Positions 1-64,000 are shown, counted from the stretch's first letter. The stretch is 64,000 bases of DNA from Guillardia theta CCMP2712 (GCF_000315625.1 NW_005434618.1:83038-147037); one strand, 5' to 3'. The notes: a model not told the origin generated them from the sequence alone. Made by a program: numbers and translations.

Positions 1-189
1 TCCCTCCCTCATCTCCCTGCCTCCAGCTCGCTATCCTCCTCTCCTCTCTCGATCCCTCCACATCACTAGCCTGCCCGACGTGTTGTTCTCCCTCCCTCCT
101 CTTGGCACTTCCAGACATCTGCAAGTGCGTCTCCTCCTCCTCCATCATCATCACCACCACCACCATCACCATCTCCTCCTCCTCGTACT

Positions 190-234
<45 letters not shown>

Positions 235-316
235 GCTCCTGCTGCTCCATATGATCAACGGCTGCTGCTGACAGGCGGGGCTCCTTTTGCTTCACTTTAT
301 CACTCAGTTATCACTC

Positions 317-3300
317 CTACTCCTCCTTGCCCTTCGCCGGCTCCGCGAAACTCTGCCAGTACCTGAGGTTGCTACGAAGTTCTGCAGGTGAAGTGAGCCA
401 CCGAGGAGAGAGGAGCAAGGAGGAGGAAGGGGGGTGGGGGGGGGGAAGGGAAGAGAAGGGTAGGGGAGGAGGAGGAGGAGGAGGAGGAGGAGGAGGAGGA
501 GGAGGAGGAAAACCTGGTAGGCAAATTTCTCCGACGACAGGTAGAAAATCCTTCATGATCTTGAAAAGAAAAAGATAAGATGAAATATCACGGAGCAGCG
601 GCAGCGGCTGAGAAAGAAGACAAGAGGAGGAGGAAGAGGAGGAGGAGGAGGAGGAGGAGGAGGAGGAGGAGAACTGAAAAGAAACCTGTGGAGAAAAGAA
701 GAGAAAAGCCAGATGCAAGGAGCAAGAGGAGGAGGAGGAGGAGTGGAGGAGGAGGAGGAGGTTGAGTAGAGACTGTGGAGAGCAGGGCAGGACTGACCTC
801 GCACGAGTCCAAGACGATAAAGTTGATGAAACCGATCTGAGTTGTGTGCGTGGATGTGTTATGTCGATTACAGTTGGGAGAGACCGGAATCCCGAGCTCC
901 TGCGGCAAACGTGAGTACGGGAACGGGGGGAGAGAACGAGGAAGCAGGAGAAGCAGAGCAGATGAGATCGTCGGGGGAGCAGAAAGGGAGAGGAAAGATA
1001 AGAGGAGGAGGCAGCGAGAAAGGGGACAAAGAGGCGAAGAGGAGTAGGGAGCAGACCATTTCCTTATCCCCTTGCCTGCGGCAACATCCAGTCAGTGGAG
1101 GAGGGAGGAGGAGAAAGGGGCAAGGGAAACCTGAAGAACTCCTCCATCACTCGCTCCGCCCAGATCTTGGATAAGTACTCACACCGCATCGGGTTCGAGA
1201 TGTCTGCCGACCCAACATGTCAATACGAGGAGCTGACCCCTCAACGAGCAAGCACCGCAGAAATGCAGGACAGTCGACATAATGATCTCGGTAGAGTCCT
1301 GCCAGGCCTCCATATCGCGTCCCTGACCCCACACCGTCATCCCCGACCCCCGTCTCTTCCTCCTCTCCCCGGGCAGCAGCAGCCGCACCTTCTGCTCCAG
1401 CAGCGTTCGGAAGGACGCCATGTGCGTGAAGTGCTTCGACATGTCTGTGTCGAGCACCATCTTGATCATCATCCTCCTCACCTCCGCAAGCTGCAGGTCC
1501 GACAAATTCTGTGAGCCGACTCGTCAGCAGCAGCCCAGCGGCGGCCCAGCAGTACGCACCTCAAAAATGTTCATGCCGGGGTTGGCAAAAGTCTTCATGA
1601 ACAGGGTTGAGATGTGATATTGCTCCTGTGAACTTCATCAGTGCCGTTAAGTTGACGATTGGCAGCCAACCTGTATGCTCTCGTCGTTGAACGACAGCGC
1701 CCTCTCCGATCTTCGACGGAAGGTAAGCATGAGAGGAGATGGATGGATAAGTGGCAGGATGTCCATGGAAATTGTGGGAGCGATTGACTAGTAAGGGGGT
1801 AGTAGAGAACATGATAATGATCATGTAGGAGAGGAGAAGAAGAGGAGTGGATAGAGGGTGAAACAGAAGCCTCAAGAGTGAGAACCCCACCTTGAATTCT
1901 TGTGGAAGTTGTTGTTCAGACCGTCATGCCCCATGTCATGTACAATCGCCGCAAGCAACCTTGGAACAAGTTCAGCTCCCCTTCAAAGCCTCCAGCAACA
2001 CTTACATCGACAAGACTTCAATCTTTGCAAGATACTTGGACGCCCCTCCAACAGTCAAAAAGTAGTTGACAGCTTGCAGCACGTCCGCTGCATGTGTAGC
2101 TGCCGATGATACATCAGGCATACAGTCATCACAGCCCCTCACTCCCATTTCATCACACCTGAATGGTACGGGTTGTCCATGTACTGAGAAGCCACAAAAT
2201 TCAGCCATTTCACAATAACGTCATCGGTGGTGTGGAAAACTTCTTGTATATCATGTAGATGACTGCCAAACAGTTCAGAGAATATATCAACATGGGCTCT
2301 CGGGAAGCATCGCACAGATTGCAGCAAGTCAAACACGAGAAATTTCACACTCCAACTACTCACAGTATGTGCCATCCCAACGTCTGCAGCTCTTGCCCGT
2401 GCGTGAGCTCGCGGAATTTCCAAACGTCAAAATCCCAATCGGACACCTGGGACGCTACGATCAACCAAGAGAGCGAGCGGAGGAGGAGGCCGTACATGCT
2501 TGAGGGCCTCGCAGATCTGCATCCTCTCATCCTCTGTCACCTACACGAAGCCATTCGTCATCCAGGACGGCTCGACGACGCCGGCAATCACCGTCATCAC
2601 AGTGTTGGCGCAGGCTTCCTCGGGGGTCGAGAACTTTGACTCCTCCGATGTCACGTGCTTCTTTGCCGCTCTCTTCATCTTGATCGCGAAGCAAATCCCC
2701 TTGCTCACTGACTTGAGCCGTGGGACGCGCTTCGAGGGCCCCTGGTTGGTGAAATTCTCTCGTAGCCACTCAAGGATGGCCTCGTCCTGGGTGAGAGAGG
2801 GAGTGATGCTGTCGTGTCTCAACACCGTTGGCACAGACATCTCTCCTCTTGACTGCAATACTCGCAGGACATACCCCAGCAGCGTCTTGTTCTCCGAGCT
2901 CAGTTGAGGCGTCTTGAAACTCTTGGGTCAGTCCTCCCCCTCTCGCCCGGCCTCCACCGTACCTGCATCAACCGCTCGATCATCGCCGCCGCGTCCTCCT
3001 CCGGGGACAGCTGCTTGTGGAATTGAGCGTTCAAGGAGAGAATATTGACATCAGGAAGGCTGCCCGTCCTGTTCAACCTCACAGGGTTCGCAGTCTCAAA
3101 GTTCTCCTTATCTCTCCAGGAGTTAGATCGGATTAAGCCCTCCCCGCCCGGGTCAGACGCCGTGCTGTTCCTCTCCTTTCTACGTTTTCGTGTCTCCCCA
3201 TTCTCCATGTCATGGTTCCAGGAGAAGATCCAGTTGTGCAACGAGCTGCTGAAGACTACCGCCGCAAAGACGAACCCCAACGAAAAGGTGAAGGCATGCA

Positions 3301-3478
3301 GCCATATGGTTTGCGGTGAGACATCGTCCACCGCAAACGAGATGACACCCATGCAGGTCGATGCTCTGGCGACAATTGGAGTAGACGATGATGTGCTATA
3401 AAGGAAAAGGTCAACATGGCAATGACAGAAGCACTGCAAGCTCAAATCTATCGGCTCCAGCCTCTTCGCTCCCTTCAC
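317..3478 (-). CDS. Class I 3',5'-cyclic nucleotide phosphodiesterase (multi-exon), with an N-terminal hydrophobic segment and a PDE1-like pre-catalytic motif
   Basis: Minus-strand exons read YMDNPYH, HAADVLQAVNYFL, LLAAIVHDMGHDGLNNNFHKN (~1905-1960, HDxxHxGxxN signature), MVLDTDMSKHF, ELGIPVSPNCNR..TQIGFINFIV and ELRSNLRYW..stop at 317. Start codon uncertain. Confidence 0.92.
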
Positions 3479-5215
3479 ATCACAAGCTCAACAGCTCAAG
3501 ATCCTATCTCAACTTTGTTCTGCATCTTGTTGCGTCCTAGTTGACATGATTGCAACAGGGTGATCGGTCCAAGCTTCATCGCATCTCTCTGACTATTCCG
3601 CTTGTTCAAGGCCAGAAGGGGTGGTGCAAGAGGCTAGTTGCAAACAACGTTCTCCCCAAACTTGCAATTTGCATAGTGTCACTCCTTCTCCTTCATACTC
3701 TCACTTTTCAAAATCCCTATCAATCATCGCCCCATCGCTCTACCCCATCACCCCTCCCCTCCCGTTGCTACATGCTTGCGCCTGGGGAGCACCGCTCTAG
3801 TGCTTTGACGTGCTCCACCATGATGGGCATCGCTCTTTCTCTCTCCCTCCTCCCCGACTATCTTCCATCAATCTGCTCTCCTCTCTCCCTCCTCTCCCTC
3901 CCTCCTCTCCTCGCCATGACTGCTCTCCTCCGGCCACCGCTCCTCCTGCCCCAGCTTCAGCATCGCCCTCCATCGTACCCCACCCTCCCATCCTCCACCC
4001 ATAGAAGGCAATAATGTACCCCATGCCTCGTAGCGCTACGACCCCTCTCTACGACCAGGGGTACCACCCTACCATGAAACGAGTTACGACCCTACCCTGC
4101 ACATTTTACGGTCTCATCATCGGGTCAGATAATCACTACCCCTTCTTATCTTCTCATGTAACCACAAACTACCCCCTTCCTCGTCCTCGAGATAACCCCC
4201 ACCCCCCTTTTCTACCTCATTGACTCCTTCGATGGGGGGGTGGGGGAGGTGGGGGTGTGTGCCGAACAGGGATTCAATTGATGGGAAGAAGGAGGGGTGT
4301 TCTTCCTGCACTCCCTTCCTGTAAGATGGGAGGAGGGACGGGGGTGTTCGGGGTGTTGGGATACCATGAATCACATATTGATACACTTATAAATTCCTCC
4401 CTCTCAAATCAAATGGTCAGTGGTAACTTCTTCCCACCCCCATCCCTCCCACCCCCACCCCCCGACACAGAATAAAAATTTGCCCATGATCACACTTTTT
4501 AGCTTAAAAGCACTTGCACTCAATTCATTTTACCCCTTGGTAGGAAAGGGTTTTACCATTTTTAATATCTCTTTTATACAGAGCGCACTGAGTACCCGGT
4601 GACTTTTGTATCAAAGATTGGGTACTTGTTGGGGGTGGGGTCATTCATGATATTGAACATCATTCTTTTTGATTTTGTTCCTGTCATCGTGTAGTAAAGT
4701 ATGTTACCTGGATAAACGCTATGGGCACTATGCGTACCGTATTTGAGTGATCGAGTCGTCCCTGCGGAAACTCCGGGAGAGCGCCCGGCCGCGCCGGCTC
4801 AAGCCCCGGCCCGCCGAGCGGGCCGACGGGTGACGGCTCAGCTAGTTAGCCTCCGGCGCCGCCGCATGAAGCTGCTTTTGACTGAGTTGGTATCCGTGAA
4901 CATGGGCAACTACCCTGCCCGGCGGCAAGTCACAATCCCGCGGGACAGCCGATCATGATCCCGGATCGGCCGAGATGACTGAGTCAATGACACAACGGTG
5001 AACGGTCTCCGTCACATAGTCCGGAGGCTGTTGTGGTGAATGATGACAGCAAACTGACATTGCAATGATCGTGAACTCAGTGCATTCTTCTCGACATAGA
5101 AAACCTTTAGAGAGGAAGGAAATAATACAAGGGCCGGAGCCAAGTTGAACTTGGCAGGCCCCATCCGAGGCTCCACTTCGAGGATGAAAAAAATAAGAAG
5201 AGGAGGGAGAAGGAG

Positions 5216-7190
5216 CTACTCGTAGAACATGTAGAAGAACCAGCCTATGAAGACGAGAGTGACGCCTACTGATGCCCAGAAGATCCTCCAGCGGCGAGGG
5301 AGCCTGAGGAAGCGACTGAGAAGTTGGAGAAGCGACAAGGGACAGATCATGGTGGCATCAAGAATTGACGTGAGGAGGAAGGTAGAAAGCATTACAGGAA
5401 AGAAGCAGGCGGAGGGAACGTCTCGGAAAGCGAGCAGGGCATATCAAGAGAACATGACCACCAGAGGATGAGGAGGGAGCATGAATCGAGGAAGAACGGG
5501 CAGGGCGGGTGATACATACCAAGTCTTCTCGGCATTGGCGTCGACGGCACCATATTGGGGAGGATATTCACCCTACATAAGTATGGTCAGCGATCCGAGG
5601 GGAGGAACGGTTGTGTTGGACCTTGAGACTAGCTTCATCCCTCCATCCATCCTTGCCCGTTGCTTCGGCGGAGACAAGACCTGCAGGGGAGGGGGGGCGG
5701 TAAGGAGAAGCGCAGAGCCGGGGAAGGTTACGGATCTACCAGCGGGGACGATGAAGCCTCTCTGCTGGTGGACCTTTGGGATTAGGGACTCCCGCTCCTC
5801 GGTGCTGGGAAGTCTAACGGGTCCGTCGTGCGCTCTGAAATCCACGGAGGAGAAGCCAAACTCTTGGTCAGAGGGCGAGCTCGTCTGCCAAGACAGAAGT
5901 CAGGGACTTCCTGGGAACTTCAGTCCTCCTCACCGGTCTGCGCACAGCCCTATTTTCCACAGTGACGCGCACGATGAAGCACGTCGCCGAGTTGCGCCGG
6001 AGGACGCTCGTGCTGTCCTCGGCCTGTCTGACGAGGTTCGCTGCTATCTCGGAGCAGGGGGGTCCCGTCCCAGCTGGGTCCGGCAAGATGACGAGGTGGA
6101 TGTGCAGCTCATGAACACGATACCAGGAGGGGCCCGGGTACAGCTCGTCGAGCTGGAAGCGATAGATCGGAACCTGCAAGCTCGAGCTGATGCTCTGTAG
6201 CAGCAGCCTCTCGTAGTGAGACCGACGGCCGAGGTTCGTGGGATCCCCGACTGTGTCCTCCCCGCCGTTCACTTTGTCCCACTTCTCGTTGATGATGATC
6301 GTAATGAAGACGGGGCTGCGAAGCAGTCAGTCGGCAACCCAAACTTTCCCTCCCTCACTTTCCCTCCCTCACTTCCTCCCATGCCTCCCCTCACCTGTCC
6401 GTTGTCCTCACGCAAGTCCTTCCAAGCGTGTCCTCAACATCGTTGATGAAGATGTTTTCGTAGATCTGCGAGATGTGCGGAGCTGCAGAGCACCGGCCTG
6501 GGGTCGAGAGAGTATAGAGGTCGGGAAACGGCTTCACATAGATTGTTGAGGCCTCCTGCCTGTGGGCCTTGTCCGCCCAGAGCGAGACTTCTTCCTCCGG
6601 AACGTGCTGCTGGCGGCCTGAAGCATGCTTGCCTGTCCTGATCTGCTCTAGCTTGTGCAGCCCATCCTCGGAGAGATGGGAGCGAGAGCTGTCAGGCCGG
6701 AAACTTTCATCCCCATGCTTGTCTGCAGCAGCCTGATACTCCCCTCGGCGTTCGATTCGCTCTCGCAGCTGCTGTGCTCGAGACTTCCTCGGGGCTGAAA
6801 ACTTGGATTTTAGAATCTCGAGCTCGGCGTGAGCAGGGAGCAGCTCGTCATAGTGCGTCTCGTGGATGTCGGAATCGATTCCTTCCTGGTGATACGAGTG
6901 AAGACGATCTTTGCTTGCAGCCTTCAGTTCAGCTTCAAGCCTCCTGTCCAGCCAGTCTAACGCCTCCGAGGTCCTCTTACTCTCCGTCTGCAGCCTCAGC
7001 TCCTTGCTCGCGAGGTTTGACAGCCGGTCGGATGCCAAGAGCTCCTGGCTGTTCCTGACGATACTTTGCTCTTCGTCTCGCAGACCAACTGGAGGCAGCA
7101 GTCAGACGCACATGCAAGTCAGACGTCTGCCTCCGCTCACCTAGGCTTCGCGGGGAGTGAGGGATTCCTCCGGCCTGCCTGGAATGCGCC
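5216..7190 (-). CDS. Hypothetical tail-anchored membrane protein: coiled coil, SEA/FAZ1-like globular domain, C-terminal TM helix
   Basis: ORFs 6391-7038, 5868-6272 and 5573-5845 appear to join through GT-AG introns. The last exon reads WLPRRWRIFWASVGVTLVFIGWFFYMFYE* (TAG at 5216-5218). Confidence 0.6.
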
Positions 7191-7475
7191 ATCCTCTATT
7201 TCATCCTGCCCAAAGCGATGAGAGGTCGATGCGATATCCAAGGCCATTTGATGGCAACGTGAAGACATTGGAAGGTTGCAAATATTTAGAGGGGGGTAGA
7301 GGATACAGCTCGAGCTCTACTAGACTGGTACATGAGAGGAAAACGAGTGTGGTTGAGTTGTGAGCTTTCAAGGGCATGGAGAGATACAACGACATCCATG
7401 AACGCAAGGAAGGGTGAAATTACCATGGCAATACGGAGAGCATGAGCAGGATCAGGAGTGGGAGCAAGATATAGA

Positions 7476-7661
<186 letters not shown>

Positions 7662-7935
7662 TAAGTTAGGCACTTCGATCTAGGAAGCTGCCATGCCGGT
7701 GTGATCACCCCGACCCCTTGCAACGAATCTGATCTATTGTCACCCCTTATTTTTACCATCTATAACCCCTCATTTTCTAGGGTTATTGAAGTACCCACCC
7801 GTACTCCATGTGAAACGCCGGTTCCTATTTCCGTCTTGCGAAATCAGATCCGTTACACAAAGGTATCATATCCGTTGCAACGGTTTCTCGGTGACGGTTT
7901 CATTGTTCGTTACACTACCCGAAGAGTCGCGGCCA

Positions 7936-10773
7936 TGGCAGGCAGCAGAATGCCATGGCGGGAAGCAGCGGCGACGGCGGGGGCGATGGCGATGATGGTG
8001 TTCATGGTGATGAGTGTAAGGGAGGGGGACAGGGTTGTGCAGCTCCTCGAAGGCAGGGGCTTGCGTGGTGAAGACCTGAAGCTTGCCAGACTGATACGGG
8101 AGTCCCGAAAGTTGGGGGTGACTGGAATCCCGAGCTTTCCTCCTGGCGCAAGAAGCACGAAGCTGGATATGGACTACGGCAACGATGAGCTCCCTATCCC
8201 CACCCTTGAGCCAGGGTCATCTACTCCTAACCTCCCTTTTCCAAGTCCCTCGAACGCATGGCAAAGGAGGAGGAGGAGTTTGATCTCGAACATGCTTACC
8301 ATGGACTACGGCGACGACGAGCTTCCTATCCCCACCCTTGAGCCAGGGTCATCTACTCCTAACCTTCCTTTTCCAAGTCCCTCTAACGCATGGCAGAGGA
8401 GGAGGAGGAGTTTGATCTCGAACATGCTTACCATGGACTACGGCGACGACGAGCTTCCTATCCCCAATCTTGAGCCAGGGTCATCTACTCCCAACATTCC
8501 GTTCCCTCCAGGCTCGGGCGTGGCTGACAAGGCAGGGCGCATGCAGTCTTTGGCACAGGAGGTGGACAATTCCGGCGAGGCACTCGACAGGGCAGGGGTG
8601 AAGGTCGGAGCAGACCTCAGCTCTGTCAACTCGCACGAAGATGATCGATATGTAGGAGCACAACATGTCGCTCCTTCTGTTGCGTTCAAGGGGAAGCTCA
8701 AGAAGACACAGTCTCTGTATGCTCCTGCATGGTCACCGGACTACTTGGAGCCATACCGTCATCCTTCTTCAGAGCAGAGTGCATGGCAGTGGATGAGTAA
8801 GGCAAAGAAACAGCACAAGAACGACCTTGCAGTCGAGGACAAGGAGGCTGCTGATGCTCAAAAGTCTCTGGATGAGATTGTGAGTGACGTTTGGAACAAG
8901 AAGATTGAAGGCCAGGGCATCGTGGGTGCGCAAACGAAGGCCAAACATGAGAAAGCTGCGGCAACAGTCCCCGAAACCAGCAAGTCAGTGGCAACCAAAG
9001 AGCTGGGAAAGCCAGTCGCTGCAGCACAGAAAGTTGCTCAGGCCACGGGGTCTGCCAGCAATTCTGTGAACCCTCGATCCCACGCAGCCTCTGGCAGACC
9101 TGAGCGAACGCAGAAGCTTGTTTCTTCCTCCGTTCCCACCAAGCAGTTTGCATCAAGTGGCAAGAAGGGAGCTGCCCAGGAGACATCTGACAAGCCTCAG
9201 ATGGAGTTAGAGAAGCTCGAGCTTGCGGAAGACATCCTTCATCACAAGACTCAAGCCAAGGCCAACAACGTCCTCCATGCGTCTGCGGTTGCGAAGCCTG
9301 ACGTGGCCGCCTCAGTAACCAAGGGCGAGCATCAAGTCTCGTCGGCGAAGAAGGTGAAGCATGGCTCTCTTGCGCTGCCAGCCGTTAACGATGACTGTCC
9401 TCTGCAGGAGTCGCACCAGCAAGCGCTGTTCGCCCATGGCTTCGGCACCACCAACCGCTTCCAGGCTCAACCGTTGAGCGCGTCCAAGAATCAAGATCGC
9501 CACGTGTACGGCTCTGACGCAGAGGCGGGTGACGTGGGCCATCCCACGAGCTTCGACTCTATTCCCCTCGCTTCCCCTTCCACCTTCATGTCTCGAGTGG
9601 CGGCGTATGAGCCTTCGGGAGTGAGTTCGGAAGAGCGCGTCCGTTTGGATCGCGAAGTTTACCGTGGGCAGGTAGACAGCAGCAGAGGCGATACATCGAC
9701 CTGGACTGACGCCTTCCCAGGTGCTGGCAGCATGGCGCAAGTACGAGCACGGACTCCAGCAGTGCATGGAGGCCGAGTCGACGATCGACCCGACCCTCAA
9801 GGACTACAGCTGCAAGGACGTTTCCAAGGGCTTCAAGTACCTCAGGGACTGCATGCAGAACCACAACTTCGGCCTACAGGACGTGGGAGGAGTCAAGCTC
9901 AAGTTCGTCGGTGACGAGAAGGCCTGGAGTGCCCTGCCGAAGCTCGTGCAGTACACCTACACGCTTCCTACGAAAGACTACGAGAAGGTCTACAACGTTC
10001 TCAGTCAGAGCGCCATCTTCGGCACCCTGTGGAACATGGAGAGACTCCATGCTCGCTGCGCGGCCACCGGCAGCACGGAGGCTCCTGGGCCGAGCCGAGC
10101 AGCGGTGATCAGCTCGATCGACAGGGACGTGAGGGGATACGACGAGGCCATGCGGAGGCTGATGCCGGGGACGCCGACGCAGCAGAGAGGGTACGACATC
10201 ATGCACAACGGATACAACGGCATGGTGTGGCATTACCCGGGGGTGGCTCGAGGGGTTTCGAGGGGTTACTGGAAGATTCCCAGCTCGTCGAGAGAGGTGG
10301 CTCCCTCCGCCTCCAGAGCCTCCCTCCCCTACTGGCGGGAGGTAGCTGGAAACCAGCCCACTCTCGGAGGGCTCCGCAGAGTCCAGCCGCGCGCGAGGCT
10401 CAACCCGGACACAGCTGGGCCTGCTGCCTTCCCGACGCGAGTGAATGGGAAGCGAGTGCACCCAGCGAACCCTCGGCCATGGCAGGCGAGCAAGGGAGCG
10501 CCGGACCCCTGGACAGGCTACTACTGGACCGGGCCCGGGAAGTTTGACATCGTGCCGGAGAGTCACCCGGTGACGCAGGCGATCTCAGGGTACAACTACC
10601 CGACCACCGCAAAGCCAGCTGCCGGCCTGCTGTGCGTGGAAGACGTGGAGTGCCCGCAGATGAGCGTGTGCTCGAGTGCTGGGTTCTGCCGAGCGTGGGG
10701 GGGAGACGACGTATGGCACGTCCCTGCTCAGCACGGCCTATGGCCCGCAAACTCCAGCCCTGACTGGTTCTAG
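7936..10773 (+). CDS. Signal-anchored/secreted protein with 44-aa tandem repeats and a C-terminal 4-Cys module (putative peptide precursor)
   Basis: ATG 7936 followed by hydrophobic AAATAGAMAMMVFMVMSV. A 49-nt intron at 9672-9720 (gtagac..ctgac..ttcccag) joins ORFs 7701-9914 and 9721-10773 in frame (RGQ|VLAAWRKY). C-terminus contains CVEDVECPQMSVCSSAGFC. Confidence 0.8.
8169..8505 (+). repeat. 132-bp coding tandem repeat, about 2.5 copies
   Basis: Units start at 8169, 8301 and 8433 and encode MDYG(N/D)DELPIPTLEPGSSTPNLPFPSPSNAWQRRRRSLISNMLT. Confidence 0.97.
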
Positions 10774-10783
10774 CCGTGTACGA

Positions 10784-13040
10784 TTAAACTGAGAACCTCG
10801 TGGTTAGGGAGCCTGCAAGGGCCTCGAGCGTCTCCATGACGTTGTCCAGCCCCAGCAGCACCTCCTCCATGTCCAGTACCATCCCTTCCGTCTCCCCCAG
10901 CTTCTGCGCAAAGTAGTCCCGTACCTCCAGCATCTGCTGGATCGTTAGAGGGCGGGCGGCCAACCCCTCCCCACTGACCTCGTACAGACTTTCCACTGCC
11001 GTCGCCAAGCACGCCGACTGCTCCTCCTCTGTCGACAGCAAGGCTTCCACGTCCTCACGCGCCTGGGGGGGCTCAGTAGCGCTCGGGGAGCTGCGTCAGG
11101 CACCTCGAGCACGAGCAGCTTCACAGCGCTGGCGCAGCTCGTCGCCGCTTCCTTCAGATGCTTGGAGCTCGTGTGCTCCTCCACTGCCTCCCTCCTGTTC
11201 CTCCGGAGCATCTCCGCCTCCTTCCTCCCTTCCTCTACCTCCCGCTGCAAGCTTGTCCTCTCCTCCCCCCACCGTCTCTCTGCCTCCCTCTTGCTCTTCC
11301 TCAAGCCCTCCATCTCCCTCTCCTGCTCCTCCAGCTGCCGCACAAGGCCCATCCTCTCCTCGCTCCACCGCCTCGCTCGCTCGCTCATCATGGTCTCAGT
11401 CTCCATGGCAACCTGGACGTACTCGCGGCTGGAGGCGAGCTCTTGGAGAAGCACCTGCCGCTCTTGCTTCCAATTCACCTCCTCGGCGAGACGCTTGTCG
11501 AGCTCCCACTGTGACTTGCGATTGCCCTCTGACCTCTCATACGCCATCGCCACGTGCAGTTCTCTCTTCGCAGCATCGAGCTCCTGCAGCAGCCGCACCA
11601 CAGTCTCGTTCTGCTCCTCCTCCTTCTCTCCCGCTCTCTCTGCCATCCGATCGCTCGCAATCTGCTTCAAGTCTCCGAGGATCTCGTTGGCCTGCAGCAC
11701 GAGGCATCAAGGCACCAGGCTGACCAGCTCCTCCTCCTCTCCGCACCTCCTCAAAGGCTTTTCTCAGCTGCTCCTGAAGCCCCACGGGAGTCTCACGTCT
11801 CGAGTCCGCGAGCTTGACGCGACTTGACCCCTGCCGCTCCTTCTCAACGAACCACAAGATCTCTATGAGCATCGTCAGTACTCCCAACACCTGAGCCAAC
11901 ATGTCAGCTCCCCCCCAGCAGAGGCGAGCGAGGACCAGGTCTGACTCTTCGCTCTCGACGCCATGAGCCGACTGGAAGGAGTGCAGTCGTGTGCGCGCTC
12001 CTGTGAGACTAGTCAGCGAGGATGAGACAAGTGCGCGAGGAGACGTGCCGAAGATAAGCTGCATCCTGCGAGGAGCCGACGGGTAGAAACAGACTCAGCA
12101 GCTGCCAACGTCTTTCACCCTCCCTCACCTCGCGACATCGTTGGGCTCCGAGCCTCTCGACCGCAGCTGCGACAAGATCTCGTCGCAGTCGCAGCTCAGC
12201 AGCCTGTGAAGCTCCACCACGTGGTCCAACGTTCTCCTTGCTCCAGCCAGCGCGAGCTCGGGGCCGTCCCTTGCCTCTCAAGTGCCTTAGCGACAAGATG
12301 GGCAGATAGGTTCTCACCTCGACAGAAGGGGGAGGTCGCAACAAATCAGCAGAACAAGCGACTGACCATGCGGTCAACGGGAACTTGTGGAGATGTCAGC
12401 TTACCATCCAGTCTCTCAACGTTTCTGCTGCTCGTGTCAAGACGCTCTTCTGTCCTGCTAGACATCTCCAGTTGCTTGCGCAGTATCTGGATCAACTTGG
12501 TTTTCTTGTCTTGGTCTTGCGCCTGCGTCTGCTGCTTCACATAATCTCGCCGAAGGCTCTTCTGCAGCTCCACCACCTCCTGATCAAAATCCCATCGGAA
12601 CTGCTTCAAGGTCTTGCAGAGCTTGTACGAGTGACGTTGGCATTGCGCGATGCTGTCGAGCGAGACTTTGGTCTTCATCTGATAGGAGTCGAGCTTCTGA
12701 GCAAGAGACTGAATCTTCAGCTCTTTCTCGTTCAACAGCGTCACGATCTCATCTTCGAGATGTCTTTTCAACGAGGAATGCAAGTTGTCATGACCTTGCT
12801 CAACTTCTTGCTGCATGATTGAAACGTGTCTGAGATTGCTCCTCATCCTACTCTCTCCGCTCTCCGTTGCTTGCCGGCGACAAACAGGTCAAGGAATCAT
12901 TGTGTTCTACAGGTCGTCCTATTAGCTCAGGCCCTGCATGAGAAGCGTCATCCAGGCAACTGGCTCAATGCGCAAGGCATGATCTTGTTGCTTCGCAAGA
13001 AACATCCTCCACCTCTGCTCTCCCTCCCAAACAACTCCAT
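10784..13040 (-). CDS. Hypothetical coiled-coil protein (multi-exon)
   Basis: E/R/K/Q-rich heptad ORFs 12346-12846, 10945-11700 and 10784-11050 separated by short intron-sized gaps; 5' end uncertain. Confidence 0.6.
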
Positions 13041-14152
13041 GACTGTCTGGTAGCTCGCCCCCTAGCTTCGACCTCTTCACACACCCCTTATGCTCGCCCG
13101 GCCCCCTTCACTCCATCCTTCCAAGTCTCTCCCACGAGCAACCGCCATCCTCCTCGAGAGGCTTCTGAGAGAGGCTCTCGTAGCCAGGCAACGGGGAAGG
13201 AGGAAGGGGGAGCAGCAGAAGCAGCAGCAGCATCACAACGAGCGAGCCGGCGGTTACTACCTGGCCATGCGCCTGGATCAGTCATAAGAGTCCCCACGCG
13301 GACTCGATACGGCGGCTGTCACCCGGCCCGGGCCCGGCAGCCGGCCCGCGGGGCGGCGCGGGGCCCGATGACTCGGAGCCGGGCCCGATCTGACCGGGGT
13401 CGGTCAGACGGGTACTATAGGAACTTCCGCCGCCGCAGTAGCGGCACTCAGTGACTGGCGCCCGGGCCCGGGCCGGGCAGCCTCGCTGGAACTTCCGGAA
13501 GCCACGGTCACTGCTACCTGAGCAAGTTCAAAACTCACTGAGTCTGAGTACTACGGCGAGGACTGCGGGAAGCCGGTGAACGGCGAGTTCAGTTGCCAAG
13601 TTGACTCGTGACTCCGTGACCCGGGACTCCTCCGACACTGAGCACACAGGTGTCCGGGACCCCTCCGGCGGGAGTCCGACGGTCCGACCGCCGGATCGGT
13701 GACCGTCCGATCGGGGCCGCCGGGAAGTTACGGTTCGGAAGGGGGCGCTTCAGTGTTACTTTTCAAGATTACTCAACTCAGTTGAAAGATCACGGTACCG
13801 CAGTACAAAACTCTCCCCAATGCTCCAGGTCAGATGACCGGTACTTCGTTATCTGGAGGCCATTTTTACCCACCCCACCCCTGCCGAAAGAGATTTTCTG
13901 TCCTGTACAACTTTGAACCCTCTTGAGCCCCCACCCCTCGTTTGACCACCCCTGGTTTTACCGCCTCTTGAACCCCATGGTAAGATCAGACCGGTCAACC
14001 GACAACCCCTACCTACCTACCCCTACCCCTAACCAATACTACTATATCACCCCTCCAACGGCGAGCTCCGGTCTAGTTCGTACCGGACCCCCTGACCCCC
14101 CTTCCTTACCTACTCGTCAGTCCTGGGGTTAGTTCGTTATCTCCGGAGCGAC

Positions 14153-17110
14153 ATGGCGGACATGGAGGGACCGTACGTGTCGCTGGCAGAGTTCATGGCA
14201 GCAGAGCGACTGCGAGCTTCGCTTCCTCATGCTACTCCCGTCACTCACTCCACTCCGACACCAAGTTCCATGCATTCTTCGCTGGACATGCTCGACAAGA
14301 CAGAGCATGCATTGAGGACCCGAAGTTACAACAAGTTGAATCATCCTGGCGGGCAGGACGGAGGGCTCAGGAGGAAGACCAAGTCGAAATCTTACAATCC
14401 CCCACCTTCTAATAAGCATCCTGCGCTGCCATTGCGAAGCAAGTCCTCTGCCCTGCACCGCGGTGTTTCTCCACCCCGTCCTTCATTGCCGTTCCATGAC
14501 AGCACTTTTGCTCTCACTGCTACTGCCCAGCATCAAGTTGACAGCCCCAACTCTACCTTCCTCGAGCCTCTGTCGCCGCTGCTTGTGTCGCGGCCTGCAA
14601 CTTGTATATCCATGGCGACAACGATGAGTTCTTCGGAAACAGGGTCCATGATGAAGAAGGCAGAGGTGAGGAAGGAGGACAAGGGCTCTCAGTGCAGCAT
14701 GCAGGACCTGCAGGAGATCGAGGGGACCCTGAGAAGATACTTCTTCTCTCACAACCCAGCGCAGGGGGCTCTCCTCCCTTACCTCCACTCCCACAGCAGG
14801 TCCAAGTCCCCCCTGAGGAGATCGGACGAGGCCAGGGAGGAGGCTGTGGAGGAGGGCGAAACGAGGCGTCCGGACGAGGACAGGTACTACAGCTGCATGT
14901 CTTCACTCGGGAGCAGCAAGGGGCATCAGCGACTGAGGAGGAGGATCGGCTCCAGAGAGCCTGCCATGACTCGGATGTACTTCTATGAAGTCCTAATGAC
15001 GGAAGACAGGACTTTCCCTAGGGTTGACTACTCGACCGACTACCGCAGGTTCTCATACACAGACTTCAAGGTCCCCGAAGACGTGGGCCGTTCCAACATC
15101 AGCCCGGAAGCGATCGCAGAATGGATCTTGGAGGCGCAACCCCGCAATCAAGACGATGTCTACCCGCTGTTGGTGCTATGCAAGGATCTGGTAAGGAAAT
15201 ACCATCTGCGCGAGGTGTATTACACGATCAAGAAAGAAAGCTCGATGAGGGAAGAGGTGGAAGAGCTGACTCGCAAGCTTCAGAGCTCGAGCCAGAAGAT
15301 CGACCTTCTCTGTCAAGAGATCCGCGACCAGGACGCCAGCTACTCTCAGAGGGTCAGTGAGCTGACGGCAGAGATCGGATCGTTGAGAATCAAAGTCGAA
15401 GAAGCTGAATCGATCCGACAGAGGCTGGAGGAGGCAGAAGCTGCCTTGAGGGAGGAGCGAGAGAATTTGAAGAGAGTGGAGGAGAGCTCGAGCTCGAGCT
15501 CCAACATGTACGAGATGCAAGTGCGGAGCCTCGCCAAGAAGGAGAAGCAGTTAGAGGAGGAGAACTCATCGCTGACAAAGGAGTTGAGGAGCGCGAGGGA
15601 GAACTACATGACACTGGACCAACAGCTGCTGCAAGAGAGAAAGTTGTCGGAAGAACTGAGGGAGCAGGTGAAGCAGATGTCAAACCTCTCTCCAGATCAG
15701 CTTGTCCAGCTGATTGATCCTGCCAAGAGGCTGCCACTGCTGAAGACTTTGCTGGGCGATGGGGAGCTGGTGGGGAAGTTGTCGAAGCTAGACGGACAGG
15801 AGATGCCCGATAAGTCGCAAGACAGTCTGCTGAGGTGTGTGGTAGAGGCGCTGGACGATAGGGGCAAGAGCACAGGGAAGGTGAACCTTGACGTGGAGGG
15901 GGTGGAGCTGTACAACAGCGTCGTCGGGCTGCTGAGTCGGGACTTCAGGGAGTATGAGAAGTTTGTGGGCCTGGTGGATGTCAGCTCGACTGGCTCGCTC
16001 TCGTGGAAGATCGTGCGGGACGCCATGGAATCGCAGGGGAGGGGCGGGCGAGTGACTGAGGCCCTCAAGCTGCTGCTCGACGCAGACGGGAAGGAGCTCG
16101 GCTCGAGGCTCTTCGACGTGTCGCTGCAGGGAGAGGAGGAGCTGGAGGAGCTGCTGGAGCTGTTCAAGCGCTGGTACGAGGGGAGAGGCAGGCTGCAGGG
16201 GCTGCAGGAGACGGACGAGGCGCAGCAGAAGCGGCAGAAGTACAACCTGTTCGACATGACGAACCTGGAGGTAGAGCCCTTCCCGCTCGAGGAGACGCTG
16301 TGGATGATCGGGGAGATCATCGACTTCAAGTTCGAGGCCGACTACGAGAACGAGTCAGAGCAGCGTCCTCGCCTCAACCTCGTCAAGACCATCCGCAGCT
16401 TCATGGTCAGCAGGTTCGTGCACAAGAGCAGAAGCGACGAAAACACCAGGAGACTCTGCGCTGCCATCCTGCGATGGCAGGAGCAGAGCCCGCGGGTTCG
16501 CATCTTCGGCATCTGCAGCGGCATGCTCGAGATCGAGAGCCACTGGACGGAGAGGTCCGTCTGCGTCCTGATGCTTTTCTGGCAGCAGCTCAAGGTGCTC
16601 AGTGATCCCGGGCAGGAGTCGCTCCCGCCGGAGGAGCGAGGAGAGGGCTGGTCCATCTTCGGCCCCTGGCTCGGAGCAGCAGACAGGATGGTGGCAGTAG
16701 AGCATGTCAGACAGTCGGTGCAAGCAGCTTGCGACTCTCCCTTCGCCTTCGGACCCATGGAAGGGTTCGAGGAGGCGCTGGAGAAGGAGGAGCAGGGCGG
16801 GCGCGTGTCGCTGGACAGGAGCAGCGAGCTGTTCATGAGCTGCTGGTTCGACCAGTTCGACCGGGCGAAGCAGAAGCTGCGGGAGCTGTTCGTGGCCTTC
16901 GACGTGAACCACGACGAGACGCTCGAGATCTCAGAGTTCATCCAGCTGCTGCGAGCGACGCCGATGAGAATCCGGCAACATGACGCGATCAACCTGTTCA
17001 ACGAGCTCGCGGGACCTGACGACACCATGGACGAGGAAGAGTTTGCAGAGATACTCGTCTTCTACAAGTTCAACACCCGACATTTGCTTTCGATATCTAC
17101 AGAGAGATGA
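14153..17110 (+). CDS. 985-aa coiled-coil protein with a C-terminal EF-hand pair (TSNAXIP1/flagellar-associated-like)
   Basis: Uninterrupted ORF with a long coiled coil and EF loops DVNHDETLEISE and AGPDDTMDEEE; the RVRIFGICSGML region resembles TSNAXIP1-like proteins. Confidence 0.8.
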   Translation: MADMEGPYVSLAEFMAAERLRASLPHATPVTHSTPTPSSMHSSLDMLDKTEHALRTRSYNKLNHPGGQDGGLRRKTKSKSYNPPPSNKHPALPLRSKSSALHRGVSPPRPSLPFHDSTFALTATAQHQVDSPNSTFLEPLSPLLVSRPATCISMATTMSSSETGSMMKKAEVRKEDKGSQCSMQDLQEIEGTLRRYFFSHNPAQGALLPYLHSHSRSKSPLRRSDEAREEAVEEGETRRPDEDRYYSCMSSLGSSKGHQRLRRRIGSREPAMTRMYFYEVLMTEDRTFPRVDYSTDYRRFSYTDFKVPEDVGRSNISPEAIAEWILEAQPRNQDDVYPLLVLCKDLVRKYHLREVYYTIKKESSMREEVEELTRKLQSSSQKIDLLCQEIRDQDASYSQRVSELTAEIGSLRIKVEEAESIRQRLEEAEAALREERENLKRVEESSSSSSNMYEMQVRSLAKKEKQLEEENSSLTKELRSARENYMTLDQQLLQERKLSEELREQVKQMSNLSPDQLVQLIDPAKRLPLLKTLLGDGELVGKLSKLDGQEMPDKSQDSLLRCVVEALDDRGKSTGKVNLDVEGVELYNSVVGLLSRDFREYEKFVGLVDVSSTGSLSWKIVRDAMESQGRGGRVTEALKLLLDADGKELGSRLFDVSLQGEEELEELLELFKRWYEGRGRLQGLQETDEAQQKRQKYNLFDMTNLEVEPFPLEETLWMIGEIIDFKFEADYENESEQRPRLNLVKTIRSFMVSRFVHKSRSDENTRRLCAAILRWQEQSPRVRIFGICSGMLEIESHWTERSVCVLMLFWQQLKVLSDPGQESLPPEERGEGWSIFGPWLGAADRMVAVEHVRQSVQAACDSPFAFGPMEGFEEALEKEEQGGRVSLDRSSELFMSCWFDQFDRAKQKLRELFVAFDVNHDETLEISEFIQLLRATPMRIRQHDAINLFNELAGPDDTMDEEEFAEILVFYKFNTRHLLSISTER

Positions 17111-17364
17111 TGCTGCACGCTACTTCGCCTCCTCCTCCTCCTCCTCCTCCTCCTCCTCCTCCTCCTCGTCCCTCCTCTCCTCGACCTCTCTTCTTGTTTT
17201 CTCGCTTCATTGGTTCGAGCTCGCTGATAAAATTTCCTGTCGTTGCATGACAAGCAACTAACGGTAGGGGAGCTGTAAAGATTGTCAGCAGAAGGATTAA
17301 ACAAGGAGGATGGGCCATGGCCAGAGGGGAGGAGGAGGGAGGGAAAGAGGAGGGAGGAGGGAGG

Positions 17365-17464
17365 NNNNNNNNNNNNNNNNNNNNNNNNNNNNNNNNNNNN
17401 NNNNNNNNNNNNNNNNNNNNNNNNNNNNNNNNNNNNNNNNNNNNNNNNNNNNNNNNNNNNNNNN
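17365..17464. other. Assembly gap (100 N) inside a GGA-rich tract
   Basis: Run of N. Confidence 1.
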
Positions 17465-17544
17465 GAGGAGGAGGAGGAGGAGGAGGCGCAAGACAAAGGG
17501 CAAGGGCAAGGGCAAGGGCAAGACGAGGAGGAGCAGGAGGAGGC

Positions 17545-19230
17545 TTACGTTGATATTTGGGGTTCAACTTCGCAATGCCGATGGTGGGAGGCACCTGCGG
17601 AGAGGTTGAGATGTCGATGGTGAGGGCGGGACGAGGAACAGGAGGAGGTGGAGAGACTGATGGAGTTTTACCGTCGCTGAGCTGCCAGTGAGGTCGAACA
17701 TGACATTGAAGGCTCGAAAAAAGACCGCTCCTGCAGACAAAATAGAATGAACATAAGGAGAGGAGGAGGAGGAGAAGGGAAGGGGAGGGAGGGAGGGGGA
17801 GGACAGAGTTGATTGATGTGATTGAGTGCATGTAAATAGAGAGATGAAGGTGTTGACTTGCTCAACTCTCACCCAGAACAATCGGCGTCATGTGCGGAGG
17901 TTTCATCGCCCACGTCACCGGCATGACGCACGGCCGGATGTTGGTGCCCCATGCCTGGAGGAGAGGAGGATGAGCGGGAAAGGAAAAGACAGGGAGGGGG
18001 TGGAGGGGGTCGAAGAGGCAGAGAGAGAAGACAAGGGGGAGGGTGGGAGGATGGAGGAGGAAGGAGGAAGAGAGAGGGGAAAGGAGAGGGAAACACTGGG
18101 AGGGGGAGGGGTAGGGGTAGAGGATTAGAGGATAGGTAGGAGTGGAGGAAGTGGGGGTAGGTTTTGCTTCACCTCATCAAGGAACGTGTGATGCTCGACC
18201 TCGAGATCTTCCCGTCGAATTTCCAGCCCCTGGCGTATCATCACCAACAGAGATCTCCTCCTCCTCCTCCTCCTCGCCTCTCCTTCTCCTTCTCCTTCCC
18301 TCCTCCTCCTCCTCCTCCTCCTCCTCCTCCTTCTCCCCCCCCTCCTCCCCCTTTGCTTCCTTGCTCCTCTACTTCCTTGCTCCTGCACCTTCTGTCCACC
18401 CTGCTCCTCCTCTGCCTCTTCCTCCCTTCCCTCCCTCCCCCTCCTTCCACCTGGTCGATCCCGTTGACAGTGATGAACATCTTCGACCACTTCTTGTTGT
18501 AGTTCTGGTACAGCGAGTAGGGAGACTTGATGACGTCACCGTTTTCCGAGCTCGACGGGAGCATGATGCACGGCGAGCCGGTGTCTAGCAGGGCAGGGAC
18601 GTGCCTCTTCTTGGTGGTGGGAGAGAACACCAGGAGCTCTAGAGCGTTGTCGAACTCGTCTCCGATCCTGATCGAGTTGATCGACAGCGAGTAAGTCTTG
18701 GTGCTGATCGACGGCGTCGTCCGCATCTCTCCTATGGTGCTCCCCTTCACGTATCCCCCCAGCTGCAGCTCAGCTGCTGACTTGGTAGCCATGAACGCGA
18801 ACTTCGGTGGGAGCCCAGCCGCGTTGCTGTCCACCGCATCCCGAGCAGTGAAGCCCAGCAGGATGGGGCTGGGGAGGGGGCGACCGTTGACATCATGCTG
18901 CTTCTGGTACTTGGGGCCCAGCCCAAGGACGCCGTTTCCCATCTCCGCCCAAAATTGCTGGTTGGGAGCGGAGGTCCAGCATGCGAAGGAGAGCCTTGCC
19001 CTGTACTCCCCCAGCTGCACATCATCCCGGCAGAGGATGCCCGTCAGCTCCGTGTTTGCGTCCGCGTAGTGGACAGTCAGGCTGTTGCTCTGGTCGATGT
19101 TAGCTGAGCTTGACCTAGAGGGGTTGAAAAGTGGGAGGGCAGAGGTGATGGAGGAAGGGTTGGGGACGGCATGCACCAAGGAGCTGGCCAGCAGCAGGAG
19201 AGAGAGGAGGGAGGAGGAGGGGGAGGACAT
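17545..19230 (-). CDS. Secreted pepsin-family (A1) aspartic-protease-like protein
   Basis: Signal peptide MSSPSSSLLSLLLLASSLVHA; LFNPSRSSS; flap VHYAD; GVLGLGP; ALLDTGSPCIMLP; later exons IRPCVMP..IVLG|AVFFRAFNVMFD..TIGIA. The 3' end may extend past the gap. Confidence 0.85.
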
Positions 19231-21735
19231 GGGCGTCTTAACGGAGGGTGTAACGTTTGCTTCTATCACTCAGGAGAGCTGGAGCAAATGCGACGGTTTG
19301 ATCAAAACATTGGCGATCACTGGGACAGACAAACGTCAGGAGAAGAAAAGAGTCCTTCTCGCCCCATATGCGAACCATTTAATCGTTTTCTTTCTTCCTG
19401 GATCACTCTCCCCTTTCCTGCCTGCCTGCCTGCCAGCCTGCTTCGCTACTGCGTCTCCTCGCCATGCCTAGACTTCGTTTCATTTCTGAACGCCTCCTCC
19501 CTGCACATCTTCGCACTTCATCTTCACATAACGCAACAATCTCTCGGGCGACAGGAAGCAGCCTATCGGACCTTGCACAACCCCGGCCCTTCATACCCTG
19601 CGACTTCAAATGTCCAGCAGTTGTATCTCGTCTGTCCTCCTTGGACTATCCTTGCTCTGCCCTCCACCCGTCCTCATGGAATCCTCTCGTATAGGATCCG
19701 TACTGTTCACTTCTTCCAACCACAAGGCAACACTATCCAGCTTACTTCGGGCGCATCAAGCGCTGTTCAGCCATTGCTGTCACATCCAGTCTTATTTAGC
19801 AGCTTCCCTTTTTGTATCCTCCCCACTTTCCTCCCACACTTCTTCCTTCCCACACACCCTCTTTCCATCTCATCCTGTCATCTATGCCTATAGTCCCTCC
19901 TCCTCTCCCGCCATCTCTCTTCTTCCTCATCCACCGTCTCTCCCATTCCTCGCCGCTCCGTACATGCCATACTCGCTGACTAGGCATTCCGACCGTTACA
20001 TCTTCCTTTAGCAGTTACAAAAACGTTTCAGCCGTTTTGTCTGAGTGATGCGCGGGGATGAGGATTCTTCACGACAACCCCCTCCCCCTCAAACCCCCTT
20101 GGGAACCCACATGGCATGATGGGATGGTGAGGTACAGTGATACTGGGATTTAGCTTACTACCTCAATTAGATAATTTGCTCACTATATGGGTAGAGGAAC
20201 AAGCACTTGTTTGTGGAAGGGAGAACCCACCCGTACAATGTAACAGTGGGGTAGTATTGGCTCTAGAAATAAGGGGTGGCCAAATTTAAAATCATTTTAT
20301 AAAAAAGGCTCCGAGAATAGAGGCATGGGGGGAGGGGTTCTTTAAAAATATATTTATAATATCAAAATAGCGACAAATTCTAAGAAATCTAAGCTCTTGG
20401 TTAAAAAAGTATTTTTATTTCATGTTCAATGGGGGTGGGGGTACCAAAGTGGGGTTGGGTGATGAATGATGGGAAGATCCCATAGTATGGGGAGCATGTG
20501 CTTAATTCACTATTACTTCAATTGAAACTTCAAGCACCTTGCGACTGTAACAATCAATGTAGCAAAACTAGGTAGGGAAGGAGAGTATATTTGGACGGGT
20601 TCAACCATGAGCAGGTGACAGAATGGGGTGGTCATACCCATGGATCCCAAGATTTGCAAAAGATATGTCCTTCTGACCGGTGGGGTTTGAAGGAACAGGG
20701 TGGTGTAGTCACTCCAAGGGTAGTACCTTACAGGGTACGGTCATTCAGGGCATCAACGGGGTACTAGATGCTCAGGAAAGGGGTGACAAGCTGAAATTGG
20801 TAACGGGCAGGCCTGAGGGTGGGGTACTTTTTGAAAGGTCAAGGTAAATGGTGGGTGGGGGATATATTGCAGCCTGCCCATAGGTAGGTGGTTTTCACAC
20901 AAATATATTGAACCCACAATGTGAGGAAAACCTATAGGGTAGGGTAGTGTTCATGGGGGTTATCAAAGAGGGAATCAGTTCAGGAAGACTAGGGTGGGTC
21001 ATATACCAACAGGGGTGTGAATGAATTGGCTAAACTCCATGTACCAGATAGGTACCCATGTACGCTTGTACACACCGTAGGTAGGGTCCTCTAGGATGGT
21101 ATGAGGGATGGGGTGGCGGTGATTTTCATAAGTGAGGGTGGGTACTTGATGAGACTCCAAGAATGGCTCATGGGAAGGGTAGTCATGAGTTGAAACAGGG
21201 GGTATCCTTGAATAATGGATAGGTGAGGTAGCATATTGATGGGGTAGTATCCAGGGGTTGGGATTGGATGGGATAAAGGGTGGGGTACTCCGGTCGAAGA
21301 GATAAGGGTGGTGAGGAGTGGCGGGGTACCCTTGTCATTGGGGGTAGTTTCCTGCTAGGGGTAGGGTAGTGGGGCGGGTTTTCTGCGGAATTTGTGGATC
21401 TTTGATTTGCGAGGAGGAGAGGAGGAAAAAGCGCGAGGAAGAGGAGGAGAGTTCACCGTAGTGAAGCAAGCACGGGGGGATACAGCAGGATAGAAGACTT
21501 GACACAGGTGAAACAGAAGGGAGCACAGCCAAGTTCTTGCTGGAAGGGAGTCAGAGGAGAGGCAGGACGGGATCGCGGGATGGTCGAGAGAATGGCGGCA
21601 GGATTGTGGTAGGGGGAGGGACAGCAAGGAAGAAGGCGACGAAGTTAAGGGATAGCGGGAATCAATTCGAAGTGCCTCGTACTTGCATGTTTTGAAAAGC
21701 TCTTCTTGGTACGAGACTGCCGACGAAGGTGATTG

Positions 21736-22212
21736 ATGACTGGCCAAGAAAGAGACCCCCCTGTGAAAAGAAAGATGGATACTTTAGATGGAAGGTTCCA
21801 GGTCAACAGCGTTGGAGGAGGTTTGACTCGCGCAAAGTCAAAGGCGGATTCGCTCGTGATCGGCATCCCAGAGCAGCAGCAACCTGGTTTGTGCCATTGC
21901 CATCTAGACACATCTTCGCCCTAATGTGCTCCAGTCGACCCTCATGCTTTTGAGCAGATCCCTCCGACTCCTCAGAGCATGTGGATCGCCTGTCTCCTAC
22001 ATCTCTCCTAGCTCTGCACTATAACTTGTCAAGATCACCGAGACGATCGAAGTTGTGCTCTCCTCTTGTTTGCTCGGGTCGGCTTACCCCTTCCCGCCCG
22101 CAGGCCCGAATATCTGGAAAACCTCGTCATCCCCGATGACAAGAAGCCCGACCCTTCTGATGATCCCGAGCATATCGACTGCCACTCTCCTACCACCCTG
22201 CTGGAGAACTGA
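21736..22212 (+). CDS. Small 3-exon hypothetical protein with an internal duplication
   Basis: Introns at 21887-21957 and ~22051-22103 give LVIGIPEQQQPDPSDSSEHVDRLSPTSLL...LVIPDDKKPDPSDDPEHIDCHSPTTLLEN* (TGA 22210-22212). Confidence 0.6.
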
Positions 22213-22527
22213 CAAGGTTGGGGGAAGGGCAGAGAGAGAAGGGAAGGGAAGGAGGGAGGGTCGTGTTGTGTTTGATTTCGAGGAGTGGAGAGTTAAGAGT
22301 GGAGTCCTGCCTGTACATTTGGGTGAAGGGGGAGTGAGCGAAGAGATTTGAAGATTGAGATTGTGTCGTCGATTGTAAACGTTGTAATCTAGAGTTTTCT
22401 CATTTGCCTCCTCTTGAGGAATAAAATGTTGTCGTGCTCAAAGCGGGTTCCGCGTAAGGGAGTGAGGGTAAGGGAGAAAAGGTAGGAGGAGGAGGAGGAG
22501 GAGAAAACTGAGCAGAGTGTTCTTGTT

Positions 22528-25109
22528 CTAGAGGCACCAGGCGATAGCGCCTTCCAGTGTCTCATGCTCAAGATCGCCGACTATGAAGACCTCCTACACG
22601 CAGACATAAGAAGCAAGTGGAGAAGGTGAAGGGGGCCGGAAGGAACAGAGGGAAAGAAAGGAGAGGAGAGTCGCAGGAAGAAGAGAAAGCACCTGCGCCT
22701 GTGTGCCCTTCCTTGCAATCAGCTTGAACCCAGTGTCTGTCTCCGTTGAGATGCGCAGCGTTAGCTTGTGACAGTTGCTGCTCGCTCTGCTCCCCGGGTC
22801 AACGCCGCAAGACCCATACGCACTAGACGTACCTGCTGAGCCTGCCCGGCACAATCGTATTGATCCCCTTGATGGCTGCGAGACGCTGTAGAGAAGAAAA
22901 GAAGTCAGCTTGCAAATGAGGAGGAGGAAGAGGAGGAGGAGGAGGAGGAGGAGGAAGGGAGGAGGGAGGGAGGGGGTGGAGGAGATGGGGATTGGGAGAG
23001 AAGGAGGAGGTGAAGGACGAGGAACCTGGAGGACTGGGATGATGCCGGGTAGATGGGTGGAGTGATTCAGAACGAGTCTGCCCTCGCCCTCTTCCTCGGG
23101 CTTCTCCCCCTGACTCTTTTCCGACTTCTTCACAGCCTTGGGAGGTCTGGGCGGGGGGGTGACAGGAGGAGAAGAGGGAGGAGATTGAGACGAAGATCGA
23201 GCAGGAGGAGGCGCAAGAGGAGGAGCAGGAGTTGGAGATTGAAGTGAAAGGATGTCGTCCAGGAACTCCTCTGCCTCCGCCTCGTCGTTGCGCTCGCCGT
23301 GAGGTCTTGGTGCCGCTTCCTTTCTGTACAAGGAGAGATGAGGACCGGGCGAAGAGAAGCATTGGAGGAGGAGGAGGAGAGCTCAGGAAAGGAGGAGGGG
23401 GGAGCTGAGGGTAATGAGGGAAGGAGAGGAAAGGAGAGAGCGAGAGAAAAGGGGAGGGAGGAAGCGGGACGGAAGTATGGAGAGGTGCTCACGCTGGTCT
23501 CTTGAGAGCGTCTGTGACTGGTTTCGGCTCTCTCTTCAGCCTCTGGGCGTAGACTCTCCTCAGAGGATCCTTGAGGGTGACGGCTTTGAACCTGTGGAGG
23601 TCCATGAGGAGGGGGGGCGAGGGAGGTAGGTGAGTAATATTAAGTAGAGCGTTCGAGAGTCGGAGGAGAAAGGATGAGGAGGGTGAAGGATGGGGAGAAA
23701 GGGAAGAGAGGAGAGAGAGAGGGAATGATGATGAGGAGGAAGAGGAGGAGATGGAGCTTGAGGAAGAGGAGGAGAGGAAGGAAGGACGGCATGCTTACAT
23801 GCCCTCCTCGCGATGTTTGGTCATATTTCCCGTAAAGATAGGATTGTTCATACGCCGCGTACTTCCTGCTTCTGCAAGCACACGGGAAAGTATGAGTTGA
23901 TGGGAAATGAAAAAAAGAGAAGCAACAGAAGCAAAAGAAGCTTCTCTTGCGTGTGTTGCAGGGCAGGAAGATGGAATTGGGAAAAGAAGGAGAGGGAAGA
24001 GGAGGATTGGGAAGAAGGAGGAGAAGTCGAGAGCAAGGGAGAGAGAGAGGAGGAGAAGGACGATTGGCATTTCACGCACTTGGCTTGAATCCAAGCATTC
24101 TTTGCAGCTCATCATAACTTTCCTCGATCTCATCGTTCATGTAGAAATCTGACCCTGAGTGAACTCTCAATCGATTTGCAACAACGAAAAAGGAAGAAGA
24201 AATCAACAAGCTTATCCTCTCACAATCCCCCCCCCCCCCCCCACCGTGTTGTACTCCTGCTCCTGCTCCTCTTCAACCTCCTCCTCCTCCAAGGACTTCA
24301 CCGTCATTGTCTTCGCCTATTTGTTGAATGTTCAACTTGGCGAGAGGCTGCGGAGCTTTCTTCTCGTCCTGGTCAGTCTTCTTCGAGCTCGCAGGAGCAG
24401 CAGGTTTCTTGGTTCCAAACTTCTTGGCCGCCGAGTTCATCAGCTTCAGCTGCCGCGTACTTTCACCGTCTCTGTTCTCCAACTTGAGGAAGTTGTTCAA
24501 GGTAGCGTACTCCGCCTCAACCCTCTTCATCCTCTCCTCCTCATTCTCCTTGTCCTTCTCCTCGTTCTGAATCCCCTTGATGAGACTCTCGTAGCTCTCT
24601 TCCCCTCCCTTCCCGCTCGACGACAAGGTTTGCGCCTGCCCCTTGAACGCCGTAGGCGCGTTCACAGGCTTGAGGGGAGAGCAGAACATGTTGTAGTTCG
24701 ACGCGCGAAGCGCTCTGTCAAAGGCGGCGTACATGGACGTCTGGTTGCCTGCTGCCTGTGGAGGAGCCTTCTCCTCGAACCCTCCCTGCACATACTCGTA
24801 GGTTCGGTCGTACCTCCTCTGAGCAAACTCGTCGTCCGCGTCCTTGTTGGATTTCAAATCCCTTTGGTTCGCTCCACTGCCGTTCTTCCTCTTCATCGTC
24901 AAGCTCACGGCGGAGCTGGCATGCTGTTGAGCATGTCTGTGCGCATTGCTCGGTGACTTTCGACTGTGCAGGAGGCAGAATGAGCCAGCGGCGGCGGTAC
25001 GAACCACTGGTGCGTGCTGGGTTCCGAGGGCATTGGGAGCGAAGAATGCCGAGGAAGGAGAGAAGAAGGTTGACAGGAGAAACACTGAGACGAAATCGCT
25101 TCCTGCCAT
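22528..25109 (-). CDS. Plastid-targeted protein with a C-terminal DUF2103 (predicted metal-binding) domain
   Basis: Leader MAGSDFVSVFLLSTFFSPSSA|FFAP (ASAFAP-type). Spliced C-terminus reads GRLVLNHSTHLPGIIPVLQ-RLAAIKGINTIVPGRLS-..LTLRISTETDTGFKLIARKGTQAQ-EVFIVGDLEHETLEGAIAWCL*, matching my recollection of the DUF2103 pattern. Confidence 0.75.
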
Positions 25110-25610
25110 TCTTGAAACTTTCCTAGAGGACGCGATCAGGGAGTTTTCTCGCGATCAAGAACTGATAGCACGCAGATGAATGGCTGCCTTTTCTGCAACT
25201 CCGTTTCACAGCGAATCCAGTCCAAAGATCTTCGAGCTCATGTGCAGGTTTGGTCCAGATGATCGAAACATAGAGTCATCATGTATCCTCCTCCTCCTCC
25301 TCCTCCTCCTCTCCCGCCCCTCGCCCTTCCCACATCCCCTGCTTGTCCCGCCATCTGCTTCATAAGCCGCCCCCGCCCTCACCACCCCCTTCCGTACGCA
25401 AAGACTTACCCCTTAATGTATGACCCCTACCTACAAAATATATGATCACCCCTATAATAATGGTATATCATCTTGTCAAATACCAGGACCAAATACCCTC
25501 TGTTCTTAGCGTACCCCTTTGTCAGATACCCTCACCCCCAGATCTTAGCATTTAAAAGGAAATTTTTGTGTACCACATATATAGGTTGACCGGAGACGAT
25601 ACTGCGATGC

Positions 25611-25658
25611 CAGTCTGGATGCCAGCCAGGATGCCAGCCAGGATGCCAGCCAGGATGC
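25611..25658. repeat. 12-bp tandem repeat (GCCAGCCAGGAT), about 4 copies
   Basis: Visible in the sequence. Confidence 0.85.
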
Positions 25659-26091
25659 AGGGCTGATGTTTGGAGGGGAGGGAGGAGGGGGAGGAGCAGG
25701 AGGATTAGGAGCAGGAGGAGCAGGAGGAGAGAGATGGAAGAAAGCAAAAGAGGAGAGTAGCATCGCAGGAGGAGTGAGGGAAGAGGACGGGTCGGGTCGA
25801 GATATTGAGTGAGAAATGAGATAATTACTTAGAAGGCAGAGGAAGGAAACAGGGAAAGTGAAAGACAGGAGGGAGGGCTGGAGGATGGACAGAACTGTAA
25901 GGGTGTCAAGGTAGCGTAAATGGAGAGGGTGGGGGGGCGAGAAGAAGCCGGTGGGGAGGAGGGAGGGAGGGAGGGAGGGAGGGAGGGAGAGGAAGGGGTG
26001 GTTTTTGGATTGATTGTTGTTGGTCCTGTCCGATGTCAATTCACGTGGATCAACAGCAGAGCTGCGAGGAAGGGATGGCCTGAAAGCAGCT

Positions 26092-29000
26092 ATGGGAAAG
26101 GAGGTTATACAGCAAGCGGCAGACATGAAGGTGCAGGAGGAGGAGAAGAAAAAGGCCCGAGAGAGGAAGCTCGTCCTGGCAGTGGACATCGTCTCGTTCC
26201 TCCTTGTGTGCGGAGGAGCAGCCGCGATCCTGTTCTTCATGCCTGAGGTTGCTTTCAAGCCTTCTTGCCGCAACCCTTACATGCTGTCCTCAAGTTTGCT
26301 AGAAACAACTACATCTCCGAGAACGCTCTCGTCCCCAACGGTGGAAGGTGGAACCCTTTGTCCGCCGCAGCCTCCTCTCAGGCTGTCCTGACAGGCCTGG
26401 CTATGGGCATGCGCACGCGAGCTTTGCCATGAAGATGTTGGAACGGATGAGCAGGGCAAGACCCGGGGAGGAGGCTGTGGATCTTATCGTCAAGATTGGA
26501 GGTCGCCTCTTCCTCTACCTTGCCCCGATTGTTGTTTATCCCCCCGTGAGAGACGTTCCGCTGCTTGTTCGTCTTCTTCCTCCCTCCTCATGCCACCTGC
26601 ACTAGAATGTCTTCCCTCGTCTCCTACCTCCTTTCCCCCTCCCGCCTTTCCTCGCTCCCTCCCTCGCTCCCTCCCTCCCCTCGCTCCCTCCCTCCCTCCC
26701 TCCCTCCCTCCCTCCCTCCCTCCCTCCTTTGCGATTGTGACGGGCAGCACATCAGAGGCAGCCGGGCTGCGGTGCGAGAAGCACAGGTTTTTCTGCCCGA
26801 TCACGAGGGAGGAGGGGGTCAACGTAGTGTGCGTGCTGCACGCGGCTCGAGGGGAGGGAAAGGAGACTGTCGTGTTGACGTCCCAGTACCCCGACAAGGC
26901 TCACGGTGAGATCCTGTGACTGCTCCTCCTCCTCTTCCTCACTGTTCCATTTCCACCCTCGCTGATCCTCCTCACTTTCCCTGTCCTACTCCCTCTCGCA
27001 TCTGCCTCCTACCTCGTGCTCGCTCTCATCCTCTGCCCTCCCTCCGCTCCTTCACTCTCTCTGCTCCTCGTCCCTTACGTGCTCTGCTGGTCTTCGAGTG
27101 CCAATCTTGCCCTGCCCATCTCTTGGGCCCCTCCCCTCCTCCTCCCCTCCTTCCCCTCTCTCCTCCCTTCCCTGCCTGACTCGGTCGTAGATGACTGGAT
27201 CGCATCGGCCGCATTCACATGCTCTTTCATGCAGTTCCTCTCCACCGTCCCTTGGCTCTCCAAGGATATCCTCTTTCTCTTCACCCCCTCCTCCTTCCCC
27301 CCGCACTCTCCTCCGGCCCGCTGGCTCTCCGACTATCACTCTGCTGACCTCTCCGGCCGTCTCTACCATGGTGGGGAGATCTGGGCGGCAGTCTCTGTGG
27401 AGCTGGACAGGAGGAGCAGGTTGGAGGAGGTTGGCGTCGGGTACGAGAGCGAGGGAGGGCAGCATCCCAACCTCGACCTGGTCAACATCGCCTTTCACGC
27501 CATCACTCACACAGGAATCCGAGCCAACATCCCTGCAAGGAGGGAGCGGCAAGGACAAGCGGGGGAGGAGCGGGCGCGGCGGCTGGAGGTGGTGGCGACC
27601 CCAGCAGCGGTCCTAGAGCTGCTGCGAGGAAACCTTCCAGGATTCGTCGAGAGCAGGGTCGAGAGGATCCACATGAACATGGTCCAGCAGGCGATGGGGA
27701 GGTCGACGGGGAGCCATGGCGTGTTCAAGGGGTTGAAGGTAGAGGCGCTCAGCTTGATCTCCGAAGGGAGGAGGAGGGGGGGAGACGCGGTCCTGTCGAC
27801 CTCCGATCTCCTGCGGTTGGGTCAGGTGCTGGAGAGGACGGTCAGGTCGATCAACAACACGCTGGAACGATTTCATCAGTCTTTCTTTCTGTGGCTTCTC
27901 TCCGACACCCAGCAGTTCCTCCCCCCTGAGCAGTACATGGCTCCTTGTGGCGTGCTCCTCCTCCCCCTCATCCTGCAGGCGCTGAAGCTCAGGGCCCTCT
28001 CCTCCTCCTCTCCCTCCTCCTACTCATGGCCGCTGCACGAGACGGTTGCAGTCGGTCTGTCCTACTTGGCTGGATTGTTCCTCCTTATCATGAAGTGGAA
28101 CTTCTCCGGGCACAGGGTACAGCTGCTCCTATCAGCCTCCACGTGCTGCATCCTCCTCCTGCTGGCAAGAAGCGCGTCCTCGATGGCCAGAGGCAGAACC
28201 CCTCAGGATCCTCTCCGCTGCTACATGCTCAATGCACAGGTAGCAAAAAGTTTCCTCCGATTCTCTCTCCTCCTCTATTCCCACTCTCCTCTCTTCCTCC
28301 CCTCCCATCCTCCCCTCCCATCCTCTCCTCCGCCTGTCCTCCCCTCCTTGCCCTCGTCACTCCAGCACCCACCCACCTTTGTCCACATCCTTCTCCTTAG
28401 CCTTCGTCCCCCCCTTCACTCCATCTTTTCGCTCGTTTCCTCGTTGGGTCCCTCGCTAACTTGTTTCAGTTTCTCATTCTCAATCTCCTCACTCTCGTCA
28501 TGTTCATCCTCCTCAACTTTTCCTACGGTGCAACGACTGCTATCGTACTGGTGTGAAATCCCCCCTCCCCCCTTCCTCCTCCTCTTGACCTCGTCTCCTC
28601 TATTCCTCTCCTCCTTTCCCTTCCTCCTCCTCTCGACCTCGTCTCCTCTCCTCCTCTCCTCTTTTCGCTTCCTCCTCCTCTTGACCTCGTCTCCTCTCCT
28701 CCTCTCCTCTTTCCCTTCCTCCTCCTCTTGACCTCGTCTCCTCTCCTCCTCTCCTCTTTTCCCTTGCTCTTTCCTGCTCTGGACATCTCTCAAATACTCC
28801 CATGATCCCCTCGACTCGTCCTCCACCTCGTACTCAACCTTTTTTCTTTTCTCCTTATACCTTGCATTCCTCCTACATCCTCTGAAGGACGTCTTCTTCC
28901 ACTGCCTCCTTTCCTCCCTCCTCTCATTCTTCACGCAGGTCCCGCTCACTCTCCTCAGCTTTTCATCTCAATCTTGGATCATTAGAGCAGGTGCCCGCAC

Positions 29001-29136
29001 TTTCCTGTTTCTCCTCCTCGTCCTGCTCCTCGTGCTGGTGACGGGGGACGCGGCGTCGGCCAGCTACTACCTCAACCAACTGCTCGTCATGCTCCTCCTC
29101 TTGCCGACATTCACGATGATCTCAGTGCAGCTGTGA
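26092..29136 (+). CDS. GAA1: GPI transamidase component GAA1/GPAA1
   Basis: N-terminal TM; PWLSKDILFLF; GGEIWAAVSVEL; GGQHPNLDLVN; HGVFKGLKVEALSL; LERTVRSINNTLERFHQSFFLWLL; multi-TM tail ending at TGA 29134-29136. Confidence 0.9.
28575..28755. repeat. ~39-bp CT-rich tandem minisatellite in a GAA1 intron
   Basis: Repeated cctcctcctcttgacctcgtctcctctcctcctctcc units, about 4.5 copies. Confidence 0.8.
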
Positions 29137-29508
29137 AGGAGAGAAGACGATTTGAAAACAAGAGAGGGATAATGAAGAATGGGAAACAAATCGAGGAGAG
29201 AGGACTGAAGAAGGAGAGCAAGGAGGACCAAGGGAGGACTGAGAGAGGAGGGGGAGGGGACAAGCAGGAGAACGAACTAGGCGAGTTGAAGATGCAGAGG
29301 CACTACTACTTGCTTCTTGACTTGCGTGTAGCAAGTTTGAGCCAGAGTAGCAGCAGGAGGGAAAGACGAAAGGGTGAAAGAGAGAGGAAAGAGACAGCAA
29401 GGAGCGAGAGGAGGTGTGCAAGGGATTGAGTTAAAGGAGTGGAGGTGTCAAGATCGTTCGTTTGTTCTACTGCTGCATAAACATGTGAGGAAGGGGGCGA
29501 GTCGCATC

Positions 29509-31150
29509 TCACGGGAGGAAGGGGGCGACAGCCTTCTCCTCTAGCTGCTGCACGAGAGCCTCAAGGTTGTCCTTCTTGGGGGCTGCAGACTTGGAAGGGA
29601 GCATCGCAAGTTTCTGACTCCTCTCGCTCGTCGTGGAGTCCTTGAGGGCCTCCAACTGGCTCTCCAGGGACGACGAGGACCTCCTCCTCCTCTCCCTTCC
29701 AATCTTCGCTCTCAGCTTCTCCAGCTTCTCCTCAGCGTGCGAAGCCTCCTCCCTCGCCTCATCCTTGTCCAGCCTGCTGAAGTAGGTCTGCAGATCCCTC
29801 TGAGCTTCTGACGAGGAAAATCTCCTGGGCGACTTCCTGCGCAGCCGAGCCTGGAGCTTGTGGATCTGAGCCTGGAGCTTCGACTCCCGATCCTCCTCCT
29901 CCTCCCTCTCCTTCTTCTCCGCGCGGCCCTCGTTGTCCCTAGTCTCCTCAGCCTCCTTCTCCCGCTTCCTAGCGTCAAGGATCTTCTCCTTCATCACCTG
30001 GTACGTGAGAGACTGCCGGAGCTTCTTGTCCTTCTTGACCCGCTCGTCGGTCACGAGCTCGTGGACGTCATCGTGCAAACTCTCGATCTCCTTCCTCTCG
30101 TTCATCAGCTCCTTCTTCAGCTCCGTCACCTGCCCCTTGAGCAAGCTCTTCTTCTGGTCCTGCAGCTTGCTGGGCTCCTTGGAGCGCGTCTGCAGGCCTT
30201 CTTTCTGCTGGGCGACCTCCTCGTCACTGATGGACCACGTCTCGTGCGGCTCTCGATGCCCCTCGAACCCATAGGCGTGCCTCTCCATCTTGAGCAGCAT
30301 GTCAGTGACTGTAGCTGGTGGTAGAGCAGGAAGACTCAAGGGAGGAGAGCAAGATCTTGAAACAGCGGAACGGAAAGTGGATGTGAGGAAAAGGGAGAAG
30401 GGAGACAGGAGGGTTGTGGAGAAATGAGAAGGGGTATGAGAAGAAACACAGGGAAGGAAGAACACAAAGATCGAAGTCGACTCACCACGTGCTGAAGGTC
30501 ATCAGCATCCTTAGAATACTTCCTGTCTGATGTCCATCCCACCGAAACCTTGGAAGGCTGTAACATCGCCAATGAGTTTGGTAGAACTTACATTCATATG
30601 CAGTACATATGTATCAATAAACATGAGTCTACCGCATCAAAGCAACTGTTTCAGCATGTTGTACGATGCAGAATGATGTTTTCCCACAAACAGACTTCAC
30701 GTTTCAGTGTTACCATCACATGTATAAGTCATGCTGTCCCTCTCACAGGCTCATGTACAAAAGGCTCATGTACAAAGTAACTTGCTTCGTTCACAAAAAA
30801 CTTACATCCTGTTGTGCTTGGACGTACTTTCCCCACAGGGGTTGATGCCAATCCCATCCTCTGTTCCTCGGCACATTGTCGTACCTCCTGATAGCATTGG
30901 AAAGAAAGATCCCTCTCCTGCTGATGTGCCCAGGATCTCGGAACGGCATGGCTTTCTCGTATTCTTGGTCCACTTCGTCTTCTTCTTTGCCTCCATCCCC
31001 TCCGTCCCCGTACCAACCGCCGATCTCCTGCTGATCTAGTGCAACCTGCTTTCTTTCTCCTGCCATGTCCCTTCCTCTCAGGGTCACAACAACAGCCATC
31101 AAGGCTGCCAACGCCGCCAGCCCCGCCAGCCCCGCCAGCCTTCTCCGCAT
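29509..31150 (-). CDS. Signal-anchored protein with a C-terminal coiled coil (probably one multi-exon gene)
   Basis: MRRRLAGLAGLAALAALMAVVVTL TM, then a W/Y-rich segment. Small exons at 30480-30740 probably link it to the coiled-coil exon 29509-30320; joining is tentative. Confidence 0.55.
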
Positions 31151-31901
31151 TTTTGCGAAGCGTCACAGCAAACCCGTACCCCTCAAACGCTGGAGTAGGA
31201 CCCGGTCTAAAGGCATGAGAGATCTAACCCCTTCAATTCCTGTGAAACGTACCCGTCCTCCATTATTCCTCAGAACCACATCCCCTCATCTGCCCATCTC
31301 GTTTGCTGTGCTTGACCAGTGCTTGACTCGAAGCTCAGATATCAGCGCAGTGTAGATACAGGACGACTCTCAAGTGTCGGTGGAAGGTATGACATCGGAG
31401 AAGGACAGGAAGGTATACACAGGCTCCATGATAGGTTTTTGTGCAACGGCTCTGTGTCAAGAGAAACGAGGCTCTTGCCAAGGCTCAGTGAGAATCTTGA
31501 GGGAGCTCATAGAGAGGCAGAACATCATGGGCTTGCACTACGCTCCCAATGAAGGTCTGCTGCATGATCTTCTGTTGGCGGGGGGTGGATCTAGGCAGGG
31601 GGACGCGGAGTCCAAGGGGTACAGGATTGGTGCATCGGTGGTGAGAGCAAGTGAGGAGGAAGGCGGGGCAAGGAGTGAGGCGGTGGCGGGTGTTGAGAAT
31701 AAAGCACTGGTGGTCATGGTGGGAGTCCGAGCCTGAGACTCGCTCTCCTGTGTGAGAGCCGAGTACAGCATACGCTGTCTGGAGACAGCTTGTGTACAGA
31801 AGGAAGGGAGAAGGAAGGGTGCAAGGTTGATCTAGGATACCATGGTCCACAGACCCATGGAAGCGTCCGACGTCACTCGTTTACTTATCCATCTCGCAGC
31901 T

Positions 31902-34187
31902 CTATCCTTGCGGTCTGGAGCTCATTCCAGCCACATGAGCGTCGATCTCTTCCTCTCCGCGTGCCCACCCGTACTTTGTAAGTATGCCGCTGTTTTCCAC
32001 ATTGCTTATTCTGAACTTGTAGAGATTCTCCTTTGGAACGACAAACACAACCTCCACCTTCCAGGTCCCCCCTTCCTCAATCCTCAAGGTTTTCAGACAG
32101 TCATACATGTACCGCAGTTTGAGGTCATGCGTCTCCGCAATGGTTACCTGTACGAAACGCACCAGTTTGCAATTGAAGTCCACAATCACTGCATCATAGC
32201 CCTCTTGATTCCATCTCAACGGCTTCAGGCACAACCTGTTTGTCCCTTGCATCCGAGCTTTGTCGACTTCCCTGGCTTCAAGAGGTTTCACGCTGCACCC
32301 TTTCCAGTCGTCGCGTTTCTCTGACTCGCCTTGATTCTCTGACTCGGCTTCTTCTCCCTCTGGCCTGAGGGTTACCTGCAGCCCTGCTTTTCGTCCTATC
32401 CGAGCGAAGAACAGCATCTCAAACAAAAAACCCCGAAGAGACGGATTCTCAGTCGCGCCTGGGAGCTCCTCAATCTTCCTCACAAACGATTCTCCGAGCT
32501 TCTCTGCTAGCTCCCTGGCAACAAACCTACTGACAAAACTCCAGTATACTTGGTTTCCATTTCGATACTTCCCATGCAGCCGATTGACAAACTGCTTGGT
32601 ACGGTCGCCCGTCCTCATGTCGAACAGCGTCTGGAAATCACAGACAGAGTCCATCGCTCCACGGAGATCTTGGATCGCCTGATCTGTCGTACATTCGAAC
32701 ATGTAGCGGCATGAGCCTCCAACAATCTGATACTTCGACTCGACATCTCTCGACCTTGTCTCCCACGAGCCTCCTGTCGTATCTAAGCTCAATTCCACCA
32801 CACCAGCCACACTCTTGTAGAACAAGTCGTACTTCACGGCCTCCAGGTACTCCTCCAATGTCCACGAGTACACCATCAACTCCTCTACCTTCTCAATTCT
32901 ATCTTGCTCAATTTTTTTCTTTTCTCGAGAACTCATCGACGTTGTGATCACAACCCGCCGGTTGTCCCGGTCATGGTTAAGCCAGAACACGCATTCACTC
33001 AGTATTAAATCATGTACGTCCTGTTGGTAACCGTCCAGCGAGACAAGATACTTCTTCCCGCTCTGTGTCCATCCTCTAAGAATTCCTCTCAGCATCTCTT
33101 CTGCACCATTGCGTGGCAAGTCAGTAATTCTCAAAACTCCATCCTCAGCTTGTAGGACATTCACAGCACCCCACTTCCACAACCGCACGCACATCACCTT
33201 CCACCCCTCCTGCATGCTCAGCGATTGTATAAAAGACATGGTCGTCGTCGACTTCCCCGTCCCTGGAGGGCCTAGGATCCAACCCAGACACCCGAAATTA
33301 CAAACCCTCTCCTTAATGAAATTCCATTGCTCTTTGAAGCATTCCCTGCAGAAAATCGCCTGCTGTCTTTCTACTTGGCCAGAGCGGCCCCGATCCAAAA
33401 ACGATCGATCCAGACAGAAAAGATTGCCCTCTTCCTTGTAACCTACCGCGTCACGATTCCAAGATACCTCATTCCAAGACACGTTGTCCTCTTTGGCTCG
33501 GGGATCTTTCCAATCCTTCCGAAGCTCCTCCTCCTTTCTTTCAAGCTGCTCCTTCTCCTTCTCTAGTTTGCTCTCCTGCTCCGCAAGGTCCTGCAGTACC
33601 CCCTCCCAGTATTCCTTGTTCTCCCCTTCAAGGTGCTGCTTCAGCCTTGCCTCTGTCCTCTTGTTTTGAAGCTCCTCCTGCTTCAGCTCGAGCTTATCCT
33701 TCTCCTTTTGAAGCTCCTCCTTTCTTTCAAGCTGCTTCCTCCTCGTCTCTAGCTTCCTCTCCTGCTCCGCAAGGTCCTGCAGTACCCCCTCCCAGTATTC
33801 CTTGTTCTCCCCTTCCAGGTGCTGCTTCAGCCTTGCCTCTGTCCTCTTGTTTTGAAGCTCCTCCTGCTTCAGCTCGAGCTTATCCCTCTCTAGCTTCCTC
33901 TCCTGCTCCGCAAGGTCCTGCAGTACCCCCTCCCAGTATTGCCTGTTCTCCCCTTCAAGGTGCTGCTTCAGCCGTGCCTCTGTCCTCTTGTTTTGAAGCT
34001 CGGCCTCCTTGCTTCGAAGCTCCTCCTGCTTCAGCTCGATCTTATCCTTGCTTCGACGCTGCTCTGTATGTCTATGCTTCTCTTTCTTGTTCCGCTGCTC
34101 TCTCTCACTTTCAAGCGCGGATTGCTCATCTTCACCTCTATCTTGCCTCCTGCCACGTTTGGACATAGAGACCTTCTTGGACCACAT
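31902..34187 (-). CDS. Crinkler/RHS (CR)-type protein: repeat header, P-loop NTPase, PD-(D/E)xK REase-like domain; intronless
   Basis: GWILGPPGTGKS (Walker A), VSLDGY (Walker B), VYSWTLEEYL, KYQIVGGSCRYMF, NPSLRGFLFEMLFF, LKPLRWNQEGYDAV, VRFVQVT..HDLK, VEVVFVVP: same motif order as recalled oomycete CRN C-termini. Confidence 0.85.
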   Translation of the reverse strand: MWSKKVSMSKRGRRQDRGEDEQSALESEREQRNKKEKHRHTEQRRSKDKIELKQEELRSKEAELQNKRTEARLKQHLEGENRQYWEGVLQDLAEQERKLERDKLELKQEELQNKRTEARLKQHLEGENKEYWEGVLQDLAEQERKLETRRKQLERKEELQKEKDKLELKQEELQNKRTEARLKQHLEGENKEYWEGVLQDLAEQESKLEKEKEQLERKEEELRKDWKDPRAKEDNVSWNEVSWNRDAVGYKEEGNLFCLDRSFLDRGRSGQVERQQAIFCRECFKEQWNFIKERVCNFGCLGWILGPPGTGKSTTTMSFIQSLSMQEGWKVMCVRLWKWGAVNVLQAEDGVLRITDLPRNGAEEMLRGILRGWTQSGKKYLVSLDGYQQDVHDLILSECVFWLNHDRDNRRVVITTSMSSREKKKIEQDRIEKVEELMVYSWTLEEYLEAVKYDLFYKSVAGVVELSLDTTGGSWETRSRDVESKYQIVGGSCRYMFECTTDQAIQDLRGAMDSVCDFQTLFDMRTGDRTKQFVNRLHGKYRNGNQVYWSFVSRFVARELAEKLGESFVRKIEELPGATENPSLRGFLFEMLFFARIGRKAGLQVTLRPEGEEAESENQGESEKRDDWKGCSVKPLEAREVDKARMQGTNRLCLKPLRWNQEGYDAVIVDFNCKLVRFVQVTIAETHDLKLRYMYDCLKTLRIEEGGTWKVEVVFVVPKENLYKFRISNVENSGILTKYGWARGEEEIDAHVAGMSSRPQG
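33571..34047 (-). repeat. Three near-identical ~129-bp coding repeats
   Basis: Units begin ~33571, 33757 and 33898 and encode LELKQEELQNKRTEARLKQHLEGENKEYWEGVLQDLAEQE. Confidence 0.95.
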
Positions 34188-34253
34188 CCCCACATCTACC
34201 CATTTTGTTTACTGTTTCGTTTAGTTCAATCTACCTAATCCTCCTAGGCCGAA

Positions 34254-36386
34254 ATGCCCTACGGGAGACGCTGCTGTCGAGCGCTCGTGGCGCTTGTCTG
34301 GCTGGCAGGAGAGACGCTGAGCATGCAGGGAGAGGGGGAGGAACCAGCGACAGGAGGACGAAGTGTCCTCGTGCTTGGAGCTAAGATACCAACACGTGTG
34401 ATCTTCTATCCAACTCGCCTTGCTTCTAAACTTGTTTGTGGCAGACGGGAACGGGGGATGGGAGGCGTTCGAGATCGATGGAAGGACCTTCATCGCTGCC
34501 GCAAATTTCTGGGACGGAGAGTCGGTGGACATGAGCGCGCTCTCCAAGGTCTACCGGGTGCGTGTGATGTGGTTTTGGGAGAGATGAAGAGCTCCCTGAA
34601 AGAAGGTTAAAAGGTATCTCTCAACGAGACGGGCAAGCTATTGTTGAAGAGACATCAGTCGATGAGGACGAGAGGAGCTCATGGCTGGGACTTCTTTGAA
34701 TCAGGTTGATTTGCAGCATGCTGTGGAAGAGACATGAACGACGAAGAAAAGGCGCGGAGAAGCTTCTGGTCGTCCCTAACTACTATCAATGTGGAGATAC
34801 TCGAAGGCAGCAGGAACCAGGCGGTTGTCTCTCCACGGTAGTCTACAGGTGGATGGGAAAGAAATTCAAAGAAGCGTTTCGGATCGCAGCCGAAGGAATT
34901 CTTTCGATACTATTGTGAGCTGCGCTGAGAGAAAATCGGCAGGTCCAGGGCAAACTGATCATTTCCATTGGAAGAACTCGACGTTTCTGATCGTCGCTGA
35001 GAACTTTGCGCAACAGGTGCGTGTGTTGTAGATGATTGTTGTCAGCTTCTTACTGACTCACTCACCTCCAACAGATCTCGATCTACAGGATTGAAGGGGC
35101 GGAAGGGTCTAAAAGCAACCGTTTTCCAGGTCTTGCAGACCATGACAAGGGGTGACTGATAAAGATCTTCAGAGGCTGCAATGCGCCGGCTCAGGATCCA
35201 TCTCAACGATAGAGATCGACTCCAAGTGAGACTTAATCTGCTGCAACAGCTGCACTGTCACCTGACAACGCATCGTCCAACCCTTCCTGCCCCCCACAGC
35301 ATGTACCTTGCAGGAGCCTCGTATCACGATGCCATGCACGGCGGATGGAGCACGAGGTCGCTGATCTTTCGCATGAGGGGTGAGACTTGGTGTGATGCTG
35401 CTAGTTCCTGCGCGTGAGCTTCTTTTCGCAGCACAGGAAGACAGCTTCTCCCTCCTACAGCAGCTCAACACCTTTGGCGCGCATGACGCAGTTGGGCAGA
35501 CTCCGTCGGGGAGGGTTTGGAGAATTGACGTGCGTCAAGGAATTCGGAAGCTTCAACAATCAGTACTTCCTTGCGTTCTCCGAGGACAGGAACGAACACA
35601 CGACCCAAATCTCATCCTCGGTATTCACTACGTGAGCGTCAAGATCATTTCCCTTACTCCGCCACTAGGTCTTCCGCTTCGACCCTGGCACAGAGAGTTT
35701 CCGATTCCTCCAGTCCATCCCTACTGATGGTGCTCATGGATGCGAGCTGTTCACCGCACAGGTAGACGCATTCTACTTGCCACACACGTGTTCCTGCTTC
35801 AGCTCTCTCTCTGTAGCTAGTCATGCCTTTGCTCTCTGCTCTGCTGCTCCTCCCCATCCCCAGTCGTCTTCCTTCTCATGACATGCCTGCAGGGCAGCTT
35901 CCTGCTGGCGTTTGCCAACTTTGGTGACCGCCAGGGCAAGAGGTAGCTTCGACCTCCGTCGGCTGTCACCGAAACCTGACTGAGAATTTGGGGACTAGGT
36001 ACAAGTCGAAATCCTCTTTGTGGAAATACCACGTGATACTATCGGATCATCCCTGGGGTGGGAGGCCGCTGAGATCGGGTCGGCAGGAGGGCGACGGAAT
36101 CTTCAGACTGATAGGGGAGGTAAAGACGCAAGTAGGTGGCCGATCAACCTCCTTACTGGATTTGATGATGATCCACCAGGGAGCGACGGATGTCAAGCAT
36201 TTCACGATTGAGGTCACATCAAGCATTCCATTCTTTGAATTTCATTCGAGTAACGTGGCGAATTTCAATCTTCAGAATCATGATTTCTTGGCTATCAGCA
36301 ATGAGGGAGATATCCAAAACAGAAGGTTTCAAGTCTCCGCAATCTACAGCATTCGCAACATCAACAAGTCAAAAGATAAACTCTGA
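34254..36386 (+). CDS. Secreted EAR/EPTP-repeat beta-propeller protein (TSPEAR-like), multi-exon
   Basis: Signal-like N-terminus; repeats FEIDGRTFIAAANFWDG, FHWKNSTFLIVAEN, FSLLQQLNTFGAHD, FNNQYFLAFSEDR, GSFLLAFANF, GATDVKHFTI, FNLQNHDFLAISNEGD..SAIY. Confidence 0.75.
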
Positions 36387-36389
36387 AGA

Positions 36390-37455
36390 ATCGCCAGCAT
36401 AGAAACTTTTGAGCATGAATCACCTTCGTTTGCTTGGAACCATTTTGTCGTAATCCTCCTGTTCCATTCCGCAAGGTCTTTCCTTCTCCCGGTCATCCCT
36501 CCAAGAAAGAGCTTTCTACCGCTGGTGTCCATCTCTTCTCAAGTAGACTTCAAGCAAGGAACACAGAAAAAGAATCTGACCTCATGATGAGTTTTACAGA
36601 GAAAAAGATTGGTCCCCTTGCTACTCCTTTGATGGTATCTGCCCATCAGCTCATCAGACAAGAGACCTCCTCCTCCTCCTCCTCCTCCCTCACCTCCCGC
36701 GTCTGCCACACCCTGTCCACTGGCATTTGCGATGGACTGTGTCCACACAATCTTCCGGCTTGTGCTGGCTACACCAAAACTGCATGAGATCACCTTGCCC
36801 AGAGCCTGACGCAGTGAAGTATCCGCGCTTCCGGCAGCCCACGTAGCTGCACCTCCTGCTCACAATGTCGACGTGTTCGGGCTGCTGTCAGAGTAAAGGG
36901 GCTTGAACCTTACATCCCATAAGGCCGCACCTTCCTGTGCTGCTTGCAAAACAGCACCTGCTTCCTCATCAAGTGCCGGAGGTTCAACTCGAGGTTCAGC
37001 GGATGCCCGTAGACTCCCTGGCGGCTGCATCCTTGTTCTCGGCACAAGAGGGACTTGTGGACGACATCCTGCAGGCTACTTGAGGGCAGAGGCTGACAAC
37101 TCTCCCTCCCTTTCCTCACCACTTCCGAATCCATTTTGTGCGCCTTGCAATGCACGGGCATCGAATTGAAGATCGGGTCTGCGAACGATGCGAACTTGGT
37201 GCAGTTTCTACATCGTCTCTTCAAGAGCAACAGACTGATGCTGTCCTCGCACATAGAAACCCTTCCTGCACACTCCGTGCACAGCTTGCTTTTCCAGTAT
37301 GACTCCTTCTCATGCCTCACAACTTCGCCGTAGACAGCCTCTGACTGATGACATGAGCAACATGGAACTTCCAGCTCAGACGAGAGGTGGAGTGGCGGGA
37401 GGAGGAGGAGGAGGAGGAGGAGGAAGAGGAGGAGGAGATCCCGGATTGGTTGCAT
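36390..37455 (-). CDS. EsV-1-7-type cysteine-rich repeat protein with a Leu-rich N-terminus
   Basis: CSCHQSEAVYG..CTEC; CRNCTKFASFAD..VHCKAHK; CREQGCSRQGVYG..FCKQHRK..HVDIV. 3' end approximate. Confidence 0.7.
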
Positions 37456-38143
37456 CCTTCTTCTTCCTTGTTCGCATTAAGGGAGGTCCTGCATTGCCAA
37501 GCATGTACCACCGACATGTCCATATGACACGTCGCGCCATGGGAGGTGATTGTCATGAGCCATGGGCAGAGGTGTCGTACTACATGTCAGGCAAGGAGGA
37601 AGAGGAGCTTCCTTCATTGAACGCTCCATCCATTGCTGTTGTTTTTTTATTCTTTTTTGTCTTTCTTTTTTAGTCTTTACGGTTCGTTTTTCTTTCTTTT
37701 GGCACATTTCCCAGCAAGGAGGACGTGAAGATATGACCTCATGATTTCAAATCTAATCCATAGATTTCATTGTTGGAAATTAAAGGTACAAGTTTTGTAG
37801 AGCGAAAACCAACATGTCGGCGCAGCAACCGCCAACTTACTTCATTCTCAGTTAGACTCGTTCTCTTCTTTCTCCTTTTGTCTTCCTCCTCTACTCTCTC
37901 ACCTCGTTTGATTCTCTCTCCTCCTTTCACCTTCCTCCTTTTCTTCTGCTTGTTCGCTTCTTCGAAGTTGAGGAGCTCTCATTCACAAGACATCTCCTCT
38001 CCCTCTCCCGTGGCTTTGATCCACTTGTCCTGCAATCCTTGACAAACTACAGCACCTCTCATCCCAAATCGCTACTTGAGGGAGAATCGTCTGCTCCTCA
38101 CGATCCTACGAAAGGAGCAACATTTTGCACATAGATTCCATCA

Positions 38144-39028
38144 ATGTCGGGTACTCCGGAAATGCTGCTTTCTCCGAAGAATGAGGATTACCTCGAGGAC
38201 TTCGAAGGCTGGGACTGTGGGAGTGAGGAAGCGGTCGATTCGAGCCACGATTGTGACGCTGATGATGAAGTAGACTACCACAAGCTCAACCTTCCAGACC
38301 ACCCCCACAGCCCTCGTGACATTGCTGAACTTGAGGCTGGCTTTGGTGGGCATTGGATATGTGACATCAGGAACACTTGTCCTGAGATGGTGCCTGACAA
38401 CACAGATCATCAGCACTCAAACGTAATCGACAGGTGGAATCATCACATATCAACTGCTGCACTCAATGATTCTCATCGCGTTTATCAGCATATTTCAATG
38501 GTCGCGACGCAACCCCCGGCGAAAACAATGCTGACGTCCGGGCAAGGAATAAATTCGGTAGAACCATGGGGTGAATCTCAAATACGAAAATACGCAACGG
38601 ATGTCATGGGACTCAACATGAGCGAAAAAAAATTGAATCTCCTGATTAGAATACATGATCTCTTCAATAGGCTGGAGGAGGAAAGAATTTTGAAGCGAAG
38701 TTACGGTCAGGGGAGCAGTGTACTCAGGTTCGAATCGTTCGAGGTGCTCCCGGGCATGGTCGACTCGTTTGTCAAGGAGATTAAAGATACTGTCTCAGCC
38801 CATCGCTACGTCGTCAACGATTCTACACTCCGCCAGCCCAAAGATCTCACTTGGCCTGTATATGACTTGTTTCGGCGCTGTGGGATCTCACCGGTTAAAG
38901 GTTCTCAAGTACCTCCAAGGAATGGCGGCCCGAAATTGAGCTGGTTGCACTACAGAAAGTTTACCTTCTGCGAAAAGAAGATGAAGAAGAATCAGAATCG
39001 CCACAAACCCGAACGGTCTAGGGCCTGA
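38144..39028 (+). CDS. Intronless 294-aa hypothetical protein (acidic N-terminus, globular basic C-terminus)
   Basis: Clean ATG-TGA ORF with protein-like composition and a basic tail KKMKKNQNRHKPERSR. Confidence 0.75.
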   Translation: MSGTPEMLLSPKNEDYLEDFEGWDCGSEEAVDSSHDCDADDEVDYHKLNLPDHPHSPRDIAELEAGFGGHWICDIRNTCPEMVPDNTDHQHSNVIDRWNHHISTAALNDSHRVYQHISMVATQPPAKTMLTSGQGINSVEPWGESQIRKYATDVMGLNMSEKKLNLLIRIHDLFNRLEEERILKRSYGQGSSVLRFESFEVLPGMVDSFVKEIKDTVSAHRYVVNDSTLRQPKDLTWPVYDLFRRCGISPVKGSQVPPRNGGPKLSWLHYRKFTFCEKKMKKNQNRHKPERSRA

Positions 39029-39029
39029 C

Positions 39030-40200
39030 TCCGATACTGCCACCGGGTTGACTTCTCAGTCTCTTCTCTGCTGTTCTCTCTTCACGGTACCCCCCGCTAC
39101 ATTTGGCTCGCCGACAGATCGCCGGGCCGCCGCCTTCACCAAGTGTCCGGACTCCATAAATTTCGGACATGATGGCAGTAATGCAATAACAATGACTCAA
39201 AATCTCAATTTCAATCCTGGTAGCTTTTTTAATCATTTCGATCGAAGACTGAACTCAACGCAAATCTAAGAGGGATCTCAACCCACGGCTCGAGAAAATT
39301 TACAAGACTGAGATATGACAGTTACGAAAGAGAGCCAGAGGGGTAGGAGAGGAAAGTAGTGATCATCAACAACATCTTCGTTCTCATCCCACGAAGCTTG
39401 ACCTAACCTTGGCACCGGGAACCTGCAGGTTGTAACAAGGTCAGAGAGCTGATGAATTGTGATTCCACGTCAATCGTCTTGGTGGTAACTTAGAAATACT
39501 TACAGATCGCTGAACAAGTTGGTCAGTCTTGGCCCAATTTCCTGATGCAGCTAACTTTGATGCTGACATGGCAAATTTCTGCTCTCTATGTCACTATTGG
39601 GTCTGCATTACTTGGAGAACCAACTTACAGGATTGAACGTCAGAGCCAGCGCTGCCATTTCATTGGGGTCCATCGAGCTCTTGGTATGAGACTTCTCTGC
39701 TTTGAGAATCGACGCAACATCCTTGCTAGCTTGCAGAACGTCCGCCTGTCATAGTGATTTCTCAGCGGCAAGCAAGGACCGGTGCACCAATACAACTTGA
39801 TGAAAAATTCACAAGACACTTGAATCGGGGAGAAGAGTGTGACAACAAGGAGGAGACAGGAACATAGACAGGCCAGAAGGAGATTACAGGTACACAAATA
39901 GGAAAGATAACGAGTAGTGTAGAAACCTTGAGATGGAAGAAGGAGAAGAGGAAAAGTGACTTGGAGGGAAGGAAGAGAGGACAGGTAAATTGAGAGAGGA
40001 GAGAGGAGAGGTAAATTGAGAGGAGAGGTAATTGAGAGAGGAGAGATTCATGGTGAGAAGAGGAGGAGAGGAGAGGAGAGATGCATGGAGAGGGGAGGAC
40101 GAGGACAGGAGAGGTACATTGAGAGGAGAGGTACATTGAGAGGTACATTGGTAACGCTGCTCACCTCTCCTGCATGTCGCTTCAACAGCTGCAGAAACAT
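39030..40200 (-). CDS. Possible multi-exon hypothetical gene divergent from the PTGES2-like gene
   Basis: ATG 40200 MFLQLLKRHAGE|gtgagc; exon-like ADVLQASKDVASILKAEK..ALALTFNP|gtaagt and LHQEIGPRLTNLFSD|gtaagt. Model incomplete. Confidence 0.35.
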
Positions 40201-40379
40201 GGTTCGACCACCGAAAATATCAAACGTCGTTACAATACCGTTACTTTGGTATTTAAGGTTAAAATTATTGAATTAATTCTAAATACTGTAAACAACGTTG
40301 ATTTTAAAGAGAATTAATGTTGATATCGGATTATTAACGTGAGTATGAAGTATAACGCTAATACAAAAGGAAAGAAACC
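40201..40379. promoter_or_regulatory. AT-rich putative bidirectional promoter
   Basis: Sharp AT-rich island between ATG 40200(-) and ATG 40380(+). Confidence 0.35.
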
Positions 40380-41400
40380 ATGGCGGCTTACTATGGGACG
40401 CGTGCGCTGGCTGGTGCGGCGATGATGGCAGCGTCTGTGAAGATGGCGAGGAGCGAGCACAGCGGTCCTGCTCCTGCTCCTCCTTCTCAGCAGACCATCC
40501 CCGGCTCTGTGGAGCTTCACTGCAGCCCTTTGAGCCCGAGCTGCTCCACTGTGACGGCATTCTTCCGCAAGCTCAAGGTAGACTGCAAGGTTGTGGACAT
40601 CAGCCCCTTGAAAGGTTACGAGATCAAGAAAGCAGGTGAGACGAATCTCTTCTCTTGCTTGTGCTGGCATGTCTATGGGCGGTGTGGTCTTGCTGACGTG
40701 CCTTGGTCACAGTCGTGGACGGTCAAGAAGTGAGCAACATCAAGCAGCTGGTGAGGGACATGCATCATGCGAGGGCCTCTAGCCATCCGTTTCCTCCCCT
40801 TGAGCGAGCAGAGGAGGATCAATGGTGCGAATGGGCAGAGAAAGTCCTGCACCCCAACGTCGAAATCAACCTTTTCCGGTCTCCTGCCGACTCGAAGCAG
40901 TCCATGGAGTCCGTGATCGAGAGGATGGGGGTGACGGGCATGAACAGCACCCTCTTGCGCAACGTCGGCTCCCTCTACTTGTACATGGTGAGTTGAGAGC
41001 AGGAGGATGATGAGGTTGGAGGTGAGGACGTGTAGAGATAGACGTGTTACATGCTCACAAGTTCCACCTCTACCCCCGCATCCTTGCTCACGCCTGCTGT
41101 TTCCAGACTGCCAAGTTCACCAAGAGGAAGATAATCCAGAAGGCGAAGGGGGAGGAGAGCGTGTCTCTTAACGACAAGAGCGCCCTGAGAATCGCTCTCA
41201 ACTCGTTCCTGGAGCAATGGATGTCAGCTGTGGGGAACAGGGAAATGATGGGAGGAGCGGAGCCGAATCTTGCCGACCTCGCCGTGTTTGGTGTGCTGAG
41301 GAGCGTCGAGGGTTCGGAGACGTTCAGAGAGGTGCTAGAGCAGACGAGAGTCTCGTCTTGGTACCACAGGGTTGCAGCGGCCACCAACATGGACAAGTGA
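40380..41400 (+). CDS. Prostaglandin E synthase 2-like GST/glutaredoxin-fold protein (3 exons)
   Basis: SPSCSTVTAFF..KVVDISPL; EEDQWCEWAEKVLHPNVEINLFRS; MGGAEPNLADLAVFGVLRSVEG.ETF..SWYHRV, as in mPGES-2. Confidence 0.85.
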
Positions 41401-41566
41401 GAGGGTGAGGTAGCATGGAAGAGGATAGAAAGGAGAAGAGAGATCTAGCAGGGAAGTCAAGGTTCAGATTTGACAGGAGGAGGAGGAGGAGGATGGAAGT
41501 TTGTGTAGGCGAGTGTATTGGAGAAGCAGGTAAAGAGTTGAAGAGAAGGAGAAAACGAACTGAATG

Positions 41567-43674
41567 CTACCTGCCGCTAAAAACTCCTATCAACGTTCTT
41601 TCCCTCTCCTTGTTATACAGAAGATGAACGAATGAGACCTGCGGCTTGTTAGCATGTTTCCCTACCCAGCCCTCCCCTCCTCTCGACACGACTCGACTGG
41701 CCTTCCCTCCCATTCCCTCCCCCCTTCCCTCAAGCCTTCTTCTCAACCCCCTTCGCTCTCCTCCCCTCCGCTCCTCCCCCTCCCTTAGTCCATTTCCCAT
41801 CCCCTTTTCCATTTACAAGCGCTCCTCCCTCCTCGCTTGCCTCAGCCTCACTACTCTCATCAATCACCTCGTCGCACATCTCTCGGAACTTCGTCAAGTC
41901 GTTGCTGTAAGCTTTCTCCACCGTGTGCTGCTAGAAAGTGAAATGACAGTGAAAGAAGATGCAGGAAAGAAGGGAAGAGGAGGAGGAGGAGGACAGAAAC
42001 GAGGAGGAGCAGGAGAGGAACAGCTGATAAGAGAGCAGGAACCTGACTGTAACCAGGAGCTCCTTTCAGCGTGACCTGTGTTGGAGCAGGTTACCAATGA
42101 AGGCAGAGGGAAGCGAAAAGTTCGCAGGGAAGGTATGGGGAAGAGAACAGGAGGAGGGTAAAGAAGGAGAAGGTAGTCGTAGTCAAGATGGTGACTGCGG
42201 TGGACGAAGCAGTGTACAGAGAAGCAGAATAAAAAGAAGGAACTTGGACGGGAGAAAGGAAGGAGGAGGAGAAACGAGGACGTTGAAGGAAGAGGATGTG
42301 TTAACGGTTGATGACAGGCAGAGGACGATGAGAACAGTCGAGGAGGAGCTGGTGGTCACAGAGAAAGAGGAGTACTCACCACGCAGAGAGCTCCAGGCTT
42401 AAGGAGGTGCTTGTAGCTGATGAGAAGATCCACCTGCAAGAACGTAAGGACCTCCTCTGACGATCATGCTGCTCCTGCCCCTGCCCCTGCCCCTGCCCTT
42501 CCTTCCTATCCTTCACACTCCTCTTCTCCTCCCCCGTCTCGTCTCGTCAACCGGCGAGCAGTCGCTCTGCATGAGCGATGTCAACATGAGCAACTTTGGT
42601 CCATCTCCTCACCTGAAGGTACAGGTCGGACACGTAGACATCCACCTGATTCCTCCTGGTCAGATCAAACCGCACCTGCTGCCCTGCTCTCCTCCCTACC
42701 CCCAACCCCGCCCCCTGCGTCTCACAACCCCATCCCCTTCCTTCGATAGCGGTTCTTTCAATGCATCCCCCTTGATTCTCGCTCCTATTTCTCCTTCCCT
42801 TGCACGTCTCAACCCGCTGCCCGATCCCTCCTCCCTCCCCTCCCTACCTTCCCATGAAAGTTTTCTTGTTCGAGCACAGGCAGCGCCGCCTGCACACTCA
42901 TCTCGAGATGTCGAACCTGCCAAGGAGCTCAGAGGAGGAGCGACGCTCTCAAGAACGCGCCTGAGGAGGGAAGGGAGACAGCGAAAGTGCTCCAGGGTCA
43001 ATGCTGATGACAAGATCGCACCCTGCCTCTACAAGGAACTGCGTCCATCCGCCCTGCACATGCTCGAATTCAGGAAGAAGGGGAGAGAGAAAGGATGGAT
43101 GGAAGGTGAGAAAAGGAGGAGGGAGGAGGGAGGAGGGAGGAGGGAGGAGGGAGGAGGGAGGAGGGAGGAGGGAGGAGGGAGGGAGGAGGAGGGAGGAGGG
43201 AGGAGGAGGAGGGAGGAGGAGGAGGAGGAGGGAGGAGGAGGAGGAGGAGGAGGAGGNNNNNNNNNNNNNNNNNNNNNNNNNNNNNNNNNNNNNNNNNNNN
43301 NNNNNNNNNNNNNNNNNNNNNNNNNNNNNNNNNNNNNNNNNNNNNNNNNNNNNNNNNNNNNNNNNNNNNNNNNNNNNNNAGGGAGAACAGGAAGGAGGGT
43401 GGAGGGTTGAGAGAGAACAGTGAGGAGGGAGAAGCAGAAGGGAGGAGGGAGGAGGGCCGGACAGGTGATGCTCCTCCGTCAATGGCGATGGCGTTCGGAG
43501 GAACACTCTTTCCCGTCCTTTGCAAGGCCTCACGGAGCTTGTGGTAGGCGCGGGAAAGGATGCCCCTGCTGCGCTCGTGATGCGAGAGCTGCAGGCGCGA
43601 AGCGACAGGGAGGAGGCCGACATGCCACCATCCTGAAGGAAATAAGGATGACGTCGTGGAATGACGATCGAGTC

Positions 43675-43738
<64 letters not shown>

Positions 43739-45352
43739 GGCAAGAGCAGGAGCAGGAGCAGAGACCAGGGAACAGGAGGAGGAGCAGGAGCAGAGACAAG
43801 GGAGCAGGTGTCAGGGGATGATCAGATTTCTCCTTTACCGGTTTCACTGAGGGAGAGGTACACGATACACGAGTACCTGCAAGACCATGACAAGGATGGA
43901 AGTGAATTGGAAGAACGGTGAAGCATGAGAATAACGAAGGAGCCAGAAACATGGAGGGTAGACTGGAAACAAGGAGGAGGGATGCGGGGGAGCGGGGGAC
44001 AGAGCGGAACGCACGAGTAAGGAGGGTGGGAAGGGGAAGGAAGAGACATCTGATGATCTCACAGCGTTGGAGATTGGTTGATGTTCTGGCCTTCCAACAT
44101 CGAGATGATCTTTGTCTGCATCTGCATCGCGTCATCCTCAACTTGACTGGTTCACCGGTGCATTCCAACCTGGGATGGGAAGCAGTGAACGCGAACGAGG
44201 TCGATAGAGAGAGCATGGCATCGCTGAGCGAGGTTGTTCACTGCCTCCTAGCAGACATCAGTCAGACAGCTGATAGCCAGTGGAACAAGGAAGGTCACCA
44301 GCAAGCTGCTGTGTGCCGAGTCGAACAGGAACAACCTCTGCATCAGACCCTGCAGCAGGTCGTCCTGTGACAGCATTTGAAATGCTTGTGTATCGCTGGT
44401 ACAGGTCATCATGAGGAGGGAGAGAGGCAGGGAGGAGGAAGAACGCACGAGGGCGCTCGGAAGAAAGCAAGACAATCCTTCCTTGTCGCGATCCTTTCAA
44501 CATCCTCCTCCTCATACCCATCTTGACTCAAGAAATGAACAAGATCCGAGTTTCCTGATGCATCGACCGTGAGGATGAAGAAAACGTCAAAAGATGCTAT
44601 CGAGCTACCAGAAACCCTCACTGGGAGGAGATCATAGCAGTCTCGGATGTACAACACGATCTGCTCTCCTTCAGCTCTGCGACCAGCATGCAACAACACT
44701 CTCTCCTACCCGATCCGCATGTGACTTGGGGATCAAGATGCCGATGTCAGCGAGATCAGCTTCTGATGATCTTGCAGGGACAGTGCGACCTGGCGGCATG
44801 GCAAGTTCAACACAAGAGATCGCCTCCGCTGCGAGCTAACCGTCTAGAGGTTTTTCCTTGGCAAAATCCAAGAAGGAGCAAACATGGGAGAAGGCAGAGG
44901 GGTTCTGTTGGTACTGTTGACGGGCATGTTGAGCTGGAATATATGAGCATCCTCTCTCCTCTGCATCCCTGTACCACCTGAGGTTTCAGAGCCCATCGTG
45001 ACGAAGGCGAACTTGCGAGCATTGTACATCTCAACGCTCTCCACGTGCCCGAACTGTAAGGAAGCAAGATCAGCAGGCCTGAGAGTACACAGCACTTCCA
45101 ACAGACTTGCGAGAGAAGCTGCTTCAGGACCTCCTCCTCCGCGTCTTTCGCTATGCCCCCGACAAACAGTCTCCTCGCTAGCATGCAAGGGTTCATGGCT
45201 TGTCTGGTCGATAGCCCCCGCAATGGCAGAGGACGGATCTGTCGCCGTAGGGACACGCTGGCAGGAGGGACAGGAAGGAAACCACCGCATACTCTGCCGA
45301 TGCCGCATGTCAGCACAGCGGCTCTGAGGAGGACCAGCCGTCGCCATGGCAT
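41567..45352 (-). CDS. Plastid-targeted RRM + RlmM/FtsJ-like rRNA 2'-O-methyltransferase (many exons, spans a gap)
   Basis: Leader ..GRVCGG|FLPV; RRM LFVGGI..FGHVESV..KFAFVTM; SRAYHKLREAL..AIDGGASP-GGWTQFLVEAG..VISIDPGAL; last exon VHLLYNKERERTLIG..* at 41567. Confidence 0.78.
43257..43379. other. Assembly gap (123 N) in an intronic GGA repeat
   Basis: Run of N. Confidence 1.
43675..43760. repeat. (CAGGAG)n microsatellite in an intron
   Basis: Visible in the sequence. Confidence 0.95.
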
Positions 45353-45721
45353 CCTCCCGGCGCTACGACTATCGGGGAGCGATCGGTTCAAAAGGCAACG
45401 AGCGCGGGGGGTGGGGTGGAAAAGGGGGTGGGAAAAGGGTGGGAAAGCGAAAGTGGGTGGGGGAGGAGGGGAACGGGAGAGTAGAGGGCCAGACAGTGGA
45501 GGAACAGAGGAGGACAAACTGTGATGAATAAGGAAAGAGAACAGTTCACATGACCCACTCTCAAGTCCGGCTCTTCCAACGACTTCCAACCTCCACACCC
45601 TTGACGTGGACTGATGGTGCAGCCTAGCCGCGCTGAGCCTTCGTAGCCCACTCACCAACCCCTCCCTCCCCTCACGCACACATACCGCTCGTGATGCAGT
45701 ACAGTACAGCAGCTTTATTCA

Positions 45722-46348
45722 TCATACCTCGTACACCCACTCCTCTCCACACCCCTCAAGCTCCTCGTCCAGAGGTAACGACCCGAACAGTAGCACAAAG
45801 TCCCGGCTCAGCCCCTCTGCCGGCGACCAGCCAGCCTCGCAGCTGGTCGCTTGCGTCGCTTGACCCGTATGCTCGTCTGCAGGGTCCTGCCTGCTGTAGG
45901 GCGCGTGGGACGGGGCTGGCTCAGGCTGCTGCTGCTGAAGGCTCGTCGGGGGCGCGGGGTCGGAGCGAGGGCTGGGGGGCGGGGGCGGGTGGGCGAGGGA
46001 GCGGTCGCGGAGGTAGGGCCATCGCTCAAGGCCGAGCCTGCGAGAGGCGCTTTTGAGAGAGGTCAGAGAGATGCCGAGATAGTCGGCAGCCTCCGTCTGC
46101 TTGAGATGGAAGAGCTGCGAGAGCTGGATCCAGTCGAGCCGTACGGTCTGACGTTGTCTGGAGTGACGGGGGCGAGCGTGCACAAGTACGCCTTTGACAA
46201 GGGGGGAGGACATCGGGAGATGGCAAAGGGAAGGCTTGGGAGGGGGCAGGGGCGGGAGCTTCTGGGCGTGGGGAGGAGAAGTAAGGAGGGAGGACAAGCA
46301 GTCGCTTTTGGGGGGACCGTGCAACAACGAAACTGTTTCACCCATCAA
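45722..46348 (-). CDS. RWP-RK transcription factor
   Basis: LSQLFHLKQTEAADYLGISLTSLKSASRRLGLERWPY; start uncertain. Confidence 0.9.
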   Translation of the reverse strand: MMGETVSLLHGPPKSDCLSSLLTSPPHAQKLPPLPPPKPSLCHLPMSSPLVKGVLVHARPRHSRQRQTVRLDWIQLSQLFHLKQTEAADYLGISLTSLKSASRRLGLERWPYLRDRSLAHPPPPPSPRSDPAPPTSLQQQQPEPAPSHAPYSRQDPADEHTGQATQATSCEAGWSPAEGLSRDFVLLFGSLPLDEELEGCGEEWVYEV

Positions 46349-47724
46349 GGGGCTACCAACGACCCTGGGGAAGTGAAAGGAGTCATGTTCGGTTTATGTC
46401 ACGTCAACGTTTAGCTGGCTAGAGCACGATGAGTTGCCTTTTTGATGGTCAGAGTCAAAACCACAGTGATTCAAGTGGGTGCCTGTCAGCAAGTCTGTAC
46501 CCGGACCCCACAAGTGAATTCGACATGACCATTCAGTGACACTGATGCCGTGACTGCATGATTCGCACACAGCCGTGACGGGAACGAGTCAAGTCAGCCC
46601 CTCCTGCTAACCCTCTTATTCTCTTCGCCCCTAGCCCGACCCTGCCCCTCTCCTACCTTTTAGCTCCCTCCTGCCCGCACGGCACCCTGCCTGCCGTCAG
46701 ACTGCTCAGCTCGACTGCTCTGATCTGATACCATCCCTCAAAGACCCCTCTCGGCTTCTTTGCTTCTCTCCTGTCTGCTGCTACGACGCTACCATGTCCA
46801 AGGCTCCCATGCTCTTTTCTTCGCCCACCCTTGCTGATTGCCTCCCTGCCCTTCTAGCCTCGGGAGACTAGATCCAGCTCGGCAGCTCAGCGTGCGGCGA
46901 TGCCATGATCGTCGGCGACTGAGACGGCGCGGACGATCTTTGTTATTTGCTATCGCGCTTGCTTGCCTAGTAACAATGCTCTTCATACACGTTCTCTGAA
47001 TGTCTGCTCGATCCTGTATACTGGAGTACAACGTTGTGCTTTGCCCATGTCACGAGTGAGCCCAGACAACTGATACCCTCACATACGCTCTCAGTCACCG
47101 ATGATCATTCAATCAGCACATTCAAGCTTCTATCTACTTACGATGATCATTCAATCAGGCTTCGTCATGCTAGATGCTACCACCCTAGCGTCGCTTGCTG
47201 CTCCCCTGAGGCCACGCCCGTGGGCTGCTGGAGGCTCGTCGGGGCTGGGAGGCGGGGGTGGGGGTACGATTCGAACGATATCTCAGTGCACGCGCCTCTT
47301 CGATGCAGGATATTATTCAGTTCTTCTCTCGTTACTCATGTTCAATTGCATTTCAAATTTCATTCGTACAACTCACATGACCATCGCCATCGCCTCCAAG
47401 TTCTACAGCAAGCAGTCTGGTATGGCATCCTACTACACGCCCTCCCTCTTCAGTCCTCGATGTCCCCTCCTCGATATCCTGACTGACCCTTCCACCAGGT
47501 TCACCATACAAGCAAGTGACTTCCTCCTGAGCGCCCGTTGATGGTCAGCTGCTCTTGTTGGCTAGAGCAAAATCGTCCTGCAGGCAAGTATCTTGTACCT
47601 CCAGGCCCACCGCTGCTCAAGGAACCAATCCATGAATTTGACTCGTACCCTACGAGATCGTGAGAGACCCGTCAAGCTCCGCGAGCCATCGCACACGAGT
47701 CGAAGGGCGTGAGCTCCTCTGCTC

Positions 47725-50700
47725 TTACTCGCACCGCGAGTTTCTCCAGTTCACGTATCTCTTGTGCCCGTCCGTCGATTTGAGAGCCGCAAACTCCTCC
47801 AGCAGGAGCTGCAGCTCGCAGATGTGCCCAGCTACTCCCCAGCCCTTCGCCCCCTCGTGGATCACCCGCAAGTTCAGCCCCACGTCTCGGTATCCCCCAG
47901 ACGACGACGCGTTGTAGCTGGGGTCAAGCCGGTTCTTGATCCTCACCACGTCCACCTCTGGGTCGTTGATGATCAGGTCGACGCAGGCGCAGAGCTGGTG
48001 CACGTCCAGGAAGATGATCGTCTGCCGTAGCACGTCGGTGAGCTTGGCAATTCTCCCGAAGTAAGACCTGACCAGCTTCTCGATCGCTCGGTTGGCGTTC
48101 TTGATCGACGCCCACTTGACCTCGAGTCTGTTTGCTTCATCCTCAACGCACTCTCGCCATCGCACAAGCCTCCCATCTCTCCCAAGGAAGTAGCCGTCGC
48201 TTGCCTCTGCCCATGCCTGCACCTTGCTCAAGAACATGGGCTCCAGCAGGATCGCTTGAGCATAAAGCTGGTCGAGCGACACGATCTCCCTTTCCTGACT
48301 TTTGCCGTTCTTCTTTGAAAGCTTCAGGTACGTCTTTGAGAAGCTGTTGTCCTTCTGACTCTTGAGCATGCTTGCAAGTGGGTCTAGAATAGTCGATTCC
48401 AATGCACATGAGGCATCGAAGACTTTCAACTGCAGAGCTTGCTTGGGCCTCACGCGCTCGCAGATGAGCTTGAGCGACCTCAGCACCTCACCGGCACCAT
48501 CCCGAGAAAAGATGTTCAACCAACATTGATTGTACTTTTTCATATCTCCACTGATCTGCCATCGAGACTTGAAGACGATGAATTGTCTGTGCAACGTAAA
48601 CAAGATCACCAGCCCCAGCAACCCAACGCTGCTCATTGCGATGTCCCACCACATAATCTGAGAAAAGTCCAACCTATATTGAGCAGCAGCAGGAAGAAAC
48701 GACGTGATCACGCTGTAAACAAGTAATCCCTTGATCATGTAACGCTCTTGAAACTGAAGGATCAGCCCCATCGAAAGGTCCATGACCGACCACACTAGGT
48801 AGTATGCCTGCCTGTTTTCCTCGGGTGACATTGCCAAGAAGAATTCGATGAGTCCTACCACATGGAAAGCAGACGCAAACACGGTCTTGGCTGCATGAAT
48901 CTTCTTCAAGCGCGCGAGGATCGCGGATCCAGGACAGCCAAAGACCTGCAGCACGGCCAGTAAGAAGTTGCACGTGACGCGCCATGTGAAACGGAGGTCC
49001 ACAAGAAGAGACTCATCGATGCGAGGAGAGAAGTCTGCCCGGCAGAAAGGAAGACCAAGACCATCTTGACAACTCTCGACCGTAAAGAGCGGCTTCCATC
49101 CCTCTTTTGCTCTCGTTGGGTCGTCAATCTTCCCGTCGGAGGTGTAGTCGCATGAGAGCCTCGAGGACTTAAGATAAGACTTCAGGTGTGGCGTCAGCGT
49201 AAACTTGACGCCATTGACAAACGTGTTCGGAGGAAATGAAAAGAAGATGTTGCTTCCAGCCACTTTGCTTGAGGTCCACATGTACTCCCGACATGTATCC
49301 TTTACCGCAGCCAAGTCCTGGATCGCCACGTCAGCATCAGCCCAAGCAGAGGCGTTGGAGTAGCCTTCGAATCCACACTTCAAGTGCCTCAGATAAACCG
49401 CTCGGCCTTGAAACACTGAAACATAATTGAAATTGTTCATGTAGAGATAGAAAAGCACGCCCCCCACGAGCAGCAGCAGAACTTGGAACGACGTCTTGTG
49501 GAGCACGTTCTTGAGCGGATGCGACGAGTACAGCACGCTAGTCGTGTCTGCTTTCGACACGCCATACCCAGACGACGACAGATACTTGTCCAGGATGTTG
49601 CCGGGATACATGCTCTTGTAGATCAACAGCGCAATGTCCGATCTCTCCTGTGCTAGCGACTTTGAGAAGCCTATCGAGCTGGACATGTGCGTTGGCAGCA
49701 GAGTTTCCGCAGCCCCGGACGACCCAGACGATCGCCTCTTCCTCATGATGTCCCTACCATCCTTCTTCTCTGTATCCGATCTTGTCCACCACTCCGACGA
49801 TCTTCTGAAGCGAAGCACGTGCTTCATCGACACATAGAGCGCATGACCCTTGCTGTCAACGAGCACATGCAGCAACCGCACCGCAAGCCGAAGCTCGCAG
49901 ATGTGCCCAGCTACTCCCCAGCCCTTCGCCCCCTCGTGGATCACCCGCAAGTTCAGCCCCACGTCTCGGTATCCCCCAGACGACGACGCGTTGTAGCTGG
50001 GGTCAAGCCGGTTCTTGATCCTCACCACTTCCACCTCTGGGTCGTTGATGATCAGGTCGACGCAGGCGCAGAGCTGATGCACGTCCAGGAAGATGATCGT
50101 CTGCCGCACAATATCTGTCAGAATGGACGTGTCCCCCCCGCCCAGCAGCAGGATCTTCTCGATCGCTCGGTTGGCGTTCTTGATCGACGCCCACTTGATC
50201 CGAGGCGCACACGAGATGTCATTCTTGAAGTCTCGCCATCGGATGTAGTGCTTCCTCTGCCCCGAAGGCGTGCTCATCAGGAAGTAGCCGTCGCTTGCCT
50301 CTGCCCATGCCTGCACCTTGCTTAAGAACATGGGCTGGAGCAGCACCGCCTGAGCGTACAGCTGGTCGAGATCCTTCTCCTGAAGCTCCCTGGCAAACTT
50401 AACAATCATGCTCGGCTCCGACGACACGGGCAGCAACGATGAAGATGAAAGCAGAGACTGCCTTCTCAACCACGTGAGCGAGGCTACTTCTCCTGTTCCT
50501 CCTCTACCCTGAATTGCCTTCGACCGCAGCATTGCTTGCGAAACAACTTCTTTCAGCTGCTGTATCCCTTCAAGATCTCTCAGCTGCCTCCATGCCTCCT
50601 CAAACCGCTCCTGCATCTCTCTCACCCTGCACAAGGATCTTTTCCTGATGAATTCGCGCATCCCTAGCGACGCTCCCGATAGAATCAAGATCGGCAGAAT

Positions 50701-51621
50701 CTTGTACGGCAACGAGTTGTCCACCCATGCACTAACAAACTCAATGAGCGATCCCACCATTACAAGCTCAATCGCATAAGCTTCCCATCGGATCAGAGGC
50801 AAGGGGAACACAAGCATATCCTGCAAACACACATTTTTGTCAATCTCTCGTCTCCTTTTTTCGCCTTCGTTCCTCACCGTCAATGTCGAGATCAAGAAAA
50901 CGTGCGACGACATCCCCATCACCGACTTCCTCTTGCCGCTGTGCACCATCTCTGCGAATACACACAGGCTGGCCGTTGCATGAATTAATCCGCCGATTAT
51001 GATGATCTACAGGCGAAGTCAAACATCCTCGGTCCCGCCCTACACCTCTCTTCATCTCACCTGCTTTGCTAGCCTCGTACTCACCAGGCTCAGCACACTT
51101 ACTGCCATGGCTACGAGACCCACCCAGCAGTTTGCGAACAGCTCTAAGAACGACTCCCATCCACATCCACGCTTTTCGATCTCCTTCATGTCGGTCATTG
51201 AGAACTGCCGAAACCTCTCCTCCATCAAGTATGCATAGTAACCCGGCCGGTGCACTTCTTTCACTTTGAACGCAACAGTCAAGATCCATGCGAAGCCCCC
51301 AACGAAGAGCAAGCACTGAAAGCCCATGAGGGACAACGCAGCTGAGATCGGGTCCTTGGAGAAGAGTATGAGAGAGGGTCGCTTCTGAAAGGTGACCCAC
51401 TTCTCCAGGCATCGCTGCATGTAGTCGCCAGGATGCTGGGTGTACATCCGGACGAAGCAAGAAGCATACTCTTCTTGCTCATATAGCCGGCCACTTGAAT
51501 CGTACATTGGAATGTTCTGTACGGAAGAGTCTAACTGTGTGGAAACTGTTATTTCCATGTCATGGTTGCTGCATGAGCTACGAGCAGAGTTGTTTGAATC
51601 CATTGTTTTGTGCAATGTCAT
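47725..51621 (-). CDS. Polytopic membrane protein with two RelA/SpoT-like nucleotidyltransferase (synthetase) domains
   Basis: ORFs 51052-51621 and 47725-50949 are joined by a short intron (~51010-51060), with a probable in-frame intron at ~50822-50879. Two hydrophobic blocks are each followed by WASIKNANRAIEK..TD(I/V)(V/L)RQTIIF..RIKNRLD..GGYRDV.LN..CEL(R/Q)L..GH..Y. Confidence 0.85.
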
Positions 51622-51908
51622 GCGCTTATAAGGAAGATTCTGTTGCCCAACTTTTCATGGTTGTCAGTCTTATCCCTAACCTCCACACTGCGTCGCAACT
51701 CCCTCTCCTCCCTCCTCCCTCGTCTATCCACTCGCCTCTCCACGGGCTCCATGTTTTGCAATGGCACTTTCCCCAAACATACTTCCCCACGAGCTGTTGT
51801 CACCCCATGCAAGGCAGTCATAATGAGGGGTACTCGGAATTCGTGACGATGACTCTTTTTTACAAGGACCAATATAGAGGGAGGTCACCTGGGTGTTGAC
51901 AACTCTGA

Positions 51909-52347
51909 GGAGCGTTTCACGCGTGGCCCAGAGGTCCAGATTCCCAGATCCCGTGGTACTAATTTTACTCAATAAATTTGAAATAATCTGGACCAATGGC
52001 ATAAAAGAGAATTTTATTCCCAAAGGTCCAGTTTTTGAACCGTTGTGGTCGAGTTTGTCAGCAGGGCAGTTGAACCCCCCCAGGGGCCCACCGATAGAAT
52101 CAGGGGGTGGGGTACTTACCGGACCGTAAATGTGCCTAGCCCAAGCTCCATTCTATGCCGCAATACACATGATGGTATTCAGAAAATATCTAACCCTTCC
52201 TATACCACCCAATGCAAACGACGGGCTCGGGCGGGAAAAGACCGTGACACGATCGTGACAATTTCACATTTAAAAATATGTATATTTGAAATATATTTCA
52301 AACAGGTTCTGGGAATCTGGACCTCTGGGCCACGCGTGAAACGCTCC
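51909..52347. mobile_element. MITE (PIF/Harbinger-Tourist-like), 439 bp, perfect 40-bp TIRs, TGA target-site duplication
   Basis: 51909-51948 GGAGCGTTTCACGCGTGGCCCAGAGGTCCAGATTCCCAGA is the exact reverse complement of 52308-52347; TGA at 51906-51908 and 52348-52350; AT-rich non-coding interior. Confidence 0.88.
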
Positions 52348-52985
52348 TGATAATAGAAGATCAGACTTTACTCTAAAGCCTGAGTCCGCCTGCAACCGTT
52401 GATCGGACTGTCATGTGACCATAACCGGCGTACGGTCCGATCGAGTGTTTCAGTGTAGAGCACCGCGCAGTCCATCAGTCCCTATCGCCGGGATTCAATC
52501 ATGGCCGGGCATTCGGATTGCCACCGGTGACTCAGCTCACTCCCTCCCTAGTACCGTTTTACCATCCCGCCGGGCCTCACGTGGCAAACTTTGCCCGGCC
52601 CAGCCCGGCCTGACTGTTGAACTCTTGAAGGGACCGGGGACTCACCGTGTCAGCCGGGAGCCCGTGGCCCCACGGTGACAGGCGGCCGCGCGGCCCGGCG
52701 GCCCCGATGACTCCAACTCACTGTGCTGTGAAGCCAAAGCCAGCCGCCAGGCTGTCACTGAGTCAGACGGTCTGGCAGGGCCCGGGGGCCGCGCCTTTTC
52801 TCGCCGGAGCCTGAATCTGAGAGAGGCCCTGTCATCAATCTGTCATCCGTCAATCAAGTGACTTTTTTTTTCAATTTTCAAACTTCCCGCATGGCCATGC
52901 CGGCACCGACAATCGGAGCTTCTTGTCTAGCTAGTGGGTCAGCCAGCATGCATGCATGCAGTAGATGCGGCATTGAGACAGAGAG

Positions 52986-54766
52986 ATGAGCTTGAAACTC
53001 TTGCGCTCAGTTGGTCTCTGTGACTAGACCACGGAAATTAGCGTGAGGGATGATTTACGTAGAGTTGGATATTCGTGTCGGACTCATGTCAGATCCAAGT
53101 AGATGGTTTGGAGAGCTAATTGTCTGCACGACCTCTCGCACCTGACTGACTTCACTTACTTGACCCTCAGGCATTGATGCGGGAGAGCAGAGAGCATGCC
53201 GGCAGCAAAGTAGGCGTGCGGAGCTCTAGCTTGTTCACCAAATGCCATAAACAACTACAGCTCGATACTACACCCCAACATGCTCGGCATGACGTCGAAG
53301 TCAGCTTGAAAGCTGCAATTGCCGCGGCAAGGCATCATGCTGAGCTGTCGGCTTCAGAGGGGAGGTTGGCAGAAGCTCTGCGAAGGAGAGAAGATGTGGT
53401 GAGCTCATGGACTGTTTTCCTCAGACCGCCAGGTAAGACAAGAGCAGGTGAAGTTCTCCAAGAACGCTTACGGCGACAACAACATTCCCTTGTGCGAGGC
53501 TCTTCACGAGCTGGCGTTGGCTCAGTACGACGTTGGGGACTACGAGGTCGGGGAGGAGGAGCAGAGGCGCGGGATGACGCCGAGTGCAGAGATCACTGTC
53601 AACAATCACGCAGGCGCTACAGATGTATCGATCGTGCAAGGAGAAACGCCCTTTTCTGGCAGGGAGACTTTTACATTCAGCGGCGAAGGTGACGTGTTCC
53701 TCCAGCTCTGCAACATCCTGCTGGGACTCGGAAACTGCCATGGAGCCCTGCGGAATTTTGTCTCGGCACACAAGTCATACGACTTAGCAAGAAAGGTGAA
53801 TTCATCAGACTTGCAGCTAGATGTGACGATGACTGAGCCGCATCGGAAGATGTTAGATGAGCAGGTCGGGAAAGAGTGCGAGGCAGTTCCATCATTGCTG
53901 GTGAATAAGGCGAGTCTCCTGCGGGTGTATGTGAACTCCGTTAATATTTGGTCATGGCAGGCGCTCTTGTATGTTCGACAAGGTTGGAAGGCATCTTTTG
54001 TCTTCTTTCTCCCTAATACATCTGATTGGAGAAGACATGCATGATGAAGCTGAGAAGTGTTTGCGGCTCGCACAGAAGTAAGAGTCTTGAACAACGCTGC
54101 ATCTTTTTGAATCGCTGACCGCTTCATCCCAGGTGTCGATATAACCTGTTGGGAAACTGTCGGGGAAGCTCAGTGGCATCGGACATCGAACACAACTTGG
54201 CTTGCTGTCTGCACCACAAGTTGAACTCTCTGAGTCTTTGCTTCAAGCTTGATGGTATGGTTGCAGGGGGGAGGACGAAGAAGCGATCAAAACGATGCAG
54301 TGTGCACTAAAGATCCGACGAATGGACCTTGGGAACAAGTCGTGACCTGCCCACATGTCCCATTGGTCTGATCTGCCCCGCAGGCATCTGCTTACTGCGT
54401 CTACTGCCCATGACTTGGCATGCCTGTACACTTCCTCTTCGTCGGGCAGTCACAGGGAAAAACGGCTAGCAGGAGCGGGGCCCTGATTGCAATTGTGGAG
54501 GAGGGGGCGACTGACTCTTGTCACAGAAGCATTGAAACTCTTCAAGGAAGCTGCTGCGATCCGAACATCAATCCTGGGCAGCGATCACCCTCTCTCCAAG
54601 GTTCGTGGGCTACTCTCTATGCTCCGCTCTCATGATTCAAGTTGACTCACTCCAACAGGCTGCGGACTCCTCCTTCAAGGTAGCCAACAAGGAGCTACTA
54701 CGATGTGGCGGGGGCGGCAGCAGAGCAGGAGGAGGAGAGAGACTCTCAGGAGGAAAGCTTCAATAA
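52986..54766 (+). CDS. TPR-repeat protein (kinesin-light-chain type TPRs), multi-exon
   Basis: LCEALHELALAQYDVGDY; ILLGLGNCHGALRNFVSAHKSYDLA; ALKIRRMDLG; LFKEAAAIRTSILGSDHP; TAA 54764-54766. Start approximate. Confidence 0.78.
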
Positions 54767-56726
54767 CCGTGATTCAAACCAACATGATCCTCAGCTAACT
54801 GAGTCACTGTGGAGTACTTGAAGGCGATCCATGAAATGAAAGTTCTCGGAGAAATGTCACGGTGGGTCTCAGCAGGACTCAGTCCAAATGGCCGCGCGCG
54901 TCCGATGGTCCCCAGGAGTCCCCGGCGTCACTGCCGCACCGTTAACACATTAGAGTGAACGACTGAGTGCTCTAAGACGGCACTGGGCCGTCCCGGAGTC
55001 CGAGTCACTGGTGACTCGTGACCCTCCTCCCCACATGTACCTTCGGGTACAAGTCTCGACCTCGACCCGACTGACCATGCTAGCTCTCTTTACCTTTTGT
55101 TTCACCCAAAACTTAGGATGAAAATTCAATTTTGATAGGAGTATGATTGAATATATTTCGAAAAATATGGGGAACGCCACGTTTTGATGATGATGAGCCC
55201 CCTAGAGCTTTCTCCCAAGCACTCATATAGCCATGGGTCCTACGGGCATACAGTAGAACGGTGCTAGGAATGATATGAACGCGAGAATCCCCCCATATAG
55301 TAGGGGAGGGAGCAGGTAAAGGCTTGATGCTAGAACCTCACTAGGACTTCAGCTATGACCTCAGACCAAAACTGGTCCTAGGCAGGTATACCTTCTAGTG
55401 AGTATTTATCGCTTATACAACTATTACCTAGGTCCTAGAAAGAGCAGTAGGGGGCCTCCTGAATATTGGGGAAGGATAGCGTTTGGGGGAGGGGTTATGA
55501 AATGCACAACAGAGGTGGGTATGAAAGATACCGGTGCTTGGATCTATATTTCTGTGGTGAAAACCCGGGTACTTTGGACCAAAGAGCCGTTGGGAAAGGT
55601 GGGGTAGGGAACGGTGGGTAGGGTAGTAACGTGACCGGGATGAATTTAAAAACAAATATAAAATCAAATATTTTTTAAATCCATTTCCTGATAGACAAAT
55701 AAAACAATTATTAATATTGATATACAGATAGTTCAATTAAAGGGTTTTATATCGAAATCATGTTTGAAAAAACTTGTTCTTGAATTTCTTAAAATGCCAA
55801 TCGTTTTGAAGAAAAGTCTATATATATATAGATATGTAAATATGTCATAAATACTTATTAAACAATATAGCTTACTTTATATATTTATAATATTGTACCA
55901 GAATTTTTGACCAGCTAGGCGAAGGTCAAATTCGGGGGAATGTTCACTGTACCTACCCACCACCCCAAAATTCACATAGAACCCACCCCCACAGATATGA
56001 ACAGCTATGGAGCGATGTTCCCTCTACCCATTACATCTCTCGTATTTTATAATACTCATTAGAAATAAAGAACAGACCCCTCACTACTAGTCACTCACAG
56101 GAAGGTAAAATTATTACCCCCACCCTCTTGCTCTGCCAACCCCTAGCCCCCTAACCTCTGATACTCCTCCTCCCCCAGTCTCCGCCCATCCCCCCACACT
56201 ACTCTCCCTTTCGTTCCCCCATCTTCATCCTCCCTCCTCGTCTACAGAGAACGACTTTTCCTTCTCGTCTTCCCTTGCCCGGCCTGTTCTCTCCTTCTTC
56301 GCCCATCTCATCTCTTGATATTGCACGATCCTCCAACTTACTTCCCTTTTACATCTTCCCTGTTGCCTGCATGCCTTCGCAAATCCGAGCACCGTAGTGG
56401 CACCACTGCTCTTTACATCCTGCTTCCCCTTGACTCCTTGGTTTCTTCCTTTGTTGTTTTTTCCTTCAAGTGGAGCATTAGGTCGGCCCATCATCATGCA
56501 TTGCTTTCTTAGGATCCTTTACACATGCTCACCCTCCTCCTCAGATGCTTTCTTTTGACATTTGTGACGTGATGTATGTGTGGTAGGCTGACCTGACCGC
56601 GCAGGTTTTTGAAGGCTCAATACCGATTCAGATTCAGCACTATCAGCTTTATTTCAGCTGCAATCACCCAACGTTGTATGAGATTGGTTGCGACGAATAG
56701 ATGACATCCACTAACGGAAAAACAAG

Positions 56727-57324
56727 AACTGCCACTTCTGCGAGCACGCTCCCAAGCGCTGCATCAGCCTCTCCTGCACTTCCTGTGATCAAGTGTTCTG
56801 CGAGAAATGCTGCGTCAGGCACTTGAAGGACAAACCGGTATGATGGCGACCCTTTCTCCTGGCTTTATGTTAACCACCTGGTACAGCAAGCTGAGGCCGG
56901 AAGCCCTTGGTCGTGTGCGATCTGCCGCGTGCAATGCTGCTGCGTGAAGAAGGTCTGTCAGAAGCAGCACCTCCACTGCAAGAGGTATCGACGACGAGTA
57001 AAGCACGAGCAGCAGAAGTCGATCAAGGCCCAGGCGTCGTCCACTGAGAGCAAGGGATCCTCTATCGACTCCATCATCCACAGGGAGGAGCCGACCGTTC
57101 AGCCCAGCCTCGTTCCTCACCCCGAAGCCTTCATCGGAGCCTCTGCCTTCACTCCCATTCACTCTGGCTCTTGGATCATCGCTGGAGCAGAACCGATCCA
57201 GACAGACATCGGGATGCTTGCTGGCCTGACCCACCTCAACATGCTGAGCGAGCACCTGATGCTCAACGCCGAAAGCCTCGGGCTCAAGACCCTCGCGGGC
57301 CCTACGATCAATGTCAACGTTTGA
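56727..57324 (+). CDS. zf-4CXXC_R1 (CDCA7/JPO-like) zinc-finger protein; 5' exons unresolved
   Basis: Spliced NCHFCEHAPKRCISLSCTSCDQVFCEKCCVRHL..|..WSCAICRVQCCC..C..HLHCKRYRRR. Confidence 0.7.
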
Positions 57325-58812
57325 TGGCAGAGTCGCTCCTCGAGCATCTGAAGTTCCAGGATCAAGATGCTCACCACGTCAGGAGTACAATTTTTTGATC
57401 CGTTTTTGAGTTTTCCAGTTTTCCCTCTTTTCCTATTTTGTTTGGTTTCACCCAGCAAGTTTTTTCGTTTTTTTCTTCACATCCTTGTTTTGGGTGGATT
57501 TTAACCATCGTGATGCGATGAAGTCTTCACTGCACTTTGCTCTGTCTCACATGTTCATGTATGATTTCTCAGAGATATCAAGTTGTGGTCAAGTCATTTT
57601 CTTTTTCATCCAGGTGTTGATACCAGACATTTTGTTTCTTGAATGAATGAATAAAGCTAAAATGCAAACGATGGTAAACAAGCAGCTCAACCTCACTTGC
57701 TGCTAAAGATCGGAACAGAACGCATGCCCGAGCAAAGCACGACCTGTGCCCTCTCTGCAATGTCCGGTTGCTCAAGCTCTTGTCTGCGCGAGCATAACGA
57801 TCAGGGAGGTAGATATGACGGAGGAGCAGGCACCTGAACAGACAGGACTGAAAGCAGAAGTATGTCTGTACCCCCTCCTCCTCCTCTTTACCTTCATCCC
57901 GTTGGGCCTGCCATGTCGTCACATGACACCGGAAAGAGCGACGAGGCAACCGAGAGAGTCGACGGGCCCCTCGCGCTCCTCAGAGGGGATGACTGCGTGC
58001 TGGACTGCATGCTGGACGAGGAATGCCGACGAAGCCGCACAGAGTCGGAGTTGCGGCGGACACGAGGAGTGGTGAGCAGAGTTTCACGATGATTCCTATG
58101 GCAGGAGCGAACCAATCAAACACAGAGGGGGAGGGTTAGAGTAAAGGAGGTAGTGAAGAATAGGAGCGAAAGAGGAGGAGGGGTTGAGGGATAAGAGCGA
58201 GAGGAAAGAGGAAGACGAGGTGATGACGAAGGGGAAGAAGGAGAGACGGAAAGAGACCGTACGTGATATCGGGCATGAAGAAGAGGAGAAGACCAGGAAG
58301 GCCCTGAAGGCCCGAGGAGGGTCGACCGTCCGTTGTCGCTTCTCCCTTGTCAAAGGACGGCAAGTCCCGGTGCTTAGGAGAGGCTGAACAATCAGGAGAG
58401 TCAAACAGCAGCAGCAGGGAGTCAGCGAGCAGGAGAGGGAAAACCACATACACAGCCACTTGGAGCAGGGCGAGGAGAGAAGGATAAGGAAGCAATGCAG
58501 GATGGGCAAGGATGTAAAGGAAGGAGAGGAGGAGGGGACGAGGAAGGGAGGGAGAGTTGAAGGGAGGGAGGGAGGCGGGGGGAACTTGGGAGGGAGAGTT
58601 GAAGGGAGGGAGTTAGGCGGGGGGAACTTGGACCTGTGAGGAGAGATGAAATTCGAGAGGGTTGTTTCCATGCTGAGTTTGGATGAGGAGGATGAGGAGG
58701 ATTATTCGTTCCTTCGCCCTTCGATGATACTTGGGAAATGCCAAGCAAGCTAGAGTCCACGTTGATGTAATCAAAGGACAACCCCAGCGACATCCTGCCG
58801 ATGAAATCAGGG

Positions 58813-58941
58813 AGGAGAGGAGAGGAGAGGAGAGGAGAGGAGAGGAGAGGAGAGGAGAGGAGAGGAGAGGAGAGGAGAGGAGAGGAGAGGAGAGGAGAGG
58901 AGAGGAAAGGAGAGGAGAGGAGAGGAAAGGAGAGGAGAGGA
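58813..58941. repeat. (GAGGA)n pentanucleotide microsatellite
   Basis: Visible in the sequence. Confidence 0.95.
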
Positions 58942-59234
58942 GTGTGGTAAGAAGGGAAGTAGAGAAGAGGCCAGGCTGGACAGAAAGCAGGAAAAGTGAA
59001 AGAAGGTTTTGGAGCAGGGGCGCCGCACCCTTCAGTAGGTGGCTCGTTAGTCCTATTGATGCTTTCTCTTCCCATCCTGCATGCGGCCAGTGATGAGCTG
59101 GAAGAGATGAGAGAAGGGGATTGATCACGGAGGTGTGAAGACACGAAGTGGAAGGGAGAACACGTCTTTGGGGGTCTCAATGATCTGCAAGGTGCAGGTA
59201 TTGTTAGACAGGTTTGATTTTTTCGTTCACTTGC

Positions 59235-59316
59235 CATCATCATCATCATCATCATCATCATCATTATCATCATTATCATCATCATCATCGTCGTCGTCGT
59301 CATCGTCATCGTCATC

Positions 59317-59362
<46 letters not shown>

Positions 59363-59374
59363 CAACCACCACCA
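59235..59374. repeat. Compound trinucleotide microsatellite (CAT)n(CGT)n(CAC)n(CAA)n
   Basis: Visible in the sequence. Confidence 0.95.
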
Positions 59375-59425
59375 TCCGTCACCTGTCTGCTCCTCGTCCG
59401 GAGAGAAAGAGAATCTGCTGAGCTC

Positions 59426-61980
59426 TCACTTTCCCTCGCATCCTCCTCTCCTTCTCTCACCGTTGCGGTTGCTCTGCTCGCCCTCCAACGATGAAGCCAG
59501 CCCCTCGCCTCCTCCGAAGGTCGGCAGGCTGTTCATCTTGACTTCCACCACCTTCTTCGGACGAGAGCTCCAGCTCTTGTCCGACGGAGCAGAGGATGAC
59601 GTGGCAGCTGCCTTCCTTGCCGCAGCAGCGACATTCACTCGGCTCCTGGGCGAGGAGGAGGGATAGTATGAGACGATTCTGCTTCCTTCTCGCTTCCTGT
59701 GCGAGTTCGCCTCCTCCTCCTGCAAGATCTCCTTCACCACCTTGGTCATGCCCGGGCTGGTCATGTCCTCCAGGTACTCGTCACGACGCATCCGACTGTC
59801 CTCTCCGTCCAGTGCTCTCATCGACTGCAGCGAGGCTAGCAGCTCCTCCGCCCCTGATCGCTGCGACAGCCTGCTGAGGTGCGTCGCCTCCACCTGGACT
59901 TTGTCGATGGGCGAGGAGGAGGACCCGAGTAAGTCCCCCTGCTTGACGTAGGCGAGGTTTCGGATGCTCCCCATGCCCGGCCAGGGGTAGAAGGAGATGC
60001 AGCTTCTCAGGCCCGTGTCGATTACTTGGCTCGCTCCCCTCACGCTGTTATAAGTGGCGCTCTGTAGACTCGCCCTCTCCTGCTCCTGCTCGATGTGCTG
60101 TGAGATCGTCTTCACCCCTGGAAGATCCAGTCTGCTTGCTGAGTCAGAGGAGACAGGAAGACGCGAAAAGAGTGGATGGAGGGTAGGAAGAAAGTATCGT
60201 GATCTTGATAACGTGAGAGGGAGGAGAGAAAGTCGATAAGGAGGAAGCCATGGAGCGGGGAGAGGATGGGAGAGGAAGGAAAGAGACGGAGTGACGGCAG
60301 AGAGGAAGGGAAGAGAGGGAGAGGCAAATGAAAGAAGGAGAAACATCAGGCTCAGGGAAGGAAGGGGGTTGGGGACACGGTAGGTTGGAGAGTTCGACAC
60401 CTGGTCCCATCTCGACGAACAGGGTTTGCGTTGGCGAAGATCATGAGGATGTACTTGGAGAGGTTGTCGGTAGAGCAGCGGACGGCGACGAGGGCGAGGA
60501 AAGAGCTTGCAGAGATTCCTAGCGTAAGAAGAGAGGATCTGAAGGAAGTTCTGTTCCCGGGAGTCAGACCCACACCATGCAAGAGGACTTCAAGGAGGAG
60601 CCAAGCAGGAAGGAGCTGCGAGGAAAGGAGCCACGGGATCTCTTTCAGTTGGATCCCAGCCTGTATGAACTGCTGGCGGAGAATGACAAGCCAGGGGCAG
60701 TCGAAACAATTCATGGTCTGTCCTGCCGCTCTCACTCCTCCTTTCTCCTTGTTTTCCTCGTCCTCCACATCCTCCCGCTCTTCCTCAAACTGGCTGAGAG
60801 ATCCTGCAACTCCTGCATCGCCTTTGCCCTGCTCCAACTTGACTGAGAGCAGCCACTTGCCGACGGTGAAGTGTAACAGCACGGAGGAGGAGGAAAGAGA
60901 GTCCTGCCTTGCTGACTGCTGAGCTTCCAGCAATCTGATTCTCCTTCCGCCCAGCATGCAGATCTTGAAAACCTTGTCTCCGCTCTCTGGGTACCACCCG
61001 ACACAAGAACCGTCCTCGGAGACGGTGACGAGGAGCTGTCTGCCCTGAAGAAGGAGGAAGGAGCAACTTGTACAGGGCCCGAAGTGATGGAGGTCAGTGG
61101 ATAGGAGAGCAGAGCCCCCGGTAGTCTCCACAGCCTCCTGGACCTCAGCAAGAAACATGGCGTGTCCCATGCACAACAGCCTCTCCGCCTCCTCCTCCTC
61201 GTAGAGGACGGGGACGAGGTTCCAGACCTTGCAGGAGGAATCTCTGCTAGCTGTTGCTGCAAGCATCCCATCCTCAGAGAAGTCGATATGCACAACAGCG
61301 TCTGTGTGCCCCCTCCACGTCCCTCCCTCCCCCGCCCGTTCCTTGAGGGGCGACGGCAACGGGAAGTTCCGAGGCTGCAGGACGATCTTGCTGAGCAGCG
61401 TGTGCCTCATGTAGTCCCAGATCCACACGCCTCCGTCTGCACAGACGCACCCCAACAAGCGCTTTCTCTTCACTGCATGCAGGCAGCACCGCATGCTTGT
61501 CACCCGCGCCTCGTGCACCATAGCTGTGGACACGACAAACCTGTCCTTCCCCTGCAGGTCCCAGCATCGAACTCTCTTGTCTGCAGTGGAAACCAGGAGG
61601 ACATTGTCCGAGACCCCGTACGCAACGCACAAGACAGTCTCCTTGGTCTCAATGACCTGATGCAGCATGAGGCGGCTCCCGCCAAACCGGCTGATCTTGT
61701 GAACGATGCAAAAATCTTCGATGTTGGAGCAGGTGACGAGGAACTGGCCGTCTTCCCGGATGGCAATGGAGGATATGCTGCGAAGGTGGTTGCTGTATCG
61801 CTGGTACCCCTCTGTACTCTCGTCCAGCCATTCTGCCGCCATGATCAACGTCTCCGCACGGATCTGATTTATGCCCTGCCTGTTAGCGATGATAAGCCTT
61901 GAGTTCTTGTGGTCGGGGCAGGAAGCGAGGATCGCATCGTCCAGCCTTGCGGCAGCGGAGATGGAAGTTCTCATGTTCAT
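59426..61980 (-). CDS. WD40-repeat protein; may continue through further exons to ~57894
   Basis: STADKRVRCWDL, CADGGVWIWDY, GHTDAVVHIDFSEDGMLAATASRDSSCKVWNL, VSEDGSCVGW; splices to exon ~60130-59426. Confidence 0.85.
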
Positions 61981-62580
61981 AGGCCCTCCCCACTAGCAGA
62001 CGCGTTGAAGTTTCGGAGGACTATGCTCGTACCCCTTACATGTCGATGCGCTATCTCCGTCCATGATCGAGCTTTCCACCTGGCATCGCATCTCGGGAGT
62101 CCATCTCCTCTCCGCTCCCCTGCATCATGCCAGCATCGACTCTGCCAGGCATTCCCTCCTCCATCTCAACGCTCGCAGGATCATGTCTCCATATTTTCAG
62201 TGTCCCGCATCGGACTCAGAAGAGTCCCGGGCCCTGCCCCGACCGGCCGCAGTGCCACGGTGCTTGACTTTGAATCCGGAGTCCGTAAGTTAAGTTACTT
62301 CAGGTAAACTCTCAGTGTTCGGCAATCAGTACGAGGACAACAAGGCGAGTAGAGGAGGCTTGACCCTGACAGGCGGTTCACAGGCTGCCGCGGTCCCGGC
62401 AGGTTGGTCAGAATCAGGCTGGTCTGGCACGCCGGGACACTGAGTCAATCAGCACTGCCAGCTGAATCATCAGATAACACGCAGATTGTAGTGGGCCACT
62501 GAATCTTGAAAGATTCGAAACAATGGTGCTAATTTATTCACATGAAGGAGGATCATTGCGACGCTACTTGGGCGCTCCGA

Positions 62581-64000
62581 CTATGCAGGAGCCTTGGTGC
62601 CATTGCCTGCAGAAAAATTTCGAATGGCCTCCTGGGCAGAAACACGAAAGTCAAGGCTGCACGCAGAAAGGGACTGATGAGAAGAACGAACCTTGATCGC
62701 TAGCAACTCATCATGCAGTAACAAGAACTTGGTGTGTGTTTCCATCAATGACACCTAGACAAAAAAATTAGAAAGAAAACATGACTGTGCCGGTGATGAT
62801 GAGATGATGAGATCTTCTTGAAATCCCAAAGTTTTGGAGCATCAACATCACCTTGAGGTTGTTAAACTTCTCAGTGATCTCTTTACGAAGCGCCTGTTTT
62901 GACTTGTCCTTCGACCTACGGATTGTCACAGAGGTGAAATCATGAGCAAACAAAAACCAACTTTGACAGGTCAGCGGCCAAAGTCTCGAATTGTCTTTGC
63001 CAGTCATTCAACTTGATGTTTGTTTCTTCATATTTTGCGTACTTGTCTTTGTATCTGTCAGGCAGGTGTGAGCAAACACCGACAGGCAATGGAAGCTTGC
63101 GAACCTGGATTTCAATTCCTTCACTTCATCCTCAGAGTTCGCAACAATCGTGGTGGGTGCAAGGATCGAGAGCCGTGCTCGTATCTGTTGGTGGGTTCAA
63201 CAGTCATTCCGACGAAGAGGCCCGTGATAGGGTTCAGTCATTGTCCCACCAATCGACGGTCGTTCTCGCTGTACTCCGACCACCTGCGAGGACGACTGTC
63301 AGCCGCACAACTCATTGGCTGCTGTGAGACGGACCCGTCCACGTCGAGTTTCTTCAGATACTCAAGTTTCAACCTGAAGACAACGATAAATGATCACGTC
63401 GTCATCTTCTCAGCAGCAAGAGCGTACCTCCATTTCTTCTCGCCAGACGGCACGCTGACATAGTTGGCAACCTCGCTGCAAATATCTTTGAAAGTGACTT
63501 TCCCTGCTATCTCCTCTTCCTTCTTCAAACATCGGCGCTGTCAATTGGCGTCAAAACCTCCCATGTTTGTCAATCAAACACGAAAGAACCTTCAGCTCCT
63601 CATGGTCAACATCAGCAATACCAAGAGCATGCATGACCCGTTTGTGGACTTCCTCCTTGTCAACATCGACCTATCCAATCACAAGCACAGTCAACAACAA
63701 CACTGTCAGGCAAGCAAGGAGGCTCACTTTTGCTACGATTGTAGGGCTCGCTCTGCTAGAGCCTGACTGCTCTGCCTTCCCCACATCATCTACAATCTTT
63801 CGCTTCTTTCCGGCACTGCTGCAAGGATCGTGCTTGATTGCAGCTCTGGTCAACACTAATGAGAACATGAAAGATGAAAATGAAAATTCTCACCCTTGTT
63901 TCTTGCGCTGTTGCTCCTCTGCATTCGCCCTTTTAAGTTCTTCCTTCTCTGATTCCTTCAGCCCGCGTTCTCTCTGCAAAACAAGCCTGTCCGAGATGCC
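62581..64000 (-). CDS. Hypothetical multi-exon protein; 5' end lies outside the window
   Basis: Exon-like segments with GT-AG borders: ESEKEELKRANAEEQQRKK, KVTFKDICSEVANYV, SKQALRKEITEKFNNLK, HDELLAIK|EAIRNFSAGNGTKAPA*. Confidence 0.55.

Follow-up and report, generated by a model that had tools for sequence, protein, structure and literature searches.

In Guillardia theta CCMP2712, the gene GUITHDRAFT_112018 is genuine and intact, and it encodes a polytopic membrane protein in which one unit occurs twice, each time as six hydrophobic helices followed by a synthetase (SYN) domain of the RSH superfamily. We consider it probable (at roughly 0.6) that its product is a receptor-type pyrophosphokinase with two such 6TM-SYN units, of which the second SYN domain (D2) is active and the first (D1) is regulatory or altered. 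The layout 6TM-SYN-6TM-SYN had been proposed in an original prediction made from the DNA, and it is borne out by the six hydrophobic helices found before D1 and the six found before D2. All positions given below refer to the window, i.e. the whole stretch of 64,000 nucleotides that was analysed.

Gene structure

The segment 47725–51621 on the minus strand corresponds to GUITHDRAFT_112018 with 100% identity. The revised gene model has the following features:

47725–51621, minus strand: GUITHDRAFT_112018, whole gene, 3 exons, ~1,261 aa
51621 (alternatively ATG at 51507)–51061, minus strand: exon 1
51007–51060, minus strand: intron 1, 54 nt, GTGAGA...CTGTAG, with in-frame stops inside
51006–50878, minus strand: exon 2
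50821–50877, minus strand: intron 2, 57 nt, GTGAGG...TTGCAG
50820–47728, minus strand: exon 3, followed by the stop codon at 47725–47727
50455–50605, minus strand: stretch spliced or frame-shifted out in the public gene model, recognized by paralogue comparison

The annotated protein (P0001) is 100% identical to the revised model across its exons. An open frame of 1,074 aa (47725–50949, minus strand) runs through D1, the second membrane block and D2, and a second open frame lies farther upstream (51052–51621, minus strand). The introns upstream of the main frame have canonical GTGAG..AG borders, and once intron 2 is spliced out, helix 4 of the first membrane block is unbroken again, as seen by comparison with paralogue P0004. 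The segment 50455–50605 is most likely coding sequence, to judge from its paralogues: the read-through frame is conserved in two of them (P0002 and P0003) and carries a juxtamembrane 'F/Y..W..L' motif. Each unit is predicted to begin with a short cytosolic lead-in and helix 1; an outward loop, helices 2–6, a conserved juxtamembrane helix and a cytosolic SYN domain follow in that order.

Fold and kinship of the SYN domains

The two SYN domains were delimited as follows:

49807–50373, minus strand: SYN domain D1, variant copy (profile and alignment)
47728–48279, minus strand: SYN domain D2, canonical copy at the C-terminal end of the protein (profile, model and alignment)

These limits lie within ~50 bases of both places where the domains had been anticipated (~49830–50380 and ~47725–48290). 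A genome-wide profile search located them at C56:132856–133422 (window 49819–50385) and C56:130765–131337 (window 47728–48300). In their coding DNA, D1 and D2 share blocks that are 91–100% identical.

That these domains have the RelA/SpoT synthetase fold is the joint verdict of an AF2 model, a structural search, Foldseek and a sequence profile; the RSH synthetase fold is of the nucleotidyltransferase type, with helices on either side of a mixed central beta-sheet. The fold of D2 was taken from an alignment-based AF2 model (pLDDT 94.4, pTM 0.90); a single-sequence model (pLDDT 40.7) was discarded. When the D2 model was compared with 48,161 chains, the best 11 matches were all RSH synthetases, with Z scores of 8.1–13.7, including RelP (6fgk, 13.7, and 6ewz, 12.7), RelQ (5dec, 12.5), CapRel (11.8), Rel (11.7), Tas1 (11.5, 24% identity over 144 residues) and SaEAS (8vx3, 11.5). 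The first non-RSH fold was RsfS at Z 7.2. All 50 of the Foldseek matches listed likewise belonged to the RSH family; for 26 the E value was at or below 1e-3, and the best had an E value of 2e-5 and a probability of 1.00.

At the sequence level, a profile of 129 family domains produced just two matches among all PDB sequences, namely Tas1 (E 3e-5) and RelP/YwaC (E 0.006). It aligns the family motifs onto the Syn motifs of both enzymes, so the motif order noticed in the DNA is real. A single-sequence phmmer search of D2 against PDB sequences gave no match, and neither did scanning the full-length protein with Pfam and NCBIfam, PF04607 (RelA_SpoT) included. Among the relatives, the best match to PF04607 had an E value of 0.007 and ~14 bits, as against a cut-off of 27, and RelA_SpoT was the most frequent sub-threshold Pfam match among family members (6 of 21). 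Canonical G. theta RSHs do pass the gathering score of that model. The PF04607 miss is a sensitivity limit of this one model and not of the fold. D2 and its relatives combine the RSH synthetase fold, significant sequence similarity and the catalytic residues with a score below the PF04607 gathering threshold; chance motif resemblance is ruled out by the fold and profile statistics. As judged from the profiles and the model, the SYN domains belong to the small-alarmone-synthetase (SAS) branch of the RSH superfamily, with Tas1/Apk1-like enzymes as their closest kin.

Active-site residues and asymmetry of D1 and D2

Across the family, the residues K70, K78, D92, R95, G139-Y-R141, E165-x-Q167 and H182..Y185 are 90–100% conserved. 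D92 is invariant in the 129 domains, and E165, K70, K78, R95, G139 and R141 are each kept in at least 90% of them. The codons of the two acidic residues in GUITHDRAFT_112018 are:

48034–48036, minus strand: D2 Syn2 Asp
47815–47817, minus strand: D2 Syn4 Glu
50113–50115, minus strand: D1 Syn2 Asp
49894–49896, minus strand: D1 Syn4 Glu

The Mg-binding Asp and the catalytic Glu are thus retained in both domains. From general knowledge and the profile alignments, we take the Syn2 Asp to be the Mg2+ ligand equivalent to D264 of RelSeq, and the Syn4 Glu to be the equivalent of RelSeq E323. The FaRel2 counterpart of the Syn2 Asp is D90 (PMC11782079).

Beyond these two residues, D1 and D2 are not equivalent, because a 19-residue signature is complete in the D2 copies of essentially all 32 tandem proteins and D1 departs from it in 29 of the 32. 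In the D1 domain of GUITHDRAFT_112018, Arg stands in place of the Syn4 Gln, the 'RSY' helix that follows Syn1 is substituted, and the Syn5 region has changed. The D1 copies also sit on longer tree branches. The G-loop aromatic residue, Y140, is kept in 30 of the 32 D2 copies; the preservation of Asp, Glu, G-loop Tyr and the basic residues in ~30–32 of these copies argues for purifying selection on the active site. The SYN domains lack the Arg of the Syn1 'R-x-K' motif and the 'D-x-x-G-x-R' spacing found in classical (p)ppGpp synthetases, and the chemistry could differ because the pattern is Tas1-like ('IK...' and 'D..R').

Membrane blocks and topology

Helices were called, and the topology was drawn, solely from Kyte-Doolittle hydropathy in a 19-residue window. 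About six hydrophobic helices had been expected ahead of each domain, and the count came to six and six:

50659–51330, minus strand: membrane block 1, six helices
51274–51330, minus strand: block 1 helix 1
51139–51273, minus strand: block 1 helix 1-2 loop, short (45 aa)
51082–51138, minus strand: block 1 helix 2
50950–51006, minus strand: block 1 helix 3
50791–50904, minus strand: block 1 helix 4 (across intron 2)
50722–50778, minus strand: block 1 helix 5
50659–50715, minus strand: block 1 helix 6
50581–50610, minus strand: juxtamembrane motif, unit 1 equivalent
48571–49494, minus strand: membrane block 2 overall
49438–49494, minus strand: block 2 helix 1
48982–49437, minus strand: block 2 helix 1-2 loop, 152 aa, presumed outward-facing sensor domain
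48571–48972, minus strand: span of block 2 helices 2–6
48916–48972, minus strand: block 2 helix 2
48829–48885, minus strand: block 2 helix 3
48751–48807, minus strand: block 2 helix 4
48682–48738, minus strand: block 2 helix 5
48571–48627, minus strand: block 2 helix 6
48511–48549, minus strand: juxtamembrane motif D..Y..W..L of unit 2, right after helix 6

The juxtamembrane motif is the best-conserved feature of the membrane module, its Y and W each occurring in 90% or more of the 20 relatives compared. In both blocks, helix 6 is followed by a stretch of positive charge. In unit 2, the short loops obey the positive-inside rule and the Cys-rich loop lies on the opposite face; in unit 1, the helix 1-2 and 3-4 loops are rich in K and R and fit the rule poorly. 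Both SYN domains most likely face the cytosol, because an even number of helices lies between them and a basic stretch follows each sixth helix.

The 152-aa loop of block 2 contains five Cys residues and one N-x-S sequon. Its homologue in single-unit relatives gives weak discoidin/CBM32-like signals. A membrane-module profile of 20 relatives found only chance-level matches in the PDB, namely a GH92 mannosidase accessory domain (E 0.12) and the nicotinic receptor TM region (E 0.7), and a Pfam scan of each module member produced one F5_F8_type_C match (E 0.033). The ESM Atlas model of one relative (P0007) bears a weak likeness to beta-sandwich and 6-TM-bundle folds. We regard a discoidin/CBM32-like outward domain as a lead and not as an established assignment.

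Relation to plastid RSH enzymes and adenylyl cyclases

Plant and algal plastid RSHs (RSH1, RSH4/CRSH) belong to the same superfamily as the SYN domains described here. In contrast to them, the GUITHDRAFT_112018 family lacks HD domains, is membrane-bound and tandem, and is greatly expanded. The protein had been described as having neither an HD domain nor a plastid leader, and both statements held: the Pfam scan returned no HD_4, TGS or ACT, and the first 97 residues contain no hydrophobic leader, the N-terminus being hydrophilic up to helix 1 at residue 98. A plastid RSH identity is ruled out on these two grounds. G. theta does have two canonical RSH genes, with HD_4 and RelA_SpoT above the Pfam cut-off, on other contigs. 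HD_4 matches in the genome are confined to contigs C47 and C24; no stand-alone HD_4 hydrolase was found in it beyond the two long RSHs, and therefore there is no evident cytosolic degrading enzyme. The same superfamily also includes the divergent, unclassifiable SAS genes ('divRel[S]') reported from fungi, dictyostelids and diatoms by Atkinson et al. 2011 (PMC3153485).

The likeness to adenylyl cyclases stood for the M1-C1-M2-C2 layout and failed for anything beyond it, as the catalytic-type domains have the RSH fold and no cyclase domain (PF00211) is present, which rules out a class III cyclase identity. As in animal transmembrane adenylyl cyclases, six TM helices and a domain are followed by another six and another domain, and the copies are unequal, one being degenerate at conserved positions. 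The class III cyclase active site forms between C1 and C2, whereas the RSH site lies within one domain; since single-unit relatives are also common, the likeness is one of layout only. A complex prediction of D1 with D2 of GUITHDRAFT_112018, run without the family alignments, had a score of 0.00, which speaks neither for nor against binding.

Comparison with bacterial synthetases and toxins

The best profile match, Tas1/Apk1 (6ox6), is a (p)ppApp synthetase toxin and type VI effector of P. aeruginosa. It shares with the SYN domains a Syn1 motif of the form 'I-K-(3)-R-A-(2)-K' that lacks the leading Arg of the classical motif, and a Syn2 motif 'D-(2)-R-(2)-I', and its catalytic domain is likewise a single domain without an HD hydrolase. 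Tas1 is a soluble, secreted bacterial toxin paired with an immunity protein, a context that does not apply to a eukaryotic membrane protein. Unlike it, the SYN domain is predicted to form the cytosolic end of a eukaryotic 6-TM module, in tandem, within a family of ~50 genes.

The best structural matches are RelP/SAS2 and RelQ/SAS1 of Firmicutes (6fgk, 6ewz, 5dec; Z 12.5–13.7 over ~150 residues), and RelP is the second profile match as well. The G-Y-R G-loop, the Syn4 Glu-x-Gln and the Syn5 His..Tyr align, but identity to D2 is only 13–15%. RelP and RelQ are soluble homotetramers that make (pp)pGpp under allosteric regulation, whereas the SYN domains are membrane-anchored and have no Pfam-level match.

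The toxSAS enzymes CapRel (7ztb) and FaRel2 (8pu1/8pu4) share the catalytic fold of D2. Those toxSAS that pyrophosphorylate tRNA demonstrate that this fold can use the adenosine of the tRNA CCA end and not a free nucleotide (PMC11782079). They have a fused or separate antitoxin or pseudo-zinc-finger domain, and in addition a tRNA-recognition region at the N-terminus, neither of which is evident here. The exported bacterial alarmone synthetase SaEAS has a Tas1-like SYN fold (21% identity to D2) and provides a precedent for an RSH enzyme that acts outside the bacterial cytoplasm with promiscuous use of A and G acceptors (PMC12691689). SaEAS is secreted and soluble and has a signal peptide, whereas the SYN domains are probably cytosolic, since the helices ahead of them are even in number and a basic stretch intervenes.

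Family size and distribution

A census of homologues by profile search found ~50 paralogues in the G. theta genome, at ~29 tandem and ~20 single-unit loci. At the ~29 paralogous tandem loci, a single open frame exceeding 1,000 aa covers both domains. The tandem layout also occurs in other cryptophytes, where both units are found on one mRNA (P0008 from MMETSP; P0005 and P0051 from run assemblies). The SYN domain forms the C-terminal end in 161 of 166 relatives, most of which have 3–6 predicted helices upstream. The paralogues occur in tandem clusters, with gene conversion and variable outward loops.

Public sequence data contain 1,887 family clusters at 50% identity, and all named family members are from cryptophytes; ESM Atlas rows mention ciliates and diatoms, and every named protein that was looked up proved to be from a cryptophyte. 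Among the structural relatives present in the ESM Atlas, some are fused to TPRs and some are borne by phages. Some paralogues bear the automatic UniRef name 'RelA/SpoT domain-containing protein'. The literature searched contained no paper on a membrane SYN family, which is also absent from PMC3153485 and PMC6881373, in agreement with the original prediction that no characterized protein resembles this one.

Proposed function

With all the conserved active-site residues in place, D2 would most likely use ATP to pyrophosphorylate an acceptor at its 3'-OH, passing on the beta and gamma phosphates. The expected acceptor is a purine nucleotide, with (p)ppApp or (p)ppGpp as the product; the 3' end of a tRNA is less likely. 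For D1, which keeps the metal Asp and the catalytic Glu and has lost other conserved residues, a part in regulation or a changed specificity is most likely. An external or membrane cue probably controls the enzyme through the outward loop and the membrane module, and such gating would make the protein a receptor-type pyrophosphokinase. Tentatively, we put forward as possible a more specific picture, a cryptophyte family of cell-surface receptors that make cytosolic (p)ppApp or (p)ppGpp, with a catalytic D2 and a diverged, regulatory D1, in a logic like that of receptor cyclases; this would amount to a eukaryotic second-messenger system based on alarmones and independent of the plastid.

A role as a defence or cell-death effector appears rather unlikely. 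Here the SYN domain would be toxic, draining ATP via (p)ppApp (as in Tas1 and FaRel) or pyrophosphorylating tRNA 3' ends (as in CapRel and FaRel2), and the large, fast-diversifying membrane family would consist of sensors that halt the cell on viral or other attack. A lineage-specific expansion like the one seen here, to ~50 paralogues that vary in their outward loops, lie in tandem clusters and show gene conversion, is typical of immune and recognition gene families. The toxin Tas1 is the nearest sequence relative with a structure, CapRel (Z 11.8) is among the best structural matches, TPR-fused and phage-borne structural relatives exist in the ESM Atlas, and the genome search turned up no dedicated small hydrolase. 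The potent growth inhibition by adenine-specific SAS enzymes (PMC11782079) would also fit. However, neither an antitoxin or immunity partner nor an autoinhibitory pseudo-zinc-finger of the CapRel type was seen, the protein ends with the SYN domain, and a membrane tether is an odd location for a tRNA-modifying enzyme.

It is improbable that the protein is a pseudoenzyme, acting without catalysis as a nucleotide sensor or scaffold, or a channel or transporter with its 6-TM modules under the control of nucleotide-binding SYN domains. In favour of such a role are the loss of several conserved residues in D1, the sub-threshold score of the Pfam RelA_SpoT model and the weak similarity of the membrane module in the P0007 Atlas model to small 6-TM channels such as AmiS/UreI (TM 0.60). 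This last likeness is slight, the models compared being of moderate confidence, and the retention of the D2 active-site residues in ~30–32 of the 32 tandem proteins and across 129 domains speaks for an enzyme.

Among the sequencing runs, the four that cover most of the stretch apparently represent genomic DNA, since they continue unbroken across introns and intergenic sequence; another, of uncertain type, yielded two short contigs (48512–48996), and one raw RNA-seq run (6% of the run read) gave 0 reads at GUITHDRAFT_112018. An annotation or assembly artefact, i.e. mis-joined neighbouring single-unit genes or a collapsed or expanded repeat, could draw on that absence of reads, on the near-identical DNA blocks in both domains at which short-read contigs break (48119–48199 and 49935–50169) and on one contig that joins 48122 oddly to 50347, but it is very improbable, given an independent DNA contig that is unbroken from 48199 to 49935 (reaching D1 from the D2 side by way of block 2), a frame open for 1,074 codons, the same tandem layout at ~29 other genome loci and in proteins of other cryptophytes, transcripts included, and the fact that the odd join has just 24 letters on one side and mismatches the repeat spacing.

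Significance

The stringent response of bacteria and plastids is built around RSH enzymes, and to our knowledge eukaryotic synthetases outside plastids are essentially unknown, apart from a few divergent SAS genes. A membrane-receptor form of RSH was undescribed for any organism in the literature that could be searched. GUITHDRAFT_112018 combines the synthetase fold with a 6-TM sensor module, in unequal tandem copies, and its family numbers ~50 genes in one alga and ~1,900 clusters in public data. If active, the receptor-type pyrophosphokinase proposed here would represent a new eukaryotic second-messenger pathway, or else the protein would be a new eukaryotic defence effector related to bacterial toxSAS; either outcome is directly testable with the soluble 190-residue domain. 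For algal physiology, an active enzyme would be a candidate source of alarmone outside the plastid. What the family suggests is a eukaryotic system of nucleotide signalling or defence, of receptor type and so far unstudied.

Identity of the SYN domain

Direct searches of Pfam and NCBIfam, and phmmer against PDB sequences, gave no match for the RelA/SpoT-type synthetase (SYN) domain of GUITHDRAFT_112018, and single-sequence AlphaFold of its C-terminal copy (D2) gave no usable model. An exhaustive HMMER search with D2 returned representatives of 1,887 clusters at E ≤ 1e-3 (792 of them at E ≤ 1e-10), and AlphaFold supplied with a 129-domain alignment produced a confident model (pLDDT 94.4, pTM 0.90). 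When this was compared with 48,161 PDB representatives in a search independent of Foldseek, all of the top eleven matches were RSH synthetases; Foldseek gave an identical list, so that the proposed comparison with RelQ, RelP and Tas1 came out in favour of the original prediction.

Structural matches (protein, PDB entry, Z score)
RelP, 6fgk, Z 13.7
RelP, 6ewz, Z 12.7
RelQ, 5dec, Z 12.5
CapRel, 7ztb, Z 11.8
Rel, 8acu, Z 11.7
Tas1 (24% identity), 6ox6, Z 11.5
Exported SAS of S. albidoflavus, 8vx3, Z 11.5
SpoT, Rel, RelA, SpoT; 7qps, 6yxa, 5l3p, 7qpr; Z 10.2-8.1
Next fold, RsfS/iojap, 2o5a, Z 7.2

Searched against PDB sequences with a cut-off of E ≤ 10, the 129-domain profile matched only Tas1 (E 3e-5) and RelP/YwaC (E 0.006), and both aligned motif on motif, which upholds the earlier reading of motifs Syn1-5. 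RelA_SpoT is also the commonest sub-threshold Pfam match among the members, and several paralogues and a Hemiselmis homologue carry the UniRef label "RelA/SpoT domain-containing protein". The assignment to the RelA/SpoT synthetase fold is therefore secure, and within the RSH synthetases the family forms a divergent branch that is Tas1-like. Residues conserved at 90-100% across it (numbered on the 194-aa D2 query) are K70, K78, the metal-binding D92 (Syn2), R95, the G-loop G139-Y140-R141, E165-x-Q167 (Syn4) and H182..Y185 (Syn5).

ESM Atlas structures close to the D2 model (TM 0.68-0.75) also include fusions with TPR repeats (taxa not recorded) and with a Peptidase_S78_2 domain from phage; the Tas1-like domain may thus serve in further architectures, some of them possibly linked to conflict.

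Gene model

At 100% identity, the protein of the frame originally flagged corresponds to GUITHDRAFT_112018 of Guillardia theta CCMP2712, a public entry of 1,195 aa named "hypothetical protein". Its features, with introns taken from the public model mapped onto the DNA, are:

51052-51621, minus strand: preceding open frame, 189 codons
51007-51060, minus strand: intron 1, canonical ends GTGAGA..CTGTAG
47725-50949, minus strand: main open frame, 1,074 codons
50821-50877, minus strand: intron 2, canonical ends GTGAGG..TTGCAG
49807-50373, minus strand: internal SYN domain (D1)
47728-48279, minus strand: C-terminal SYN domain (D2)

Removal of intron 2 makes the fourth helix unbroken again, matching paralogue P0004. 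The public model also splices out or frame-shifts a third stretch, at about 50455-50605 (minus strand). This change is probably wrong, since the read-through can be aligned well to paralogues P0002 and P0003, is conserved there, and carries the conserved juxtamembrane motif F/Y..W..L; the public protein probably lacks about 28 aa and has about 20 aa incorrect. With this stretch judged to be coding, the revised gene has three exons and a product of about 1,261 aa (1,223 aa if translation starts at the second ATG).

Directly upstream of the gene, at 51898-52400, DNA depth in two genomic runs rises from about 5 to 16-54, with many loose ends, and this segment is probably a dispersed repeat adjoining the 5' end. 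In run X4, one short-read contig links 48122 in the D2 region directly to 50347 in the D1 region and omits the 2,224 bases between them, with a match of only 24 letters on one side. Rather than a deletion allele, this is most likely a join that the repeat induced during assembly.

Layout and topology

Hydropathy shows six helices, D1, six further helices, and D2 at the C-terminal end, the 6TM-SYN-6TM-SYN order originally proposed. In unit 2 (a unit being a 6-TM block with its SYN domain) helices 1 and 2 are linked by a loop of 152 aa that includes five cysteines and one N-glycosylation sequon; the corresponding loop of unit 1 is just 45 aa long. After the sixth helix of each unit come a strongly basic stretch and a conserved D..Y..W..L helix. 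The short loops of unit 2 fit the positive-inside rule with the long loop outward and the SYN domain cytosolic, and unit 1 fits less cleanly. As six helices lie between them, D1 and D2 are predicted from the hydropathy-derived helix count to share one membrane face, in agreement with the earlier proposal.

The likeness to adenylyl cyclases (M1-C1-M2-C2) holds for the layout and the unequal copies. It does not extend to the catalytic-type folds, which are unrelated, or to the active site, which in RSHs is intradomain; single-unit forms are common in this family.

D1 versus D2

DNA of the two domains is a mosaic (minus strand; 47807-48276 on the D2 side, 49886-50370 on the D1 side) of blocks 91-100% identical, with diverged blocks in between. 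The latter comprise the helix after Syn1 (the nearly invariant 'RSY' in D2 versus 'LLG' in D1), the position just past the Syn4 Glu (E-L-Q versus E-L-R), with identity stopping exactly after Glu-Leu, and the Syn5 region. The pattern resembles intragenic gene conversion in which D1-specific segments were preserved, and suggests that the differences are being maintained.

Across 32 tandem proteins from several lineages, D2 has the full 19-residue signature almost without exception, whereas in 29 of the 32 D1 differs from it by one to nine residues, losing most frequently R74, R127, Y140, N146, Q167 and H182 while nearly always retaining D92 and E165. In a maximum-likelihood tree, D1 and D2 cluster by subfamily and not as two global clades, which fits concerted evolution or repeated duplication, and D1 branches are consistently longer. 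Given the signature kept by D2 and the deviations and longer branches of D1, D2 is the canonical, probably catalytic copy and D1 a diverged variant.

Family and taxonomic spread

Searched in six frames with the family profile, the G. theta assembly gave 110 matches. Counted from the match table, two domains about 2.1 kb apart share a single open frame of >1,000 aa at about 29 loci, and about 20 loci have one domain; the homologues named by source are all from cryptophytes (Guillardia, Hemiselmis, Rhodomonas, Cryptomonas). About 25 weaker matches include L001 (C4:1071678-1071887), L002 (C71:208799-209101) and about 23 similar places. This second, more distant subfamily consists of open frames 800-1,080 aa long that encode several hydrophobic helices and, at the C-terminus, a more diverged SYN-like domain whose match to the family profile covers Syn1-Syn2 only (E about 1e-16); L001 and L002, which were fetched and are both multi-helix, gave no Pfam match, and in L002 the domain is interrupted by an insert of about 80 aa.

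Of 166 fetched relatives, 161 terminate with the SYN domain, and most carry 3-6 predicted helices upstream of it. Two-unit forms occur among MMETSP and run-assembly transcripts, among them P0005 (1,542 aa) and P0051 (1,744 aa), and P0008 joins unit 1 to the beginning of unit 2 on a single transcript. The two classical G. theta RSH genes (contigs C47 and C24) have HD_4 and RelA_SpoT above Pfam cut-offs and account for all HD_4 matches in the genome.

On Tara Oceans marine metagenome contigs of up to 59 kb (L003-L005), the gene for P0019 (8001-8885), a 294-aa SYN-domain product found on 44 contigs, lies immediately downstream of a 1,341-aa unannotated gene. These contigs are gene-dense and eukaryote-like, with a CAD-like and an FKBP gene; the two neighbours are probably one split family gene of a marine picoeukaryote.

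Novelty and proposed function

Literature searches found no paper on GUITHDRAFT_112018, on its paralogues or on any RSH that is receptor-type or membrane-anchored, consistent with the original statement that no characterised protein like it is known. The unclassified, divergent SASs listed by Atkinson et al. 2011 (PMC3153485) are few and come from fungi, dictyostelids and diatoms, and PMC12691689 states that the RSHs characterised before its exported enzymes all act in the bacterial cytoplasm. Because no paper was found, yet automatic databases already recognise the SYN domain in some paralogues, it is the architecture and clade that are new; the enzyme kind is known, the family uncharacterised.

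The best-supported reading is a receptor-type pyrophosphokinase. Its main rival, a family of defence or cell-death effectors, draws on kinship to Tas1/CapRel, on the lineage-specific expansion and on there being no obvious small hydrolase. The strictly conserved D2 site speaks against a pseudoenzyme; an independent DNA contig spanning 48199-49935 and the paralogous tandem loci (about 29) speak against a tandem layout created by misassembly.

In a receptor-type pyrophosphokinase of this kind, the cytosolic SAS-like domain would be under the control of the outward loop and 6-TM module, with the conserved juxtamembrane helix as the link; D2 would catalyse pyrophosphate transfer from ATP onto an acceptor, with D1 as a regulatory or altered-specificity copy. 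Nearness to Tas1 and SaEAS (PMC12691689) allows adenine or mixed A/G nucleotides as the acceptor, and toxSAS precedents (PMC11782079) allow tRNA.
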